Assembly (NCBI GenBank): GCA_964599875.1
Contig: CAZRHE010000006.1
Span: 3,246 to 67,245 of the forward strand
Origin: an uncultured Bacteroidaceae bacterium
GTDB lineage: Bacteria; Bacillota; Clostridia; Christensenellales; CAG-917
Direction: 5' to 3'
DNA length: 64,000 bases
Part shown: one piece after another, positions 1 to 64,000 of the stretch
Layout of the letters: each line of letters starts with the position of its first letter
How positions within the stretch are numbered: position 1 is the stretch's first letter
The notes under the pieces: model-generated
Databases searched by the model: none
The model's input: only the letters and a program-made list of their open reading frames with translations
Told to the model about the DNA's origin: nothing
Made by a program: the position numbers and the translations under genes

Positions 1-1
1 T

Positions 2-832
2 AAATGCGAAGACGCGACTCTCGTTTGGAAAGGACCTTTCACTTCCTTTGGTTACGGCTACTTCGATGAAATCCCCGCGGCGTACGTGCTCAAATATCTC
101 GACGCGTTCACCGTCCGCCAATTCCTTTCCACCGGCAAACTCTGGACGTGGAAAGACGGCACGCAATCCATTTGGGAAGGCGTCAATCGTCACCTTAAAC
201 ACCCCGCGAATCTTAACAGCGAAGTCACTTCCATTCGCAGAACCCCCGAAAAAGTGTACGTCACCGTAAACGGCAAAGAAGAAGAATTCGACAAACTCAT
301 CATCTGCACCCCGCTCGAACTCTTCCTCGGCTACGGCGATCCCACCGCAAAGGAAACCGAACTCTTCTCCAAGATCGTACATAAGGAATACTTCACCATG
401 GCAGTCCGTCCCGAAGAAGGCAACTGCCCCGAAATTTCTTACTATTTCTTCGAGAATATGACCAACGAAACCAGAGGTCACCTTATGGTGTTCTATCATC
501 GCTGGCCCTCTGAAGAAGTCACCGACCAACCCCTCGTCACCTTTACTCTCCGCAACCACGAAGGTATGGAAGACGTATCTTTTGAAGACGCAAAGGAGAC
601 CACTCTTGCGGATATGGCGAAATGCGGTCACCCCGTCGTCAAGACCGAAAGAATCGACGACTGGTATTACTTCCCTCACGTTTCAAGCAAGGATTATGCG
701 GACGGTTGGTATGATAAAGTCGAGGCGATGCAAGGTCAAAACAACACCTTCTACGCAGGCGAAGTCATGGCGTTCGGCGATATGGAAGAAACCGTCGAAT
801 ACAGCAGAGATCTTATCCGTAGATTCTTCTAA
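2..832 (+). CDS. FAD-dependent oxidoreductase (flavin amine-oxidase-like fold), C-terminal part; 5' end runs off the window
   Basis: The frame is open from nt 2 to the listed Met at 86, so the gene is cut by the window edge. The C-terminal NTFYAGEVMAFGDMEETVEYS resembles the FAD-contacting C-terminus of amine-oxidase-type flavoproteins. A terminator follows. Confidence 0.55.
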   Translation, partial: KCEDATLVWKGPFTSFGYGYFDEIPAAYVLKYLDAFTVRQFLSTGKLWTWKDGTQSIWEGVNRHLKHPANLNSEVTSIRRTPEKVYVTVNGKEEEFDKLIICTPLELFLGYGDPTAKETELFSKIVHKEYFTMAVRPEEGNCPEISYYFFENMTNETRGHLMVFYHRWPSEEVTDQPLVTFTLRNHEGMEDVSFEDAKETTLADMAKCGHPVVKTERIDDWYYFPHVSSKDYADGWYDKVEAMQGQNNTFYAGEVMAFGDMEETVEYSRDLIRRFF

Positions 833-849
833 ATCGAATTTAATAAAAA

Positions 850-877
850 AGTCGTCCAAGCGGGCGACTTTTTTTAT
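850..877 (+). terminator. intrinsic terminator
   Basis: 8-bp stem AGTCGTCC/GGGCGACT (one G-T pair), loop AAGC, then a T-run. Confidence 0.7.
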
Positions 878-958
878 GCGGATTTTCAAAAAATTTAAGT
901 TAATTTAATGCAAAACTCGCTATGATATTATATAATTGAAAAAAACAGGAGCCATAAT

Positions 959-1411
959 ATGAAAACTTTAGTCGTATATTTTTCTCAAACCGGCGTCACG
1001 GCAAAATCCGCCGCCGAAATCGCTAAAATCCTCGATGCGGATATCGCGGAAATCAAAACGAAAAAGACTTATCCCGACAGTTACGCAAAAACGCTTGCGG
1101 TTTCGGGTAAAGAATTTATCACGGGCGAAAAAGTCGAACTCGCAGTCGCACCCGACCCCGCAGGTTACGACGTAATCGCAATAGGATTTCCCGTATGGTA
1201 CGGCGTCTGCCCTCTTGCGATAAACACCTATCTCAAATCATTTGATTTCAGCGGAAAGATTATTTACCCGTTTGCAACGAGCGGCGGCAGTCTTTGCGTC
1301 AAATCCACCAAGACCATTGAAAAGAACGTCAACGGCGGCGTAGTCAAAAACGGAGCGATTTTCAATACCGTCACCCCCGAAAGCGTCAAAGAATGGATAA
1401 ATCAAAAATAG
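959..1411 (+). CDS. flavodoxin-family protein
   Basis: 150 aa. N-terminal MKTLVVYFSQTGVT matches the flavodoxin FMN-phosphate loop pattern. GGAG lies upstream of the ATG. Confidence 0.75.
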   Translation: MKTLVVYFSQTGVTAKSAAEIAKILDADIAEIKTKKTYPDSYAKTLAVSGKEFITGEKVELAVAPDPAGYDVIAIGFPVWYGVCPLAINTYLKSFDFSGKIIYPFATSGGSLCVKSTKTIEKNVNGGVVKNGAIFNTVTPESVKEWINQK

Positions 1412-1424
1412 TTGCGTCGTTTGG

Positions 1425-1453
1425 TTGACTTTATAATTCGGTTTCTATATAAT
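1425..1453 (+). promoter_or_regulatory. sigma-A type promoter (TTGACT-17-TATAAT)
   Basis: TTGACT at 1425-1430, 17-nt spacer, TATAAT at 1448-1453. It sits downstream of the flavodoxin stop and upstream of the MATE gene. Confidence 0.6.
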
Positions 1454-1539
1454 ACCGTCGAAAATCGAATGTAGAAATCGTCGGAGAACTCGGTGCCGTA
1501 GCACCGTTTGCAAAAACATGAGTTGACAAGACGTCGAGT

Positions 1540-1577
1540 GAGCTCGGTTAGTAAAACTAATCGGGCTCCTTTTTTTT
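1540..1577 (+). terminator. intrinsic terminator/attenuator inside the MATE leader
   Basis: 12-bp stem GAGCTCGGTTAG/CTAATCGGGCTC (two G-T pairs), loop TAAAA, then T8. It ends 35 nt before the MATE start codon. Confidence 0.65.
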
Positions 1578-1611
1578 ATGACGGCACTCCGCTCCGACAA
1601 AGGAGAGAAAT

Positions 1612-2943
1612 ATGGCGGTCAGTCTGTCCGACCACTTCACTTACAAAAAACTGTTCAAGGCGGTCTTTGCGCCTATACTTATGATGATATTCACGTCTAT
1701 TTACAGCATAGTAGACGGACTTTTCATATCCAATTTCGTCGGCAAGACGGCGTTTGCGGCAATCAACCTTATCATGCCCGTCATTATGATTTTCGGTGCG
1801 ATAGGATTTATGATGGGTACGGGCGGTAGCGCGCTCGTGTCCAAAACTCTCGGCGAGGGCGACGAGAAAAGAGCAAACGAAATCTTTTCTATGATAGTCT
1901 ACGTCACTATCATAATAGGTATTCTCGTTTCTATCGTCGGCGTAGTCCTCATAGAACAAATATCGAGAGCACTCGGCGCAACTGACGAAATGATGCCTTA
2001 TTGCGTGCTTTACGGCAGAATTTTGATTGCGGCAAACTTTTTGTACATGCTTCAAAACGCATTCCAAGCGTTGTTTATAACCGCCGAAAAACCCAATCTC
2101 GGATTTATCGTAATCGTAGTCGCAGGCGTAACGAATATAATTCTCGACGCGCTTTTTGTAGTCGGTACGGGTTGGGGACTCGTCGGCGCGGCGGTCGCGA
2201 CCGTAATCGGATATGCGATAGCGGGTATCTTCCCTATCGTCTACTTTGCAAGCAAACGCAATAAGAGTTTACTTCGACTCGTAAAGACAAAATTCGACGT
2301 TCGCGCGATTTTGAAAGCATCCGTAAACGGCTCGTCCGAACTCGTATCGAATATCTCCTCCTCTATCGTCAGCATGTTATTCAATATGCAACTTCTGAAA
2401 TTTGCGGGAGAAAACGGCGTGGCGGCGTACGGCGTCATTATGTACGCAGGTTTTATCTTCGTGGCGATATTCTGCGGCTATTCGGTCGGCGTCGCACCCA
2501 TAATCGGATATCACTACGGCGCGGAAAACAAAGACGAACTAAGAAATCTCTTGAAAAAGAGCATGATTTTGATTGCGATTACCAGCGTTATTATGCTTGT
2601 CTTGACGGAAGGACTTGCAAAACCGCTATCGAGCATTTTCGTCAGTTACGACAACGAGTTGCTCGATATAACGACGAGAGGCATGCGCCTTTACGGCTTA
2701 TCATTTTTGCTTGTAGGATTCAATATCTTCGCATCGTCCTTCTTCACCGCGCTGAACGACGGCCTTATTTCCGCGCTGATTTCCTTTATTAGAACGCTGA
2801 TTTTGCAGGTTGTGGCAATAATCGTGATGCCCATTTGGCTTGGATTAGACGGCGTTTGGTTGTCAGTCGTCGCGGCGGAAATTCTTGCGATGATTGTTTC
2901 GGTCATTTGCCTACTTACAAAGCAAAAGAAATACGGTTATTAA
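1612..2943 (+). CDS. MATE-family efflux transporter
   Basis: 443 aa and about 12 hydrophobic helices. N-terminal ...IFTSIYSIVDGLFISNFVG... is typical of MATE/MatE repeats. AGGAGAG lies before the ATG. Confidence 0.85.
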   Translation: MAVSLSDHFTYKKLFKAVFAPILMMIFTSIYSIVDGLFISNFVGKTAFAAINLIMPVIMIFGAIGFMMGTGGSALVSKTLGEGDEKRANEIFSMIVYVTIIIGILVSIVGVVLIEQISRALGATDEMMPYCVLYGRILIAANFLYMLQNAFQALFITAEKPNLGFIVIVVAGVTNIILDALFVVGTGWGLVGAAVATVIGYAIAGIFPIVYFASKRNKSLLRLVKTKFDVRAILKASVNGSSELVSNISSSIVSMLFNMQLLKFAGENGVAAYGVIMYAGFIFVAIFCGYSVGVAPIIGYHYGAENKDELRNLLKKSMILIAITSVIMLVLTEGLAKPLSSIFVSYDNELLDITTRGMRLYGLSFLLVGFNIFASSFFTALNDGLISALISFIRTLILQVVAIIVMPIWLGLDGVWLSVVAAEILAMIVSVICLLTKQKKYGY

Positions 2944-2952
2944 AGTAATAAA

Positions 2953-2985
2953 ACGCCTCGACGGATTTGTCGGGGCGTTATATTA
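2953..2985. terminator. bidirectional intrinsic terminator
   Basis: 10-bp stem ACGCCTCGAC/GTCGGGGCGT, loop GGATTT. It is flanked by an A-rich and a T-rich run, between the convergent MATE and GNAT genes. Confidence 0.7.
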
Positions 2986-3013
2986 TGGATTTATTAGGAT
3001 TACGACTTAATCG

Positions 3014-3535
3014 TCATCCGACCTTGTATACGTACTTATATAGCGTGTTTTTGACTTCGTCAAACTCCTCTTTAGATATCTTCCCGTCCGACGACATAAT
3101 AAGCAAATCGATTTCCTTGCGCCCTACCGAAATAGGCGGTTGCACGTAGGCGTATGAGTTTAGATAAAAACCGTTTCTTTCATAAAAAGCGATACGTCTT
3201 TTTGTTATATCCGTCGTAGGTAGTTCGACTTCCAAACAAATTTTGCAGTCAAATAACTCGCGCAAATCGTTGAGCATAACTCCCCCGAGTCCGCAGTTTC
3301 TATACTCCGCACTCGTTGCAAGATGTTCGATATAAACAAAATTTTCAAACTTCCAAATCGCCGCAAAAGACTTGATTTTGCCCGAATTTTCGTCTTCGAT
3401 TACATATATCTGATAAAACGAATCCCCAAGCAACGCTTTTTGCTCGTCGTAAGGGCGATGCTCGTCGATAGGAAAAGACGTATCCATTATTGCGAATACG
3501 TCTTCAAATTCCTGTTCTTGTATCAGTCGCAACAT
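3014..3535 (-). CDS. GNAT-family N-acetyltransferase
   Basis: 173 aa. Acetyl-CoA motif A-like YRNCGLGGVML and C-terminal FYERNGF. Confidence 0.85.
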   Translation of the reverse strand: MLRLIQEQEFEDVFAIMDTSFPIDEHRPYDEQKALLGDSFYQIYVIEDENSGKIKSFAAIWKFENFVYIEHLATSAEYRNCGLGGVMLNDLRELFDCKICLEVELPTTDITKRRIAFYERNGFYLNSYAYVQPPISVGRKEIDLLIMSSDGKISKEEFDEVKNTLYKYVYKVG

Positions 3536-3538
3536 ATA

Positions 3539-4006
3539 TTAGTAACAGAATCTATTGAGATATGCTTCGCAAAGGGATTCGCAGAACAGTTCTTCGTTGA
3601 GGACGACGTTTCCGTCCAAAACTGCGACCATAATGCAGAATTCGATAAATTTCTTTGCAACGTCGCCGTGTCTGATTCTGTCGAATAATTGTATTGTTCT
3701 ATTTCTATGTTCTTGCTTATTGAATCGAGAAATAAGATTGAAAAACATATCGTACGTGTAATTATCAAATTTGGCTGCCGTTATCAAGGCTTCGTATTCA
3801 TCATAAGACAGTCTGCCGTCGTTTGCAGCGACGCAAGCAAATGCACCGAACACGGCGTCGAATGCATCATCTTTGCTGAACCATTCAACGTCTCTCAATG
3901 CATTATAAAGATTGTAAAAGATATTGTACAAGGCGTTTTTGCCGGCGCGGTTTTTGTATGAAATTGCTTGGGCTTTGATTTGCTCGAAAAGTTCGTATGC
4001 GTACAT
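3539..4006 (-). CDS. hypothetical protein, TerB-like helical repeat pattern
   Basis: I trimmed the start to ATG 4006, which is preceded by GAGGAG (the listed ORF begins at 4069). Two ...DG.L...E...L... segments (AANDGRLSYDEYEAL, VLDGNVVLNEELF) recall TerB-type domains. Confidence 0.4.
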   Translation of the reverse strand: MYAYELFEQIKAQAISYKNRAGKNALYNIFYNLYNALRDVEWFSKDDAFDAVFGAFACVAANDGRLSYDEYEALITAAKFDNYTYDMFFNLISRFNKQEHRNRTIQLFDRIRHGDVAKKFIEFCIMVAVLDGNVVLNEELFCESLCEAYLNRFCY

Positions 4007-4127
4007 AATTTTCTCCTCTATCGCACGTTTTAATGATGAAATTGTAACATGCGTCGCATAAACTGTCAAGAGTACGCGTAAAATCGCCGTAGATATGGAT
4101 TGACTAAAAGGCGGATTCTATTTTATA

Positions 4128-4988
4128 ATGTCTAAAACAAACGTAGAAGAGGCGGATATGAGCGAAAATTATTTTGATAAAGGCTTTAAAATTGAAAACG
4201 GCGTGCTAATAAGATATTTCGGAAACGACCACGACGTCGTCGTCCCCGCCGAAGTTACCGCAATAGGCGAGCAAGCGTTTTTCAGAAAAGGCCATATAAA
4301 AAGCGTCAAATTGCACGACGGCATAACCGAAATCGGCAACTATGCGTTTTATAGATGCACCGGGCTTACCGAATTGATTTTGCCGAAAAATCTCGAAAAA
4401 ATCGGTGTTTTCTCTTTCAGCACCTGCAATTTCCGCTCCCTTGTCATTCCCGACAAACTCACGCTTATCCCCGACAACGCGTTTTCCTATAACTCGTTCA
4501 AATCGGTAAAAATCGGCGCAAACGTCCGCGAAATCGGCTCTTCTGCTTTTGCTTGTTGCGACGGGCTCTCCGAAATTACCATTCCGTCATCCGTCGAGAT
4601 AATTCGCGAAGCTGCGTTTTCCTCTTGCAAAAAGTTGACCGCTATCACTTTCAAAGAAGGATTGAAAACTATTTGTTTAGACGCGTTTACGCGCGCGCTA
4701 TCATTAAAGTCGGTGACTTTCCCGTCCACACTCAAAACTATTGAAAGATTCGCTTTCTGCGGCGCGAAAACACTATCCGCGGTCAATTTCCAAGACGGAA
4801 TCGAAACAATCGGCTACGGTGCGTTTGCGGACGCGGACATGCTCCGCAAAGTTTTCATCCCCTCAAGCGTGAAAACAATCGAGAAAACCGCCTTCCCCGA
4901 CCGCAAAACCCTAACCATACAATACTCGCTCCCCGCCGTCCCGCAGACTTGGAATCTCCCCTCCTCCGCCAAACTGCAAAGGATTTAA
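4128..4988 (+). CDS. leucine-rich-repeat protein (BspA/TpLRR-type repeats)
   Basis: Repeated units of about 23 aa such as IPSSVEIIREAAFSSCKKLTAITF and FPSTLKTIERFAFCGAKTLSAVNF. No obvious signal peptide. An alternative start at ATG 4158 has a better SD (GAAGAGG). Confidence 0.8.
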   Translation: MSKTNVEEADMSENYFDKGFKIENGVLIRYFGNDHDVVVPAEVTAIGEQAFFRKGHIKSVKLHDGITEIGNYAFYRCTGLTELILPKNLEKIGVFSFSTCNFRSLVIPDKLTLIPDNAFSYNSFKSVKIGANVREIGSSAFACCDGLSEITIPSSVEIIREAAFSSCKKLTAITFKEGLKTICLDAFTRALSLKSVTFPSTLKTIERFAFCGAKTLSAVNFQDGIETIGYGAFADADMLRKVFIPSSVKTIEKTAFPDRKTLTIQYSLPAVPQTWNLPSSAKLQRI

Positions 4989-5020
4989 TCAACAATCACT
5001 ATCAAAATCAACCTCATGAA

Positions 5021-5046
5021 AAAAGCACTTATCTGAGTGCTTTTTG
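5021..5046. terminator. bidirectional intrinsic terminator
   Basis: AAAAGCACT/AGTGCTTTT stem with loop TATCTG, between convergent genes. Confidence 0.7.
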
Positions 5047-5066
5047 TATATAACGCTATTTAATTT

Positions 5067-5531
5067 TTAGCAAATATAATCAAATGATGCACCATAGTCT
5101 GAATATATGATTTGTCGCAATCCATATATATCTCTTGATTTACCCAAAATTTTCCCATACTTAACTAAATAGTGATAACCTTTGGGAATATACATAACAT
5201 TGTAATATCCATCATCATGTGCATCAGATTCAGATAAATAGCCAATATCAGGATTGTTTATAGGCATGTAACAATATTCATCATTTTGCTCATAAAATTC
5301 GTAATCACTATAAATATAATCAATGAAAATTTCAGCATCTTGTTTAGAATCTCTGACATCATAGGTATATCCGTTTCGCCTAATAATAACAAAATTATTA
5401 TAATCCCACACATAAAACTCCAAAATTTTATCGTCAAAACCATCAAGATCTTTTAATAATACATCGCTTTCGCCTGATGTCCAAAATTGATGCTTGTACG
5501 TTATATAAATCTTTTTTTTTGTAAAACTCAT
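5067..5531 (-). CDS. hypothetical protein (Tyr/Asp-rich, AT-rich orphan gene)
   Basis: I trimmed the start to ATG 5531, which is preceded by AGGAAGGAG. 154 aa. The DNA is markedly more AT-rich than its neighbours. I recognise no motif. Confidence 0.6.
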   Translation of the reverse strand: MSFTKKKIYITYKHQFWTSGESDVLLKDLDGFDDKILEFYVWDYNNFVIIRRNGYTYDVRDSKQDAEIFIDYIYSDYEFYEQNDEYCYMPINNPDIGYLSESDAHDDGYYNVMYIPKGYHYLVKYGKILGKSRDIYGLRQIIYSDYGASFDYIC

Positions 5532-5631
5532 TTTTATTAATCTCCTTCCTTTATTACATAAATATATCATAAAACTAATCGACATACAATGTTTTTTTGA
5601 AATTTTTCGTGTAATTTTTTAGTTTTAAAGC

Positions 5632-5658
5632 AAAAACCCTACTAAAAGTAGGGTTTTT
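5632..5658 (-). terminator. intrinsic terminator downstream of tRNA-Ser
   Basis: AAAACCCTACT/AGTAGGGTTTT stem with a 3-nt loop. A T-run follows on the minus strand. Confidence 0.7.
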
Positions 5659-5663
5659 GGACT

Positions 5664-5756
5664 TGGCGGAGAAGAAGAGATTCGAACTCTTGAAACGCTT
5701 TTGACGTTTACGCGATTTCCAGTCGCGCGCCCTCGACCAAACTAGGCGACTTCTCC
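5664..5756 (-). tRNA. tRNA-Ser (anticodon GGA)
   Basis: Hand-folded cloverleaf. Acceptor GGAGAAG/CTTCTCC. Anticodon stem CGCGA/TCGCG with loop CTGGAAA. Long variable arm AAACG..CGTTT. T-arm AAGAG-TTCGAAT-CTCTT. Encoded CCA. Confidence 0.9.
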
Positions 5757-5844
5757 ATATATCGCAGTTACGTGCTTGCACTAGTGACTGCATATATGGA
5801 GAGGCAACGGAGTTGCGCACTTGTAGAGTGCAGTCGCCTTTTGG

Positions 5845-5880
5845 AACGAACGTTTTACGCGAAGTACCAAACTAGGCAAT
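5845..5880 (-). pseudogene. tRNA-Ser remnant (D-arm and variable-arm fragments, anticodon arm missing)
   Basis: It shares GCCTAGTTTGGT (12 nt) and TCGCGTAAA (9 nt) with the intact tRNA-Ser 110 nt away. No cloverleaf can be folded. Confidence 0.4.
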
Positions 5881-5984
5881 GTAACTGTTACTATTCAATT
5901 AATGGGTGGCGGTTGGTAGATGTAGAAAACAAAACTAATTCAGCCAACCGTCGATTGAGATTTCTCTCGAACCCAACGCAAGCA

Positions 5985-6013
5985 ATTATATATGATGACG
6001 GCGTTTTTGACAA
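5985..6013 (-). promoter_or_regulatory. sigma-A type promoter (TTGTCA-17-TATAAT) driving the leader plus tRNA-Ser
   Basis: On the minus strand: TTGTCA (6013-6008), 17-nt spacer, TATAAT (5990-5985). Confidence 0.6.
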
Positions 6014-6074
6014 GTGTTTTCGAGATTTTCGTAAAAATTGTTCTTTCGGCCACCCTATTCCGCCTTAAATTATA

Positions 6075-6100
6075 TGAAAAAGCGAACTTAACCGTTCGCT
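6075..6100 (-). terminator. intrinsic terminator overlapping the stop of the DUF1292-like gene
   Basis: Stem AGCGAAC/GTTCGCT, 6-nt loop, T-run on the minus strand. Confidence 0.6.
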
Positions 6101-6423
6101 TCTTCTACAAGTCTGGCATATTGCTCGTAGATATAATTTGCAATTTTTTCGTCAGTTTCAATGCGCAACGCCGCTTCACCGGTCATTTCATCCTCAACGA
6201 TTTTGAAAATGATTATCTCGTCGTCGGCTACGCCTTTGATTCCTTCAAGCGGTTTCAATATGCAATATAGGTCTTCTTCGCCATAAGGAATTACCGCCAC
6301 TTGCTCGAATTTAATTCGGTTGCCTTCACTATCGTACAGATAAATAGGCGCGTTGTTGTTTTCGTCGACAAGTACGTCGAGAAGGTCTACTCTAACGATT
6401 TCTTCATCTTTTTTCTTTTTCAT
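6088..6423 (-). CDS. DUF1292/UPF0473-like small acidic protein
   Basis: 111 aa. The acidic pattern ...LYDSEGNRIKFEQVAVIPYGEEDLYCILKP... matches the DUF1292 family as I remember it. Confidence 0.6.
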   Translation of the reverse strand: MKKKKDEEIVRVDLLDVLVDENNNAPIYLYDSEGNRIKFEQVAVIPYGEEDLYCILKPLEGIKGVADDEIIIFKIVEDEMTGEAALRIETDEKIANYIYEQYARLVEEANG

Positions 6424-6560
6424 TTTGATTAACCCCTAAATTTATTTGCATCGTAAGATGCTACGAACATTATAGACATAAATTTTTCGGATAGTCAATA
6501 CCCAAAAATCGTTATTTTTGCAAGACGCGTCTTAAAACTCACCGCCAATTCGAGATGACG

Positions 6561-6596
6561 ATAAATAAAAAGCCTTGACGACTTGTCAGGGCTTTT
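6561..6596 (-). terminator. intrinsic terminator
   Basis: 12-bp stem AAAAGCCTTGAC/GTCAGGGCTTTT (one G-T pair). T-rich run on the minus strand. Confidence 0.7.
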
Positions 6597-6605
6597 ACGT
6601 GTTGT

Positions 6606-7469
6606 TTATCTTTCGTAGCCGACGATCGCGATTTCGGGGGACAGAAATTTGCGCAATCCCGCATCATCGCTAAACTCCGAAAACTCGTCCAAAAGAAATT
6701 CGTATCTTTCAAAACCGCAATTACACTCGTCGAGCGATCCTTCCGAGAAAAATCTCGTGCACGAATAGCAATCGTGGTCCGTATTGAGTTCCTGCTCTTC
6801 AAATTCTTTCTTATATTTTTCAAGGACGGCGCGCTTGTTAATTGCCCGTTTGTAATCGTCCTCGACGCGCATGCTTACCCTTCTCAAAATCCATCTTGCG
6901 CGCGCGTGTTTCTTGGGGTCTTCGATAGCCTTGACGAGTTCGTCGTATTCGCAATAATTCTTATCTATTCTATCAAGCGCCTCTTCTTCGGATATACCTT
7001 CCGTGTCGCAGTAAACTTCGATAAGTTTTTTTCTTACGTCTAAAACCGATTTTCTATCCGTAATTGCATTAAACACACAATAAGCGCCGTATATATCCAT
7101 ATCGGTTTCAACGTACGTCAAAAAATCAGCGATATCTTCATCGTCCCAATCGTCGAAATCCGTACCAATTGCATCGAATAAGAAAGCGTTGCTCTCGTTG
7201 TTTTCTTCGTAAAATTTGCGAATCAAACCTTTCGTTTCTTCTCTGAAATCCTCAATAGGCTTGCCGTTGCAATAATAGTACAATCTACCGTTGAAGTTTT
7301 CTTCGCACTCCGCGGTGACGCAGAAAAACCATACGATTTTTTCAAGCGCCTTGGTAATCACGAAAGACGCGCGATTATCCTTTTTTGCCTCATCCGTCGT
7401 CTTGATAGACAACGAGTGCGACGATGAACTGTTGGTTTCAAATATTGAGCGTCTGATTATTCTTTTCAT
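6606..7469 (-). CDS. hypothetical acidic protein
   Basis: 287 aa. N-terminal FETNSSSSHS motif and a C-terminal Cys cluster (CYSCTRFFSEGSLDECNCG). I recognise no family. Confidence 0.6.
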   Translation of the reverse strand: MKRIIRRSIFETNSSSSHSLSIKTTDEAKKDNRASFVITKALEKIVWFFCVTAECEENFNGRLYYYCNGKPIEDFREETKGLIRKFYEENNESNAFLFDAIGTDFDDWDDEDIADFLTYVETDMDIYGAYCVFNAITDRKSVLDVRKKLIEVYCDTEGISEEEALDRIDKNYCEYDELVKAIEDPKKHARARWILRRVSMRVEDDYKRAINKRAVLEKYKKEFEEQELNTDHDCYSCTRFFSEGSLDECNCGFERYEFLLDEFSEFSDDAGLRKFLSPEIAIVGYER

Positions 7470-7684
7470 ATCTACCCTCCCTCGAATTAACTTCTTGTAT
7501 TCATCCTACCACAGCGTAAGCGAAATTTCAAGCGTAGAATTAATCTGAAAACGTATTTAATTTCACAAACTCGATAGAAAAAATATCGAATCCGCTATTT
7601 TGAAAATAGTATTTACAAAACGCATAGACTATGTTATGATTATTGTAAGTAAATTATATAATTTATAGTAACGCAAGGAGCATT

Positions 7685-9061
7685 ATGATTACAGAATCAG
7701 CAGACCCTGAACCCGACAGTATCATTCTTTCCGTCGTATTCATCGTCGTATTAGTACTTTTTTCGGGATTCTTTTCCGCGACCGAAACCGCATTCAGTTC
7801 GGTCAACAGAACCAAACTTAAACTGAAAGCCCAAAACGGAAACAAAGCGGCTCAGAACGCTTTGAATTTGTCCGATAATTTCGACAAGTTGCTTTCGACT
7901 ATTCTCGTAGGCAACAATATCGTCAATATTACGCTTTCCGTCCTTTTCAACAACATTTTCGAAGAGGCAATACCAAACCCCGCCGTAAGCGGTATCGTTT
8001 CGGTTGCGGTGTCTACGGTCATCGTCCTGACTTTCGGCGAAATCACCCCCAAGATGATTGCAAAAGAAAACTCCGAAAGACTTTCGATGGCGTTCGGCTA
8101 TCCGATAAAGGTCATAATGATTATCCTCTATCCTATAACCATTTTGTTCGCAGGACTCAAATGGCTTTTGAAGAAGGTGTTCAAATCCAAGGACGACGAC
8201 AAAATCACTGAAGAAGAACTTCTCTCCCTCGTCGAAGAAGCGCAAGAAGACGGCTCTCTCAACGTGCAAGAACGCGAACTTATATCGAGCGCAATCGAAT
8301 TCGACGACGCCGAAGTGCAAGATATTCTCGTCCCCAGAGTCAACGTCGTATCCCTTCCCATCGACATGCCTATGGACAAAATCAAGGAATTGTTCTTCGA
8401 ATACAATTTCTCGCGTATGCCCGTGTATAGAGGCACGATAGACACCGTCGTCGGCATGCTCCACAATATCGACTTCTTCACCGCTCTCGAAAAGGGCGAA
8501 AAGAATATCAAGAATTATATCACTCCCGTTGCGGTTGCGACCGAGCATATGAAGATATCCACCCTGCTCAAGAGTATGCAACGTCAAAAGGTGCATATGG
8601 CGGTTGTCGTGGACGAATACGGCGGCACTCTCGGCATAGTCACCCTTGAAGACATTCTCGAAGAACTCGTCGGCGAAATTTGGGACGAACACGACGAAGT
8701 CGTCAACTACTTCAATCAAATCGACGACGACACCTATATGGTCGATTGTCGTGCTGAATTAGACGACTTCTTTGAAACTTTCGACATAGATAAGAGCGAA
8801 AGCGACAACTTCGACTCTCAAACCGTCAGCGGCTGGATAATCGAACAAATGGGCGAAATCCCAAAGAAGTTCACCTCTTTCGACTACAAAAACCTGACTA
8901 TAACCATTGACAAACTCACGCAAAGAAAGATTTTGAGCGCGAAAGTCAAAATCAATCCCGTAGTTGAAGAAGACGCGGAACAAGATTCCAAACGCTTTGA
9001 ATTGAAGTCTTTGAAAGAACTTCGCGAAGGCAAAGACGAAGACGAATCACAAAACGACTAA
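7685..9061 (+). CDS. CNNM/hemolysin-family protein (DUF21 TM region + CBS pair + CorC_HlyC)
   Basis: 458 aa. N-terminal TM helices with ...[11 protein letters not shown].... CBS-like middle region. C-terminal [11 protein letters not shown]... transporter-associated domain. Confidence 0.85.
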
Positions 9062-9085
9062 TTCCTTTAATCCCCTAAAAAGAAG

Positions 9086-9115
9086 AACCTCGCGATTTTG
9101 CGAGGTTTTTCTTTT
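9086..9115. terminator. bidirectional intrinsic terminator
   Basis: Stem AACCTCGC/GCGAGGTT, loop GATTTT, flanked by A and T runs, between convergent genes. Confidence 0.75.
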
Positions 9116-9130
9116 ATGATGAATTGATTT

Positions 9131-10237
9131 TTACCACCTATTCTCTACGTATTCGCAGAATGCGTACATATCTTTGATTTCGATGACTTTGCCGTCGTCG
9201 AGGACTACGGTGCCGTTCCAAAGCCCGTGGACTTGGTGGGCGTGCATTCTTGCGACGAGCGCGTTAGTGTCCGTATGGTGGTCGAGGAAAGGCGTCATTG
9301 TAAGGTTGAATCTGCCGTCTTCTGATTCGAACACCCACGGTTCCATAAACTTATCGGGTTTCGGGAAAGTCTTGACGTCGACCGAGCCGAATTTGTGAAG
9401 TTTTCCGTCGTAGAAAATAGCGGTTTCGGTCCCGTTGGATTCGTCGCCGATACCCCAAGTGATTTCAAATCCGAATATATGTTTTTTGCCGTCTTCGTCC
9501 GTGATATAGGTCGAGCCGTTGCCCCAATACCAAACCATATTGTACGGCGTGCATACTCTTCCCCAGTCGAGGACGCAAAACGCATTGTTCTTTTTGAAGG
9601 TTTTCACGACTTTGCCGTCGAGAGTGATATTGCCCTCCGCAGGCATGCTGTTTTGTTTTATGGTCATGAAATAGCGGGTGGATAAATCCTTGCCTTCCTT
9701 TTTGAAAGGAAGTACGGTCGTAATGTTTTCAAGACCGGGCATGATATCCATTTTGATTTCCGCCTTGAAAGTTTTGCCTTTATACGGTCCCTCGAAATAA
9801 AGTGTGCGTCCGTCTTCTTTGGTGTCGAAAATCGCGTGAGTTTTGCCATTTTTATATTCGAAATAGTTGGGGACGTCACCGCGTTTTGGTAACACGACTT
9901 TGTTTTTCCCGCCGAGGAAAAGGGACATAGAAGTCGTCACTTCGCCTGTTTTGAGGTCAACCATAGTCATTGAGCAATATCCGCCGATTGAGATATTCGC
10001 GCAACTGATTTGAACCATGGTTTCGCCGTCGCAGACTTGATAGAAATCCCATTCTTTCGCTCTCCATTGAGGCTGGGTTTTCGTGCGGTCGTATTCGAAA
10101 ACGTCACGGCGCGCCCAACCGCTCGCAAGAAGTTTTCCGTCGTCGCCTAAAAGTTTCGTAGGCGCGGTGTATTCGCGTTGATTACGTTTCGGCACTTCCC
10201 TAAACGAGGGATAAGTTCTTTTGATTTCTTTAGACAT
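9131..10237 (-). CDS. DUF2804-like protein
   Basis: 368 aa. Its size and the ...KEWDFYQV... / ...CVLDWGRV... pattern match my memory of the DUF2804 family. Not verified by search. Confidence 0.5.
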   Translation of the reverse strand: MSKEIKRTYPSFREVPKRNQREYTAPTKLLGDDGKLLASGWARRDVFEYDRTKTQPQWRAKEWDFYQVCDGETMVQISCANISIGGYCSMTMVDLKTGEVTTSMSLFLGGKNKVVLPKRGDVPNYFEYKNGKTHAIFDTKEDGRTLYFEGPYKGKTFKAEIKMDIMPGLENITTVLPFKKEGKDLSTRYFMTIKQNSMPAEGNITLDGKVVKTFKKNNAFCVLDWGRVCTPYNMVWYWGNGSTYITDEDGKKHIFGFEITWGIGDESNGTETAIFYDGKLHKFGSVDVKTFPKPDKFMEPWVFESEDGRFNLTMTPFLDHHTDTNALVARMHAHQVHGLWNGTVVLDDGKVIEIKDMYAFCEYVENRW

Positions 10238-10276
10238 AATTTCCTCCCGATATCGTAACGAGGTTACTTTTTCTAT

Positions 10277-10305
10277 ATTATATATCGAATTTTGAAATAC
10301 TTCAA
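10277..10305 (-). promoter_or_regulatory. sigma-A type promoter (TTGAAG-17-TATAAT)
   Basis: Read on the minus strand, upstream of the DUF2804-like gene. Confidence 0.55.
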
Positions 10306-10338
10306 TACCGAATTTATAAGAAAAAACGGCTTACGCCG

Positions 10339-10968
10339 TCAATTCTTTTCTTTGATTTTTTCGGTTACGTCGGTCAGTTTGCACTTTTTGCCGACGAGAA
10401 AAGCGCGTTTTCCGAGCGCCATTATGTATTTATCCGACTTTATGGAATCCGAATACACGTCTATGACTTCCGCACCGGGCAATACTTCGTTAAGTCGTCT
10501 GACCTTCTCCGCGCGCCTGCAAACTTTGCCGGTGAGTTTTCCCGTTTTCATATCGTGAATCGAGGTTATGCAATACTCGAATCCGAGCCTGTTTGCGATT
10601 TCTTCGATTAAGAAACTGGGACTTGCGCTGATGAGCACGCTTTCACGGGGTCTGTTTTCCTTTTTGAATCTTTCATATATGCTCTTTTCGTACTTGTCCC
10701 AAAACTTCTTGACGTTTTTCTCGTTATCTATGAAATTAACGTAGAAAAAGCATATCTTTTTGAATTGATTTATAGGATAAATTTTGAGCCCCATTAGCGT
10801 ACCTATAAAGCACTGTATGGGCAAAAATACTATTATCCACGGATTATGCAGCATGCAATATCCCCAATATCTGAAACCGCTGTCAAACGGAAGCAAGGTC
10901 TTGTCGAAATCGTACAAGTCCACTTGTTTCCGTTCGGTTTTCGAGTAATCGTCTTTTGCGTTAATCAT
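10339..10968 (-). CDS. HAD-superfamily hydrolase (subfamily IB-like)
   Basis: 209 aa. DxDxT motif in VDLYDFDKTLL near the N-terminus. A short hairpin (ACGGC/GCCGT) plus T-run sits at its 3' end. Confidence 0.6.
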   Translation of the reverse strand: MINAKDDYSKTERKQVDLYDFDKTLLPFDSGFRYWGYCMLHNPWIIVFLPIQCFIGTLMGLKIYPINQFKKICFFYVNFIDNEKNVKKFWDKYEKSIYERFKKENRPRESVLISASPSFLIEEIANRLGFEYCITSIHDMKTGKLTGKVCRRAEKVRRLNEVLPGAEVIDVYSDSIKSDKYIMALGKRAFLVGKKCKLTDVTEKIKEKN

Positions 10969-10972
10969 GTCG

Positions 10973-12541
10973 TCAATTATTGTTGTTATTGTTGACGTTC
11001 ACCGTCTTTTTAGGGATATTCCAACCGTCTTTTTTCCACTTATTGATTTGGAACAACACTTGGTCGATGAAATCTACGTTGCTCGAAGTCTTCACAAGCA
11101 TACTGAAAAGGGCTTCCGTCGCTTCCAAAGGATCGCCCATGGAGAGTATCTTTCTTACGCCCCAAATGCCTTCGAGTTCTTTGGAACTAAGCAACAATTC
11201 TTCTTTTCTCGTGCCGCTCTTCGCAAGGTCGATTGCGGGGAATATTCTCTTTTCTTGAAGTCTGCGGTCAAGGTGGATTTCCATATTGCCCGTGCCTTTG
11301 AATTCTTCGTAAATGACGTCGTCCATTCTGCTACCCGTATCAACGAGTGCGGTTGCAATAATGGTGAGCGAGCCGCCGTTTTCGATATTTCTCGCGGAGC
11401 CGAAGAAACGCTTGGGAGCATGCAACGCACCGGGGTCGATACCGCCTGAAAGAGTTCTGCCCGTGGGAGGAATCGTGAGGTTGTACGCACGCGCAAGACG
11501 GGTCAAACTATCCATAAGAATTACTACGTCTTTTCCCGTTTCGACCATACGTTTCGCGCGTTCTAACAGCATTTCCGCGGTCTTGGTGTGATGTTCGGGA
11601 AGTTCGTCGAAAGTGGAATAAACCACTTCTCCGTTGATCGAGCGTTGCATATCCGTGACTTCTTCGGGACGCTCGTCGATGAGGAGCACCATCAAAACGA
11701 TTTCGGGATAATTTATGGAAATCGAATTGGCAATCATTTTAAGGAGGGTGGTTTTGCCCGCTTTAGGCGGAGATACTATCATACCTCTCTGTCCTTTGCC
11801 TATAGGTGCGACGAGGTCGATGCTGCGGGTTGCGTAATCGCGAGATTTGCCTGCGACTTCAAGTCGTATTCTTTGGTCGGGATAGATGGGGACGAGGTCG
11901 TCGAAATTGGGACGTCTGCCCATAGTGAGAGCGTCTACGCCGTTAATAGTAGTGACGGTGACGACCGCAGGAGGCTTGCCCTCTTGAATGAGTTTGCAAC
12001 CCGCCTTGACGTAATCACCTTTTCTAAGACCGTATTGTTTGATTTTTTGAACGCTGACGTATGCGTCCATTTCGCTGAATTCACCCGTTTTTACGCGCAA
12101 AAATCCGTAACCGTCGGGATTGATTTCAAGGAAACCTTCTCTAACTTGGTCGTCTTCGTCCTTTCTTTCGCGCAAAACTTCGGGGCGTTTGAATCCCGTA
12201 TTGCCGTAACTGCGGACGGTACGATAATCTCCGAAGCCTTTTTTATCGTCTTTTTTATAGAATTTTTTCTCTTCGGGTTTATCTTCTTTATTTTCTAAAT
12301 TATCGGATTTTTCTTTAATATTATTATCGGTTGCGTTTACCGCAGAATTTGCGTCTTTTCTGGGACGACCGCGTTTGGGTGCTTGTTGCGGTTGCATTTC
12401 GCCTGTCGAAATTTTAAAAATCATGTCGATAAGTTCTGCTTTTTTATGCTTTTGTATAGCTGATACTCCGATTTCTTTTGCAATATCTCTTAATTCAAAT
12501 AAACCTTTTCCTTCGAGTTCTTGTCTGGTATAACTCTTCAT
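10973..12541 (-). CDS. rho: transcription termination factor Rho
   Basis: 522 aa. Rho_N-like LFELRDIAKEIGVS. Walker A PPKAGKTTLL. Conserved C-terminal ATPase region. AAGGAGG lies before the ATG. Confidence 0.95.
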   Translation of the reverse strand: MKSYTRQELEGKGLFELRDIAKEIGVSAIQKHKKAELIDMIFKISTGEMQPQQAPKRGRPRKDANSAVNATDNNIKEKSDNLENKEDKPEEKKFYKKDDKKGFGDYRTVRSYGNTGFKRPEVLRERKDEDDQVREGFLEINPDGYGFLRVKTGEFSEMDAYVSVQKIKQYGLRKGDYVKAGCKLIQEGKPPAVVTVTTINGVDALTMGRRPNFDDLVPIYPDQRIRLEVAGKSRDYATRSIDLVAPIGKGQRGMIVSPPKAGKTTLLKMIANSISINYPEIVLMVLLIDERPEEVTDMQRSINGEVVYSTFDELPEHHTKTAEMLLERAKRMVETGKDVVILMDSLTRLARAYNLTIPPTGRTLSGGIDPGALHAPKRFFGSARNIENGGSLTIIATALVDTGSRMDDVIYEEFKGTGNMEIHLDRRLQEKRIFPAIDLAKSGTRKEELLLSSKELEGIWGVRKILSMGDPLEATEALFSMLVKTSSNVDFIDQVLFQINKWKKDGWNIPKKTVNVNNNNNN

Positions 12542-12627
12542 AGAACCTCCTTATTATTAAATTTTGAGTTAAATTTATCTGCAACCCGTCCCCGAAAAAT
12601 CGAGGACGGTGCTTTTCAAAAGTAAAA

Positions 12628-13299
12628 TTAATTGTAAAGTCTTTCGAGGACGAGGACTTTGGTGCTTTCTCCGTCGAAATCCGCACGGTCGAATTCTACT
12701 GTATCGCCTTCTGCGTAAACGATATCTTCGTCTTCGAAAAGGTCGAGAAAATCGTTCAGTTTCGCAAGGTCGAATTCGCAATCTTTCGTCTTGTAGTGCA
12801 TGGGGATGACGACGTCGGGCATAATGCGATCAACGTATTCTTTCGCTTGTTCCGCGTCGATGGTGAAGTTTCCGCCTACGGGAATCATCAAGACGTTCAC
12901 GGGCATAATGCTTTCAACGAGCATTGCGTTACATTCCTCGCCGATATCTCCCATATGGCAAAGTTCTACGCCGTCCATACGGAATTTAAATACGAGATTC
13001 TCTCCTCTGACCGCACCTTTCTTATCGTCGTGATAAGTCTTTTGCGCGAAGAGATGCACTCCCCCTATTTCATAAAAACCTTGTCTGCGTATAACGGTGG
13101 GCTCACCGTCTACGGCAGAGATAAAAGAGTGGTCGTTGTGCGGGTGGCTCACCGTCACGATATCGGCGGTGACGTTCGGCATATCATACCCTACGTACGA
13201 GTGATAAGGGTCGGTGACTACCGTAGTACCCGTGCTTTCTTCAAGTTTGAAAGAAGAATGACCGAGCCAAGAAAGTTTCACTTGTTTCCTCCCATTCAA
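12628..13299 (-). CDS. MBL-fold metal-dependent hydrolase (UPF0173-like)
   Basis: 223 aa. LSWLGHSSF N-terminus and an HPHNDH (HxHxDH) motif. Confidence 0.8.
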   Translation of the reverse strand: MNGRKQVKLSWLGHSSFKLEESTGTTVVTDPYHSYVGYDMPNVTADIVTVSHPHNDHSFISAVDGEPTVIRRQGFYEIGGVHLFAQKTYHDDKKGAVRGENLVFKFRMDGVELCHMGDIGEECNAMLVESIMPVNVLMIPVGGNFTIDAEQAKEYVDRIMPDVVIPMHYKTKDCEFDLAKLNDFLDLFEDEDIVYAEGDTVEFDRADFDGESTKVLVLERLYN

Positions 13300-14454
13300 T
13301 CACTTTTGATTGAGGCTGTTGACGAGTTGATGAATTTTTTCGAAAGGTTCGAGCAAATTCGATACGGGCTCGTTGAAGTTCGATGCGGCGATGATATACG
13401 CAATGTATTTGGACATATCCGCTTCGATGAACCAAGGGCAGTCTTTGAGTTCGGGAATACGATAAGTGAGGTTGGTCGAGATGACCGCGTCGAAAACGCC
13501 CTCTTCGTACGCCTTGTTGAACTTCTCTACGCCTTCGGTAAAGAGTGAGAAAGTGGCGGAAAGGAATACTCTTTGCGCGCCCTTCTCTTTGATTTCTTTT
13601 GCAAGTTTGATTATGCTGTCCCCGGTGGCAATCATATCGTCCGCGACGAAAACGTTCATTCCCATAACGGGACTGCCGATATATTCGTGCGCTACGATGG
13701 GATTACGTCCGTTGACTACGTTAGCGTAATCGCGGCGTTTGTAGAACATGCCGAGATCAAGTCCCAAAACGGATGCATAATATACGTTTCTGCCCATTGC
13801 GCCCTCGTCGGGTGCGATGCACATAAGGCTGTTTTTGTCGAGTTTGACGTCGGGAAAATGCTTCGTCAACGCTTTCAGTACTTGATAAGTCGGGAAATAG
13901 TTGTCGAATCCCATAAGAGGAACGGCGTTCATAACTCTCGGGTCGTGTGCGTCGAAAGTGATTATATCCGCAACTCCCATTTGTTGAAGTTCTTGGAGCA
14001 TGACCGCGCAGTCGAGAGATTCACGGCTTGCACGACGATGTTGTCTGCCCGCGTACAGCATAGGCATAAGGACGGTGATACGATAAGGTTTGCCCTGCGC
14101 CGCGCAGATGATGCGTTTAAGATCCGCAAAATGTTCGTCGGGCGTCATGGGGATTTCTTTTCCGAAGAAATTGTACGTCACGCCGTGATTCATCGGGTCG
14201 CATATGATATAGAGGTCTTTGCCTCTGACGGTTTCCATAATCATACCCTTTCCGTCACCGCTCGTGAAACGAGGACAATTCGCTTTGATAAGGAAGGATC
14301 CTTTCTTTATGCGCATTTTGGCGGGAGCGGACTCGTTGTACATTTGAACGAGGCGTTTGTCGATGAGTTCGGCAAGTTCTTGCGCGCCCGGCGTTGCGAT
14401 TATAGCGAGAGGTGCTGCGGGTGTTTCGTCAAAAATTGAAAAATCAGGTATCAT
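13300..14454 (-). CDS. ribose-phosphate diphosphokinase-family protein
   Basis: I trimmed the start to ATG 14454, which is preceded by GGAGGA. YAGRQHRR and the PRPP loop VFVADDMIATGDS are present. Confidence 0.7.
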   Translation of the reverse strand: MIPDFSIFDETPAAPLAIIATPGAQELAELIDKRLVQMYNESAPAKMRIKKGSFLIKANCPRFTSGDGKGMIMETVRGKDLYIICDPMNHGVTYNFFGKEIPMTPDEHFADLKRIICAAQGKPYRITVLMPMLYAGRQHRRASRESLDCAVMLQELQQMGVADIITFDAHDPRVMNAVPLMGFDNYFPTYQVLKALTKHFPDVKLDKNSLMCIAPDEGAMGRNVYYASVLGLDLGMFYKRRDYANVVNGRNPIVAHEYIGSPVMGMNVFVADDMIATGDSIIKLAKEIKEKGAQRVFLSATFSLFTEGVEKFNKAYEEGVFDAVISTNLTYRIPELKDCPWFIEADMSKYIAYIIAASNFNEPVSNLLEPFEKIHQLVNSLNQK

Positions 14455-14586
14455 GCTATCCTCCGTAGACTTTATGGCTATTATAGCAAAGTGTTGACAA
14501 AATTTCAACGATTTGCACGCTAAATAATTATATTATTTTGAAAAGTACCTTTTATACTGCGGTTAGCGGCGGATTTAGAGAAAAAA

Positions 14587-15705
14587 TCAGAACAGTAAAT
14601 CGGACAAAATCACGTTTGAAACGTTCATTCCGCGTTCGTTCAAAGCGATTTTTCCACCCTTTTTCTCAAAAAACTCCTCGTACTTTTCGTGTATCATCGA
14701 TTTCATATCCTTATCGAGTGCGGTTTCTTCTATTCCGTCGGAAAGGCGCAGTCCGAGCATAATCCGCTCTTTTTTTATATCCCCTGCGTTTAGCGTTTCG
14801 GTTTCGACGAAAGAATAATCCGTCGCGTTTTCGACCGATTGAATATATTCCTCCAAACTATCCTCATTCGTGTAGCGGATTTCTTCCTTTTCGGGGATGG
14901 TTTTAAGGAAAGAACTTGCACCGGGACCAAGTCCAATATATTCCTCTCTCGTCCAATATCCTACGTTGTGTCGAGAGTATTTCCCGTCCCGTGCGAAATT
15001 GCTGATTTCGTAGCGTTCGAAACCGTATTCAAATAATTTGTGACGCATAGCGTCGTACAAATCGGTGACGAAGTCGTCGTCGGGGACGGATATCTTCTTT
15101 TCGTAAATTAATTTTTCGAGCGGAGTGCCCTCCTCCACTTGCAGCGTGTAGACGGATATATGTTGTACGAGCGGTGCGAATACGTCGATTTCATTGCAAA
15201 CGGATTCTACGTCGTCGTGCGGAAGTCCTACGATAAAATCAACGGACACGTTATCGAATATCCCCGTCGCAAGTTTAACGGCGGAAATCGCGGTTTTCGA
15301 GTCGTGTATTCTGCCGATATCTTTCAAATTTTCGTCGTTCAGAGATTGCACGCCTATGCTAATACGGCTGACGCCTACGCTTTTTAGGTATTCGAGTTTT
15401 TCAAGGGAAATGCTTTCGGGATTACACTCGACCGTAAATTCATCGAGTGCGCTTAAATCGACGTATTTCGACAGCGATTTCACGATTTCGTCAAATTTTT
15501 CTATCGACAGCAAAGACGGAGTGCCTCCGCCGATATAAACAGTGGAAATATTTCTCTTTTCAAGCCTTGAAAACGCAAGGTCGATTTCTGAATTTAACGC
15601 CGTTAGATAACGAGAAACGTCGTTATCCGCCCTGCAAGGACTACTTGCAAAACTGCAATAACGACATTTTTGTTTGCAAAAAGGCACGTGGACGTAAATT
15701 TGCAT
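14587..15705 (-). CDS. hemW: radical SAM heme chaperone HemW (coproporphyrinogen-III-oxidase-like)
   Basis: YVHVPFCKQKCRYCSF carries the CxxxCxxC cluster. It lies immediately downstream of lepA, as is typical. Confidence 0.9.
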   Translation of the reverse strand: MQIYVHVPFCKQKCRYCSFASSPCRADNDVSRYLTALNSEIDLAFSRLEKRNISTVYIGGGTPSLLSIEKFDEIVKSLSKYVDLSALDEFTVECNPESISLEKLEYLKSVGVSRISIGVQSLNDENLKDIGRIHDSKTAISAVKLATGIFDNVSVDFIVGLPHDDVESVCNEIDVFAPLVQHISVYTLQVEEGTPLEKLIYEKKISVPDDDFVTDLYDAMRHKLFEYGFERYEISNFARDGKYSRHNVGYWTREEYIGLGPGASSFLKTIPEKEEIRYTNEDSLEEYIQSVENATDYSFVETETLNAGDIKKERIMLGLRLSDGIEETALDKDMKSMIHEKYEEFFEKKGGKIALNERGMNVSNVILSDLLF

Positions 15706-15706
15706 T

Positions 15707-17509
15707 TTAATCGTCGTCGCCGACCTTCAAAATGGTGACGAAAGCCTCGCTGGGAATTTCTACGCTACCCACTCTGCGCATACGTTTTTTGCCTTCTTTT
15801 TGCTTTTCGAGAAGTTTCTTTTTGCGGGTGATATCTCCGCCGTAACACTTGGCAAGGACGTCTTTTCGGAGTGCCTTGACGGTTTCTCTTGCGATGATTT
15901 TGCCGCCGATTGCCGCCTGAATGGGGATTTCAAACAGTTGACGAGGGATTGCGTCTTTGAGTTTTTCCGCAATTCCTCTACCCCTTGCATACGCTTTATC
16001 CTTATGGACGATGAGGGAAAGCGCGTCGCACATATCCCCGTTTATAAGCATATCGAGGCGCACGAGGTCGCTACGCTGATAGCCGTCCGTTTCGTAATCG
16101 AGGGACGCGTATCCGCGCGTGCGGGATTTGAGTTTGTCGAAAAAGTCGTATATGATTTCGTTTAAAGGGATTTGATACGTTATTTGCACTCTTGACGTGT
16201 CGACGTAAGACATATCGAGGAAAATTCCGCGTTTATCCTGACATAAATCCATAATCTGCCCCACGTAATCGGGAGGGGTGAATATTGTTGCTTTCACGAC
16301 GGGCTCTTCGATATATTCGATTTCGCCGACGGGAGGAAGATTCGTAGGATTTGCAACGGTAAGTTTTTCGCCGTTCGTCTTGGTGACGATATACTCGACG
16401 CTTGGTGCGGTCGTGATGAGGTCGAGGTCGAATTCTCGTTCAAGTCGTTCTTCGATGATTTCCATATGAAGAAGACCCAAAAATCCGCATCTGAAACCGA
16501 ATCCGAGAGCAATGGAAACTTCGGGCTCGAAACTCAGACTTGCGTCGTTGAGTTGGAGTTTAAGGAGTGCTTCTTTAAGGTCGTTATATCTTGCGCCGTC
16601 CGCGGGGAAAACGCCCGTAAACACCATAGGCGTCGCCTTTTTATATCCGGGCAACGGCTCTCTTGCAGGAGAATCCGCAAGGGTTATGGTATCGCCGACC
16701 GCCGTATCCGACACGTTTTTTATGCTTGCGCCGATATATCCGACTTCACCTGCCGACAGCGACTCGACGGGTTTCATGCCGGGAGAAAACACGCCGACTT
16801 CCACGACGTCGAATTCTTTGCCCGTAGACATCATTCTTATCCTGTCTCCCGCTTTAACGGTGCCGTCAACGATTCTGACCATAGAGATTGCGCCTCTATA
16901 GTTATCGTAAAAACTGTCGAAGATAAGTGCTTTAAGGGGTGCGTTTTCGTCGCCGCTCGGAGCGGGCAATTTTTCGATTATTCCGCTCAAAACGTCGTCT
17001 ATACCTATGCCCTCTTTTGCTGAAATCAGCGGACAATCCGCGGTGTCGAGCCCGATTATATCTTCGATTTCCGCTTTCGTGCCGTCAACGTCCGCGGACG
17101 CCAAATCGATTTTGTTTACGACGGGAAGAATTTCAAGGTCGTTGTCGAGTGCGAGATAGACGTTTGAAAGGGTTTGCGCCTCAACGCCTTGCGTAGCGTC
17201 CACGACGAGTAATGCGCCCTCACAAGCGGCAAGGGAGCGAGAAACTTCGTAGGTGAAGTCCACGTGCCCCGGAGTGTCGATAAGATTAAGAGTATATTCC
17301 TCTCCGTTGTGCTCGTAAAAAAGTCTGCACGTCTGCAATTTGATTGTTATGCCTCTCTCTTTCTCGATATCCATATTGTCGAGAAGTTGGTCGGACATTT
17401 CGCGAGAGGAAACCGCGCCCGTGCGTTCAATCAGTCTGTCAGCAAGGGTGCTTTTGCCGTGGTCTATATGCGCGATTATTGAAAAGTTGCGGATTTTGTC
17501 CTGTTTCAA
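15707..17509 (-). CDS. lepA: translation elongation factor 4
   Basis: 600 aa. [15 protein letters not shown] and DTPGHVDF are present. TTG start preceded by GAGGT. Confidence 0.95.
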
Positions 17510-17597
17510 AATTACCTCACCGTAATTTTCGATATATTCTTGACAATATTATAATAGAATTATAAAATTTTATCAATAAAAAATAGGGAGCATTTTT

Positions 17598-18350
17598 ATG
17601 TCTAACGTTAATTTTGATTGGCTCGTCAATACGCCGATAGCACACAGAGGCTTGCACGACGACAAGTATCCCGAAAACAGCATGCCCGCATATCAAGCGG
17701 CAATCGAACACGGTTTTAATATCGAAATCGACGTCCACCTCTCCAAAGACGGACACATAGTCGTTTTCCACGACGACAATTTGAAGAGAGTTTGCGGAGT
17801 GGATAAACTCGTCAAGGACTGCACGCTTGAGGAACTTAAGACTTATCGTCTTAAAGGCACTGAATACACAATCCCCACTTTCGACGAATTTCTCTCCCTC
17901 GTGGACGGAAAAGTCGGCGTCCTTTGCGAAATCAAAGGCGTGATTCCTTGGGAACTCGACATCGCAAAAGCAACCGTTGAACGCCTTAAAACCTACAAAG
18001 GCAATATTGCGCTTCAATCCTTCAACTTCGGTGCGGTTATTTATTGCCGTCGTCACGACGACGTACACGCATACGGTCAACTCTGCACTTGGGGCGGAGA
18101 TAAAATCAATCACTGGGTTGATTGGCTCGGAAAACTCATCGCGTGCAAATTCTCGAAACCTATGTTCGTCGCATACGATATCAGAAACGCCGTTCAAGCG
18201 AAAAAGTATCTCGACAAAGCAAAAGCGCAAGGCAAGAAACTTCTCTGCTGGACTATCAACTCCGCCGACAAACTCACCATTGCAAGAAAGATTGCGGACA
18301 ATATCATCTTCGAAGATATCTGCGACCTCGTAGAAGCGGAAAACAAATAA
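17598..18350 (+). CDS. glycerophosphodiester phosphodiesterase-family protein
   Basis: IAHRGLHD..YPENS and FNIEIDVHLSKDGHIVVFHD motifs. Confidence 0.85.
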   Translation: MSNVNFDWLVNTPIAHRGLHDDKYPENSMPAYQAAIEHGFNIEIDVHLSKDGHIVVFHDDNLKRVCGVDKLVKDCTLEELKTYRLKGTEYTIPTFDEFLSLVDGKVGVLCEIKGVIPWELDIAKATVERLKTYKGNIALQSFNFGAVIYCRRHDDVHAYGQLCTWGGDKINHWVDWLGKLIACKFSKPMFVAYDIRNAVQAKKYLDKAKAQGKKLLCWTINSADKLTIARKIADNIIFEDICDLVEAENK

Positions 18351-18381
18351 ATTCCCTTCTCTATCCTTTGAAATTAGCAAT

Positions 18382-18410
18382 AAAATCCGCAAGCAAGCGG
18401 ATTTTATTTT
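18382..18410 (+). terminator. intrinsic terminator
   Basis: AAAATCCGC/GCGGATTTT stem, 6-nt loop, T-rich tail. Confidence 0.75.
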
Positions 18411-18450
18411 TGCAAGCGGTTACCTTTGAAAGTATAATTCACCATTATAT

Positions 18451-18479
18451 GAAAAACCCGACTTTTCAGTCGGGTTTTA
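18451..18479 (-). terminator. intrinsic terminator
   Basis: AAAACCCGACT/AGTCGGGTTTT stem, loop TTTC. T-run on the minus strand, downstream of the 732-aa gene. Confidence 0.75.
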
Positions 18480-18496
18480 TCATAGTTTTGATTTTC

Positions 18497-20695
18497 TTAT
18501 TCCTTATTCGACTTGGAGAAAACTCTCTTTACGTTGTCGCCGAAAGACGCAAACCATTCTTTCACGGTGATTGCGAAAGGTTGGGACATTGCGGGGATAT
18601 CCACGAGTTTGCCGTTGTTCGAGATGGAATAACTGACGTATGCGTAATAAAGGGTTACGAGCACCGCACAGACGCTGAATACGATAAGTTCAGGGCTGGT
18701 GGTTTCGTAATTTGCAAAGTACGCGGTTTCGTTGTTTTCGATGAGCGCCTCGAAGTACGGAGTGCCTGCAACGAATCCCGAATTGTTCATGAGTTGTCCG
18801 ATATTGATGAATGCAAGGAATGCATAGGCAGAAGACACGATATACGCTCTCTTTTCGCCGCTGACCATCGCATATATAAATCCGAGTGCGACCGCGAGGA
18901 AGAGATAGGTGTAATCGATCTTGAGCGTGAACACTGCAAGCATTGCAAACGTAAAGGACGAAAGCATGATGAGTTCTTGCTTGTTTCTGTTCTTGATATA
19001 GAGAGAAACAATATACGCTTCGAGAACGAGAATGAAGATGAAGTTGAGGATTGCCGCCGTGCGGGACGAGGTCTTTTGGTTCATAGTCGCCATTGCGTAA
19101 AGACCGATTCCGTTGTCCACGAAGACGGTTTTCTTCATGAATTCGTTTGCGATGAGCGTCCAGCCGTAGAAAGGCTTGCTGTCTGCCGCCGCGATATAAT
19201 CGATCGCAACGGGAATGGTGAGGACGTAAAGCAATACGAACACTCCGACAAGACCGAACACAATTTCCGCGCGACGTTTGCCGAAAGACTTCATGGTGTC
19301 GTCCGCTTTATAGTAGCGATATGCAAGGCACGCAATAAGGATAGGCGAGATTGCGAGTGCGCGGACGTCGAGAAGCGTTGCGAGAGTAAGAAGCAAATAC
19401 GCGGGCAACGTCTTCTTCTCTACGAGGCAAATAAGAGTGCCGAGCACGAGTGCCACGAGGAGTGCGGTGAAGGTGTTGTCGAGTCCGCCCATAACGAAAG
19501 TTATAGGAAGGATTGCGTACGTTGCCGCAAATATTGTGGATTGACGGTCGCCGACGTACTTTCTGCCGTAGAAGTAAATCATCACAACGGTCGCCATCGT
19601 TGCAAGTACGTTGACCATTCTGATGAGAATGGAGATACCCGCCGAGTCGAGATTCTTCCCTGCCATTCCGATGAGTGCGAGAATATAGAGGACGCCGGGA
19701 GAAGTGCTTTGCAAGGACGTGCCGTAAGTCGCGTATGCGTGACGCACAGCGTCTTTTGCGGAAAGTGCCTTTGCAAGATTGACCGTGTAGGTCATTTCAC
19801 TGCCGAAACCGTACATCGTGAGCAAGAACACGAGGTTTATCAGGAAAGTGCCGATTGCAAGCATACTTGCGATAAACCAAGGATTCGTCGCAATATCTCC
19901 GCCTTTGACCGCTCCGCCCTTTCCGCCTGCGTTGTCGTTAAAGTTAAGGAATGCGGTAGGACGACTGTAAAGACGTCTAATAAGCACGTATGCCGCCGCT
20001 ACGAGTGCAACCGTGAATACTCCGAGAAACACGACGAACAAAATGCCGCCGACGTTAGAATCGTAACGCGCGATTTCTTCTTTCGTGAATTTGTAGACGG
20101 TGTAGTTTTCTTCACCGGCAATAGGCTCTTCAACCTTCTTCATGGAAACGTTGTCGAAACAAACTTCTCCTTTGACGCTTTCACCTTGTGCACCGAGGCA
20201 AAGACAAATCGTGAGATAGTCCGTATCGACGGGATTGACGTAGAATACGAAGGTTTTCCAGCCGTCCGTCGCTTTCGTTTGTTCAACGAAGAAATAGTCC
20301 GTGTTTTCAAGGAAGGTCACGTATGCTCCGCGATAAGTGGAATCGTTACCTTTCGAAAGACTCTTGGGGAGTTTGATATCGACGGAAACGCGATAAGTGC
20401 CTTTTCTATCAACTTTGATTTCCTGATAGAGATAGGAAAAAGTCGCGGAACTGTTTTTGATTTGGAGATATTCTCCATTCTCTTTGGAATAACTTGCGTT
20501 GCTACTCCAATCGCTCTTAACGCTCCAACCGTTGAACTTAATTTTGCTGTCCGACGTCGTGACGTTGTCGAAACCGCCGTTTTGAACGAGTTCGGTGTCG
20601 TATGCGACGTCTCCGTTGTTACACGCCGTAAATGCAAAAAGTGCTAGTACGACTACTAGCACGATTGCAGATGCTAAAAACAATCTTTTTTTCAT
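18497..20695 (-). CDS. polytopic membrane protein: lipoprotein-like signal + CBM-like ectodomain + GT-C-like multi-TM region
   Basis: 732 aa. Signal ..LALFAFTAC. A beta-rich domain of about 190 aa (ELVQNGGFDN...W...). Then at least 12 hydrophobic helices resembling ArnT/PMT-type glycosyltransferases. Confidence 0.55.
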   Translation of the reverse strand: MKKRLFLASAIVLVVVLALFAFTACNNGDVAYDTELVQNGGFDNVTTSDSKIKFNGWSVKSDWSSNASYSKENGEYLQIKNSSATFSYLYQEIKVDRKGTYRVSVDIKLPKSLSKGNDSTYRGAYVTFLENTDYFFVEQTKATDGWKTFVFYVNPVDTDYLTICLCLGAQGESVKGEVCFDNVSMKKVEEPIAGEENYTVYKFTKEEIARYDSNVGGILFVVFLGVFTVALVAAAYVLIRRLYSRPTAFLNFNDNAGGKGGAVKGGDIATNPWFIASMLAIGTFLINLVFLLTMYGFGSEMTYTVNLAKALSAKDAVRHAYATYGTSLQSTSPGVLYILALIGMAGKNLDSAGISILIRMVNVLATMATVVMIYFYGRKYVGDRQSTIFAATYAILPITFVMGGLDNTFTALLVALVLGTLICLVEKKTLPAYLLLTLATLLDVRALAISPILIACLAYRYYKADDTMKSFGKRRAEIVFGLVGVFVLLYVLTIPVAIDYIAAADSKPFYGWTLIANEFMKKTVFVDNGIGLYAMATMNQKTSSRTAAILNFIFILVLEAYIVSLYIKNRNKQELIMLSSFTFAMLAVFTLKIDYTYLFLAVALGFIYAMVSGEKRAYIVSSAYAFLAFINIGQLMNNSGFVAGTPYFEALIENNETAYFANYETTSPELIVFSVCAVLVTLYYAYVSYSISNNGKLVDIPAMSQPFAITVKEWFASFGDNVKRVFSKSNKE

Positions 20696-20706
20696 TGTTG
20701 CTTACC

Positions 20707-21051
20707 TTATCTGACTTCTTTGAGTTTTGCTGCCTTACCGGTACGCTCGCGGAGATAGTAAAGTTTGGATCTTCTGACTTTGCCGTGGCTGACGACTTCG
20801 AAGTGGTCGATTTTCGGTGAATGGATGGGGAAAGTTCTTTCAACGCCGATGCCGTAGGTTACGCGACGAACGGTAACGGTTTCACGGATTCCACCGTTTT
20901 TGAACGCGATGATGACGCCTTCGTAAGATTGAAGTCTTTCTTTGTCGCCTTCTTTGACTTTGACGAAGACTTTGACTTTGTCACCGATTCTGAGTTCGGG
21001 AAGATCTTGTTTCATACCCTCTTTTTCGATTTGGTCGATAATGTTGCTCAT
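20707..21051 (-). CDS. rplS: 50S ribosomal protein L19
   Basis: 114 aa. ...[29 protein letters not shown]... is diagnostic. Confidence 0.97.
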
Positions 21052-21127
21052 GTTGACTTACCTCCTATAATACAAAGCGTTCACAACGAATATCTTTCGC
21101 AGGCGGAACGCCCGAGTCACTTGTGTT

Positions 21128-21156
21128 ATATTATCATATAAATAATTATTATGCAA
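21128..21156 (-). promoter_or_regulatory. sigma-A type promoter (TTGCAT-17-TAATAT) for rplS
   Basis: Read on the minus strand. It leaves a leader of about 70 nt before the rplS ATG. Confidence 0.5.
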
Positions 21157-21220
21157 ACGAATTAAACAACTATTTTGCGGTTTAATCCGAGTATTTTCGG
21201 TTTTTTCGTCGAATTTTGTC

Positions 21221-21580
21221 TTAAAATCGACTTTTGGGACGAAAAGCGTCGATTATATGGTTGATTCCGTCGTTGTAAATCTCGATTACGTCGAAACGTA
21301 CGTCGCGGTCGAAGGCGCGTTTTATCAGCAAATATCCGTTGGCGGCGACTTCGTATCTTCTTTGCTTATAAGGCGTGACCGCTTCCGCGGGATTTCCGTA
21401 CAAAGCGTCCGCCCTCGTTTTGACCTCTACAAAAACAAGCACGCCGTCCTCTTCCGCGATTATATCGACCTCGCACCCGAGATACTTAAAGTTGCGTTTA
21501 AGAATTTTGTAGCCGTTTTCTTTGAGGTAATCGCAAGCGATATTTTCGCCGACGTTGCCGATTGCTCTCTTATTTCCCAT
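21221..21580 (-). CDS. yraN: YraN-family (UPF0102) endonuclease-like protein
   Basis: GENIACDYLKENGYKILKRNF...EVDIIA...VFVEVKTR pattern. Confidence 0.9.
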   Translation of the reverse strand: MGNKRAIGNVGENIACDYLKENGYKILKRNFKYLGCEVDIIAEEDGVLVFVEVKTRADALYGNPAEAVTPYKQRRYEVAANGYLLIKRAFDRDVRFDVIEIYNDGINHIIDAFRPKSRF

Positions 21581-21582
21581 TC

Positions 21583-22194
21583 CTACTCCTTGACGAAATT
21601 CTTGATGAAAGTTTTGCGGTGAATGGGTGTCGCGCCGATTTCTTTCAGTGCGGCGATATGTTTTGCAGTGCCGTATCCCATATTGTTTGCAAAGTCGTAT
21701 TCGGGATAGATCTCTGCCATTTCTGTCATATAATTATCCCTCGTGACTTTTGCGATTATGCTTGCCGCGCCGATTGAATAGGATATTGCGTCGCCGTGGA
21801 TTATTCCCATCGTCTTATACGGAATATCAAGTTTTAGCGCGTCCACGAGCACGACGTCGGGCGGGACGGACAATCCCATAATCGCGTCTTTCATACACGC
21901 TTTCGTCGCTTCGAGAATATTCATCTCGTCGATTTTCAAGTTGTCGTAGGACACGACGTTATAGGCAATCGCCTTTTCAATGATTTCGGGATACAGTTTT
22001 TCGCGTTTTTTCTTGGACACCTTTTTGCTGTCGTTGACGCCTTCGACAAGGTCGTCGAGAGGCATAATGACTGCGGCGCAAGTCACGGGGCCCGCAAGAG
22101 GTCCTCTGCCGACTTCGTCCACTCCGCATATGTACTTATATCCGTCTTCTAAAAGCCTTTTTTCGTATTCTAACAACTCTTCTGCGCGTATCAT
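21583..22194 (-). CDS. rnhB: ribonuclease HII
   Basis: I trimmed the start to ATG 22194 (MIRAEELL...), just after the rbgA stop. GVDEVGRGPLAGPV motif. Confidence 0.92.
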   Translation of the reverse strand: MIRAEELLEYEKRLLEDGYKYICGVDEVGRGPLAGPVTCAAVIMPLDDLVEGVNDSKKVSKKKREKLYPEIIEKAIAYNVVSYDNLKIDEMNILEATKACMKDAIMGLSVPPDVVLVDALKLDIPYKTMGIIHGDAISYSIGAASIIAKVTRDNYMTEMAEIYPEYDFANNMGYGTAKHIAALKEIGATPIHRKTFIKNFVKE

Positions 22195-22198
22195 AGTC

Positions 22199-23029
22199 TT
22201 ATTTTTCAAGGCAAATATGCCCGAGTCTTCCCTTTCTGAAATCGTCCAAAATCGTCCTTGCGGTGCGGTCGTAATCAATATCTCCGCCCTTGATTTTGAA
22301 CCCTCTCGAAAGTGCGATTTTGTCAAAAAGTTCGATAGTGGTTTCGGGAATTTCGTCGAGATTGTATCTCGCCTTTAAGTTTTCGGGATAATTTTCCGCG
22401 ATTTCTTCGAGAAAGTCGTAGCATAAATCCCCGGTGTCGAGAATTTCGTCGCGAATACTCCCTATATACGCAAGGTGATGCGCCACTTTTTGATCTTCGA
22501 ATTTGCCCCACAAAGTGCCCGGAGTGTCGAGAAAATCAACGCCCTCTATGGATAACCATTGTTTTCCGCGCGTGACGCCGGGTTTATCCCCCGTCACCGC
22601 TTTTGCCTTGCCTATCATAGAGTTGATTATGGTGGATTTTCCGCTATTAGGCACGCCCACGACCATTGCTCTTACGGACACGTTTGCGCCTTTACCCGAA
22701 TAGTGATTAAGTTTATCGGACATGATTTCTTTGAGTTTTGCGACGATTTCTCTGCAATCTCCCGACGTCCCCACGACTTTAACGCAGGGTTTGCCGAATT
22801 TCGTATAGACGTCGATCCATCTATCTAAATCCGCCTTATCGACAAGGTCGCACTTATTGAAAACGTACAGTACTCTTTTGCCCGTGATGAGTTTATCGAG
22901 AAGAGGATTTGCGCACGAATAAACCGCGCGAGAATCTATCACGTAGATTAACGCGTCGACGAGGCGGAGATTCTCCTCCATCATTCGTATCGCCTTGGTC
23001 ATATGACCGGGGAACCATTGTATATTCAT
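22199..23029 (-). CDS. rbgA: ribosome biogenesis GTPase A (YlqF)
   Basis: MNIQWFPGHMTKA start. Circularly permuted G motifs: NKCDL comes before GVPNSGKST. Confidence 0.93.
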   Translation of the reverse strand: MNIQWFPGHMTKAIRMMEENLRLVDALIYVIDSRAVYSCANPLLDKLITGKRVLYVFNKCDLVDKADLDRWIDVYTKFGKPCVKVVGTSGDCREIVAKLKEIMSDKLNHYSGKGANVSVRAMVVGVPNSGKSTIINSMIGKAKAVTGDKPGVTRGKQWLSIEGVDFLDTPGTLWGKFEDQKVAHHLAYIGSIRDEILDTGDLCYDFLEEIAENYPENLKARYNLDEIPETTIELFDKIALSRGFKIKGGDIDYDRTARTILDDFRKGRLGHICLEK

Positions 23030-23068
23030 AAATCCTCTTAAAAAAATGATTGCAAAGCAATCATCTCG

Positions 23069-23740
23069 TTATTCTCCGAGAAGGTCAGGGCGACGCTCTC
23101 TGGTGATTTTCAAAGATTGTTCGCGACGCCATTTAGCGATTTCAGCATGATTTCCGCTTTGCAAAACTTCGGGGACTTTCAGCCCTCTGTATTCCGCGGG
23201 ACGGGTGTATTGCGGATATTCGAGAAGACCGTTTGAAAAACTCTCCTCGTTCGTGCTTTCACCCGAGCCCAAAACTCCGTCTACGTATCTTGCGACGGCG
23301 TTAATAAGGACGAGCGCGGGCAATTCTCCACCCGTCAAAACGTAATCACCGATTGAGATTTCCTCGTCGATGCAAAGGTCGATAATTCTTTCGTCAATTC
23401 CCTCGTAATCACCGCACAAAAGGAGCAATCCTTCCTCTTTTGCAAGGCTTTCGACTACGTTTTGTTTGAGTTGAACGCCTTTTGGTGAAAGATAAATCCT
23501 TTTGAGTTTATGTTCGGGGTCGACCGCCTCGATCGCGCTTACGACGGGATCGGGCGTCATAACCATTCCGGCACCTCCGCCGTAAGGATAATCGTCGGTT
23601 TTGGAGTGTTTATCCTTGCTATAATCCCTGATATTAGTTACGTTAACGTCCAAAATACCGCCCGCAATCGCTTTTCCGATGAGGCTTTGGGATAGGACGC
23701 CGAAATAGTCTGGGAATATAGTCAGAATTTCAAAACGCAT
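23069..23740 (-). CDS. trmD: tRNA (guanine37-N1)-methyltransferase
   Basis: MRFEILTIFPDYF... and LLCGDYEGIDERI motifs. Confidence 0.95.
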   Translation of the reverse strand: MRFEILTIFPDYFGVLSQSLIGKAIAGGILDVNVTNIRDYSKDKHSKTDDYPYGGGAGMVMTPDPVVSAIEAVDPEHKLKRIYLSPKGVQLKQNVVESLAKEEGLLLLCGDYEGIDERIIDLCIDEEISIGDYVLTGGELPALVLINAVARYVDGVLGSGESTNEESFSNGLLEYPQYTRPAEYRGLKVPEVLQSGNHAEIAKWRREQSLKITRERRPDLLGE

Positions 23741-23741
23741 A

Positions 23742-24251
23742 TCAGTCGTTGTATACCGCTACTCTGCGGAAGATATAGCCGTCGAGAAGGATTTTGCCGT
23801 TTTCGACGTCGGTTTCCTTGATGAGTTCTTTGAGTGCGGGGAATTGAACGGTGCCGCCTGCGGGAAGTTTCACGACGTAAACGTCCGCGGAGCCGTATTG
23901 CATGACGTCGACTAGTTCACCGACGATATCGCCGTCCACGTAGACGTCCGAGCCGATTATATCCGCGATATAAACCTTGCCGTCGCCGGGGGAAGGAAGT
24001 TCGCTTCTCTCGACCGTCAAGGATTTTCCGCGATAGGATTCCGCCTGCTCTACGGTGTCGATGCCTGAAAATTTGATATAAGCAAAATCGCCTTCAACGG
24101 AGATTTTCTCAACGTTGAAGGTTTTGCCGTCCAGTTTTGCGCGTTTAACGGAATTGAATCGCGTGGAGTCCGAGGTGTAAAGTTCGAAGCGGATTTCTCC
24201 TTTCAAACCGCGGGGACGCAACGCCTTTCCGACAGTAAATTCCGATTTCAT
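23742..24251 (-). CDS. rimM: 16S rRNA processing protein RimM
   Basis: 169 aa. G.ALRPRGLKGEIRF N-terminus. Position between the KH-protein gene and trmD. Confidence 0.9.
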   Translation of the reverse strand: MKSEFTVGKALRPRGLKGEIRFELYTSDSTRFNSVKRAKLDGKTFNVEKISVEGDFAYIKFSGIDTVEQAESYRGKSLTVERSELPSPGDGKVYIADIIGSDVYVDGDIVGELVDVMQYGSADVYVVKLPAGGTVQFPALKELIKETDVENGKILLDGYIFRRVAVYND

Positions 24252-24481
24252 TCTTTTTCGTCTATGACTACATTATAATGCGTACCGCTTTTTCCGCTTG
24301 CCGCTTTGACGAGAGTACGAATAGATTTCGCAATTCTGCCCTGTTTTCCGATGACTTTGCCGATATCTTTTTTTGCGATAGTCACAACGATATCGCTGAC
24401 GTCGTCGTTTTCGCGCATTTCAACCTCGTAATCCCCGTCGGGAACGAGTTTTGCGACCAAATATTCTACCAGTTCAAGCAT
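24248..24481 (-). CDS. KH-domain RNA-binding protein (YlqC-like)
   Basis: 77 aa. VIGKQGRIAKSIRTLV KH motif. Conserved position after rpsP. Confidence 0.9.
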   Translation of the reverse strand: MLELVEYLVAKLVPDGDYEVEMRENDDVSDIVVTIAKKDIGKVIGKQGRIAKSIRTLVKAASGKSGTHYNVVIDEKE

Positions 24482-24483
24482 AA

Positions 24484-24723
24484 TTAGAGGATTCCGTTTG
24501 CTTTGAAGAGGTCACGCACGGTATCGGTAGGTTGTGCGCCGTTTGCGAGCCATTTCTTTGCGAGTTCTGCATCGATTCTGATTTCCTTGGGGTCTGCAAC
24601 GGGATTGTAAATACCGATTTGTTCGATGTATTCACCGTCTCTTGCTTTACGAGAATCGACTGCTACGATACGATAGAAAGGTGCTTTTTTTGCGCCCATG
24701 CGGGTAAGTCTGAGTTTGACCAT
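24484..24723 (-). CDS. rpsP: 30S ribosomal protein S16
   Basis: [21 protein letters not shown]... Confidence 0.97.
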
Positions 24724-24771
24724 GATTTGTTTCTCCTTTGAGTGGTATATATAATTTTTTGTTTTTGTAGT

Positions 24772-26109
24772 TTAGAACGGGAATCCGCGAAGTCCTTTAA
24801 GACCTTTAAGACCGCCTTTTTGCATTCTGTTCATCATATCCTTCGTCAGTTCGAACTGTTTGAGGAGTTGATTGACTTCTTGAATACTCGTGCCGCTGCC
24901 CTTTGCGATACGTTTTCTTTGGCTTGCCTTGATGATATCGGGATTTCTCCTTTCCTTCGGCGTCATGGATTGGATGATTGCCTTCGTGCGAACGAGTTGT
25001 TTCTCGTCGATTTCGGGCGCGCCGCCTTTCATCTTGCCCGCAAGCCCCGGAATCATATTCATCATATCGCCGAGATTGCCCATTTTTTTGACGCTGTCCA
25101 GTTGTTCGAGATAATCTTCAAGGGTGAACGAGCGTTCTTTGATTTTCTTTTGAAGGTTTTCGGCCTGTTCTTTCGAGAACGCGTTTTCCGCCTTTTCAAT
25201 GAGAGTAAGCACGTCCCCCATTCCGAGAATACGGCTCGCCATTCTGTCGGGATGGAAAGGCTCGAGGTCTTCCATTTTTTCGCCCGTACCGCTGAATTTG
25301 ATAGGTTTGCCGGTGACTGCTTTTATGGAAAGTGCCGCACCGCCTCTCGTGTCGCCGTCGAGTTTGGTCATGATGACGCCGGTGATATCGAGTGTCTTAT
25401 TGAAGGTGTCCGCGACCGTAACCGCGTCTTGACCCGTCATGCTGTCCACGACGAGAAGGATTTCGGTGGGCTTGACGGCGGCTTTGATTTTGACGAGTTC
25501 GTCCATCAAAGTTTCGTCTATGTGCAGACGCCCTGCCGTATCGATGATAACCGTGTCGTAACCGTTTTTGAGTGCGTACGGGATTGCGTCAGTTGCAATC
25601 TTGACGGGGCTGATTTGCCCTTCTTCGAACACTTCCGTGCCCGCTTTGCCGCCGACTACTTTGAGTTGTTGTATTGCCGCGGGACGATATATATCCCCTG
25701 CGACCAGCAAAACTTTTTTGCCTTGTTTTTTGAGATACGCGGTGAGTTTTCCGCACATGGTGGTCTTGCCCGCGCCTTGTAATCCGCACATCATATACAC
25801 GGTGGGTTGACGGTCGCTCGTGGCAAGTTTTTGATGAGTGCTGCCCATAAGGACGGTGAGTTCGTCGTTGACGATTTTCACGATTTGTTGCGCGGGAGTC
25901 AGAGATTTGAGAATATCTTCTCCGAGAGCCTTTTCGCTCACTCTCGCGACGAAATCCTTGACAACGCCGAAGTTGACGTCCGCCTCCAATAGCGCGACGC
26001 GGATTTCTCTCATAGCCTGCTTAATTTCGAGTTCGGTCAACTTGCCCTTATTGCGCAGTTTCGAGAAAATGTGATTCATTCTGTCACTTAAACTTGCAAA
26101 CGTACCCAT
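24772..26109 (-). CDS. ffh: signal recognition particle protein Ffh
   Basis: I trimmed the start to ATG 26109, 1 nt after the ylxM stop and preceded by TGGAG. GLQGAGKTT and DTAGR motifs. Met-rich M domain. Confidence 0.95.
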   Translation of the reverse strand: MGTFASLSDRMNHIFSKLRNKGKLTELEIKQAMREIRVALLEADVNFGVVKDFVARVSEKALGEDILKSLTPAQQIVKIVNDELTVLMGSTHQKLATSDRQPTVYMMCGLQGAGKTTMCGKLTAYLKKQGKKVLLVAGDIYRPAAIQQLKVVGGKAGTEVFEEGQISPVKIATDAIPYALKNGYDTVIIDTAGRLHIDETLMDELVKIKAAVKPTEILLVVDSMTGQDAVTVADTFNKTLDITGVIMTKLDGDTRGGAALSIKAVTGKPIKFSGTGEKMEDLEPFHPDRMASRILGMGDVLTLIEKAENAFSKEQAENLQKKIKERSFTLEDYLEQLDSVKKMGNLGDMMNMIPGLAGKMKGGAPEIDEKQLVRTKAIIQSMTPKERRNPDIIKASQRKRIAKGSGTSIQEVNQLLKQFELTKDMMNRMQKGGLKGLKGLRGFPF

Positions 26110-26110
26110 A

Positions 26111-26434
26111 TCACTCCAAGATTTCACGTGCGGTGCGAAGTGCGTCAAGCGCGACTTCGAGGTTGCCGTCCTTTATTGCGGAAACGGCAAGGTCGATATT
26201 TGCTGCAAGAGAGGTTTCGCGAGCCGCCAAGCCGAGTTTGTTTTCATATTCGGCAAGCAACTTCTCCCCCGACTTTACTGCGTCGAGCACGGCTTGCCTC
26301 GACACGGAAAAGTCTTCCGCTATCTCACCGAAAGACATATCCTCGTCGTAATGCAGACGAAGCATTTCATTCTGCTTATCGGTGAGCAGGTTGCCGTAGT
26401 AGGCGCGAAGATTCGATATTGTGTATCTATCCAT
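26111..26434 (-). CDS. ylxM: YlxM/UPF0122 putative DNA-binding protein
   Basis: I trimmed the start to ATG 26434, preceded by GAGAGGA. HYDEDMSFGEIAEDFSVSRQAV HTH. Conserved position upstream of ffh. Confidence 0.88.
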   Translation of the reverse strand: MDRYTISNLRAYYGNLLTDKQNEMLRLHYDEDMSFGEIAEDFSVSRQAVLDAVKSGEKLLAEYENKLGLAARETSLAANIDLAVSAIKDGNLEVALDALRTAREILE

Positions 26435-26460
26435 AGTGTAAAGTCCTCTCGCTTGACAGT

Positions 26461-26489
26461 ATAATAACAATTTTCAAAACCGCTGTCAA
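26461..26489 (-). promoter_or_regulatory. sigma-A type promoter (TTGACA-17-TATTAT) for ylxM-ffh
   Basis: Read on the minus strand: TTGACA = 26489-26484, TATTAT = 26466-26461. Confidence 0.6.
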
Positions 26490-26507
26490 GCGTTTTTACT
26501 TTACATT

Positions 26508-26532
26508 ATAAAAAGGACGCCTTTCGGCGCCC
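26508..26532 (-). terminator. intrinsic terminator after ftsY
   Basis: GGACGCC/GGCGCCC stem (one mismatch), loop TTTC. T-run on the minus strand. Confidence 0.55.
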
Positions 26533-26555
26533 GATTTTTCATTGTAAAGTTCTTT

Positions 26556-27449
26556 TTAGAAAAGTGCGTTGACAAACTCCGTCGGGTCGAAAGGAATGAG
26601 ATCGTCTATCTTTTCGCCTACGCCGACGAAGAGGACGGGAAGTTCGAGTTCTTCGCTGATTGCAACCACCACTCCCCCCTTTGCGGTGCCATCGAGTTTG
26701 GTGAGGATTATGCCGTCGATATCGATTGCCTCACCGAAGATTTCCGCTTGCGACAGTCCGTTTTGTCCAGTCGTCGCATCGAGTACGAGATACTTTCTGA
26801 AATCCGCGTTAGGAAGTTCTCTCTCGACCACTCTGCATATTTTTTTCAGTTCATTCATGAGGTTGACTTTGTTGTGAAGTCTTCCCGCCGTATCCACCAA
26901 GATAACGTCTGTGCCTTTTGCTTTTGCGGATGCTATGGCGTCGTACACGACTGCGGCAGGGTCGCTCCCCTCTCCGTGCTTGACCACTCTGACGCCAGCG
27001 CGTTCTCCCCACACTTCGAGTTGTTCGCTTGCGGCGGCGCGGAACGTATCCGCCGCTGCAACCACTACGCTCTTGCCTTGCGAGCGGAAGTAGTTTGCAA
27101 GTTTGCCGATAGCGGTGGTTTTGCCGACGCCGTTGACTCCCGACAACAAAATGACGAGAGGATATTCGTATTCGTCGACTTCGAATTCGATATCGTCGAT
27201 AAGGATTTGACGAAGAAGGTCTTTCGCGCCCTCGGGTGCTTTCACCTTGTTTCTGAAAACCTCGTCTTTGAGTTCGTCTATGACGCTCTCGGTTGCGGTT
27301 ATGCCCATATCGGCGGCAAGCAACGCTTCTTCGAGATTGTCGTAAAACTCGTCGTCGAGTTCTTTTGCAGAAAAAGCGTAGAAGAGTTTCTTTTGGAAGT
27401 TGTCTTTAGTCTTTTTTACGCCGTCGCGTATTTTTTGGAAAAGTCCCAT
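26556..27449 (-). CDS. ftsY: signal recognition particle receptor FtsY
   Basis: I trimmed the start to ATG 27449, preceded by GGAGG and 1 nt after the smc stop. GVNGVGKTT and DTAGR motifs. Confidence 0.95.
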
Positions 27450-27450
27450 A

Positions 27451-30400
27451 TTATGCCTCCATTGCAAATGCGGAATCGCTTCCGTCGTCCGAACCGCCGT
27501 CGGATGCGTGTTTGACCGCTTCTTCGAATTCGATTGCGACGGTCTTGGTGACGCCCTTCTCCTCCATCGTTACGCCGAAAATACTGTCTGCGTGACGCAT
27601 GGTAGGTTTACGGTGGGTGATGACGATAAATTGCGTGTAGTCGCTGAATTTCGTGATGAATTCCGCAAACAAATTCGCGTTGCTTTCGTCGAGTGCCGCG
27701 TCGATTTCGTCGAGGACGCAGAACGGCATGGGTTTCAAACTCAATATCGAGAACAATATCGCGATAGCCGTAACCGCTCTTTCACCGCCCGACAACAAGG
27801 ATATGTGACGGAGAGATTTTCCTGGAGGTTGCGCATATATCTCTATGCCCGCCTCGAGAGGATCGTCGGTTTCCGCGGTGTTAAGTTTGAGTTCGCCTTT
27901 GCCACCTCCGAAGAGTTTTGCGAATACGTCTTTGAAGTTGACTTGAATCTTCTCGAACGCATCCACGAATTTGCCCGTCATTTCTCTGGTCAGTTCCTCG
28001 ATAATGTGGTTGATATCGTCGTATGCGTTTTGAATGTCGTCCCTTTGCGTAACGTATTCTTCGTGGTGTTTCTCTTGCTCTGCGAGTTGCTCGACCGCAA
28101 GGGTGTTGACGTCGCCCAAACGGTTGATATCCTTTTTGAGTTCTTGGATTGCGGTTTTTGCGCCGTATGCCTCGAAGGTTTCGTCCTTAAATTCAAGTGC
28201 GGACGTATAGGTAAGGTCGTATTCTTCAAGAACGTGTTCTTGCAAAATTCTATTCTCGGAATCGATTCTTTCAAGCACGCCTTCGTCGCGGACTCTCTTT
28301 TCGCTGATAGCGGTTTTTTCTTCTTGGAGTTGCGTTTTGAGTTTGTCGAGGTCGATGATTTTTTGGGAAATCGCGCGTTTTCTTTCGGACAAACTTGCAA
28401 TCGCCTCTTCGAGTTCCTTGATTTTCTTTGCGTCTTCCGCACTGAACGAGGTCTTTTCGGGAGCGTTCATTATGGATGCGAGTTGATTTTCGACGGTCTT
28501 GATTTCCGCAATCTTGTCAAGTTTCTCCTCCTGAATACTCTCCATATCTCTCTTATAGCGGAATATTTCGGCATCAATAACGTCGATATCGCTCTTCGCC
28601 TGCGTCAAGCGCACGCGCAAATCCATAACTTCGGCGCGTTTGGTTTCGAGTTCGGTTTTTTGTTCACCCGACTGCGACTTGGTCGCCGCAACGAGAGTGC
28701 CGTATTCGCTTTCCTTATTCTTGACCACTTCTTCGAGTACGTCGATTGAAGAAAGTTTGCTTTCGAGGTCTTTGACGGTTGCTCTGACCTTTTCACATTC
28801 GACCGCATCTTCCGCGATTTCTTTCGTCAGTTGCTCGACTGCGTCCGCAGATGCCTTCGCCTTGTTTTCGTTCAAGGACGTTTCGATACGGAGTTCGCCG
28901 ATTTCAGTGGAAATTTGCGCGAGTTTTTCGTCGCAAACTTCGATTTCCAACTGTCTGTTTTCGCGCTCTTGCGTCAGTCTTGCGATATTGGATTTTAGTT
29001 TTTCAAGGTGCGCTTTCGCTTGTTCGATTTGCGCCTCTTGCGTGAGAAGACCGCTGGTTTGCTGTCTTCTCGAACCGCCCGTAACTTCGCCCCCTCTTGC
29101 GTAGATTTCGCCGTCGAGAGTGACGATTTTGAACGCTCTGTCGTACTTCTTCCAAAGTCTTTCAGCCGTGAGCATATTGTCGACGATAACCGTCGAGCCT
29201 ATGAGCGCGCGAACGAAATCGTCGAATTCGGGCTTGTAACTAACAAGATCCGCTGCAACGCCCAAACAACCTTGTTCGGACAAGACGGAACGCTCCAAAC
29301 TGCCTAAATCTCTTGCTCTGCACGCAGTTCTCGGACGGAAAGTCACGCGGCCGTAATTCTTTTGTTTAAGATACGTGATGAGTGCCGCGGCGTCGCGCTC
29401 GTTTTCGACGAGGACGTTTTGAAGATTTCCGCCGAGTGCGTACTCGATTGCGGATTCGTATTCCTTGGGGACGTTGATGACCTCTGCGAGCACGCCCAAA
29501 ATCTTACCGCGTAGCATAGGATCGTTTTTGGCGTCTTGCATAAGGCGTTTGACCGCCTCTTGGAATCCGGAATATTGCTCTTTGACGGAAATTTGAAGTT
29601 TCAAATTGCCTTCCGCCATACCCAACTTACTGTTGAGGCTGACAGCGTCTTCCGTGAGTCCTTTGATTGCCTCTTGACATTCTCTCTTGGTTTGGAGAAG
29701 TTCGTTATTCTCGACGATGAGTGCTTTCAACTTCTCGCTCGAGCGTTTGAGATTGCTATCGTATATAGAAAGATTGGTGGTTTCTTGGTCGAGCCTTGCT
29801 TTCTTGTCGCGGAGCAATTCCATGAGGTTTTCAAGGCGGGATTGATTTATGCCCTTCTCCTCTATGTACGATGCGGAATTACTGCGCAAATTGCCGAGTT
29901 CTTGCAACGCTTTGACGTATTCTGCGTTTTTGGTTTCGAGGTCGCTTTCACTGCCCGCAACCGTCTTTGACAAACGTTCGAACACCGCGTTTGCGTTTTC
30001 GTACTCTTTGCTTATTTTCAAGAAAGACTGCATCCCCGCCTCTTTCTTTTCTTCGGCGGCTTTGATTAAACTTTCGGACACGACTATTTGTGCGTCGATT
30101 TCTTTGAGTTCACCGTTTAAACGATTTTGGTCGGCTTGCAAGTGCGTGATTTTTTCTTTGAGCACGTTTGCCTGACCGGTCATTTTTTCGGCATCCACTT
30201 TAAGCGACAAAAGTTCCGCGTTTTGCGCCTCTGCCACTATATCGATTTGACTGCTCTCTTTTATGGTTTGTTCGTACTCTGCAGTGCAACCCAAATACGC
30301 GGCGTCTTTTGCCTCGAACGCCTTTTTGTATCCCTCAATTCTGTCGAGAACGTTTTTTCTGATTTCTTCGTTGTGCTCGTAGTTATAAATATAGAGGTTG

Positions 30401-31086
30401 ACTTCCTTGTTTTTCAAGGCGTCTTTGAGTTCGAAATACTTCTTTGCGGTTTCCGCTTGGCGACGCAACGGCACGAGATGACGCTCGATTTCCGCTATGA
30501 CGTCGTTTGCTCTTGCAAGGTTGTCTGCGGTTTTCGCGAGTTTGTTTTCAGCCTCCACCCTTTGCGCGCGGAATTTGGAAATACCTGCCGCCTCTTCGAA
30601 AATATTACGTCTGTCCTCGGGTTTTGCCGAAAGGATTTCGTCGATTCGACCTTGTCCGATAATGGAATAACCTTCCTTGCCAATACCCGTGTCGTGCAGG
30701 AGATTGATGATATCTTTCAACTTAACTCTCGTGTTGTTGAGATAGTATTCGGAAAGACCGCTCCTGTCGAGTTTACGGGAAATTGAAACTTCGTCGTACG
30801 GCAAACTGTTGAAAATGTGCTGGTCTTTATTGTTGAAAACCAGCGACACTTCGCAATAAGACATACTGCGACGCTTTTCAGTGCCCGCAAAAATGACGTC
30901 GGTCATGGTCTTACCACGCAACGACTGCGCACTTCTCTCACCGAGCGTCCAACGGATAGCCTCTGCAACGTTAGATTTGCCGCAACCGTTAGGACCGATT
31001 ATTGCGGTGAATCCGTCTTTGAGGGCGATAACGGTCTTATCCGCAAAGGATTTGAAACCGTGTAATTCGATTCTTTCGAGATTCAA
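27451..31086 (-). CDS. smc: chromosome segregation protein SMC
   Basis: 1211 aa. GPNGCGKSN Walker A, long coiled coils, hinge, LSGGE signature and VLDEIDAALD Walker B. Confidence 0.97.
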   Translation of the reverse strand: MNLERIELHGFKSFADKTVIALKDGFTAIIGPNGCGKSNVAEAIRWTLGERSAQSLRGKTMTDVIFAGTEKRRSMSYCEVSLVFNNKDQHIFNSLPYDEVSISRKLDRSGLSEYYLNNTRVKLKDIINLLHDTGIGKEGYSIIGQGRIDEILSAKPEDRRNIFEEAAGISKFRAQRVEAENKLAKTADNLARANDVIAEIERHLVPLRRQAETAKKYFELKDALKNKEVNLYIYNYEHNEEIRKNVLDRIEGYKKAFEAKDAAYLGCTAEYEQTIKESSQIDIVAEAQNAELLSLKVDAEKMTGQANVLKEKITHLQADQNRLNGELKEIDAQIVVSESLIKAAEEKKEAGMQSFLKISKEYENANAVFERLSKTVAGSESDLETKNAEYVKALQELGNLRSNSASYIEEKGINQSRLENLMELLRDKKARLDQETTNLSIYDSNLKRSSEKLKALIVENNELLQTKRECQEAIKGLTEDAVSLNSKLGMAEGNLKLQISVKEQYSGFQEAVKRLMQDAKNDPMLRGKILGVLAEVINVPKEYESAIEYALGGNLQNVLVENERDAAALITYLKQKNYGRVTFRPRTACRARDLGSLERSVLSEQGCLGVAADLVSYKPEFDDFVRALIGSTVIVDNMLTAERLWKKYDRAFKIVTLDGEIYARGGEVTGGSRRQQTSGLLTQEAQIEQAKAHLEKLKSNIARLTQERENRQLEIEVCDEKLAQISTEIGELRIETSLNENKAKASADAVEQLTKEIAEDAVECEKVRATVKDLESKLSSIDVLEEVVKNKESEYGTLVAATKSQSGEQKTELETKRAEVMDLRVRLTQAKSDIDVIDAEIFRYKRDMESIQEEKLDKIAEIKTVENQLASIMNAPEKTSFSAEDAKKIKELEEAIASLSERKRAISQKIIDLDKLKTQLQEEKTAISEKRVRDEGVLERIDSENRILQEHVLEEYDLTYTSALEFKDETFEAYGAKTAIQELKKDINRLGDVNTLAVEQLAEQEKHHEEYVTQRDDIQNAYDDINHIIEELTREMTGKFVDAFEKIQVNFKDVFAKLFGGGKGELKLNTAETDDPLEAGIEIYAQPPGKSLRHISLLSGGERAVTAIAILFSILSLKPMPFCVLDEIDAALDESNANLFAEFITKFSDYTQFIVITHRKPTMRHADSIFGVTMEEKGVTKTVAIEFEEAVKHASDGGSDDGSDSAFAMEA

Positions 31087-31147
31087 AATATATACCTCTA
31101 ATATTATTTAGACGATTATAACATATAAATCCTATGATTTCAAGCAA

Positions 31148-31180
31148 AATAAAAAATGTTTCACGGGATTTGTGAAACAT
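31148..31180 (-). terminator. intrinsic terminator after rnc
   Basis: 9-bp stem ATGTTTCAC/GTGAAACAT, 7-nt loop. T-run on the minus strand. Confidence 0.75.
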
Positions 31181-31201
31181 TCCTTTTCAAGTATGAAAAT
31201 C

Positions 31202-31879
31202 TTATCCGAGCAACTTATCGAGAGCGGCTTTTGCGGCGGCTTGCTGCGCCTGCGCTTTCGTGTTGCCCACGCCGTCGCCATACTCCACTCCGTTTATGAA
31301 AACCGCCCAAGTAAAAACGGGTTTATGATCCGGACCGACTTTGCTTTTCAAGACGTAATCCACGTTCAAATCGTGTTTGAAAGCGTATTCGTTGAGTTCA
31401 GACTTGCTGTCCTCCGTCATTTTTATGCCGTAAAACCTGTCGCCGAGCATAGTAAGGACGTATTTTTTCACCTCGTCCATTCCGCCGTCGAGATAAATCG
31501 CACCTGCGATAGCCTCGAACAAATCGCATTTAATGGACGGATGCGTATAAATCTTCGAACGAGTTTCCCCTATGCCGAATTTCATCATTTCGGCTATTCT
31601 AACTGATTCGATTGCGTCGGATAGCGGTTTTTCGCTGACGAGTTTTATGCGCATTTTGGTGAGCACGCCCTCGTCTTTATCGGGATAAGTCTGATAAAGT
31701 TTTTCCGCAACGACGAAACCTACTATGCTGTCCCCCAAAAATTCAAGGTCTTCGTAGTTTTTGCCGGGGATTGTCGAATAGGACGAGTGTGTAAAAGCGC
31801 GCGAAAGCAAGGTTTTATCCTTAAAGACGTAACCGATTGCATTTTCGATGAACGCTATTTCGTCCTTATTCAGCGCCAT
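31202..31879 (-). CDS. rnc: ribonuclease III
   Basis: NYEDLEFLGDS signature and a C-terminal dsRBD (..GPDHKPVFT..). Confidence 0.95.
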   Translation of the reverse strand: MALNKDEIAFIENAIGYVFKDKTLLSRAFTHSSYSTIPGKNYEDLEFLGDSIVGFVVAEKLYQTYPDKDEGVLTKMRIKLVSEKPLSDAIESVRIAEMMKFGIGETRSKIYTHPSIKCDLFEAIAGAIYLDGGMDEVKKYVLTMLGDRFYGIKMTEDSKSELNEYAFKHDLNVDYVLKSKVGPDHKPVFTWAVFINGVEYGDGVGNTKAQAQQAAAKAALDKLLG

Positions 31880-32876
31880 TCAACTCTACTCCCACCCTGA
31901 TTTTTTCGGGAAGATTGTTTTCGGCAAGTGCTTTCGCCATCAAAATACTTCCGCATATCGACGTGCGTTTCGAACTTCCGTGAGATTTCACGACGACTTT
32001 TTTACAGCCGAGGAAGACCGCGCCGCCTTGAGAATTGTAGTCGAGTTTGTGTTTTACCGTACGAAGTACGGGTTTAAGAAGAAGTGCGCCGACTTTGGTT
32101 TTGATTCCGCCGTTATTTACGCCGTCCATTAGAATGGAGAAAATCGCGCCCGCAGTGCCTTCTGCGGATTTCAGAGCAATATTGCCGTTGAAACCGTCGC
32201 AAACGACGACGTCGAAATCTCCCGATAAGATATCTCTTGCCTCGCAATTTCCGACGAAATTCAAATTTTTATCCGCTTTCAAAAGCGCGAACGCCTCTTG
32301 ATTGAGTGCGTTGCCTTTGTGGTCTTCCGCTCCGTTCGACAATAGTCCTATAACGGGATTTTCTATGCCGAGCATACTTTCGCTGAACGCCTTTGCCATG
32401 ATCGCGAAATGGTGAAGATTGACCGCTTTGCAATCGACGTTTGCGCCGCAATCGCAAAGAATGACTTTCTTATCCCCTTTCACGGTAGGAAGAATAGGCG
32501 CGAGTGCGGGACGAGTTATACCCTTGATTTTGCCGAGTTTCATATACGAACCGACCAAAACCGCTCCCGTCGAGCCCGCCGAAACCATGCCGCCGACTTC
32601 TTCGTCCGAATTTGCACAGTCGAAAGCGCGCACGAGAGAACTGTTTTTCTTGTGCATGATAGCGGTCGTTGGCACATCGTCGTTGGTGACGACGTCTTTT
32701 GCGTCCACGTACTCTACTCTGTTTTCGACTTCGGCAAGGACGGATTTATCGAATTTATCCACGTCGCCGACCAAAACCACTTTCAAAGTTTCGTCTTGTT
32801 TCAGTGCGTCCGCGGTGCCTAAAATGATTTGTTCGGGAGCGAAATCCCCTCCCATTGCGTCAACTACGATTTTCAT
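31866..32876 (-). CDS. plsX: phosphate acyltransferase PlsX
   Basis: MKIVVDAMGGDFAP start, 336 aa. Confidence 0.95.
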   Translation of the reverse strand: MKIVVDAMGGDFAPEQIILGTADALKQDETLKVVLVGDVDKFDKSVLAEVENRVEYVDAKDVVTNDDVPTTAIMHKKNSSLVRAFDCANSDEEVGGMVSAGSTGAVLVGSYMKLGKIKGITRPALAPILPTVKGDKKVILCDCGANVDCKAVNLHHFAIMAKAFSESMLGIENPVIGLLSNGAEDHKGNALNQEAFALLKADKNLNFVGNCEARDILSGDFDVVVCDGFNGNIALKSAEGTAGAIFSILMDGVNNGGIKTKVGALLLKPVLRTVKHKLDYNSQGGAVFLGCKKVVVKSHGSSKRTSICGSILMAKALAENNLPEKIRVGVELNGAE

Positions 32877-32884
32877 AAAAGTAT

Positions 32885-32912
32885 AGAAAAAGAGAGCGGA
32901 AAACCGCTCTCT
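32885..32912 (-). terminator. intrinsic terminator after rpmF
   Basis: 9-bp stem AGAGAGCGG/CCGCTCTCT, loop AAAA. T-run on the minus strand. Confidence 0.75.
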
Positions 32913-32922
32913 TCCGTTTCAA

Positions 32923-33108
32923 TTATTTTTCTTCTTTTTTGTCAACTACTTGCTCGCCGTCATAGTAACCGCATTTAGGGCAAACTACGTGGCTCTTTTT
33001 GAGTTCGTGGCATTGAGGGCATTCAACAAGACCGGGTGCTTTAATCTTCCAGTTTGCAAAACGGGAGTTGGTCTTGGATTTTGAAATCTTATTTTTAGGT
33101 AGTGCCAT
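32923..33108 (-). CDS. rpmF: 50S ribosomal protein L32
   Basis: 61 aa. MALPKNKISKSK... and zinc-ribbon CPQC...CPKC. Confidence 0.95.
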   Translation of the reverse strand: MALPKNKISKSKTNSRFANWKIKAPGLVECPQCHELKKSHVVCPKCGYYDGEQVVDKKEEK

Positions 33109-33149
33109 ATCTATATCCTCCGACTAGTATTTCTTATTTAACTTGTTTG

Positions 33150-33178
33150 ATTATAGAGAATAATCGTCAAGTTGTCAA
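33150..33178 (-). promoter_or_regulatory. consensus sigma-A promoter (TTGACA-17-TATAAT) for rpmF
   Basis: Read on the minus strand: TTGACA = 33178-33173, TATAAT = 33155-33150. Confidence 0.7.
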
Positions 33179-33190
33179 ACGATTTTGCGT

Positions 33191-34402
33191 TTAATTTTTC
33201 GACGTGAGTTCTTTCACTTCGCGAGCGATGGAAAGTTCTTCGTTCGTACACACTATCAAAATCTTGTTTTTGCTATCCGCGGTTTGCAATTCGTAAATGC
33301 CGGGTTCGTATCCGCGAATGTATTGCGAGTTGATATCGAGGTCGAGTTTGGTGCCGAGATAATCCATATCTTCCATGACGATTTCGCGCATGACGTTGCT
33401 GTGTTCGCCGATGCCGCCCGTGAAGACGATTGCGTCCACGCCGTTGAGTGCCGCCGCATACGAGCCGATATACTTCTTGATTCTGTATCCCGCCGCTTCG
33501 ATTGCGATAGTGCTCTTCTCGTCCCCTTGATCGCGGAGAGGTTCGAGATCTCTCATATCCGAAGTGCCGCTTGCGCTCATGCCTTTAAGACCACATTCCT
33601 TGTTGAGATAGGTGACCATTTCGGACGTATTCTTGCCGAGTTTCTTGCCGAGATATTCGACTGCCGCAGGGTCGATATCGCCGCTTCTGGTGCCCATAAT
33701 AAGACCTTCGAGCGGGGTGAATCCCATGGAAGTGTCTATGCATTTGCCGTCCTTGACTGCGGAAATACTGCTTCCGTTTCCGAGGTGGCAGATGATGAGT
33801 TTCGCATGAGGATTGCCAAGATATTTAATTGCTTCTTCGCTTACGAATTTGTGAGAAGTACCGTGGAATCCGTATTTACGGACTTTATATTTTTCGTAAT
33901 CTTCCCACTTAATGCCGTACATATACGCCTTGGGAGGCATGGTGCTATGGAAGGTGGTGTCGAAAACCGCGACCATAGGAGTTTCGGGCATAACTTCTCT
34001 GCAACTCTTTATGCAAGCGATGTTGCCGGGCATGTGAAGAGGTCCGAGTTCCGCATTTTTTTCGCAGATAGCGATGACTTCGTCGTCGATAACGACGGAC
34101 TTGTCAAAGTCTTCTCCGCTATGGAGAACTCTGTGACCGACCGCGTGGATTTCGTCGACGGACTTGATTGCGCCGTATTCGGAATCGACGAGTGCTTTGA
34201 GGACGAGTTCGAGTGCGTCTTTGTGGGTGGGCAAATCTTGCTTGACAACGAGTTTTTTGCCCGTGCTTTCGAGTTTTTGGGTGAGAATGCCGCCTTCCCC
34301 TATTCTTTCGCAAATACCGGTGATGAGCGCGCTTTCGTTGTCCATATCGATAAGTTGATATTTAAGGGACGAACTTCCTGCATTGAGAACCAAAATTTTC
34401 AT
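33191..34402 (-). CDS. ackA: acetate kinase
   Basis: MKILVLNAGSSSLKYQL start, 403 aa. Confidence 0.96.
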   Translation of the reverse strand: MKILVLNAGSSSLKYQLIDMDNESALITGICERIGEGGILTQKLESTGKKLVVKQDLPTHKDALELVLKALVDSEYGAIKSVDEIHAVGHRVLHSGEDFDKSVVIDDEVIAICEKNAELGPLHMPGNIACIKSCREVMPETPMVAVFDTTFHSTMPPKAYMYGIKWEDYEKYKVRKYGFHGTSHKFVSEEAIKYLGNPHAKLIICHLGNGSSISAVKDGKCIDTSMGFTPLEGLIMGTRSGDIDPAAVEYLGKKLGKNTSEMVTYLNKECGLKGMSASGTSDMRDLEPLRDQGDEKSTIAIEAAGYRIKKYIGSYAAALNGVDAIVFTGGIGEHSNVMREIVMEDMDYLGTKLDLDINSQYIRGYEPGIYELQTADSKNKILIVCTNEELSIAREVKELTSKN

Positions 34403-34429
34403 ATCTATCTTTCCTTTTCTTTATTTCGA

Positions 34430-35431
34430 TTATTTTACGCTTTGGAGTGCCGTGATTGCCGCGACCGCCGCGATATCTTCCGCTACGCAACCGCGAGAGA
34501 GGTCGTTGACGGGGAGATCAAGTCCTTGCATGATGGGACCGACCGCCATAAAGTTGCCGAGGCGTTGTGCGATTTTGTAGCCAATATTGCCTGCGTCGAG
34601 GTTGGGGAATACGAATACGTTCGCTTGACCCGCAACAGTGCTTTCAGGGGCTTTTTGTTTGCCGACGGAAGACACGAGGGACGCGTCGAATTGCATTTCG
34701 CCGTCGACGTCGATTTCGGGATGTTCCGCCTTGACTTTTGCATATGCGTTTCTGACTTTTTCGACGGATTCGTGATTTGCACTACCCTTCGTAGAGAAAC
34801 TGAGCATTGCGATTTTAGGCTCGATTTCCACGATTTTCTTCGCACTGTCGTACGCCGCGACGACGACGTCTGCAAGTTGGTCTTCGGTGGGATAAGGAAT
34901 GACCGCACAATCGGAGAAAATGAATGCGGGTGCGTTTTGATATTTGAATCCTTCTTCGGGAGGAATCATGATGAAACAACTGGACACGCTCTTGATGCCG
35001 GGAGCGGGCTTGATGACTTGGAACGCCGCTCTGGATACGTCCGCGGACGAGAAAACCGCTCCGCCGACTACGCCGTCTACGTCGCCGCATTTGAGTGCGG
35101 TGCAAGCATAAAACATATTGTTGGACTTCACGAGATTGAGCGCGCCTTCTTCGGTCATGCCCTTCGCTTTGCGAAGTTCGTAAAGTTTTTCGGCGTATTT
35201 CGCAGTGTTTTCAGAGGTTGCGGGATTGTCGAACACGACGCCCGTGAAATCGATTTCGGGGAATTTTGCTTTCGCTTCGTTTTCATCTCCTATAAGGACG
35301 ACTTTGCACACGCCTTTTTTCGTGAGAATTTCCGCCGCTTTGCACGCTCTGACGTCGAAACCTTCGGCAAGCGCTATGGTTTTGCCGAGTTTAGACGCTC
35401 TTGCCATAAGATTGTCCAAAAATTGTGACAT
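34430..35431 (-). CDS. pta: phosphate acetyltransferase
   Basis: I trimmed the start to ATG 35431 (MSQFLDNLMARA...), preceded by GGAG. 333 aa of PTA_PTB type. It lies upstream of ackA. Confidence 0.92.
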   Translation of the reverse strand: MSQFLDNLMARASKLGKTIALAEGFDVRACKAAEILTKKGVCKVVLIGDENEAKAKFPEIDFTGVVFDNPATSENTAKYAEKLYELRKAKGMTEEGALNLVKSNNMFYACTALKCGDVDGVVGGAVFSSADVSRAAFQVIKPAPGIKSVSSCFIMIPPEEGFKYQNAPAFIFSDCAVIPYPTEDQLADVVVAAYDSAKKIVEIEPKIAMLSFSTKGSANHESVEKVRNAYAKVKAEHPEIDVDGEMQFDASLVSSVGKQKAPESTVAGQANVFVFPNLDAGNIGYKIAQRLGNFMAVGPIMQGLDLPVNDLSRGCVAEDIAAVAAITALQSVK

Positions 35432-35543
35432 TTTTTCACTCCTAAATAATGTATCGAAATTTGTTGCCTTAATTTCAAAAGCATATATAATTATAATATA
35501 ATTCAAGAAAAATGCAACCGATTGAATCAAAGTGAGAAAATAA

Positions 35544-36647
35544 GTGAAAGTTACGGCTATTATCGCAGAATACAATCCGTTCCACAACGGACATCTAAAA
35601 CAAATCCGCAAGGCAAAAAGAGAAACGGGTGCGGATATCCTCGCAGTCGTCATGAGCGGCAGTTTTACCGAGCGCGGAGATATCTGCGTCGCGAACAAAT
35701 ATACTCGCGCAAACTGGGCGATTCAGGCGGGCGCGGACGTCGTTATAGAACTTCCCACCGTCTATTCCTTGTCAACCGCTAAAACCTTTGCCGAAGGCGC
35801 ACTCAAAACCCTCTCTATGTTCGGTGAATTTACCCTTTGTTTCGGCACCGAAACCGAAGAATTGAACGATTTAAGCATGGTTGCGGAGTTTATGGCGTCC
35901 GAATCAAACGATATGTCCAAAATGCTGAAAGGCTTTTTGTCGGAGGGCTACTCCGTCGCTAAATCGCGCACAATGGCTCTCGGCGAAATCCGTCCGGATA
36001 TTGCCAATATGCTCCAAACTCCCAACAACATTCTTGCCGTCGAGTATATTAAAGCAAGCGCAAAATACGGCGACCTCGTTCATCACCACAATATTCCGAG
36101 AATCCCCGACAACGATAGGACTATTGCGTCCTCCACGAAAATCAGAAATCGTCTTTACGGCGGAGAGGACTTCTCTCGCCTCGTCCCCGAATTCGTCAAG
36201 CCCGATGAGATGAACGTAAATCCCACCACCTATCAAACCATATCGACGTACGCGCTGAAATCCAAAACCACTGACGAACTTGCAGAAATCACGAATATCT
36301 CCGAAGGTATGGAAAATCGCATTTCAAAATCCGATTTTAACACTTTCGAGGAGTTTTTGGAACTTACGACGAGAAGATACACCCGCTCCACCATTAAGCG
36401 CATTGCAGCGTGCACTGCGGTCGGCGTCACGAAAAGCCTACTCGAACTTGCTCAAACCGAAAAGCCCTATACGACAGTGCTTGCGATAAAAGACAGCAAA
36501 CGCAAAAAGATTCTTCCCTTGCTTTCCCAAGCGGACGGATATTTCTACTATAAACCGAGCGACTGTCCCAAAGACTCCCCTGTTAGACCGCTTATCGACC
36601 TCGACTTGAAAGCGGCGAAAATTTTGACGCTTTGCACGAAAGGCTAA
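35544..36647 (+). CDS. tmcAL: tRNA(Met) cytidine acetate ligase (UPF0348/YlbM-type nucleotidyltransferase)
   Basis: GTG start. AIIAEYNPFHNGHL nucleotidyltransferase motif. 367 aa. Confidence 0.8.
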   Translation: MKVTAIIAEYNPFHNGHLKQIRKAKRETGADILAVVMSGSFTERGDICVANKYTRANWAIQAGADVVIELPTVYSLSTAKTFAEGALKTLSMFGEFTLCFGTETEELNDLSMVAEFMASESNDMSKMLKGFLSEGYSVAKSRTMALGEIRPDIANMLQTPNNILAVEYIKASAKYGDLVHHHNIPRIPDNDRTIASSTKIRNRLYGGEDFSRLVPEFVKPDEMNVNPTTYQTISTYALKSKTTDELAEITNISEGMENRISKSDFNTFEEFLELTTRRYTRSTIKRIAACTAVGVTKSLLELAQTEKPYTTVLAIKDSKRKKILPLLSQADGYFYYKPSDCPKDSPVRPLIDLDLKAAKILTLCTKG

Positions 36648-36735
36648 TTGAATATCTAAACGGATAAAATCAATTTTTGCAAAATTAAAATCGCACGCGC
36701 CGCATTATCTTAACGAATGCGGCGTATTTTTTATC

Positions 36736-37647
36736 GTGAAGAAAATCGGACTGACGATATCCCTATTGATATTTATGTCGCTAATACTTATCAAACCCGA
36801 CTATTTCGTGCGCTCCGCGGCGGAGGGACTGTCGCTGTTTGCCTCTACCGTTTTACCCGCGATTTTCCCCTTTTTCTTTTGTTCGTTACTGCTTTCAAAA
36901 TGCGGCGGCGTTTTCGCAATATCCGAAGTTTTCGGAAAACCCGTCAAAAAACTTTTTAACGCACCGGAAATTTCCGCGTTTCCTTTGTTTATATCACTAT
37001 TAAGCGGATATCCGTCGGGTGCGTCCACTCTCAAAAGCCTTTACGACGACGGATATGCGGACAAGAAAACAATCGAAAGTATGCTGTCGTTCACTTCTAC
37101 CTCCGGACCGCTATTTATATTAGGAACGGTCGGCGCGGCGATTTACGACGATTACTTAATCGGCGTCGTTATTTTGATTTCGCACTATATAGCGACTTTT
37201 CTCAACGGATTACTATGGCGAAAAAAGTCGAATTATAATCAAAATAATAAGCAAATTTTAACCATAAACGTTGACAACGCGGTGAGCGAATCCATTTCGT
37301 CGTCTACTCTTGCGATGTTGTCCGTCGGCGGATATATAGTCGTGTGCAATATGATTATAGACGCGCTCGCGCTAATCCCTATAGACTTTCCGCCCGTATT
37401 GTCCGCGATTATTTACGGTGGCATAGAAATAACGAGAGGTACGATTTTTGCAAAGGAAATAACCTATCTTCCCCTGTCCGTAGCGACTGCAAGTGCGATA
37501 TGCACTTTAGGCGGACTGTCCGTCACGTTGCAATCATACGGCTTTTTGTCCGCGTGCGGAATAAAATTGAAAGACTATTTGTTGCGTAAAATCACTCAAA
37601 CAATCTTCGCTTTTTTGATTTCATTAATTTTTTCTTTATTTTTTTGA
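36736..37647 (+). CDS. ylbJ: YlbJ-like sporulation integral membrane protein (nucleoside-recognition-type)
   Basis: 303 aa, multi-TM, GTG start. Synteny with the ylbM homolog. Confidence 0.55.
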   Translation: MKKIGLTISLLIFMSLILIKPDYFVRSAAEGLSLFASTVLPAIFPFFFCSLLLSKCGGVFAISEVFGKPVKKLFNAPEISAFPLFISLLSGYPSGASTLKSLYDDGYADKKTIESMLSFTSTSGPLFILGTVGAAIYDDYLIGVVILISHYIATFLNGLLWRKKSNYNQNNKQILTINVDNAVSESISSSTLAMLSVGGYIVVCNMIIDALALIPIDFPPVLSAIIYGGIEITRGTIFAKEITYLPLSVATASAICTLGGLSVTLQSYGFLSACGIKLKDYLLRKITQTIFAFLISLIFSLFF

Positions 37648-37733
37648 CATAAAACGTTGACTTTACACAATTTTACCATATATGCTATTGGCAAAACGTT
37701 TTTTAATATTTTTTTCGGAGGTTTCATTTAATT

Positions 37734-38237
37734 ATGAACAAATCCTGGAGCAACACTGCGCTTGTTGCTTATTCTCGTATGCCAAAAATTGTTAAAAACA
37801 TTGACAATTCGGTTAAAACGCGGGTTAACTCCGCTTTTCAAGGGGTACATTTGAAAAACGGCGTAACAAACGAAAAATTAATTAACGAAATTATTAAATT
37901 AAACGACGAAAAACGCAAAGCGTGCAACCTCGTTTTTATCGTTGAAAGCGGACTAAACCGCCTCCCCGAGCACGAAAAGTTGGTTTTGACCGAAAGACTG
38001 TGGAGGGGAAAGACTTTCAAGACAATCGCCGAAGAAACGAATAAGCCGATAAGGACGCTGTTTAGATGGTTTTCATCGGGAGAAAAACGATTTTCCGCCG
38101 CGCTTGCGACTCTCGGTTACGGAGAGTGTTGGTTTGAAAAAGAGTATTCGGATTGTCCGTTGCTCGTCGGAATTAAGAAAAGACTTGACGAAGAAAAATA
38201 TCACGTAGAATTGTCGAAAGAAAACGATTGCGAATAA
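37734..38237 (+). CDS. hypothetical protein with sigma-70 region-4-like HTH
   Basis: 167 aa. LPEHEKLVLTERLWRGKTFKTIAEETNKPIRTLFRW resembles region 4.2 / ArpU-like HTH. Confidence 0.45.
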   Translation: MNKSWSNTALVAYSRMPKIVKNIDNSVKTRVNSAFQGVHLKNGVTNEKLINEIIKLNDEKRKACNLVFIVESGLNRLPEHEKLVLTERLWRGKTFKTIAEETNKPIRTLFRWFSSGEKRFSAALATLGYGECWFEKEYSDCPLLVGIKKRLDEEKYHVELSKENDCE

Positions 38238-38356
38238 TTAAAAATCAAAAACAAAGAACGGAATATGCAGTTAGAATAACGGTTTTTGCATACTACAAAA
38301 TCGTTTATACGCGAAAAATTCGACTTAAATTGCAAAATTCGACGATTATTCCTCAT

Positions 38357-38386
38357 GAAAAAAGGATGCAAAACGCATCCTTTTTC
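38357..38386. terminator. bidirectional intrinsic terminator
   Basis: GGATGC/GCATCC stem extended by A/T runs, loop AAAAC. Confidence 0.7.
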
Positions 38387-38405
38387 GCGATACAATTTTT
38401 AATTG

Positions 38406-39194
38406 TCAAAATCTCTTCATATAATTTACGTAATGCGCGAACACTATTCCCGCGTCTTCGAGTTCTTTATTCCAACGCTTGACCCATTCGAAAGTGCAAT
38501 AGCCGTCGTAGCCGTTATCTTTGAGTGCTGTCACCGCATCTTTCAAAGGAACGTTTCCGCAACCCATCATTTTGTATGCGACCGTCCCTTTTTCGATTAC
38601 ACTGTCTTTAAGGTGCACGTATTTGATTTTGCCGCCGAGATTTTTAACCGTCGTATCCACGCTTTCGTCATTATAGCGGAAAGGATGGTGCACGTCCCAC
38701 AACGCTCCACCGCCTTCCCCTGCCTCGTCGAGAAAACGAGCAAGCAGTGCGGTATCCACGAAAAGTCCGTTGGTTTCTATGAGCGGAGTGACGTTTTTAT
38801 CTTTTGCATAACTTAAAATTTCACGATAACGTTTCAAACAAAGGTCGTAGTCGCCGCCGCTCGGATAAGGTTTATCCGTCGACATAACGCGGATAAAAGG
38901 CACGCCGAGTTTATTTGCAAGGTCGATATACGCCTTCCCTTCTTCGACTGCATCCTCGTCGTTGTGGTCGGCAAGTGACGCACCCGACGTCAGCATAGGA
39001 ATTTCGATACCCGTTTCGTCGAGAAGTTTAGCGGTTTTGTCGAGGTCTTCGTTAAATTCGCGCATTTTAGTTGCGTTGATTTCCCCTCTGATGCCGCGGA
39101 TTTCTATGCCTTGATAGCCTAAATCCTTTGCAGTCGTAATGATTTCGCCGATTTTCCAATCGGGGCAACCGATAGTCGAAAAGCACAGTTTCAT
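38406..39194 (-). CDS. sugar phosphate isomerase/epimerase (xylose-isomerase-like TIM barrel)
   Basis: 262 aa. MKLCFSTIGCPDW... and ...GYDGYCTFEW... are typical AP_endonuc_2 patterns. Confidence 0.75.
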   Translation of the reverse strand: MKLCFSTIGCPDWKIGEIITTAKDLGYQGIEIRGIRGEINATKMREFNEDLDKTAKLLDETGIEIPMLTSGASLADHNDEDAVEEGKAYIDLANKLGVPFIRVMSTDKPYPSGGDYDLCLKRYREILSYAKDKNVTPLIETNGLFVDTALLARFLDEAGEGGGALWDVHHPFRYNDESVDTTVKNLGGKIKYVHLKDSVIEKGTVAYKMMGCGNVPLKDAVTALKDNGYDGYCTFEWVKRWNKELEDAGIVFAHYVNYMKRF

Positions 39195-39204
39195 ATATTC
39201 CCCC

Positions 39205-40866
39205 TTATGCGGTTTCGACGGAAGCGTCTTCTTGTAATTTAAGAATATCTATCGCTTCCTCGCGCAATTTATATTTTTGGATTTTGCCTGCGGCGTTCAT
39301 GGGGAATTCCGTCATGAAACGCACGTATTTAGGCACTTTATGACGCGCCATATTCGCTTTGACAAGTTCTTTGACCTCGTCTTCGGTCATAGTTTCGCCC
39401 GGCTTCAAGATGATACACGCCATGATTTCTTCGCCGTATTGTTTGCTGGGCACGCCGACTACTTGCACGTCGCGTATTTTGTCGCAAGTGTACAAAAATT
39501 CCTCGAGTTCCTTGGGATAAATATTTTCACCGCCGCGGATAATCATATCTTTGATTCTTCCGACGACTTTGTAATATCCCTCTTCGTCGACGGTGCAAAG
39601 GTCGCCCGTATGGAGCCATCCGTCAGAGTCGATTGCTTGTTTGGTGGCTTCGGGCATTTTGTAGTAACCTTTCATTATATTATATCCGCGCGCGACGAAT
39701 TCACCCGGTTGTCCGACGGGCATTTCGGCACCCGTTTCGGGATCTACGATTTTGCACTCGACGCCGGGGAACGCTCTACCTACCGTGGAAACGCGTTTTT
39801 CTATGCTGTCCGTCGTCGTGGTCATAGTGCACCCGGGAGACGCCTCTGTCTGTCCGAAAACTATGACGATGTCTTTCATGTTCATCTTATCGACGACCTT
39901 CTTCATGACCTCTATAGGACACGGAGAGCCCGCCATAATGCCCGTGCGCAAGGACGAAAAATCGAATTGATCGAAAGTCGCGTGTTCGAGCATTGCGATA
40001 AACATGGTAGGCACGCCGTGCACCGCCGTGCATTTCTCCGTCGAAATCGCTTTCATGACCGTCACGGGAGAATACGCCTCGACGGGAACGAGAGTGGTTG
40101 CGTGCGTTATGCACGCCATAGTCGCGAGCACAAGCCCGAAACAATGGAACAAAGGCACGCAAATGCAGAGTTTGTCATTTGGTGTGAACGCCATTCCGTC
40201 CCCTATGGTTTTCCCGTTGTTGATTATGTTTTTATGCGTAAGCATAACGCCTTTTGGGAAACCCGTCGTGCCCGACGTGTATTGCATATTGATGACGTCG
40301 TCGGGTTCGAGAGTTGCGGTTCTTGCCGCAAATTCCTCGTCCGAAACGCTTTCGGACAAGCGGAACAACTCCTTGAAATTCATCATTCCTTGCGGAGTGC
40401 CTTCCCCCGCAAACACTATTCTTTCGAGGAACGGCAAGTGTTTTTCGTTCACTTTTCCGCCTTCCGAATTTTTGAGCGCTGGGATGAGATTATCCACTAT
40501 ATCCACGTAATTGGCGTCTTTGAATCCGCCCATCATCACGAGCACTTTCGTGTCGGACTGCGTGAGCAGATATTCAAGTTCGAAAACTTTGTAATTGGTG
40601 TTGACGGTGACCAAAATAGCACCGCACTTCGCCGCACCGAAAAGGGTCAACAACCATTCGGGGATATTGGTTGCCCAAATCGCGACCTTATCCCCTTTCT
40701 TGACACCGAGTGCCATCAGCCCTTTTGCGACCTTATCGGTTTCTTCGTCAAATTCACGCCACGTGCGCGCGTAGTCGCGCGTGGTGTATTTTATTGCTTG
40801 GGCGTCGGGATAATCTTTAGCGAGTCCCTTAATAATTTCGCCCAACGTTTTGTTAATCATTTCCAT
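39205..40866 (-). CDS. AMP-binding acyl-CoA synthetase/ligase
   Basis: 553 aa. YTSGTTGFPKGV AMP-binding motif and ...GWLHTGD.... Confidence 0.9.
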   Translation of the reverse strand: MEMINKTLGEIIKGLAKDYPDAQAIKYTTRDYARTWREFDEETDKVAKGLMALGVKKGDKVAIWATNIPEWLLTLFGAAKCGAILVTVNTNYKVFELEYLLTQSDTKVLVMMGGFKDANYVDIVDNLIPALKNSEGGKVNEKHLPFLERIVFAGEGTPQGMMNFKELFRLSESVSDEEFAARTATLEPDDVINMQYTSGTTGFPKGVMLTHKNIINNGKTIGDGMAFTPNDKLCICVPLFHCFGLVLATMACITHATTLVPVEAYSPVTVMKAISTEKCTAVHGVPTMFIAMLEHATFDQFDFSSLRTGIMAGSPCPIEVMKKVVDKMNMKDIVIVFGQTEASPGCTMTTTTDSIEKRVSTVGRAFPGVECKIVDPETGAEMPVGQPGEFVARGYNIMKGYYKMPEATKQAIDSDGWLHTGDLCTVDEEGYYKVVGRIKDMIIRGGENIYPKELEEFLYTCDKIRDVQVVGVPSKQYGEEIMACIILKPGETMTEDEVKELVKANMARHKVPKYVRFMTEFPMNAAGKIQKYKLREEAIDILKLQEDASVETA

Positions 40867-40869
40867 ATT

Positions 40870-41583
40870 CTAACTGTTTCTAATCGTAATACTCAAGTAT
40901 TTGTCCATATCAAAAGCGGTCCACGCACCCTCTTCGGGAGGATAGACTCTAAACATCATTTGTTTGCCACCGACGGGATGCGTGAATCTTAATTCCGCAG
41001 CCCACAGGCATAGAGGGAGTTTGAGTCTTTCACCGTTGCCGTATCTTACGTCGCCTAAAATAGGATTGCCGATAGAAGCCATTTGTACTCTGATTTGATG
41101 ACCTCTTCCCGTCACGAGATTGACGGATACGAGGCTTAAATTGTTTTTTGATTCGAGGACTTTGTAGTCGAGTTCTGCATACTTCGCACCTTCGGTCAGT
41201 TGCGGAACTACCTTGACGGTGTTGGTATCTTGGAACTTTTTGAGATAGCACGTGAGTTTTTCACTTCTTTCCCTCGGAGTGCCCTCGACTATTGCGAGAT
41301 ATCTCTTCTCTACGTCGCCGTTTCTTATCGCTTCGCTGAGCCTTGCCGCCGCTTTAGAGGTTTTTGCAAACACCATAACTCCGCCCGTAGGTCTATCCAG
41401 TCTATGCACGAGTCCGAGATAAGCGTCGCCGGGTTTGTTGTACGTTTCCACGAGATATTGCTTCAAAAGCGTAAGCATATCGGGGTCCCCGCTTTCATCC
41501 GCTTGCACGGGTACGTTAGCCGGTTTGACGACGACTAAAAGATGATTGTCTTCAAAAAGTATTTCGATGTCTTTGTAAGTCAT
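40870..41583 (-). CDS. RluA-family pseudouridine synthase
   Basis: I trimmed the start to ATG 41583. HRLDRPTGGVMVFAK catalytic motif. Confidence 0.9.
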   Translation of the reverse strand: MTYKDIEILFEDNHLLVVVKPANVPVQADESGDPDMLTLLKQYLVETYNKPGDAYLGLVHRLDRPTGGVMVFAKTSKAAARLSEAIRNGDVEKRYLAIVEGTPRERSEKLTCYLKKFQDTNTVKVVPQLTEGAKYAELDYKVLESKNNLSLVSVNLVTGRGHQIRVQMASIGNPILGDVRYGNGERLKLPLCLWAAELRFTHPVGGKQMMFRVYPPEEGAWTAFDMDKYLSITIRNS

Positions 41584-41593
41584 TTTGTCCTCT

Positions 41594-42454
41594 CTATCGT
41601 TTGAAGGTGGCAAATGCCGTGCAACCTTGAGGAAGGACGAGCCCTTCCGAAGTCGCTATGCCGATTTCGTCGGCGGTTATATCCGCGTCTGCGGGAAGTG
41701 TGAGTTTCAATATATTCGCCATAACGGTGGGCTGGAGCCCCGTCGTGTAACTGTTCAAACAAACGAACAACGGATTATCGGAAAGAAGATCTGCGACGAG
41801 TTCGCAAAGTTCGCTTATACCCTCTTCGATTTTCCATTTTTCGCCGTTCGGTCCTCTGCCGAAACTGGGCGGGTCGAGAATGATTGCGTCGTAAGTGCGG
41901 CCGCGTTTTTTCTCTCTACTGCAAAACTTGAAACAGTCGTCTATGATATATCTCATGCCGCTGTTGTCCATTCCGCTGAGCCTGACGTTTTCGCCCGCAC
42001 GCTCGACCATTGCTTTCGCGCCATCCACGTGACAGACCTTTGCACCCGCTTTAAGACAAGCGACGGACGCCGCTCCCGTATATCCGAAAAGGTTGAGCAC
42101 GGAAATTTCTCTCCCAGCATTAGCGATAAGATTCATCATCCTATCCCAATTCACCGCTTGCTCGGGGAAAAGCCCCGTGTGTTTGAATCCCATAAGTTTC
42201 AACTTGAACTTCAAATCCCTCCAACCGAGAGTAAATTCGTCGTTGAAATTCGTCTTATAATGCCACGCACCGCCACCCGTTGCACTTCTTTCGTATATAG
42301 CGTCTATATTCGGATATGAGCGCAAAGGCTTTTTTGCGTGCCATATAACTTGCGGGTCGGGACGGAGCAAAGTCAAATTCCCCCAGCGTTCGAGTTTTTC
42401 TCCGTCGCCGGTTGCTATGACTTCGTATTCTTTCCAATCGGGTGCGAGCAACAT
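41594..42454 (-). CDS. class I SAM-dependent (RNA) methyltransferase
   Basis: 286 aa. VLNLFGYTGAAS motif I. RlmI/YwbD-like layout. Confidence 0.75.
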   Translation of the reverse strand: MLLAPDWKEYEVIATGDGEKLERWGNLTLLRPDPQVIWHAKKPLRSYPNIDAIYERSATGGGAWHYKTNFNDEFTLGWRDLKFKLKLMGFKHTGLFPEQAVNWDRMMNLIANAGREISVLNLFGYTGAASVACLKAGAKVCHVDGAKAMVERAGENVRLSGMDNSGMRYIIDDCFKFCSREKKRGRTYDAIILDPPSFGRGPNGEKWKIEEGISELCELVADLLSDNPLFVCLNSYTTGLQPTVMANILKLTLPADADITADEIGIATSEGLVLPQGCTAFATFKR

Positions 42455-42458
42455 AGTT

Positions 42459-45400
42459 TTATATGCGTTTTACCGAAACGGTAACCTTGTCGCCGTTGAT
42501 ATCCCAGTCCTTGACGTAACCGTCGATATCGCCGGAGATAGCGTCGCAGAGAACGTCGGTGAGAAAGTCTGCTTTTTCAAAGACGGCGAGCGCGACGCCT
42601 TCCGCTTTGTATCCGACGACGATATGGTCGGTGACTTCGAATCCCGCCTCTTTACGCATGGTTTGAATCTTGGATACGATTTCTCTTTCCGCGCCCTCGA
42701 AAATGAGTTCGTCGTTGAGTTCGGTGTCGAGAACAACGGTGGTATTGCCGTCGCTTTCCGCGGAGAAACCTTCTTTATTTTGGACGGAGATGAGAACGTC
42801 TTCTTCGGTGAGTTCAATCATATTTCCGTCGATTTCGCGTCTGAAACGACCGCCGTTTTTGACCGCCGCGACGATTTCTCTTTCCGCCGTATTCAGCACT
42901 TCGCGAATCTTGCCGAGCAAGGAGCCGTATTTAGGGCCGAGGGTGCGAAGTTGAGGTTTGACGACGTAACTTACGTAATCCGCGCTACCGTCCGAAATCT
43001 CGACGTTCTTGACGTTGAGTTCGTCTTCGACGAGGGCTTTGAGTTCACTACTAAGTTCGGTCTTGCCGTTGTAGATAAGGCGTTTCAGCGGTTGACGATT
43101 CTTGAGATTTGCTTTATTTCTCGCCGCTCTGCCGAGTACGACGACTTTGAGCACGTCGTCCATACCCTTTTCGAGTTTCTCGTCGATATAACTTTCGTCC
43201 GCAACGGGGAAGTCGCAAAGATGTACGCTGATAGGCGCGTTTTCATCGAAGTTTCTGACGAGATTTTGATAGATGTTTTCAGCCATAAACGGCACGAAAG
43301 GCGCGATGACTTTGGAGAGCGTGGACAACACCGTGTAAAGCGTGGTGTACGCCGCCTCTTTACTCGGCGTCATAAGGCTGCCCCAGAAACGCTCGCGGCA
43401 TCTACGGACGTACCAGTTGGAAAGGTTGTCGGTGAATTCCGCGATTTTTCTCGAAGTTTCGGTAATCTTATACTGGTCGAGTCCCTCGTCCACGAATTTG
43501 ATAAGGCTGTTGAGTTCGGACAAAATCCACTTATCCATAACCATAAGTTTTTGGTCTTCGAGTTTATGCTCGACGGGATTGAATTTGTCGATTTCGGCAT
43601 ACAGCACGTAGAATGCGTACGTATTCCAAAGCGTACCCATAAACTTACGTTGAGATTCGCTAACGTTGTCACCCGAAAAACGGGAAGGAAGCCAAGGCGC
43701 GCTTGCGGTATAGAAATACCATCTCGTCGCGTCCGCACCTTGTTTGTCGAGAACGCTCCAAGGGTCTACGACGTTGCCTTTATGCTTGCTCATCTTGACG
43801 CCGTCTTTGTCGTTGACGAGTCCGAGGACGATACAATTTTTGAAAGGCGCCTTGTTGAAAAGCAAGGTGGATATTGCAAGCAAAGTATAGAACCAGCCTC
43901 TCGTTTGGTCGACTGCCTCGGAGATGAAGTCGGCGGGATACTCTTCTTTGAAGAGGTCTTGATTTTCAAAGGGATAATGCCATTGCGCAAAGGGCATAGA
44001 ACCGGAATCGAACCAGCAGTCGAGGACTTCGGGAGTGCGCTCGAACGTGCCGCCGCATTCACATTCCCACTTGACGTCGTCGATATAAGGACGGTGAAGT
44101 TCGATATCCTCTTTAAGTCCGCCGCAATTTCTGAGTTCTTCTCTACTGCCGACGACGTGGAGTTTACCGCACTTATTGCACACCCAGATAGGAAGCGGAG
44201 TGCCCCAATATCTTTCACGGGAAATACCCCAGTCCACTACGTTTTCAAGGAAGTTGCCCATTCTGCCTTCGCCGATTGTGGGAGGCATCCAGTTGATGGA
44301 TCGATTGTTTGCAAGGAGTTGGTCTTTGACAGCGGTCATTTGAATGAACCAACTCGAACGCGCGTAGTAAAGGAGCGGAGTGTCGCAACGCCAGCAGAAA
44401 GGATAACTGTGTTCGAAGAGTTCCTCTTTGAAAAGGTTTCCTTCTTCTTTAAGTTGACCGATGATGAGTTTGTCCGCGTCTTTGACGAACATACCCGCAT
44501 AATCGGTGACTGCGTCTATGAATCTACCTCTTTCGTTGACCATTTGCACGAAAGGCAAGTCGTAACGTTTGCCGACCTTGCTGTCGTCTTCGCCGAATGC
44601 GGGTGCGATATGGACGACGCCGGTGCCGTCGGTGAGAGTGACGTAATCGTCGTTGGTGACGTAGTACGCTTTCTTCTTCGCGCCGGTTTCGTAGTCGAAA
44701 AGCGGTTCGTATTCTTGATATTCGTAATCCGAGCCTTTCTTCGTGGAAATCTTCTCGTAAGTGCCTTCTTCGAAAAGTCTACCGACAAGCGCGTCCGCCA
44801 TAATGAAATTTTCGTTCCCGACTTTTATTTCAACGTAATCTTCGTTTGCATTCATACAAAGCGCGACGTTAGACGGCAAAGTCCAAGGAGTGGTCGTCCA
44901 AGCGAGGAAGTAGCGGTTGCTCTCCCCTTTCAAACGGAATTTGACGAACACGGAAGTTTCCTTGACGTCCTTGTAGCCTTGCGCGACTTCGTGAGAAGAA
45001 AGCGCCGTTCCGCAACGAGGGCAATAAGGAACGATTTTGTAGCCTTTATAGATAAGCCCTTTGTCGTAAATTGTTTTGAGCGCCCACCAAACGGACTCGA
45101 TATAATTGTCGTGATAGGTGACGTAGGGGTGTTTCATATCCGCCCAATAACCGATGCGGTCGGACATCTTTTCCCATTCGCTCGTATACTTCCAAACGGA
45201 CTGTTTGCATTGTTTGATGAAAGGTTCGATACCGTATTTTTCGATATCTTGCTTTCCGTCCATTCCGAGGAGTTTTTCCACTTCGAGTTCGACGGGAAGA
45301 CCGTGAGTATCCCAACCCGCTTTTCTGCGGACGTGATAACCTTTCATCGTCTTATAACGAGGAATGATATCCTTCATAACGCGGGTAAGAATATGCCCGA

Positions 45401-45566
45401 TATGAGGTTTGCCGTTTGCGGTCGGAGGTCCGTCGTAAAAATTGAAACATTCGTGACCTTCGTTTTTGTCAACGCTCTTTTCAAAAATCTCGTTTTCTTT
45501 CCAGAAAGCGAGGATTTCTTTTTCACGTTCTACGAAATTTAGATTTGTGTCGACAGGTTTATACAT
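42459..45566 (-). CDS. ileS: isoleucine--tRNA ligase (type 2)
   Basis: HIGH (GKPHIGH) and KMSKS (KMSKHKGN) motifs. I trimmed the start to ATG 45566, preceded by AGAGGA. Confidence 0.97.
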   Translation of the reverse strand: MYKPVDTNLNFVEREKEILAFWKENEIFEKSVDKNEGHECFNFYDGPPTANGKPHIGHILTRVMKDIIPRYKTMKGYHVRRKAGWDTHGLPVELEVEKLLGMDGKQDIEKYGIEPFIKQCKQSVWKYTSEWEKMSDRIGYWADMKHPYVTYHDNYIESVWWALKTIYDKGLIYKGYKIVPYCPRCGTALSSHEVAQGYKDVKETSVFVKFRLKGESNRYFLAWTTTPWTLPSNVALCMNANEDYVEIKVGNENFIMADALVGRLFEEGTYEKISTKKGSDYEYQEYEPLFDYETGAKKKAYYVTNDDYVTLTDGTGVVHIAPAFGEDDSKVGKRYDLPFVQMVNERGRFIDAVTDYAGMFVKDADKLIIGQLKEEGNLFKEELFEHSYPFCWRCDTPLLYYARSSWFIQMTAVKDQLLANNRSINWMPPTIGEGRMGNFLENVVDWGISRERYWGTPLPIWVCNKCGKLHVVGSREELRNCGGLKEDIELHRPYIDDVKWECECGGTFERTPEVLDCWFDSGSMPFAQWHYPFENQDLFKEEYPADFISEAVDQTRGWFYTLLAISTLLFNKAPFKNCIVLGLVNDKDGVKMSKHKGNVVDPWSVLDKQGADATRWYFYTASAPWLPSRFSGDNVSESQRKFMGTLWNTYAFYVLYAEIDKFNPVEHKLEDQKLMVMDKWILSELNSLIKFVDEGLDQYKITETSRKIAEFTDNLSNWYVRRCRERFWGSLMTPSKEAAYTTLYTVLSTLSKVIAPFVPFMAENIYQNLVRNFDENAPISVHLCDFPVADESYIDEKLEKGMDDVLKVVVLGRAARNKANLKNRQPLKRLIYNGKTELSSELKALVEDELNVKNVEISDGSADYVSYVVKPQLRTLGPKYGSLLGKIREVLNTAEREIVAAVKNGGRFRREIDGNMIELTEEDVLISVQNKEGFSAESDGNTTVVLDTELNDELIFEGAEREIVSKIQTMRKEAGFEVTDHIVVGYKAEGVALAVFEKADFLTDVLCDAISGDIDGYVKDWDINGDKVTVSVKRI

Positions 45567-45708
45567 AATATCCTCTTTCACGTGCGTGTATTACGCGTAA
45601 ATATTCTTAAAAAGTATAATTGATTATCAAGAAAAAATCAACTAAAATATGTACGCCTTGTGTAACTTGTCGAAAATTCCCTTTCTTTATCATCGTTTGC
45701 GAATTAGA

Positions 45709-45737
45709 TTGACAATTTCACGGCGATTTTATAAAAT
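45709..45737 (+). promoter_or_regulatory. sigma-A type promoter (TTGACA-17-TAAAAT) for tRNA-Gly
   Basis: TTGACA at 45709-45714, TAAAAT at 45732-45737. The tRNA starts 11 nt later. Confidence 0.65.
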
Positions 45738-45747
45738 ACTATTGCTT

Positions 45748-45821
45748 GCGAATGTAGTTTAGTGGTAAAACAGCAGCTTCCCAAGCTGCGGTTGTGGGTT
45801 CGATTCCCATCATTCGCTCCA
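45748..45821 (+). tRNA. tRNA-Gly (anticodon CCC)
   Basis: Hand fold. Acceptor GCGAATG/CATTCGC. Anticodon stem GCAGC/GCTGC with loop TTCCCAA. T-loop TTCGATT. Encoded CCA. Confidence 0.9.
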
Positions 45822-45823
45822 AA

Positions 45824-45854
45824 ACGTCGGACTTATGCCCGACGTATTCTTTAT
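45824..45854 (+). terminator. intrinsic terminator after tRNA-Gly
   Basis: Stem ACGTCGG/CCGACGT, 8-nt loop, T-rich tail. Confidence 0.6.
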
Positions 45855-45866
45855 CGAGGGATATAT

Positions 45867-46361
45867 ATGGCAAACGCAAAAGAAAACAAGAAAAGCGGAT
45901 TATCTTTATCAGTCGCACTCGGCATAGTCCAAACCGCGTTTTTGATTTTGTCAACCGCATACGGTTTCACGAAGTCCGTCGAAGACAAAACTTTCCTGCC
46001 CGTAATTTCGGTTATGATAGCGGTCTATTTCGTTTTATTCGTCGTTATGATAGTCGTTTCCGTTAAAGACGGCAAACAGGCGGTCAAGGAAACGACGGGT
46101 GAATTCAAGCAACGCAACAAGGATTTCAAATTGACGATAAAAGTCATCGACGTGATTTCCTCTCTTATCGCTTGCGCGGCGTCCTTTCTAATCGTGTACG
46201 CAACCTACACTTCCTCCGATAGAGCCACGCTATTTCAAGTGTTAGCGCTGCTATCCGCGGGCATATCCCTTCTTAACGCGATATGGGCGGGAATCAAAAC
46301 CGCAAGAAAGGTCAGGAAGAGAGTGGACAAGTCGAAAAAGACGAACGAAAAACAAAAATAA
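45867..46361 (+). CDS. hypothetical membrane protein (about 4 TM)
   Basis: I trimmed the start to ATG 45867, preceded by GAGGG; the listed ORF start overlaps the tRNA. The tail is Lys-rich. Confidence 0.65.
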   Translation: MANAKENKKSGLSLSVALGIVQTAFLILSTAYGFTKSVEDKTFLPVISVMIAVYFVLFVVMIVVSVKDGKQAVKETTGEFKQRNKDFKLTIKVIDVISSLIACAASFLIVYATYTSSDRATLFQVLALLSAGISLLNAIWAGIKTARKVRKRVDKSKKTNEKQK

Positions 46362-46365
46362 GATT

Positions 46366-46391
46366 AAGACGTCGCAAGGCGTCTTTTTTTT
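46366..46391 (+). terminator. intrinsic terminator
   Basis: AAGACG/CGTCTT stem followed by T8. Confidence 0.7.
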
Positions 46392-46436
46392 CTTCACTTT
46401 TTAGCGGAAAGTGTTATAATCGTATCGAGGTAGCGT

Positions 46437-47354
46437 ATGAGCGTAATAGAATTCAAACACGTATCCAAAACTTACGGCAAAAGGAAAGTCCTCGACGATT
46501 TGTCTTTCACCGTCGAAGAAGGCGAAGTCTACGGACTTATCGGCAAAAACGGCGCGGGTAAAACGACTGCGATAAGAATCCTTTTAGGTCTTGCCTCCGC
46601 AGACGCAGGCGAGATTTTCATCAACGGAAAATCGGGCAAGGATTTGACGGACGAACGAAAGTCTATCGGAGCGATAATCGACTCCCCTTCTTTTAGTCCT
46701 TATCTCTCCGCGTTCGAGAACATGAAAGCGACAGCGCTTTCCCTCGGAATTTCGAACGACGCCAAACTGAAAAACGAACTCGAATTCGTCGGGCTCAACC
46801 CCGACGACAAACTCAAAACAAGGGCGTTTTCACTCGGGATGAAACAGCGTCTTGCAATCGCAATGGCACTACTTGCAGACCCGAAAATTCTCGTTCTCGA
46901 CGAACCCGTAAACGGACTCGACCCCACGGGCATTTACGAAGTGCGCGAGATAATCTCGAAACTTAATCGCGAGCGCGGAGTGACCGTGCTTATATCATCG
47001 CATCTTCTGTCGGAGTTATCGAAAACCGCCACCGCATACGGCGTGATTAAAGACGGCAAAACCATAAAAGAATTGCGCGGAAGCGAACTTCAAAGCATAG
47101 CCCGTCCGTTCATCAAAATCGTCGTCGGCGAACTGAAAAAGGCGATTAACGTGCTGATTGATAACTATAAACCCTATGAATTTGAAATTTTGCCTTATAA
47201 CACGCTTGCGATTTACAACCTTGAAAAAGGGGTTGGCGGCGTTGCTACGCTCTTTCAAGAAAACGGCGTCCCGGTCCTTAGCATATCCCAACAAGACGGT
47301 GATTTGGAGTCCGCGTTTATATCCATGATGGGAGGTGCTTACGATGAAAAATAA
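46437..47354 (+). CDS. ABC transporter ATP-binding protein (ABC-2 exporter type)
   Basis: GKNGAGKTT Walker A, LSLGMKQRL signature, LVLDEP Walker B. Confidence 0.92.
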   Translation: MSVIEFKHVSKTYGKRKVLDDLSFTVEEGEVYGLIGKNGAGKTTAIRILLGLASADAGEIFINGKSGKDLTDERKSIGAIIDSPSFSPYLSAFENMKATALSLGISNDAKLKNELEFVGLNPDDKLKTRAFSLGMKQRLAIAMALLADPKILVLDEPVNGLDPTGIYEVREIISKLNRERGVTVLISSHLLSELSKTATAYGVIKDGKTIKELRGSELQSIARPFIKIVVGELKKAINVLIDNYKPYEFEILPYNTLAIYNLEKGVGGVATLFQENGVPVLSISQQDGDLESAFISMMGGAYDEK

Positions 47355-48156
47355 CGACTTCACTTCCCTATTCAAAGCGGATTTATATAGGCTCTATCAT
47401 CTTAAATGCATATATATCGCACCCGCTATTATGCTCGCTTTGATTCTAATAAATTATGCGGTTATGTGGACGCAAAATTCACTTATCGAGGGAGCGGAAA
47501 TACCCAACGAAATCATAGGTGAATTGTTGAGCGGCAAAGATATGCTTTTCTCTGCAAGTTCATATATCGACGTAGGGCTGTTTATGGCGATAATATGCGG
47601 CATTTTCATAGGCGGAGAATTCGCGTGCGGCACCGTAAAACTCACCGTCGCAAGAGGCGCAAGTCGCGTGGAATTTTATCTTTCTAAATGGCTGACACTA
47701 TGCCTACTCTCCGTCGCATACACCCTTACGTCTTTCCTTATCTGCGGAATTTTGACGGCGATAAGCGGATACGGTCAGACGTTTGACGGCGGTGAATTTG
47801 CACTCCTGCTCCGCGCGATTTCCTTGCAAATTTTGATTGCAATCGCATCCACGAGCATATACGTCGCGATAGCCTTTTTCACCCGCACGCAAGGCGCGAC
47901 TATCGGCACCACGATTGCGCTTTACATATTAGTCAGCGTGATTTCCGAGGCGATAGTAATCGTCGCGCTTGCGGAAGAAAACTATTCCCTACTCGATTAC
48001 GCCTACTTCACACCCTCTTTGCAACTCACGAACGCATCTTCACACGACGCTTACACGACGGGTCAAATTTTGCAAGTGATACTCATTCCGCTTGCATACG
48101 TAGCAGCGGCACTCGGAATCGGAATCCCGACCTTTATAAAACGAGATATCAAATAA
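47344..48156 (+). CDS. ABC-2 family transporter permease
   Basis: Start at ATG 47344, preceded by GGGAGGTG and overlapping the ATPase gene end. 6 TM-like segments. Confidence 0.75.
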   Translation: MKNNDFTSLFKADLYRLYHLKCIYIAPAIMLALILINYAVMWTQNSLIEGAEIPNEIIGELLSGKDMLFSASSYIDVGLFMAIICGIFIGGEFACGTVKLTVARGASRVEFYLSKWLTLCLLSVAYTLTSFLICGILTAISGYGQTFDGGEFALLLRAISLQILIAIASTSIYVAIAFFTRTQGATIGTTIALYILVSVISEAIVIVALAEENYSLLDYAYFTPSLQLTNASSHDAYTTGQILQVILIPLAYVAAALGIGIPTFIKRDIK

Positions 48157-48193
48157 CAAATTTCGACAAAATACGATTATAATCAGACAAATC

Positions 48194-48220
48194 AAAAAGC
48201 ACTCTTTACGAGTGCTTTTT
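48194..48220. terminator. bidirectional intrinsic terminator (ABC operon / SRP RNA)
   Basis: Stem GCACTC/GAGTGC with flanking A5 and T5 runs. Confidence 0.75.
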
Positions 48221-48225
48221 GAATA

Positions 48226-48490
48226 CCGTGCGCCGACTCCGACAATTCATACCGAAGCGGTAGCCGAATAGGTGACTCCTCCAAAGTTTCCCCGTGGCAC
48301 ACGCGTCTTTTCGCTTAGTGCTGCTGCGGTCAAGCTCTGACACGGTTCACGACGACGCATTGCACGGGACCTTGCTATCAACGTTCCTTGTTCGACGCGG
48401 CCAACCATACGAAAGGCCTCGATCGGTGTTCGACACTGCTATGGCGGATTGCAGTTTACAGGGCACCGCCAACTCCCCGTTTAGCACGGC
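48226..48490 (-). ncRNA. ffs: SRP RNA, long Bacillus-type with Alu domain
   Basis: The minus strand reads GCCGTGCTAAACGGGGAGTTGGCGGTGCCCTGTAAACTGCAATCCGCC..., close to the B. subtilis scRNA 5' domain as I remember it. ...GAACCGTGTCAG...AGCAGC... matches the domain IV flanks. The 5' GCCGTGC can pair with the 3' GCACGG. It has its own promoter and terminator. Confidence 0.8.
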
Positions 48491-48496
48491 TTTTGT

Positions 48497-48525
48497 ATTA
48501 TATCATCTCAATAATATTTTTGCAA
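48497..48525 (-). promoter_or_regulatory. sigma-A type promoter (TTGCAA-17-TATAAT) for SRP RNA
   Basis: Read on the minus strand: TATAAT = 48502-48497, TTGCAA = 48525-48520. Confidence 0.65.
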
Positions 48526-48611
48526 CAAAAAATTATTTGAGTATTGATTTCGTAAAATCATTGTGATAATATAATAGTTGAACTGTAAACTTATATGATA
48601 CGAGGTGAAAC

Positions 48612-49454
48612 ATGCACGCAAGGATTTTGACCATTCAAGATTATTCGTCCGTCGGGCGTTGTTCGCTCACGGCAGCACTCCCAATACTCTCCGCTTGCGG
48701 ACACGACGCAGTAGGTTTGCCGACCGCACTCCTATCCACTCAAACGGCGGGCATAACGGGCTTTACTTTCAACGATTTAGGCTCTAATATGCTCCCCAGT
48801 TTCCGCCATTGGATGAGCCTTAATATCAAATTCGACTGTCTATATACGGGTTTCATCGGCACTATGGAAACCGTTGACGCGACGCTGGAAATTGCAAAAG
48901 AACTCAAAAAACAAGGCACTCTCATCGCAATCGACCCCGCTTGCGCGGAAGGCGGAAAACTCTACGCGATATTCGACGACGCATACAAAGACAAGATATT
49001 CGAACTTTGCGCCCTTGCGGATATAGTCATGCCCAACTTTACCGAAGGTAAAATGCTTGCGGATTTGTCCCTTGACCTCGACCCCACCATCGAAAACGCA
49101 AGAATGATACTCAAAATTCTCGACCACAAAGGATATAAAAAGGTGTTGCTCAGCGGCATAATCGACGACGATAAACAAGGCGTCGCATCCCTTGTCGACG
49201 GCAAAATCTCTTTCCAATTCAACGAGCATTTCAACGAATACATTCACGGCGCGGGAGATTGCCTCTCCTCCGCTTTCATCGGCAAACTCATGGCGGGACA
49301 ACCCTTTGAAAAGGCGGCGCAAAGCGCAGTGGATTTCTGCCACGAATGTATCGGCGTTTCTCTCAAAGAAAAAGTAGATTTGAGATTCGGTCTTCTCATC
49401 GAAAGAGCACTGCCCTCTCTCATCCGTCCCGCTACACAAAAGAAGAAAAAGTAA
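48612..49454 (+). CDS. pdxK: pyridoxal/pyridoxamine kinase
   Basis: 280 aa. ILTIQDYSSVGRCSLTAALPILSACG N-terminus typical of the PdxK/PdxY ribokinase-fold family. Confidence 0.78.
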   Translation: MHARILTIQDYSSVGRCSLTAALPILSACGHDAVGLPTALLSTQTAGITGFTFNDLGSNMLPSFRHWMSLNIKFDCLYTGFIGTMETVDATLEIAKELKKQGTLIAIDPACAEGGKLYAIFDDAYKDKIFELCALADIVMPNFTEGKMLADLSLDLDPTIENARMILKILDHKGYKKVLLSGIIDDDKQGVASLVDGKISFQFNEHFNEYIHGAGDCLSSAFIGKLMAGQPFEKAAQSAVDFCHECIGVSLKEKVDLRFGLLIERALPSLIRPATQKKKK

Positions 49455-49486
49455 TCTTACTAAATAACTCAATAAAATTCGTATAG

Positions 49487-49516
49487 AAAAAGCGCACTCT
49501 GCCGAGTGCGCTTTTC
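49487..49516. terminator. bidirectional intrinsic terminator
   Basis: 9-bp stem AGCGCACTC/GAGTGCGCT, loop TGCC, flanked by A4 and T4. Confidence 0.8.
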
Positions 49517-49529
49517 ATACTTATTGAGA

Positions 49530-51596
49530 TTATTTCTTTGCGGCTGCTTCTTCTTTACGTTTCTTCGCGTCTTCGATAATCTTCGCGTTTGCGGACGCGG
49601 GGACTTCTTCGTATCTTGCGAGTTCCATAGTGAAACGTCCTCTGCCTTGAGTCATGGAACGAAGGTCGGTCGCATAACGGAACATTTCCGCCTGAGGCAC
49701 TTCTGCGGTGATGACTTGTTTTGCACCTTCCGCATCGGTGAAGAGAATACGACCTCTACGCTTGTTCATATCGCCGAGGATGTCGCCGAGATAATCGGAG
49801 GGAACGGTGATTTTTGCAGTCATGATAGGTTCGAGGAAGCAAGGGGACGCCTTTGCGCACGCATCGTCGTAAGAGAGTTTCGCCGCGATGACGAATGCGA
49901 TTTCCTTACTATCGACGGGGTGATACTTGCCGTCGTAAAGGGTCGCTTTGAGGTTGACCATAGGATATCCTGCGAGGACGCCTTCTTTGATTGCTTCGCG
50001 AAGACCTTTTTCGACTGCGGGGATGAATTGTCTGGGGACTGCGCCGCCGACGATTGCGTCCACGAATTCGAATTCGCCGTCTTCCGCACCGGGTTCAAAC
50101 TTAATCCAAACGTCGCCGAATTGTCCTGCGCCGCCCGATTGTTTCTTATGTTTGCCTTCTGCGGATGCTTCTTTGCGGATGGTTTCTTTATATGCGACTC
50201 TGGGTTCAGACCAAGAAATGTCGATACCGAGTTTGTTTTTGACTCTCTTGCACATAATGTCGAGTTGTGCTTCGCCGAGGCCGCTGATGAGGACGTCGCC
50301 GGTCACAACGTTCTTTTCGACTTTGAAGGTTGCGTCTTCGTCTTGCATCTTGATAAGACCTTGGATTGCCTTTTCCTCGTCCTTATTTGCAGAAACCGCG
50401 TAAGAGATGACGGGTTGAGGGAATTCAATCTTGTCGTAGGACAATTTGAAGTCGGGAGCAGAGAGAGTGTCGTTGGTGTTAGTGTAAACGAGTTTTGCGA
50501 GTGCGCCGATATCGCCTGCTTCGAGGAGATCGACAGATTCTTGTTTCTTGCCTTTGAGGACGTAGAGTGCGCCTGCTTTTTCGGGTTTTTCCGCAGCGTT
50601 GTTGTACATTGCGTCACCGCTTGCGAGTTTGCCGCTCATAACCTTGAAGATGAGCAACTTACCGACGTACGGGTCGACGATGGATTTGAAGACTTGCGCG
50701 CTGAAAGGTGCGTTGGAATCGCATGCGATTTCCTTGACTTCTCCGCCGACGTTCGCTTTGGGGCGACGTGCTTTCGCTGGATTGGGCATATAATCGACGA
50801 TTTTGTCGAGGAGGCTGACGACGCCGGTAGACGTGGTCGCGTTGCCTGCCATAAGAGGAATAAACGCGTCGGTTGCGATTGCGGTGTGAATGCCGACTTG
50901 GATTTCTTCCGCGGTGAATTCTTCACCTTCGAAGAATTTCATCATAAGGTCTTCGTCGGTTTCGGCAACCATTTCGATGAGTTTGCCCTTGTATTCTTCG
51001 ACTTTTGCTTGGACGTCTGCGGGGACTGCCATTTCTTTGCCGTTGAGGTCGATACCTTTGCCGGTGAAGACGTCTGCCGCACCGATCATCTTGCCGCCTT
51101 CGATAATGGGCAATTCGATAGGAATGACTTTATTGTATTTTGCGGTAATTGCGTCGACGGTGCCGTTGAAGTCGCTGTTTTCTTTGTTGATTGCGTTGAC
51201 GAAAATGAACGCGGGGACTTCTTTTTCAAAGCACATGTCGAGAGCCTTTTCGGTGCCGACGGTGAGAGAACCGCTTGCAGAGGTCACGACGATTGCGCTG
51301 TCTGCTGCGTGAAGTGCCGCAACCATTTCGCCTTCGAAGTCGAAAAAGCCGGGGACGTCGAGAATATTGATTTTGGTGTCGCGATGGATTGCATACGCAA
51401 CGCCCATGCTAATCGATATTTTACGTTTGATTTCTTCGTCGTCGAAGTCCATCGTGGAGTTGCCGTCGTCGACTTTTCCAAGACGGTCTACGGTTTTGGT
51501 CGCGAACAACATTGCTTCGGCGAGAGAAGTTTTGCCTTCGCCGGAGTGTCCGATGAGGGCTACGTTACGGATAAAATCTGTAGAGAATGCTTTCAT
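49530..51596 (-). CDS. elongation factor G-family GTPase (EF-G paralog)
   Basis: 688 aa. G1 IGHSGEGKTS and G3 DVPG. EF-G domains II-V are recognisable. Confidence 0.88.
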   Translation of the reverse strand: MKAFSTDFIRNVALIGHSGEGKTSLAEAMLFATKTVDRLGKVDDGNSTMDFDDEEIKRKISISMGVAYAIHRDTKINILDVPGFFDFEGEMVAALHAADSAIVVTSASGSLTVGTEKALDMCFEKEVPAFIFVNAINKENSDFNGTVDAITAKYNKVIPIELPIIEGGKMIGAADVFTGKGIDLNGKEMAVPADVQAKVEEYKGKLIEMVAETDEDLMMKFFEGEEFTAEEIQVGIHTAIATDAFIPLMAGNATTSTGVVSLLDKIVDYMPNPAKARRPKANVGGEVKEIACDSNAPFSAQVFKSIVDPYVGKLLIFKVMSGKLASGDAMYNNAAEKPEKAGALYVLKGKKQESVDLLEAGDIGALAKLVYTNTNDTLSAPDFKLSYDKIEFPQPVISYAVSANKDEEKAIQGLIKMQDEDATFKVEKNVVTGDVLISGLGEAQLDIMCKRVKNKLGIDISWSEPRVAYKETIRKEASAEGKHKKQSGGAGQFGDVWIKFEPGAEDGEFEFVDAIVGGAVPRQFIPAVEKGLREAIKEGVLAGYPMVNLKATLYDGKYHPVDSKEIAFVIAAKLSYDDACAKASPCFLEPIMTAKITVPSDYLGDILGDMNKRRGRILFTDAEGAKQVITAEVPQAEMFRYATDLRSMTQGRGRFTMELARYEEVPASANAKIIEDAKKRKEEAAAKK

Positions 51597-51727
51597 TACT
51601 TTACCTCAATAAGTTAATTCTTAACTATGATACAATAATTGACGAAACTTGGCAAGCAAAAATTACCCGTCGAAGAGGGATTTTTGAAATTTGTCAACCG
51701 AGCGGCGTTTTCGGCATAAACTTAATT

Positions 51728-52435
51728 ATGCTTACAATCGGCGTATACGACAGCGGAATAGGCGGACTAACCACGCTTTCAAGGCTCATAAAATCATTCG
51801 GCGGACAAAAATTCGTCTACTTTGCGGACAACCTAAATATGCCTTTCGGGACGAAAGAGGACGAAAAATTGAAACCAATCCTGCAAAATAGTCTTGAAAA
51901 ACTCAAAAATTTAAGTGACATGCAAGTTATCGCCTGCAATACGGCGTCCGTACTCTTGAAACCGCGGGACGTTTTTACCCTGCAACCTCGCATTGAAAAT
52001 TACTCCCCGTCCTCAACTCTATTGATTGCAACTCCGTCAACCATTAGAAATTCAGAGGCTGATGATAAAGGATATCTCACGGCGGACACAAAAGATCTTG
52101 CTACGCTCGTGGAAATCGCGGCGAATTTGTGCTATAAAAAACGAGATTTCGACTTTAGGTTATTGCACGAATATCTTGAAAGCAAATTAAGGAAATTTCA
52201 CGACGTTTCCGATATTCTAATCGGGTGTTCTCACTACGTATACCTAAACGACGAAATAAAATCCATACTGAAAAACGCAAATCTCGACGACGGAAACGAA
52301 TACGTAGTCGAGGGACTTAAACCGTTAATCAAATTCATGGACGGGAAACCTGATATCAAGTTTGTTTTCAGCGGTCAAAACGAAGAAAATAAATACGAAT
52401 GGTTGCTTTCAAACTTAATTTACGAACAAAAATAA
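51728..52435 (+). CDS. murI: glutamate racemase
   Basis: I trimmed the start to ATG 51728 (MLTIGVYDSGIGGLT). Catalytic Cys motifs ACNTAS and GCSHY. No clear SD, so the start is uncertain. Confidence 0.85.
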   Translation: MLTIGVYDSGIGGLTTLSRLIKSFGGQKFVYFADNLNMPFGTKEDEKLKPILQNSLEKLKNLSDMQVIACNTASVLLKPRDVFTLQPRIENYSPSSTLLIATPSTIRNSEADDKGYLTADTKDLATLVEIAANLCYKKRDFDFRLLHEYLESKLRKFHDVSDILIGCSHYVYLNDEIKSILKNANLDDGNEYVVEGLKPLIKFMDGKPDIKFVFSGQNEENKYEWLLSNLIYEQK

Positions 52436-52499
52436 TCCGCGATAGACAAATATCGACAAAATTCGCAATAATTGATTTTTCCGATATTCTAACGAGGTT

Positions 52500-53396
52500 T
52501 TATTTCAAAAACGCCGCGTTGATTGCATTTGCGATAACGGTTGACGAAGTTTCGACGAGTGCGGTTACGTCTTTCGGTGCGACGACAAGCCGCGACAACC
52601 CTTTTTCTTCTACTATACGGCGCATATTAAACTCGTCAACGGTGCCCGAAACGTATTCCCCGACAAAATCGTAGATAAGAGAGCGCATGGACAGCACAAG
52701 GGGCACGCCTATCGCAACGACGGGTATTCCGAGAGATTTTTTGTCGATTGCGGGACGAGCGCGATATACTCCGCTCCCCGGAGAAATACCCGCCGTCGTC
52801 AGTTGATATGAGTTACCTAATCTTCTCACGGCGGAAGTCGAGAGAGCGTCCACGACTATCACCGCACACGGTTTCACTCTGTCTACGACGGCACTCACGA
52901 TTTCACTGGATTCAATCCCGGTCTTCCCCGCAACTCCCGTAGAAATCGCGCAAAGCCTCGTCTTTTTGCTCCCGCCGATTTCGGGATTCAATCTATTTGA
53001 AAGCACCTTGTCGATGGTTTTATTGCCGAGAGCGTCCGCAAGCACGGATGAGTTTCCAAGTCCCACAACCAAAATCGTGGGCGACTGCGGCAAAACGCCC
53101 AGCATATTTTTGAGTGCGTTTGCAATTTTCCCCGACAAATATTCGTTTGCCTTTTTATCCGAATCCCCGCTGTCATAAGTGACGTAAAGCCCCATATTTT
53201 TGCCGAGTTTTCGCTCGAGTTCGAGATTTTTAACGTTGACGGTGATTTCTTTTATGCCGTAGGATAGGTTTTTTATTGCGGAAAAATCCTTGCCTTTTCC
53301 TTCTTCGAGGCAGTCAACCGCCATATCGGTGTCGAAAAACGTTGGTTTCATAAAAATATTGTGTGCAAATATCGAATAGTCAAGTTTTTTTATCAA
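52500..53396 (-). CDS. gpr: germination protease GPR
   Basis: TDMAVD near the N-terminus and VVGLGNSSVLADALG. The start is uncertain (TTG 53396 or ATG 53351; neither has an SD). Confidence 0.8.
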   Translation of the reverse strand: MIKKLDYSIFAHNIFMKPTFFDTDMAVDCLEEGKGKDFSAIKNLSYGIKEITVNVKNLELERKLGKNMGLYVTYDSGDSDKKANEYLSGKIANALKNMLGVLPQSPTILVVGLGNSSVLADALGNKTIDKVLSNRLNPEIGGSKKTRLCAISTGVAGKTGIESSEIVSAVVDRVKPCAVIVVDALSTSAVRRLGNSYQLTTAGISPGSGVYRARPAIDKKSLGIPVVAIGVPLVLSMRSLIYDFVGEYVSGTVDEFNMRRIVEEKGLSRLVVAPKDVTALVETSSTVIANAINAAFLK

Positions 53397-53428
53397 ATTT
53401 TTAGAAAAAAATTTTAAAGATCTTAAAA

Positions 53429-54775
53429 AATGCTACAATTTGAATGGCAAAACGTTTCTCAAGGCAATTGCAATTGTCTTGAGAAACTATCGAATCGCAA
53501 ATTAAGTTGAAAATGTTATATGCGAAAAATCCGTCACATTGGACGGTTTATTTTTTTTGAAAATACACTTTCAAAAAAACTATTATAGTAACGCTAATTG
53601 TTCTGCAAACTTTTCGTTTGCTGTCCCGTAATCAAAGATTGCGCGAGGATAATCGTTCAACCAATCTTGCACGAACTGAATTTGTTCATCCGTATAATCT
53701 CTAAAGTTTATGCCTTTCGGCAAATGCCGTCGAATATCTCTATTCAATCGTTCGTTTGTGCCACGTTCACAAGACGTATACGGATGACAGTAATATACTT
53801 GTGTTCGTTTGCCCGTATATATTGAACGCTCCATGCCTTTTGAATCAGAGAATTCAACGCCGTTATCTATGGTTATACTTTTGAATACATCCTTAAATCT
53901 CACACCGAATTTCTGTTCGAGTTCATCCAAACTTTTAACAACGGTTTCCGTCTTGCGATTAGGCATTTTTATAATTATCTCATAACGTGTCAAACGTTCC
54001 GAAAGAACCAGCAACACGTCTTTTGTAGACTTTTTCCCTATCACGCAATCCATCTCCCAGTTGCCAAAAGTATTTCTATCGTTTATTTCCGCCGGGCGTT
54101 TTTCAATGCTTGTTCCACTTGGAGCACGCTTGACGACTATTTTCCGATATTTCTTTTTATGTCTATACATAGGGCAATCACTCATTTTGAGGTGAGGAAA
54201 GTATCCTTTTTCGATATATCGATACAATGTCGTTTTACTTATATCGGTCTCGAAAAGCTTATAACGTTTAATCTCTCCAAGTACGGCGCACGGAGATATT
54301 TTATCCTCGAGTACGCGTTTTTCGACATAGTTCACAAAATCGTAATCTTTTCCCAATTTAATAGGTGCTCCGTGGGCAGTCTGATTGATTCTATATCTAT
54401 CTTCGGCAATATTTGCACTATAAGAATCAACCATTTTATAGCGTCTATCTCCAAACCAATCTGCACGCTTGAGTGTTTTATGCTGATAATAACCTCTTTG
54501 TAATTCCCGATAAATTGTAGAAATGGAAACACCTAATTGCTCGGCAATTAACTTTTTATGTAAACCCTCTTTTAATAGTGCTTCTAATTGAATACGTTGT
54601 GTTAATGTTAAATTTTTTGTGCCTTTCTTTTTCATAGTACCGTCACCCTCCTTCGTATTATCAATTAAATTGTTTTCACAGCATTTTGTTCAAACAAATC
54701 AAATATTACTTTCTAACAAAAAAAATATCATATTGGCTCTTCCCTTGTCAATTCCCTAAAAAGCAACATTCTAAT
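53429..54775 (-). mobile_element. IS30-family insertion sequence (boundaries approximate)
   Basis: It contains the IS30 transposase gene. There are only weak, imperfect terminal similarities (AATGCTACAATTTGAATGGCAAA at about 53429 versus the reverse complement of about 54745-54770), so the ends are not established. A TTGACA-18-TATTTT promoter-like site lies near 54750 on the minus strand. Confidence 0.5.
53583..54635 (-). CDS. IS30-family transposase
   Basis: 350 aa. N-terminal HTH (LTLTQRIQLEALLKEG..STIYRELQRG). DDE region NWEMDCV ... ITIDNGVEF ... ERGTNERLNRDIRRHLPKG. GAAGGAGGG SD. Confidence 0.93.
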   Translation of the reverse strand: MKKKGTKNLTLTQRIQLEALLKEGLHKKLIAEQLGVSISTIYRELQRGYYQHKTLKRADWFGDRRYKMVDSYSANIAEDRYRINQTAHGAPIKLGKDYDFVNYVEKRVLEDKISPCAVLGEIKRYKLFETDISKTTLYRYIEKGYFPHLKMSDCPMYRHKKKYRKIVVKRAPSGTSIEKRPAEINDRNTFGNWEMDCVIGKKSTKDVLLVLSERLTRYEIIIKMPNRKTETVVKSLDELEQKFGVRFKDVFKSITIDNGVEFSDSKGMERSIYTGKRTQVYYCHPYTSCERGTNERLNRDIRRHLPKGINFRDYTDEQIQFVQDWLNDYPRAIFDYGTANEKFAEQLALL

Positions 54776-54796
54776 TATGGTCTTCTAGCAATCTTA

Positions 54797-55222
54797 ACGG
54801 CGGCGCCATTGATATGTGGATGAATCTTCGATTAACCCACATACCAACCGCTCTTTCCGCCGTAGGCTATCGCGGAAGTTTGAATGAGCCTATCAATGAT
54901 AGCAACATATCATTTATTAAGTAACAGAACTCTTCTTGCCTAGCGTGCTAACGCTTGAGGTCCCCCTACCCCCAAAAAATATTGACGATTTCTCGTCCGG
55001 CGCACCTGAACTTTTACATCCGATGCCTACGGCTCATTTTATCAGCGTGGGCTGAGCCATCATCGATTTTATCAGTCTGTCAGATTTGCCATTTCTAACA
55101 ATGATTGCGCTTTGCGCACTCGATGCGTTTATAACCCTACTCCGTATCGGCGGAGTGCATCACCCGTTCTCATATATTCTCTTCGAAGGTTGAACCTTCT
55201 CTCGCATTCTCGTATGTATACG
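54797..55222. other. hairpin-dense non-coding region (candidate structured RNA or ssDNA origin-like region)
   Basis: No ORF of 60 aa or more in any frame between 54636 and 55251. At least ten stem-loops are readable by eye, including the nested pair ACGGCGG(54797)/CCGCCGT(54857) enclosing TATGTGG(54813)/CCACATA(54837), AGCGT-GCTA-ACGCT(54942), ACTCCG/CGGAGT(55139) and GAAGG/CCTTC(55185). Confidence 0.5.
55036..55075. repeat. direct repeats ATTTTATCAG x2, 30 bp apart
   Basis: Exact 10-mers at 55036-55045 and 55066-55075. A related CATCGATTTTGATTTT occurs at about 56103-56118. Confidence 0.6.
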
Positions 55223-55251
55223 TGCGATATTATTGATACAACTTGTTTTTT

Positions 55252-55587
55252 TTAAAACTTGGATACGATGCCTAATATGTACCACAGCCGATTATGGATC
55301 TTATCCGAATTCTTATATAGGGCATCAGTTACTTTACATAATTTTGCGTATGTAAAATTGTCTGCAACCCTGATAAAATCCGTTGCGCTCATGGTGCGTC
55401 CGTTAAACACGCGCGGCTTTTGCAACGTGCATCCTACAGCTATTGCGTCGAAAACTTCTTGAAATATCTCATAAAATACCGGTTCGACCGGAGGAAATTT
55501 AGCACCGAATCTTCTTCGGTTTTCCTCTTCGATGACATCTGCGACTTTTTCTGCGTAATAAATTCTACGTTCTTCTTTGATTGACAT
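55252..55587 (-). CDS. hypothetical protein (possible HTH)
   Basis: 111 aa, ATG preceded by GAGGA. The segment MSATDFIRVADNFTYAKLCKVTDAL could be an HTH. I recognise no family. Confidence 0.6.
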   Translation of the reverse strand: MSIKEERRIYYAEKVADVIEEENRRRFGAKFPPVEPVFYEIFQEVFDAIAVGCTLQKPRVFNGRTMSATDFIRVADNFTYAKLCKVTDALYKNSDKIHNRLWYILGIVSKF

Positions 55588-55689
55588 AATTTTCCTCGAT
55601 TATATTACTCCCCCTTACCCCCGTGCAAAACGGGGATTTAGAGCATTATATTTTGTTAGATTTATCTAAACGCGCGACCGCGCGAACTT

Positions 55690-55944
55690 CTACTTATCAT
55701 ATTTTCGGATAAACGGTATTACGTTATCCGTGATTGCATCTCGAGTGGATCGATATTTATATTCCTTCATATCTACATCTCTATACCAAATTTTCACCTC
55801 GTGATAATTCTTCGAAGTTTGTCTATATTGCAACATGAACGAATTGCCATAGTAATTAAACCCGTTCTCAACCTCAAAATATTTTTTTGCATTGTCTCCT
55901 TCTCGTATCGATGCTGCAAGTTTCGTGAAATATTTCTCTTCCAT
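55690..55944 (-). CDS. hypothetical protein
   Basis: I trimmed the start to ATG 55944, preceded by GAAGAGGA. 84 aa. A GC-rich hairpin CGCGC-GGTC-GCGCG plus TTT follows its stop. Confidence 0.55.
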   Translation of the reverse strand: MEEKYFTKLAASIREGDNAKKYFEVENGFNYYGNSFMLQYRQTSKNYHEVKIWYRDVDMKEYKYRSTRDAITDNVIPFIRKYDK

Positions 55945-56031
55945 ATCAGATCCTCTTCCGTCCCAAAAATTTTCAAATTTTGAGGGGACAAGTCCCAACA
56001 AAATTTTTTATTGTGATACTATGTATCCCAA

Positions 56032-56070
56032 TTCGATGCGGATTTTTGATATATGATTATCCGCATCGAA
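56032..56070. repeat. perfect 12-bp inverted repeat TTCGATGCGGAT / ATCCGCATCGAA with 15-nt spacer
   Basis: Arms at 56032-56043 and 56059-56070. A second hairpin GGCTC-CTTC-GAGCC lies at 56086-56099. Confidence 0.8.
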
Positions 56071-56150
56071 CTACAAAATCGGCTCGGCTCCTTCGAGCCT
56101 ACGCATCGATTTTGATTTTCCATTTATTATGTCAAAAACGGATATGTGTC

Positions 56151-56168
56151 GTGGGATATGTGGGATAG
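56151..56168. repeat. tandem 9-mers GTGGGATAT GTGGGATAG
   Basis: Adjacent copies lie directly after the stop codon of the Zot-like gene (stop at 56173-56175). Confidence 0.7.
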
Positions 56169-56172
56169 TCCT

Positions 56173-57147
56173 CTATTCATCTTCAGTCCCTTCTCCTTCA
56201 TCGTATTTGTTTGCTTCGGCATACGCCTTTATGTTCGCTTGACTTAGATTGTGCATCACGCCGGGATGCTCTTTTGTTCCGATTGTATTCATGCCGAGGT
56301 AGAACAGCGCACGACACGAATTTGATTGATAGTATTTGTATATATCGCCCTCGAAGACAAGTTTTTGATTGCGACATACATATTCGTCGGTTGGTAGACT
56401 TGTCAAACGAGCCATTTCGAATTCTTGATGCAATATAACGTCATACGTCCATATCGATCGCACTCGATGCCACGGCCGTTTTTTACCCCAATATTTCGGG
56501 TTAAATAGCCACTTCAATCTAAACGGTTCTTTTTCATATTGATGCTTTAGGTTTTTGATTTGCACCTCATACATGACGAGATCTCGTGCGGCCTTATCGA
56601 GTTTTGCCATAGATTGAGTGTCGCCGATTACCGTCAGATTGTTATGGCCGAGCAATTTAAACGCTTCGAAGGTTCTCTGTTTTCGTTTCGAATCCTTGCT
56701 CCACGTTCTGTTGGATAATCCGAGATCAATTTCCGGAAAATTCATCACCGAATACGGCAATAGATATTGAAATCCATAACTATTACTTTCATCGGGTAAA
56801 CCAAAGTCAGATACATCCATATGCAACGTCTCACGTTTTGCATCGACATCGAGGTATATTTCATCTCGAGAAAAGTAACATGTCCTCGGACATTTCACAT
56901 TTCTATAAGAGCGTCTGTCGTCGAACATTAGTTGTTCTATAAACTTACGTTGCTCCTCAATACGCAAAGATTCAAATCTTCGTGCATCGTTCACTATCAA
57001 TGCCGTATTAAACGACGTTTTACCTATTCTCTGTCTGCCAGTAGTTACGACAAGCCCTGTCGCAAGCATACCATCCTCTCTAAACAAAGGATTTTCATTC
57101 CTATGAATTATTGCAGTTTTTGGTTTCTTTCTCATTTTGATTGACAA
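56173..57147 (-). CDS. Zot/pI-like P-loop NTPase (no TM segment detected)
   Basis: Walker A TGRQRIGKTS. Walker-B-like VMNFPEID. LLGHNNLTVIGDTQSMAKLDKAARDLV resembles the HRH.G.D....TQ....I...VR.LV block of Zot-family NTPases. Start is TTG 57147 (MSIK...) or ATG 57135. No SD. Confidence 0.55.
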   Translation of the reverse strand: MSIKMRKKPKTAIIHRNENPLFREDGMLATGLVVTTGRQRIGKTSFNTALIVNDARRFESLRIEEQRKFIEQLMFDDRRSYRNVKCPRTCYFSRDEIYLDVDAKRETLHMDVSDFGLPDESNSYGFQYLLPYSVMNFPEIDLGLSNRTWSKDSKRKQRTFEAFKLLGHNNLTVIGDTQSMAKLDKAARDLVMYEVQIKNLKHQYEKEPFRLKWLFNPKYWGKKRPWHRVRSIWTYDVILHQEFEMARLTSLPTDEYVCRNQKLVFEGDIYKYYQSNSCRALFYLGMNTIGTKEHPGVMHNLSQANIKAYAEANKYDEGEGTEDE

Positions 57148-57169
57148 TGAATTTTGTTTCGCTTATTAT
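57141..57169 (+). promoter_or_regulatory. plus-strand promoter-like element TTGACA-17-TATTAT (antisense to the island genes)
   Basis: TTGACA at 57141-57146, TATTAT at 57164-57169. Caveat: the TTGACA is the complement of the TTG-TCA-A start codons of the Zot-like gene. Confidence 0.45.
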
Positions 57170-57175
57170 TTAGGC

Positions 57176-57278
57176 AAGGTACGCCCCCCTATTCGCATTA
57201 GTCGAATGGTGTTGCCAGAGGCTCAGGTCGTCTGACAGGGCACATTGAAGAAGAAGTATTTTACTTCTTCTTTTTCTT
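57176..57278 (+). ncRNA. candidate convergent antisense sRNA A (about 100 nt)
   Basis: It lies between the promoter above and the plus-strand terminator AAGAAGAAG-TATTTTA-CTTCTTCTT plus T-run (57248-57280). The TAA stop of the 139-aa gene sits in the terminator loop. Internal hairpins ATTCG/CGAAT and TCAG/CTGA. C-rich GCCCCCCTA near the 5' end. Confidence 0.4.
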
Positions 57279-57680
57279 TTGTTTTCTTCTATTTTTTTTG
57301 CCAGTATGATACAAGACTTTGTCTGTATCCTTTTTACTCAGAACAAAGCGCTCGTTTTGTTCCGGAAATACATCCTTATCTTCTATCTTTAACGGCTTTT
57401 TCGACATGCGATTTATGCCAAACTTTTCATAATCCACTCCGGTGCGGACTTTGAGTCCGTATCTATCTTGATTGATTTCCACGAGTGCCTTATCTGCATT
57501 CTTACCATTGTCATCAAAAATTTTTATGGATTTAAGTTTCGACACCTTCACACGCTTTCCGTCATCGAATACGACGACGTAACTTCTTTCGGGTTTCGTA
57601 TCCTTATCTATGTATTTCGTTTTGGCTCGATACACTTTGCCGACTTTTGTACTTTTATTATCCGTTTTCATGCTGCACAC
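57261..57680 (-). CDS. small Lys-rich basic protein, paralog family member 1
   Basis: 139 aa. About 87% identical (hand count: 100 of 115 aligned residues) to the 133-aa protein at 61144-61545. Poly-Lys C-terminus. Its start overlaps the upstream gene's stop (TAGTG). Confidence 0.7.
   Translation of the reverse strand: MCSMKTDNKSTKVGKVYRAKTKYIDKDTKPERSYVVVFDDGKRVKVSKLKSIKIFDDNGKNADKALVEINQDRYGLKVRTGVDYEKFGINRMSKKPLKIEDKDVFPEQNERFVLSKKDTDKVLYHTGKKNRRKQKKKKK
57290..57650. repeat. dispersed direct DNA repeat, copy 1 (partner 61165-61525)
   Basis: The two small-protein genes share long identical runs, e.g. the 38-nt AGTCCGTATCTATCTTGATTGATTTCCACGAGTGCCTT at 57454-57491 and 61328-61365. Confidence 0.8.
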
Positions 57681-58693
57681 TAAATTGTCACGTCAACGTT
57701 GCCGAGGAAGATATCAAATGTTTCTGAAATTTTCCCACATACAACGGTTACTGTTATGACATAATTCGTGGCACTATAGTTAAGTGCTTCCAATACGGCA
57801 TTTCTCATGCAGTTTTTAGCACCATCTACGTCAGATGGATAGTATGTGGAAACCTGCGTAAAACGGTCGCTAAATATATCGCCACACAACAAATCGAGCG
57901 AAAGCGTGAGTTCCGTATCATAATGTACAGGCAAAGTTTGCACCATAGACAAATTGTATTTCCCGGACATATAACTTTTTATAACGTTACGAGCATCTCC
58001 CATTAATCCATTTGATTTTTCGGAAATTTGCCAAAAGACTTCAACATCCTCATCTCTGCCCATCGAATAGACTTCGTCTTCATAAAAAACACGCGGAATA
58101 AGAGTATATGTGTCTGCATCATTCAAAACGTCCACTTTCCATCGACCGTAATAATTTGTATCATTTCCTTTACTGCTGAGTATTTGGAGTCCTACAGATC
58201 GAACGTTCTCTTTTGCAATATAATCAACCGTGACGGTAGCAAACATATCAGGACGCTCTGCCAAGTAACACTTTACGATGATTTGTTCTCCAAATGCTTG
58301 CAGCAAAGTGACGTCACATATATTGTCTTTTTTTTCATCAATGGTTAGAGTAACATAGTCAGTAACTGTTTTTCCGTCTGCCCAAAAAGAATCTGCTTCA
58401 TTAAATTCGATAGACCACTCCAAAGACTTATACATAGAATCATAGGGAAATACGCTTGCGGTCAATCTATATGTATTGTCGTTCTCCGCTTCACTGAATG
58501 CAATTGCAATTCCATTTTCAAACGAGCTTTCCACTACAAATTCAGTATCAATATTTGTATTAGCGGTGTTATCAGTGCTGTTTGAACGATTGATATTATA
58601 ATAGAAACATCCAAATACTGACGCACCAATAAGCAAGATGCTCAATATGCTTGTGACGATAATGATTGCTGTTTTTTGTTTTGTGATATTCAT
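57680..58693 (-). CDS. secreted/membrane-anchored protein with Ig-like (Big_2-like) domain, paralog 1
   Basis: 337 aa. N-terminal hydrophobic anchor ending ..SVFGC. LTASVFPYDSMYKSLEWSI...DYVTLT...VTLLQAFGEQIIVKCY fits the Big_2 pattern. GGAG SD. Confidence 0.6.
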   Translation of the reverse strand: MNITKQKTAIIIVTSILSILLIGASVFGCFYYNINRSNSTDNTANTNIDTEFVVESSFENGIAIAFSEAENDNTYRLTASVFPYDSMYKSLEWSIEFNEADSFWADGKTVTDYVTLTIDEKKDNICDVTLLQAFGEQIIVKCYLAERPDMFATVTVDYIAKENVRSVGLQILSSKGNDTNYYGRWKVDVLNDADTYTLIPRVFYEDEVYSMGRDEDVEVFWQISEKSNGLMGDARNVIKSYMSGKYNLSMVQTLPVHYDTELTLSLDLLCGDIFSDRFTQVSTYYPSDVDGAKNCMRNAVLEALNYSATNYVITVTVVCGKISETFDIFLGNVDVTI

Positions 58694-58769
58694 ATTTTCT
58701 CCGTTGTGTCATGGTTTCCGCCGTGTCGGTTTTTCGCACATACTATTTGATTAATTCAATTTCATGCGC

Positions 58770-58799
58770 TTGACAATTGTATTAGTGTTATGGTAATAT
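58770..58799 (+). promoter_or_regulatory. plus-strand promoter TTGACA-18-TAATAT
   Basis: It lies within a 39-nt block (58761-58799) that matches 61020-61058 at 30 of 39 positions, ungapped. The -35 overlaps the palindrome ACAATTGT. Confidence 0.5.
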
Positions 58800-58805
58800 T
58801 CTACC

Positions 58806-58892
58806 GAAGAAACGTTTTGTAGCTGCGGTTTTACCGAAGTGCTCGTTGCAGAATAGCGAATTTAGTTTCGACGTGCGCGTTTCTTCTTTTTA
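58806..58892 (+). ncRNA. candidate convergent antisense sRNA B (about 85 nt)
   Basis: The 9-bp closing helix GAAGAAACG(58806)/CGTTTCTTC(58878) is followed by T5. TACCGAAG occurs twice inside. The 3' end overlaps the stop codon of the 100-aa gene. Confidence 0.35.
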
Positions 58893-59192
58893 TTTCTTTT
58901 TAATTATTTTGTCTACTTTTTTCTTGTCTTGTTCAGACAATTTAAATGGTAGCTTTTCTTTGTCAAATTGATTCTGTCTATCTCTTTGAGGATTATTTTT
59001 AATATAGGCAACAGAATCATCATTTATATTTGGATTTTCATCCAGCTTAATGTTTTTTATTCCACGTGTTATCGGCGAATGAGTTATCCCGAGAAACATA
59101 AAATCATCTCCTATTTGAGCATATATATACGCAGGATGACCGCTCTTTTTGTATTTTCTAAATTCGTTTCGTTTATGTAATGTTTTTCTCAT
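58890..59192 (-). CDS. small Lys-rich basic protein, distant paralog family member 2
   Basis: 100 aa. It shares the C-terminal F.LS..D..K(V/A) motif and Lys tail with the 139/133-aa proteins. GHPAYIYAQIGDDFMFLGITHS recalls the RP.hh....h.h.ITS pattern of SH3-like PemK/MazF folds (weak). Confidence 0.6.
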   Translation of the reverse strand: MRKTLHKRNEFRKYKKSGHPAYIYAQIGDDFMFLGITHSPITRGIKNIKLDENPNINDDSVAYIKNNPQRDRQNQFDKEKLPFKLSEQDKKKVDKIIKKK

Positions 59193-59203
59193 TTGTATTT
59201 CTC

Positions 59204-59743
59204 CTATATGTCATACGACGTGCTTTCAGCTTCGTATTTCTCGAGCAATTCATCCAAATACTTGATAACACTCTGATATCCGGCAACACGGTCGTGAGCA
59301 CGTTGGGTACGTTTATTGATGCGGAGATTTGCCAACTTGCGTTCGTATCGATATTGAGCTTTCAGCGACAACGCAGGTTCATCGGCGCATGGTTGCGTTT
59401 CTATCACTTGCATCGAATCATGTTTTTGTATGGTTTCAACACGCTGTATTGCTTCCTGAATCGATATTTGCACATCTTCGGGCTCATCGTTCGGCTCGTC
59501 AAAATCCGTGAGCGGAGATCCACCCCTCCTAATCTCGTTCCCGGATGGTTTCTCTTTAGCATTTGGTTCCTCTGACGCATCTGTTTCCGTGATTGGGTCA
59601 TCCACGATTTTATATGGATATTCGATCACTTCGACGTAGTCATCGTCATAAGGAGATTTCCGCACGGATTCAAGTTCATCCTTAATCCGTGCGTAGCAAT
59701 GCAACTTAACTTCTTGTATTAACAATTTGATTTGAGCATCCAT
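59204..59743 (-). CDS. hypothetical acidic protein
   Basis: 179 aa, with an Asp/Glu/Pro-rich centre and helical ends. I recognise no motif. Confidence 0.55.
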   Translation of the reverse strand: MDAQIKLLIQEVKLHCYARIKDELESVRKSPYDDDYVEVIEYPYKIVDDPITETDASEEPNAKEKPSGNEIRRGGSPLTDFDEPNDEPEDVQISIQEAIQRVETIQKHDSMQVIETQPCADEPALSLKAQYRYERKLANLRINKRTQRAHDRVAGYQSVIKYLDELLEKYEAESTSYDI

Positions 59744-59748
59744 ATTTT

Positions 59749-60942
59749 TTAAAAAACTATTGATTCCGTATCCAACTCCACAGACGTCGGAGACGTGTAC
59801 ATACCTCGTAAATTTAACTTCACTGTCGTATCTTTATAAGTTATTGAAACCTCGAAAAAAGGCATATAAATATCATCGCTTTCTGCAGCGCTTAAATAAC
59901 GCATCGCAAGGATTTGATAATATCCGTTTTCATCACCTTCACTATATGACACCAAATCAGTGTACCAAGATGATATGGGCTGAACACGATAATACCAATG
60001 CTTAGGAGCATAAGTGTTAGAATAAGCTTTTTCTCTTTCCACTGACACTAAATAATTCAACCTATTTTTTGCGATATTATAATCTCTACTTCCATAAAAT
60101 TCCTCATCATAGCCATTGGCGTAAGTATCAGCTTTATCAGCTACTTGAGAAAACATGGTGGAGCTGTCAATGATTCTCGTGTCTTTTAATTCACTTGAAA
60201 TCAATTCCAAATCTAAAAGACCGCCTTCAAATTTTTCCAAATACAATCCGGCTTTAAAACTTCCAACCAAATTCACTTTAACATCGATGTTTATCTCATC
60301 GGAATCTAAAGCGCTTACACCAAACACGTCCCAAAAATGAATATTCGTCTCATGCCTTTCATAATCTAAAATATTGTATACGGTTCTTGTTGAAGATCCA
60401 TATTTCAACGGATTATCTTTATCATAATTCTCTACAACTGCATTATCATATGTATTCGATTCTTCATAATTAATCGTAAAAGTCATCGCAGCGCCGGAAT
60501 ACGTACACTCAACTGCGGCGCGGAATCCGCCAAGTCGAGTAACAGCGATAAGTCCAATAGTTGCAAGAGGAAAATTTTTGATACAAGTAATGGTGGCATC
60601 GTTTGAACCGTCATAATCAGGTGTTACGGTCACATAATCAGATGCTTCTCCTTCTAATCCTTTGTTGTTATACCATGCAACAGACCAATCGACTTCTTTG
60701 TTGGCAGCATCTTCAGGATAGACGTTAGCACGTACTCTTCTCGTCAAAGAATCTTCACTCGCCGAAACAGCTTCAGTGTCAACCATAGCAAGCGAAACAC
60801 CCTGTATCGAAGTGCATTCTTCGAGATCTATCGCATCAGCCTCGACATTATGGTTTTCTCCTGTATCGTTACACGCACAAAACGCGCACAACATCGATGC
60901 AATTATTACGAAGATTGAAATCAATGATACTATTTTTTTCAT
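59749..60942 (-). CDS. secreted lipoprotein-like protein with Ig-like (Big_2-like) domain, paralog 2
   Basis: 397 aa. Signal MKKIVSLISIFVIIASMLCAFCAC. RVRANVYPEDAANKEVDWSV...DYVTVTP...ATITCIKNF fits Big_2. AAAGGAGAA SD. Confidence 0.6.
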   Translation of the reverse strand: MKKIVSLISIFVIIASMLCAFCACNDTGENHNVEADAIDLEECTSIQGVSLAMVDTEAVSASEDSLTRRVRANVYPEDAANKEVDWSVAWYNNKGLEGEASDYVTVTPDYDGSNDATITCIKNFPLATIGLIAVTRLGGFRAAVECTYSGAAMTFTINYEESNTYDNAVVENYDKDNPLKYGSSTRTVYNILDYERHETNIHFWDVFGVSALDSDEINIDVKVNLVGSFKAGLYLEKFEGGLLDLELISSELKDTRIIDSSTMFSQVADKADTYANGYDEEFYGSRDYNIAKNRLNYLVSVEREKAYSNTYAPKHWYYRVQPISSWYTDLVSYSEGDENGYYQILAMRYLSAAESDDIYMPFFEVSITYKDTTVKLNLRGMYTSPTSVELDTESIVF

Positions 60943-61028
60943 AGTTATTTTCTCCTTTGGGATTTATAGATTTGTTTATATTTTTCCGATTCTTTTCTCC
61001 GATATGATACTTTGTCACTTTCATATGC

Positions 61029-61058
61029 TTGACAATTTTGTATGTATTATGGTAGGAT
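61029..61058 (+). promoter_or_regulatory. plus-strand promoter TTGACA-18-TAGGAT
   Basis: Homologous to the block at 58761-58799. Confidence 0.5.
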
Positions 61059-61064
61059 CTCACC

Positions 61065-61158
61065 AAGGTAGCTCATCCGTAACAATTATTCAAACGGAGT
61101 TATCGGGGACAATTGTCGTCCGATAGAGCGTCACGAGGCATTATTAGCCTCGTTTTTT
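61065..61158 (+). ncRNA. candidate convergent antisense sRNA C (about 95 nt)
   Basis: Hairpins TCCGT/ACGGA and TATCGG..GACAATTGTC..CCGATA. Canonical terminator CGAGGC-ATTATTA-GCCTCG plus T6 (61134-61158). The TAA stop of the 133-aa gene sits in its loop. Confidence 0.45.
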
Positions 61159-61545
61159 ATTACGTTTTTTCTGTTTTGTATGATACAACGCCCTATCCTT
61201 ATCTCTCTTGCTCAACTCAAATCGTTCATTTTCTTCCGGGAAAACATCTTTATCGTCGATTTTCAGCGGCTTTCTTGACATTCGATTTCTATCGAAGACT
61301 TGGTAATCCACTCCGGTGCGTACTTTTAGTCCGTATCTATCTTGATTGATTTCCACGAGTGCCTTGTCTGCATTCTTACCGTTTTCATCGAAGATTTTGA
61401 TAGATTTGAGTTTCGATACCTTTACCCTACGCCCGTCATCGAATACGACGACATAGTTGCGCTCAGGCTTTGTGTCCTTATCTATGTACTTCGTTTTAGC
61501 TCGATACACTTTTCCTACTTTTGAGCCATCGATTATTGTTCTCAC
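61144..61545 (-). CDS. small Lys-rich basic protein, paralog family member 3
   Basis: 133 aa. GTG start preceded by GAGGAG. See 57261-57680. Confidence 0.7.
   Translation of the reverse strand: MRTIIDGSKVGKVYRAKTKYIDKDTKPERNYVVVFDDGRRVKVSKLKSIKIFDENGKNADKALVEINQDRYGLKVRTGVDYQVFDRNRMSRKPLKIDDKDVFPEENERFELSKRDKDRALYHTKQKKRNKKRG
61165..61525. repeat. dispersed direct DNA repeat, copy 2 (partner 57290-57650)
   Basis: See copy 1. Confidence 0.8.
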
Positions 61546-61549
61546 CTTA

Positions 61550-64000: not shown

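What the first reader, a model, noticed from the sequence alone, without database searches (positions are those of the whole stretch)
57141..61158. Three convergent plus-strand promoter / ~90-nt RNA / terminator cassettes at the module boundaries
Each of the three intergenic gaps in the minus-strand gene array contains, on the opposite strand:
- a promoter with a consensus TTGACA -35 and a -10-like hexamer: TTGACA-17-TATTAT at 57141, TTGACA-18-TAATAT at 58770, TTGACA-18-TAGGAT at 61029;
- a hairpin plus T-run oriented for plus-strand termination, about 85-100 nt downstream (57248-57280, 58878-58892, 61134-61158).

Every cassette ends on top of the stop codon of a small Lys-rich protein gene. 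In two cases the TAA lies in the terminator loop, and the T-run is the complement of the Lys codons. I could not find comparably good minus-strand promoters in the same gaps.

The predicted RNAs would therefore be cis-antisense to the intercistronic regions and 3' ends of the island mRNAs. This arrangement is reminiscent of lambda OOP RNA or the convergent RNA I/RNA II of par(pAD1), but here it is repeated three times and paired with non-toxin-like basic proteins.
Basis: seen in the sequence. Interest (0 to 1): 0.7.

Follow-up and report, generated by a model that had tools for sequence, protein, structure and literature searches.

The report
Small RNAs paired with MazF-like genes
The three promoter/small-RNA/terminator cassettes are real and conserved: each is the partner of the small basic protein gene it converges on, two of those proteins have a MazF toxin fold, and the pairs look like an undescribed kind of RNA-antidote toxin-antitoxin module on a phage-like element of gut Clostridia.

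Summary

In about 27 independent homologous loci, every intact copy of the 133-136 aa Lys-rich protein gene ("K") is followed by the same cassette on the opposite strand. The cassette has a sigma-70-type promoter, a ~70-nt three-way-junction RNA with a conserved 5' tail (CAAGGUAGCG), and a terminator lying over the protein's stop codon. Stems covary: 95.7% of cells pair, 10 of 17 pairs change on both sides, and no shuffle reaches this. No Rfam family matches.

The 100-aa protein ("k100") has its own RNA class, in which a 5'/3' closing helix doubles as the terminator.

This is wrong for K: its AlphaFold model matches MazF/PemK endoribonucleases. Other points:
- No protein antitoxin gene is conserved next to K.
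- The RNA class follows the convergent protein, not the downstream gene.
- The cassette sits in different slots of related elements.
- K decays while the RNA persists, never the reverse.

Best reading (about 0.5): a toxin-antitoxin-like pair with type I geometry and a type III-like toxin fold. Nothing was tested experimentally.

The parts
57141..57169 (+). Promoter of sRNA-1 (TTGACA-17-TATTAT)
   Evidence: 11/12. The same -35 and -10 hexamers and spacing occur in all homologous loci.
57175..57285 (+). sRNA-1, K-type. 5' tail CAAGGUA. Three-way-junction core at 57175-57245: P1 GCCC/GGGC, then P2 and P3. Terminator hairpin 57247-57273 plus U run.
   Evidence: Fold. Covariance model R2 gives a full-length match at 57175-57245 (9.9 bits, E 0.25 within the island). 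The closest relatives L001, L147 and L154 have the same architecture with different stem sequences.
57261..57671 (-). K136, a 136-aa basic protein with a MazF/PemK-like fold (putative toxin). Its last ~6 codons and stop codon overlap the sRNA-1 terminator.
   Evidence: AlphaFold2 model pLDDT 87. Foldseek top hits are all MazF, probability 1.0, and PemK/MazF in BFVD.
58770..58799 (+). Promoter of sRNA-2 (TTGACA-18-TAATAT, TG-extended)
   Evidence: The promoter region is 80% identical to that of sRNA-3 over 40 nt (D3).
58806..58891 (+). sRNA-2, k100-type. The 5' arm (58806-58815) pairs with the 3' arm (58877-58886) to form a closing helix that is also the terminator stem. Two inner hairpins. U run at 58887-58891.
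   Evidence: Seven relatives downstream of k100 homologues have the same architecture, each with a different helix sequence.
58890..59192 (-). k100, a 100-aa basic protein (putative second toxin family). Its stop codon lies in the U run of sRNA-2.
   Evidence: Not detectably related to K. The structure model is of low confidence. MazF-like motifs (HPAYIY, GITHS) come from reading the sequence only.
61029..61058 (+). Promoter of sRNA-3 (TTGACA-18-TAGGAT, TG-extended)
61064..61159 (+). sRNA-3, K-type. 5' tail CAAGGUA. Core at 61064-61133: P1 GCUC/GAGC, then P2 and P3. Terminator 61133-61153 plus U run.
   Evidence: Fold z-score -5.3. R2 gives a full-length match (8.7 bits, E 0.49 within the island). 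L161 has the same P1 (GCUC/GAGC) and scores 54.8 bits.
61144..61545 (-). K133, a paralogue of K136 (82% identity). Its stop codon lies in the loop of the sRNA-3 terminator.
56173..57135 (-). Zot-like P-loop ATPase gene (context). It lies downstream of cassette 1, and its start codon is 6 nt from the -35 of sRNA-1.
   Evidence: Pfam Zot, 25.3 bits against a cut-off of 20.3. Sequence.

Best explanation
Each cassette plus the small basic protein gene it converges on forms a two-gene module. The protein is a MazF/PemK-fold putative endoribonuclease toxin. The RNA is a constitutively transcribed, structured ~90-110-nt molecule that acts as its antidote.

Shown:
- The RNA genes exist and have near-consensus promoters and one-way terminators.
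- The RNA folds into a conserved three-way junction with covarying stems and conserved unpaired nucleotides.
- The RNA always overlaps the 3' end of the protein gene. The hairpin does not terminate the protein's strand, so the RNA is complementary to the whole 3' flank of that mRNA.
- The K protein has a MazF fold.

Inferred:
- K is toxic.
- The RNA neutralises it in one or both of two ways. It may pair with the 3' region of the K mRNA and trigger its decay, as SR6 does for yonT (type I logic). It may also bind the protein directly through the conserved tail and junction, as ToxI binds ToxN (type III logic).
- The modules stabilise, or give exclusion or defence functions to, an integrated ssDNA-phage-like element. 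That element carries a Zot-like ATPase and, in relatives, a HUH/SF3 Rep protein and an integrase.
For: 1. Strict co-occurrence. About 27 independent intact K genes all carry the cassette. Four independent decayed K genes keep an intact RNA: the second cassette of L154-157, the second of L002, L020, and L024/25. The reverse was never seen. This is the asymmetry expected for a toxin and its antidote.

2. Toxin fold. The K model (pLDDT 87) matches S. aureus, B. subtilis and M. tuberculosis MazF with probability 1.0 and TM 0.5-0.66, then Kid, CcdB and ToxN. In BFVD it matches PemK/MazF endoribonucleases. hhalign aligns LVEINxxRYGL with HVEIDAKRYGF of B. subtilis MazF (E 1.2e-3).

3. No conserved protein antitoxin. 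The genes upstream of K are 337-691-aa membrane proteins, small unrelated ORFs, or nothing.

4. The RNA is selected as a folded molecule on the promoter strand. 95.7% of cells pair, 10 of 17 pairs change on both sides, 0 of 500 shuffles reach this, and slid controls give 16-50%. 22 of 25 unique sequences fold into the same junction by minimum free energy alone. A G.U is conserved in P3, and G.U outnumbers A.C 10 to 3.

5. The RNA class tracks the convergent protein family, not the downstream gene. The colinear elements L147 and L148 carry K or k100 in the same slot, each with its own RNA type, ahead of the same p179-zot genes. A third basic-protein family has a third RNA.

6. The cassette occupies different slots. 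In L161-163 it stands alone between two opposite-strand genes.

7. Precedents. yonT/SR6 has the same geometry (PMC5848175). Type III toxins share the MazF/Kid fold (PMC5086642).
Against: - No expression, toxicity or binding data exist.
- K matches no toxin family by sequence (Pfam, NCBIfam, PADLOC, PHROGs, PDB). The fold match is moderate (TM about 0.5-0.6), and the MazF/CcdB barrel also occurs in proteins that are not RNases.
- Catalytic-residue equivalence (R29, S48) rests on my own motif alignment, not on a superposition.
- K was found only inside this one family of elements. It is their most conserved protein (52-84% identity, against 25-45% for neighbours). This could instead mean a core life-cycle role.
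- Two or three such modules in a ~10-kb element is a lot.
- The fold of k100 is unsupported.
- The window's own K-type RNAs score only weakly against the covariance model.
Confidence: 0.5

Rival explanations
1. The RNAs are cis-antisense regulators or insulators of the element's long minus-strand operons. Strong convergent promoters and the resulting RNA duplexes would attenuate or process read-through into the downstream genes (Zot-like ATPase, surface proteins). They would thereby set the production level of the element. In this reading the K and k100 proteins are incidental neighbours or co-regulators.
For: In the window and many loci, the downstream gene starts within 6-90 nt of the RNA's -35. 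No good promoter for it lies in the gap. Its mRNA must therefore contain the full complement of the RNA. The terminators do not stop minus-strand transcription.
Against: - The RNA class follows the convergent protein and not the downstream gene.
- The downstream gene differs between loci. It can be zot, p179, a lipoprotein, a 98-aa or 202-aa ORF, or none in L161-163.
- Conserved unpaired nucleotides and covarying stems are not required for a purely cis-antisense effect.
- Orphan RNAs persist next to decayed K genes.
Confidence: 0.2
2. K and the RNA form a non-toxic ribonucleoprotein with a core role in the element, such as regulating lysogeny or production, or handling ssDNA or RNA. The MazF-like barrel would serve only as a nucleic-acid-binding scaffold.
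For: - K is the most conserved protein of these elements, and every K homologue found lies in such an element.
- The RNA has conserved single-stranded motifs suitable for protein recognition.
- The protein has a basic surface and tail.
Against: - K can be replaced by the unrelated k100 in the same slot.
- K is present in 1-3 copies per element.
- K decays in several loci whose neighbouring element genes still give full-length protein matches (L020; L154-157).
- All of this is more typical of accessory cassettes than of a core function.
Confidence: 0.15
3. The cassettes are complementary-strand origins. Host RNA polymerase would make a primer RNA antisense to the gene-sense strand, which is presumably the packaged one.
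For: - The RNA has the polarity expected of a primer on the gene-sense ssDNA.
- Relatives encode a HUH/SF3 Rep.
- The conserved TAGCGA resembles the CS-6 motif of ssoA origins (from memory only).
Against: - The promoters are ordinary linear duplex promoters with no hairpin to rebuild them in ssDNA.
- Each element has two or three copies, of different classes.
- The RNAs end at proper terminators.
- Each RNA is tied to a specific protein family.
Confidence: 0.04

Closest known systems
yonT/SR6, and likewise bsrG/SR4 and txpA/RatA: type I toxin-antitoxin systems of Bacillus subtilis prophages (PMC5848175)
   Same: - A ~100-nt sRNA with its own promoter is transcribed convergently.
- It overlaps the 3' end of the toxin gene within a prophage operon.
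- It is also antisense to the 5' side of the next gene.
- SR6 acts on the 3' UTR and promotes RNase III decay.
   Different: - Those toxins are hydrophobic peptides of under 60 aa. Here the proteins are 100-136 aa, basic and soluble, and K has a MazF fold.
- The ORF overlap is only ~3-20 nt.
- The RNA has a deeply conserved three-way junction and conserved unpaired motifs.
- There is no sequence relationship.
Type III toxin-antitoxin systems ToxIN, CptIN and TenpIN (PMC5086642)
   Same: - A protein toxin with a Kid/MazF-like fold is paired with a structured non-coding RNA and no protein antitoxin.
- The systems occur in Firmicutes of the gut.
- The RNA type is specific to the toxin family.
   Different: - Type III loci are one operon: a tandem array of 34-45-nt repeats, then a terminator, then the toxin gene on the same strand, with the RNA processed by the toxin.
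- Here the RNA is single-copy, has its own promoter and is convergent. There are no repeats. The fold is a three-way junction, not a pseudoknot.
- There is no sequence match to ToxN, CptN or TenpN models.
Type II MazEF/PemIK
   Same: The fold of the K protein matches. The motif order is collinear: GxVY, R-x-x-VVV, KLKS, VEIxxxRYG (my reading).
   Different: - No Pfam PemK match.
- The K profile does not reach canonical MazF among 1.84 billion representatives.
- There is no upstream MazE-like gene.
Lambda OOP RNA and par(pAD1) RNA I/RNA II
   Same: A short convergent antisense RNA overlaps the 3' end of a protein gene on a mobile element.
   Different: - OOP has no conserved structured family linked to a toxin fold.
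- par uses a shared bidirectional terminator and 5' repeats, and its toxin is the 33-aa peptide Fst.
- Here the terminators are unidirectional and the protein is MazF-like.

Membership tests
Type I toxin-antitoxin | The antitoxin is an antisense RNA complementary to the toxin mRNA | tested here: met
   The RNA genes overlap the last 3-20 nt of the ORFs. They are fully complementary to the 3' flank, which the protein's strand must transcribe because it has no terminator there.
Type I toxin-antitoxin | The toxin is a small (usually under 60 aa) hydrophobic membrane peptide | tested here: not met
   The proteins are 100-136 aa, Lys-rich and have no hydrophobic segment. The K model is a soluble MazF-like barrel.
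Type I toxin-antitoxin | The RNA lowers toxin mRNA stability or translation | not testable with these tools
   Needs Northern blots, half-life measurements and RNase III mutants.
Type III toxin-antitoxin (ToxIN/CptIN/TenpIN) | The toxin is an endoribonuclease of Kid/MazF-like fold | tested here: inconclusive
   Fold met for K. Enzymatic activity was not tested. The k100 fold is unresolved.
Type III toxin-antitoxin (ToxIN/CptIN/TenpIN) | A tandem array of short RNA repeats lies upstream of the toxin on the same strand, separated by a terminator | tested here: not met
   No tandem repeats apart from T-rich runs. The RNA is single-copy, convergent and downstream.
Type III toxin-antitoxin (ToxIN/CptIN/TenpIN) | Sequence membership of the toxin in known families | tested here: not met
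   No PADLOC, Pfam, NCBIfam or PDB sequence match.
Type III toxin-antitoxin (ToxIN/CptIN/TenpIN) | The RNA binds and inhibits the protein directly | not testable with these tools
   Needs EMSA, co-purification or a structure of the complex.
Type II MazEF/PemIK | PemK/MazF sequence family, and an adjacent protein antitoxin gene | tested here: not met
   No Pfam PemK hit even at E up to 10. The upstream genes are large membrane proteins or absent.
Any Rfam 15 RNA family | Covariance-model match at or near the gathering score | tested here: not met
   No hit in the gaps at gathering score. Only sub-threshold terminator-like matches at E up to 10.
par(pAD1) RNA I/RNA II | Convergent RNAs share a bidirectional terminator, and the toxin is a ~33-aa peptide | tested here: not met
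   The hairpins have a U run on the + strand only. The proteins are 100-136 aa.
Inovirus-like integrated element (context only) | pI/Zot-like morphogenesis ATPase, rolling-circle Rep, integrase | tested here: inconclusive
   Pfam Zot at 25.3 bits against a cut-off of 20.3, but a partial match and no transmembrane segment. Rep_OBD plus an SF3 helicase in L006. Tyrosine integrase in L148-150 and L161. No coat proteins identified. Absent from IMG/VR and GenBank phages.

The most novel reading that the evidence does not exclude
These modules would be a new type or subtype of toxin-antitoxin system. A MazF-fold toxin would be neutralised by a single-copy, convergently encoded three-way-junction RNA that acts both as a cis-antisense RNA (type I geometry) and as a direct protein inhibitor (type III logic). 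At least two, and possibly three, non-cross-reacting protein/RNA families would be swapped like cassettes among ssDNA-phage-like elements of gut Clostridia.
Probability: 0.35. Interest if true: 0.8.

Novelty: new variant of a known kind. Interest (0 to 1): 0.72.

Why it matters
- It adds a conserved structured RNA family with strong covariation and no Rfam entry. It also adds an unannotated protein family (83 clusters at 50% identity) whose fold points to MazF-type RNases.
- If the pairs are toxin-antitoxin modules, they bridge type I and type III systems. They would show that MazF-fold toxins can be controlled by a convergent sRNA instead of a MazE protein.
- It explains a sequence oddity. 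The Lys-rich C-termini of these proteins are the antisense reading of the sRNA terminator stem and U tract.
- It flags a family of integrated, Zot- and Rep-encoding elements in gut Clostridia that current viral and plasmid collections do not contain.

Tried and rejected
- A degenerate DNA pattern scan of metagenome contigs returned almost only chance matches. One true locus, L084, emerged. The same pattern found only a false hit in IMG/VR (L026).
- K-family searches found nothing in IMG/VR, GenBank phages or PLSDB plasmids.
- Pfam, PHROGs, NCBIfam, PADLOC and PDB sequence searches gave no family for K, k100 or their neighbours, apart from Zot.
- The k100 structure prediction failed (pLDDT 57). 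hhalign of K against k100 was not significant. The MazF-like nature of k100 therefore remains a reading of motifs.
- RNAalifold on a plain MAFFT alignment recovered only 3 pairs. A hand-defined structure and covariance-model-based realignment were needed.
- Covariance model R2 detects the window's own K-type RNAs only weakly. They belong to a divergent subclass, and their homology rests on position, promoter, 5' tail and shared architecture.
- A search for a trans target of the conserved 5' tail (CTACCTT) found none in the island beyond the cis site.
- Classical type III repeats are absent.
- The primer or origin idea was considered and rated unlikely.
Full report
**1. What is in the window.**
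From about 54.7 kb to the end of the window, GC content falls from about 47-50% to about 35-40%. All sizeable ORFs in this stretch lie on the minus strand.

Read in the direction of transcription, the genes are:
- a 127-aa ORF;
- a 691-aa membrane protein (m691);
- K133 (61144-61545);
- gap 3;
- a 397-aa lipoprotein;
- a 179-aa acidic protein (p179);
- k100 (58890-59192);
- gap 2;
- a 337-aa membrane protein;
- K136 (57261-71);
- gap 1;
- a Zot-like P-loop ATPase (56173-57135; Pfam Zot 25.3 bits against a cut-off of 20.3);
- two small ORFs;
- an IS30-type transposase.

**2.
The consensus scan places TTGACA promoters on the + strand at 57141, 58770 and 61029. They score 11/12, 10/12 and 10/12, and the last two have a TG extension. 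They are three of only six sites in 9 kb that reach 10/12.

Plus-strand terminators follow at 57247-57273 and 61133-61153. In gap 2 the terminator stem is a helix between the 5' end of the RNA (58806-58815) and its 3' end (58877-58886), followed by a T run.

The stop codons of K136 and K133 lie in or beside the terminator loops. The stop codon of k100 lies in the T run. None of the hairpins has a T run on the minus strand, so minus-strand transcription should read through them.

**3. The cassette is conserved wherever the protein is.**
K136 and K133 are 82% identical. k100 is unrelated to them.

K belongs to an unnamed family:
- 289 close homologues in the word-indexed database;
- 83 clusters at 50% identity among 1.84 billion representatives;
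- no Pfam, NCBIfam, PADLOC, PHROG or PDB sequence match.

Loci came from GTDB genomes and from assemblies. The hosts are gut Clostridia, Christensenellaceae, Pumilibacter muris and a Phascolarctobacterium bin.

In every locus with an intact K gene and enough flanking sequence, the opposite strand downstream of the stop codon carries the following:
- TTGAC(A/T), a 17-19-nt spacer and a TAnnnT -10 hexamer;
- about 6 nt further on, the sequence CAAGGTAGCG...;
- a terminator hairpin over the stop codon.

No Rfam 15 family matches, either at gathering score or at E up to 10.

**4. The K-type RNA is a structured molecule.**
All members share one architecture:
- a single-stranded 5' tail of 7-8 nt (CAAGGUA);
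- a short closing helix P1 (GCG/CGC, GCUC/GAGC, GCCC/GGGC, GCAC/GUGC, GUGC/GCAC);
- hairpin P2;
- a U-rich joiner;
- hairpin P3 (usually GUCGG...CCGAC) with a 1-2-nt bulge on its 3' side;
- a separate terminator.

I built a covariance model from seven sequences and a hand-drawn structure. It was used to realign 17 loci. On that alignment:
- 95.7% of cells pair;
- 10 of 17 pairs change on both sides;
- none of 500 shuffles reaches the observed values;
- structures slid by 1-3 columns pair at only 16-50%.

This alignment was fitted to the model. As an independent check I folded 25 unique sequences singly. Of these, 22 give the same junction by minimum free energy.

A G.U pair is conserved in P3. 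Overall, G.U outnumbers A.C 10 to 3 in the paired columns. This favours the promoter strand as the functional one.

The second model, R2, finds one copy beside each K gene.

The window's own two K-type RNAs belong to a divergent subclass and score only 9.9 and 8.7 bits. Several points still support their membership:
- the matches are full-length and lie at exactly the expected places;
- the close relatives L001, L147 and L154 have the same architecture with compensating stem changes;
- L161 shares P1 (GCUC/GAGC) with sRNA-3 and scores 54.8 bits.

**5. A second and a third class.**
Every k100 homologue examined is also followed by a convergent consensus promoter and an RNA (L001, L008 twice, L147, L148-153). 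In this RNA the 5' end pairs with the 3' end over 8-11 bp directly before the U run. The helix sequence differs in each of the eight examples.

In L148 and L149 a third small basic protein (200 or 148 aa, with a Lys/Arg-rich tail) has the same arrangement with yet another RNA.

In all three classes the basic C-terminal tail is the antisense reading of the terminator 3' arm and U tract.

**6. The protein has a toxin fold.**
The AlphaFold2 model of K136, built from 52 sequences, is confident (pLDDT 87, pTM 0.79).
- Against the PDB, Foldseek returns almost only MazF (S. aureus, B. subtilis, M. tuberculosis), with probability 1.0, E down to 3.8e-4 and TM 0.5-0.66. Kid, CcdB and ToxN follow.
- Against BFVD, it returns PemK/MazF endoribonucleases of phages.
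- hhalign of the K profile against B. subtilis MazF aligns LVEINxxRYGL with HVEIDAKRYGF (E 1.2e-3, probability 20%).

By my own reading the motifs are collinear: GxVY; ER-x-YVVV against VRPVLVI; KLKS against AITA. This would place the invariant R29 and the nearly invariant S48 at the MazF catalytic Arg and Thr positions. That is inference, not a superposition.

For k100 the model failed (pLDDT 57) and the profile comparison with K is not significant.

**7. The pair is the unit.**
*The RNA follows the protein.* L147 and L148 are colinear element by element. In the slot before the p179-like and Zot-like genes, L147 has K with a K-type RNA, and L148 has a k100-type protein with a k100-type RNA. 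The RNA therefore follows the convergent protein, not the downstream gene.

*The cassette moves.* It sits in other slots elsewhere:
- after a SprT-like gene and small ORFs in L154-160;
- next to the integrase and repressor in L161-163.

In L161-163 K is the only plus-strand gene between two minus-strand HTH genes. There, no adjacent co-directional gene exists for the RNA to regulate.

*Decay is one-sided.* Four independent cases show a decayed K with an intact RNA gene:
- a second cassette in L154-157, where only a K-tail remnant survives;
- a second cassette in L002, with only the C-terminal 79 aa;
- a frameshifted K in L020;
- a K with several stop codons in L024/25.

I found no intact K without the RNA.

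*No protein antitoxin.* No small gene is conserved upstream of K that could encode one.

**8. Context.**
Relatives carry:
- a Rep with a HUH origin-binding domain and an SF3 helicase (L006);
- a tyrosine integrase and an HTH repressor;
- large surface or membrane proteins, and a Zot-like ATPase.

The elements are therefore integrated and resemble ssDNA phages, possibly inoviruses. Coat proteins were not identified. The family is absent from IMG/VR, GenBank phages and PLSDB. A paper on Enterocloster inoviruses mentions Zot-like genes but no such RNAs (PMC10061712).

**9. Interpretation.**
The best-supported reading is a toxin-antitoxin-like module in which the RNA is the antidote of a MazF-fold protein.

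The geometry matches type I systems of Bacillus prophages. In yonT/SR6, a 100-nt RNA overlaps the toxin's 3' end and the next gene's 5' end, binds the 3' UTR and promotes RNase III decay (PMC5848175). The toxin fold and the structured, family-specific RNA recall type III systems, whose toxins share the MazF/Kid fold (PMC5086642).

Defining features of both types fail here:
- the protein is not a small hydrophobic peptide;
- there is no repeat array and no same-strand operon.

The tools cannot decide whether the RNA works by antisense pairing, by direct binding, or by both.

Rival readings:
- operon insulation or antisense control of downstream genes;
- a non-toxic ribonucleoprotein;
- a priming origin.

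The second and third are not excluded and are ranked lower for the reasons given under each. No expression or toxicity evidence exists, so I put the main reading at about 0.5.

**10. Verdict.**
The finding is real, and more interesting than a set of boundary antisense RNAs. It consists of:
- a conserved, unclassified structured RNA family;
- a second and probably a third RNA class;
- obligate pairing of each with small MazF-like or basic protein genes on an uncatalogued family of mobile elements.

Noticed in passing
window 55600-55680; L148 about 11650-11900; L150 about 11160-11330: A non-coding stretch downstream of the p111-like gene is conserved between the window and distant elements (CCCCCTTACCCCC ... 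AGATTTAT.TMAACG.CGACGCGCG). It could be an origin or an attachment site.
   Followed up: no
L154-157 3605-3674; L002 11448-11706; L020 10001-10480; L024/L025: These are orphan sRNA genes. An intact promoter, RNA and terminator sit next to truncated, frameshifted or stop-riddled K genes. The reverse case, an intact K without the RNA, was not seen.
   Followed up: yes
L148 10516-11245; L149 10544-11130: A third small basic protein family (200 or 148 aa, motif GAVVVD...LAIVKLTTS, Lys/Arg-rich tail) has its own convergent TTGACA-17-TAxxxT RNA and terminator. It occupies the slot that holds a k100-type cassette in L147. No Pfam hit.
   Followed up: partly
window 58756-58795 and 61015-61054: The promoter regions of sRNA-2 and sRNA-3 are 80% identical over 40 nt, although the RNAs they drive belong to different classes (D3).
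   Followed up: no
window 57261-57285, 58887-58900, 61144-61160: The Lys-rich C-terminal tails of all three small proteins are the antisense reading of the sRNA terminator 3' arm and U tract. Their composition may therefore be dictated by the RNA gene rather than by protein function.
   Followed up: partly
window 56173-57135: The Zot-like ATPase has a P-loop but no predicted transmembrane segment. There is no Shine-Dalgarno sequence ahead of its ATG, which sits 6 nt from the -35 of sRNA-1. A minus-strand terminator follows the gene at 56099-56081.
   Followed up: no
window 53583-54635: An IS30-like transposase gene (read from the sequence; not scanned against a library) lies at the left edge of the low-GC island. 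Between it and the island, 54700-55250 has no ORF of 90 aa or more.
   Followed up: no
window 48226-48489, 45748-45818, 5667-5756: The higher-GC, presumably chromosomal part of the window holds a bacterial large SRP RNA and two tRNA genes.
   Followed up: no
L148-L150, about 12.0-12.8 kb: A ParE-toxin gene pair lies just beyond the right end of the related element. L147 ends in a tRNA-like sequence, which suggests integration next to a tRNA.
   Followed up: no
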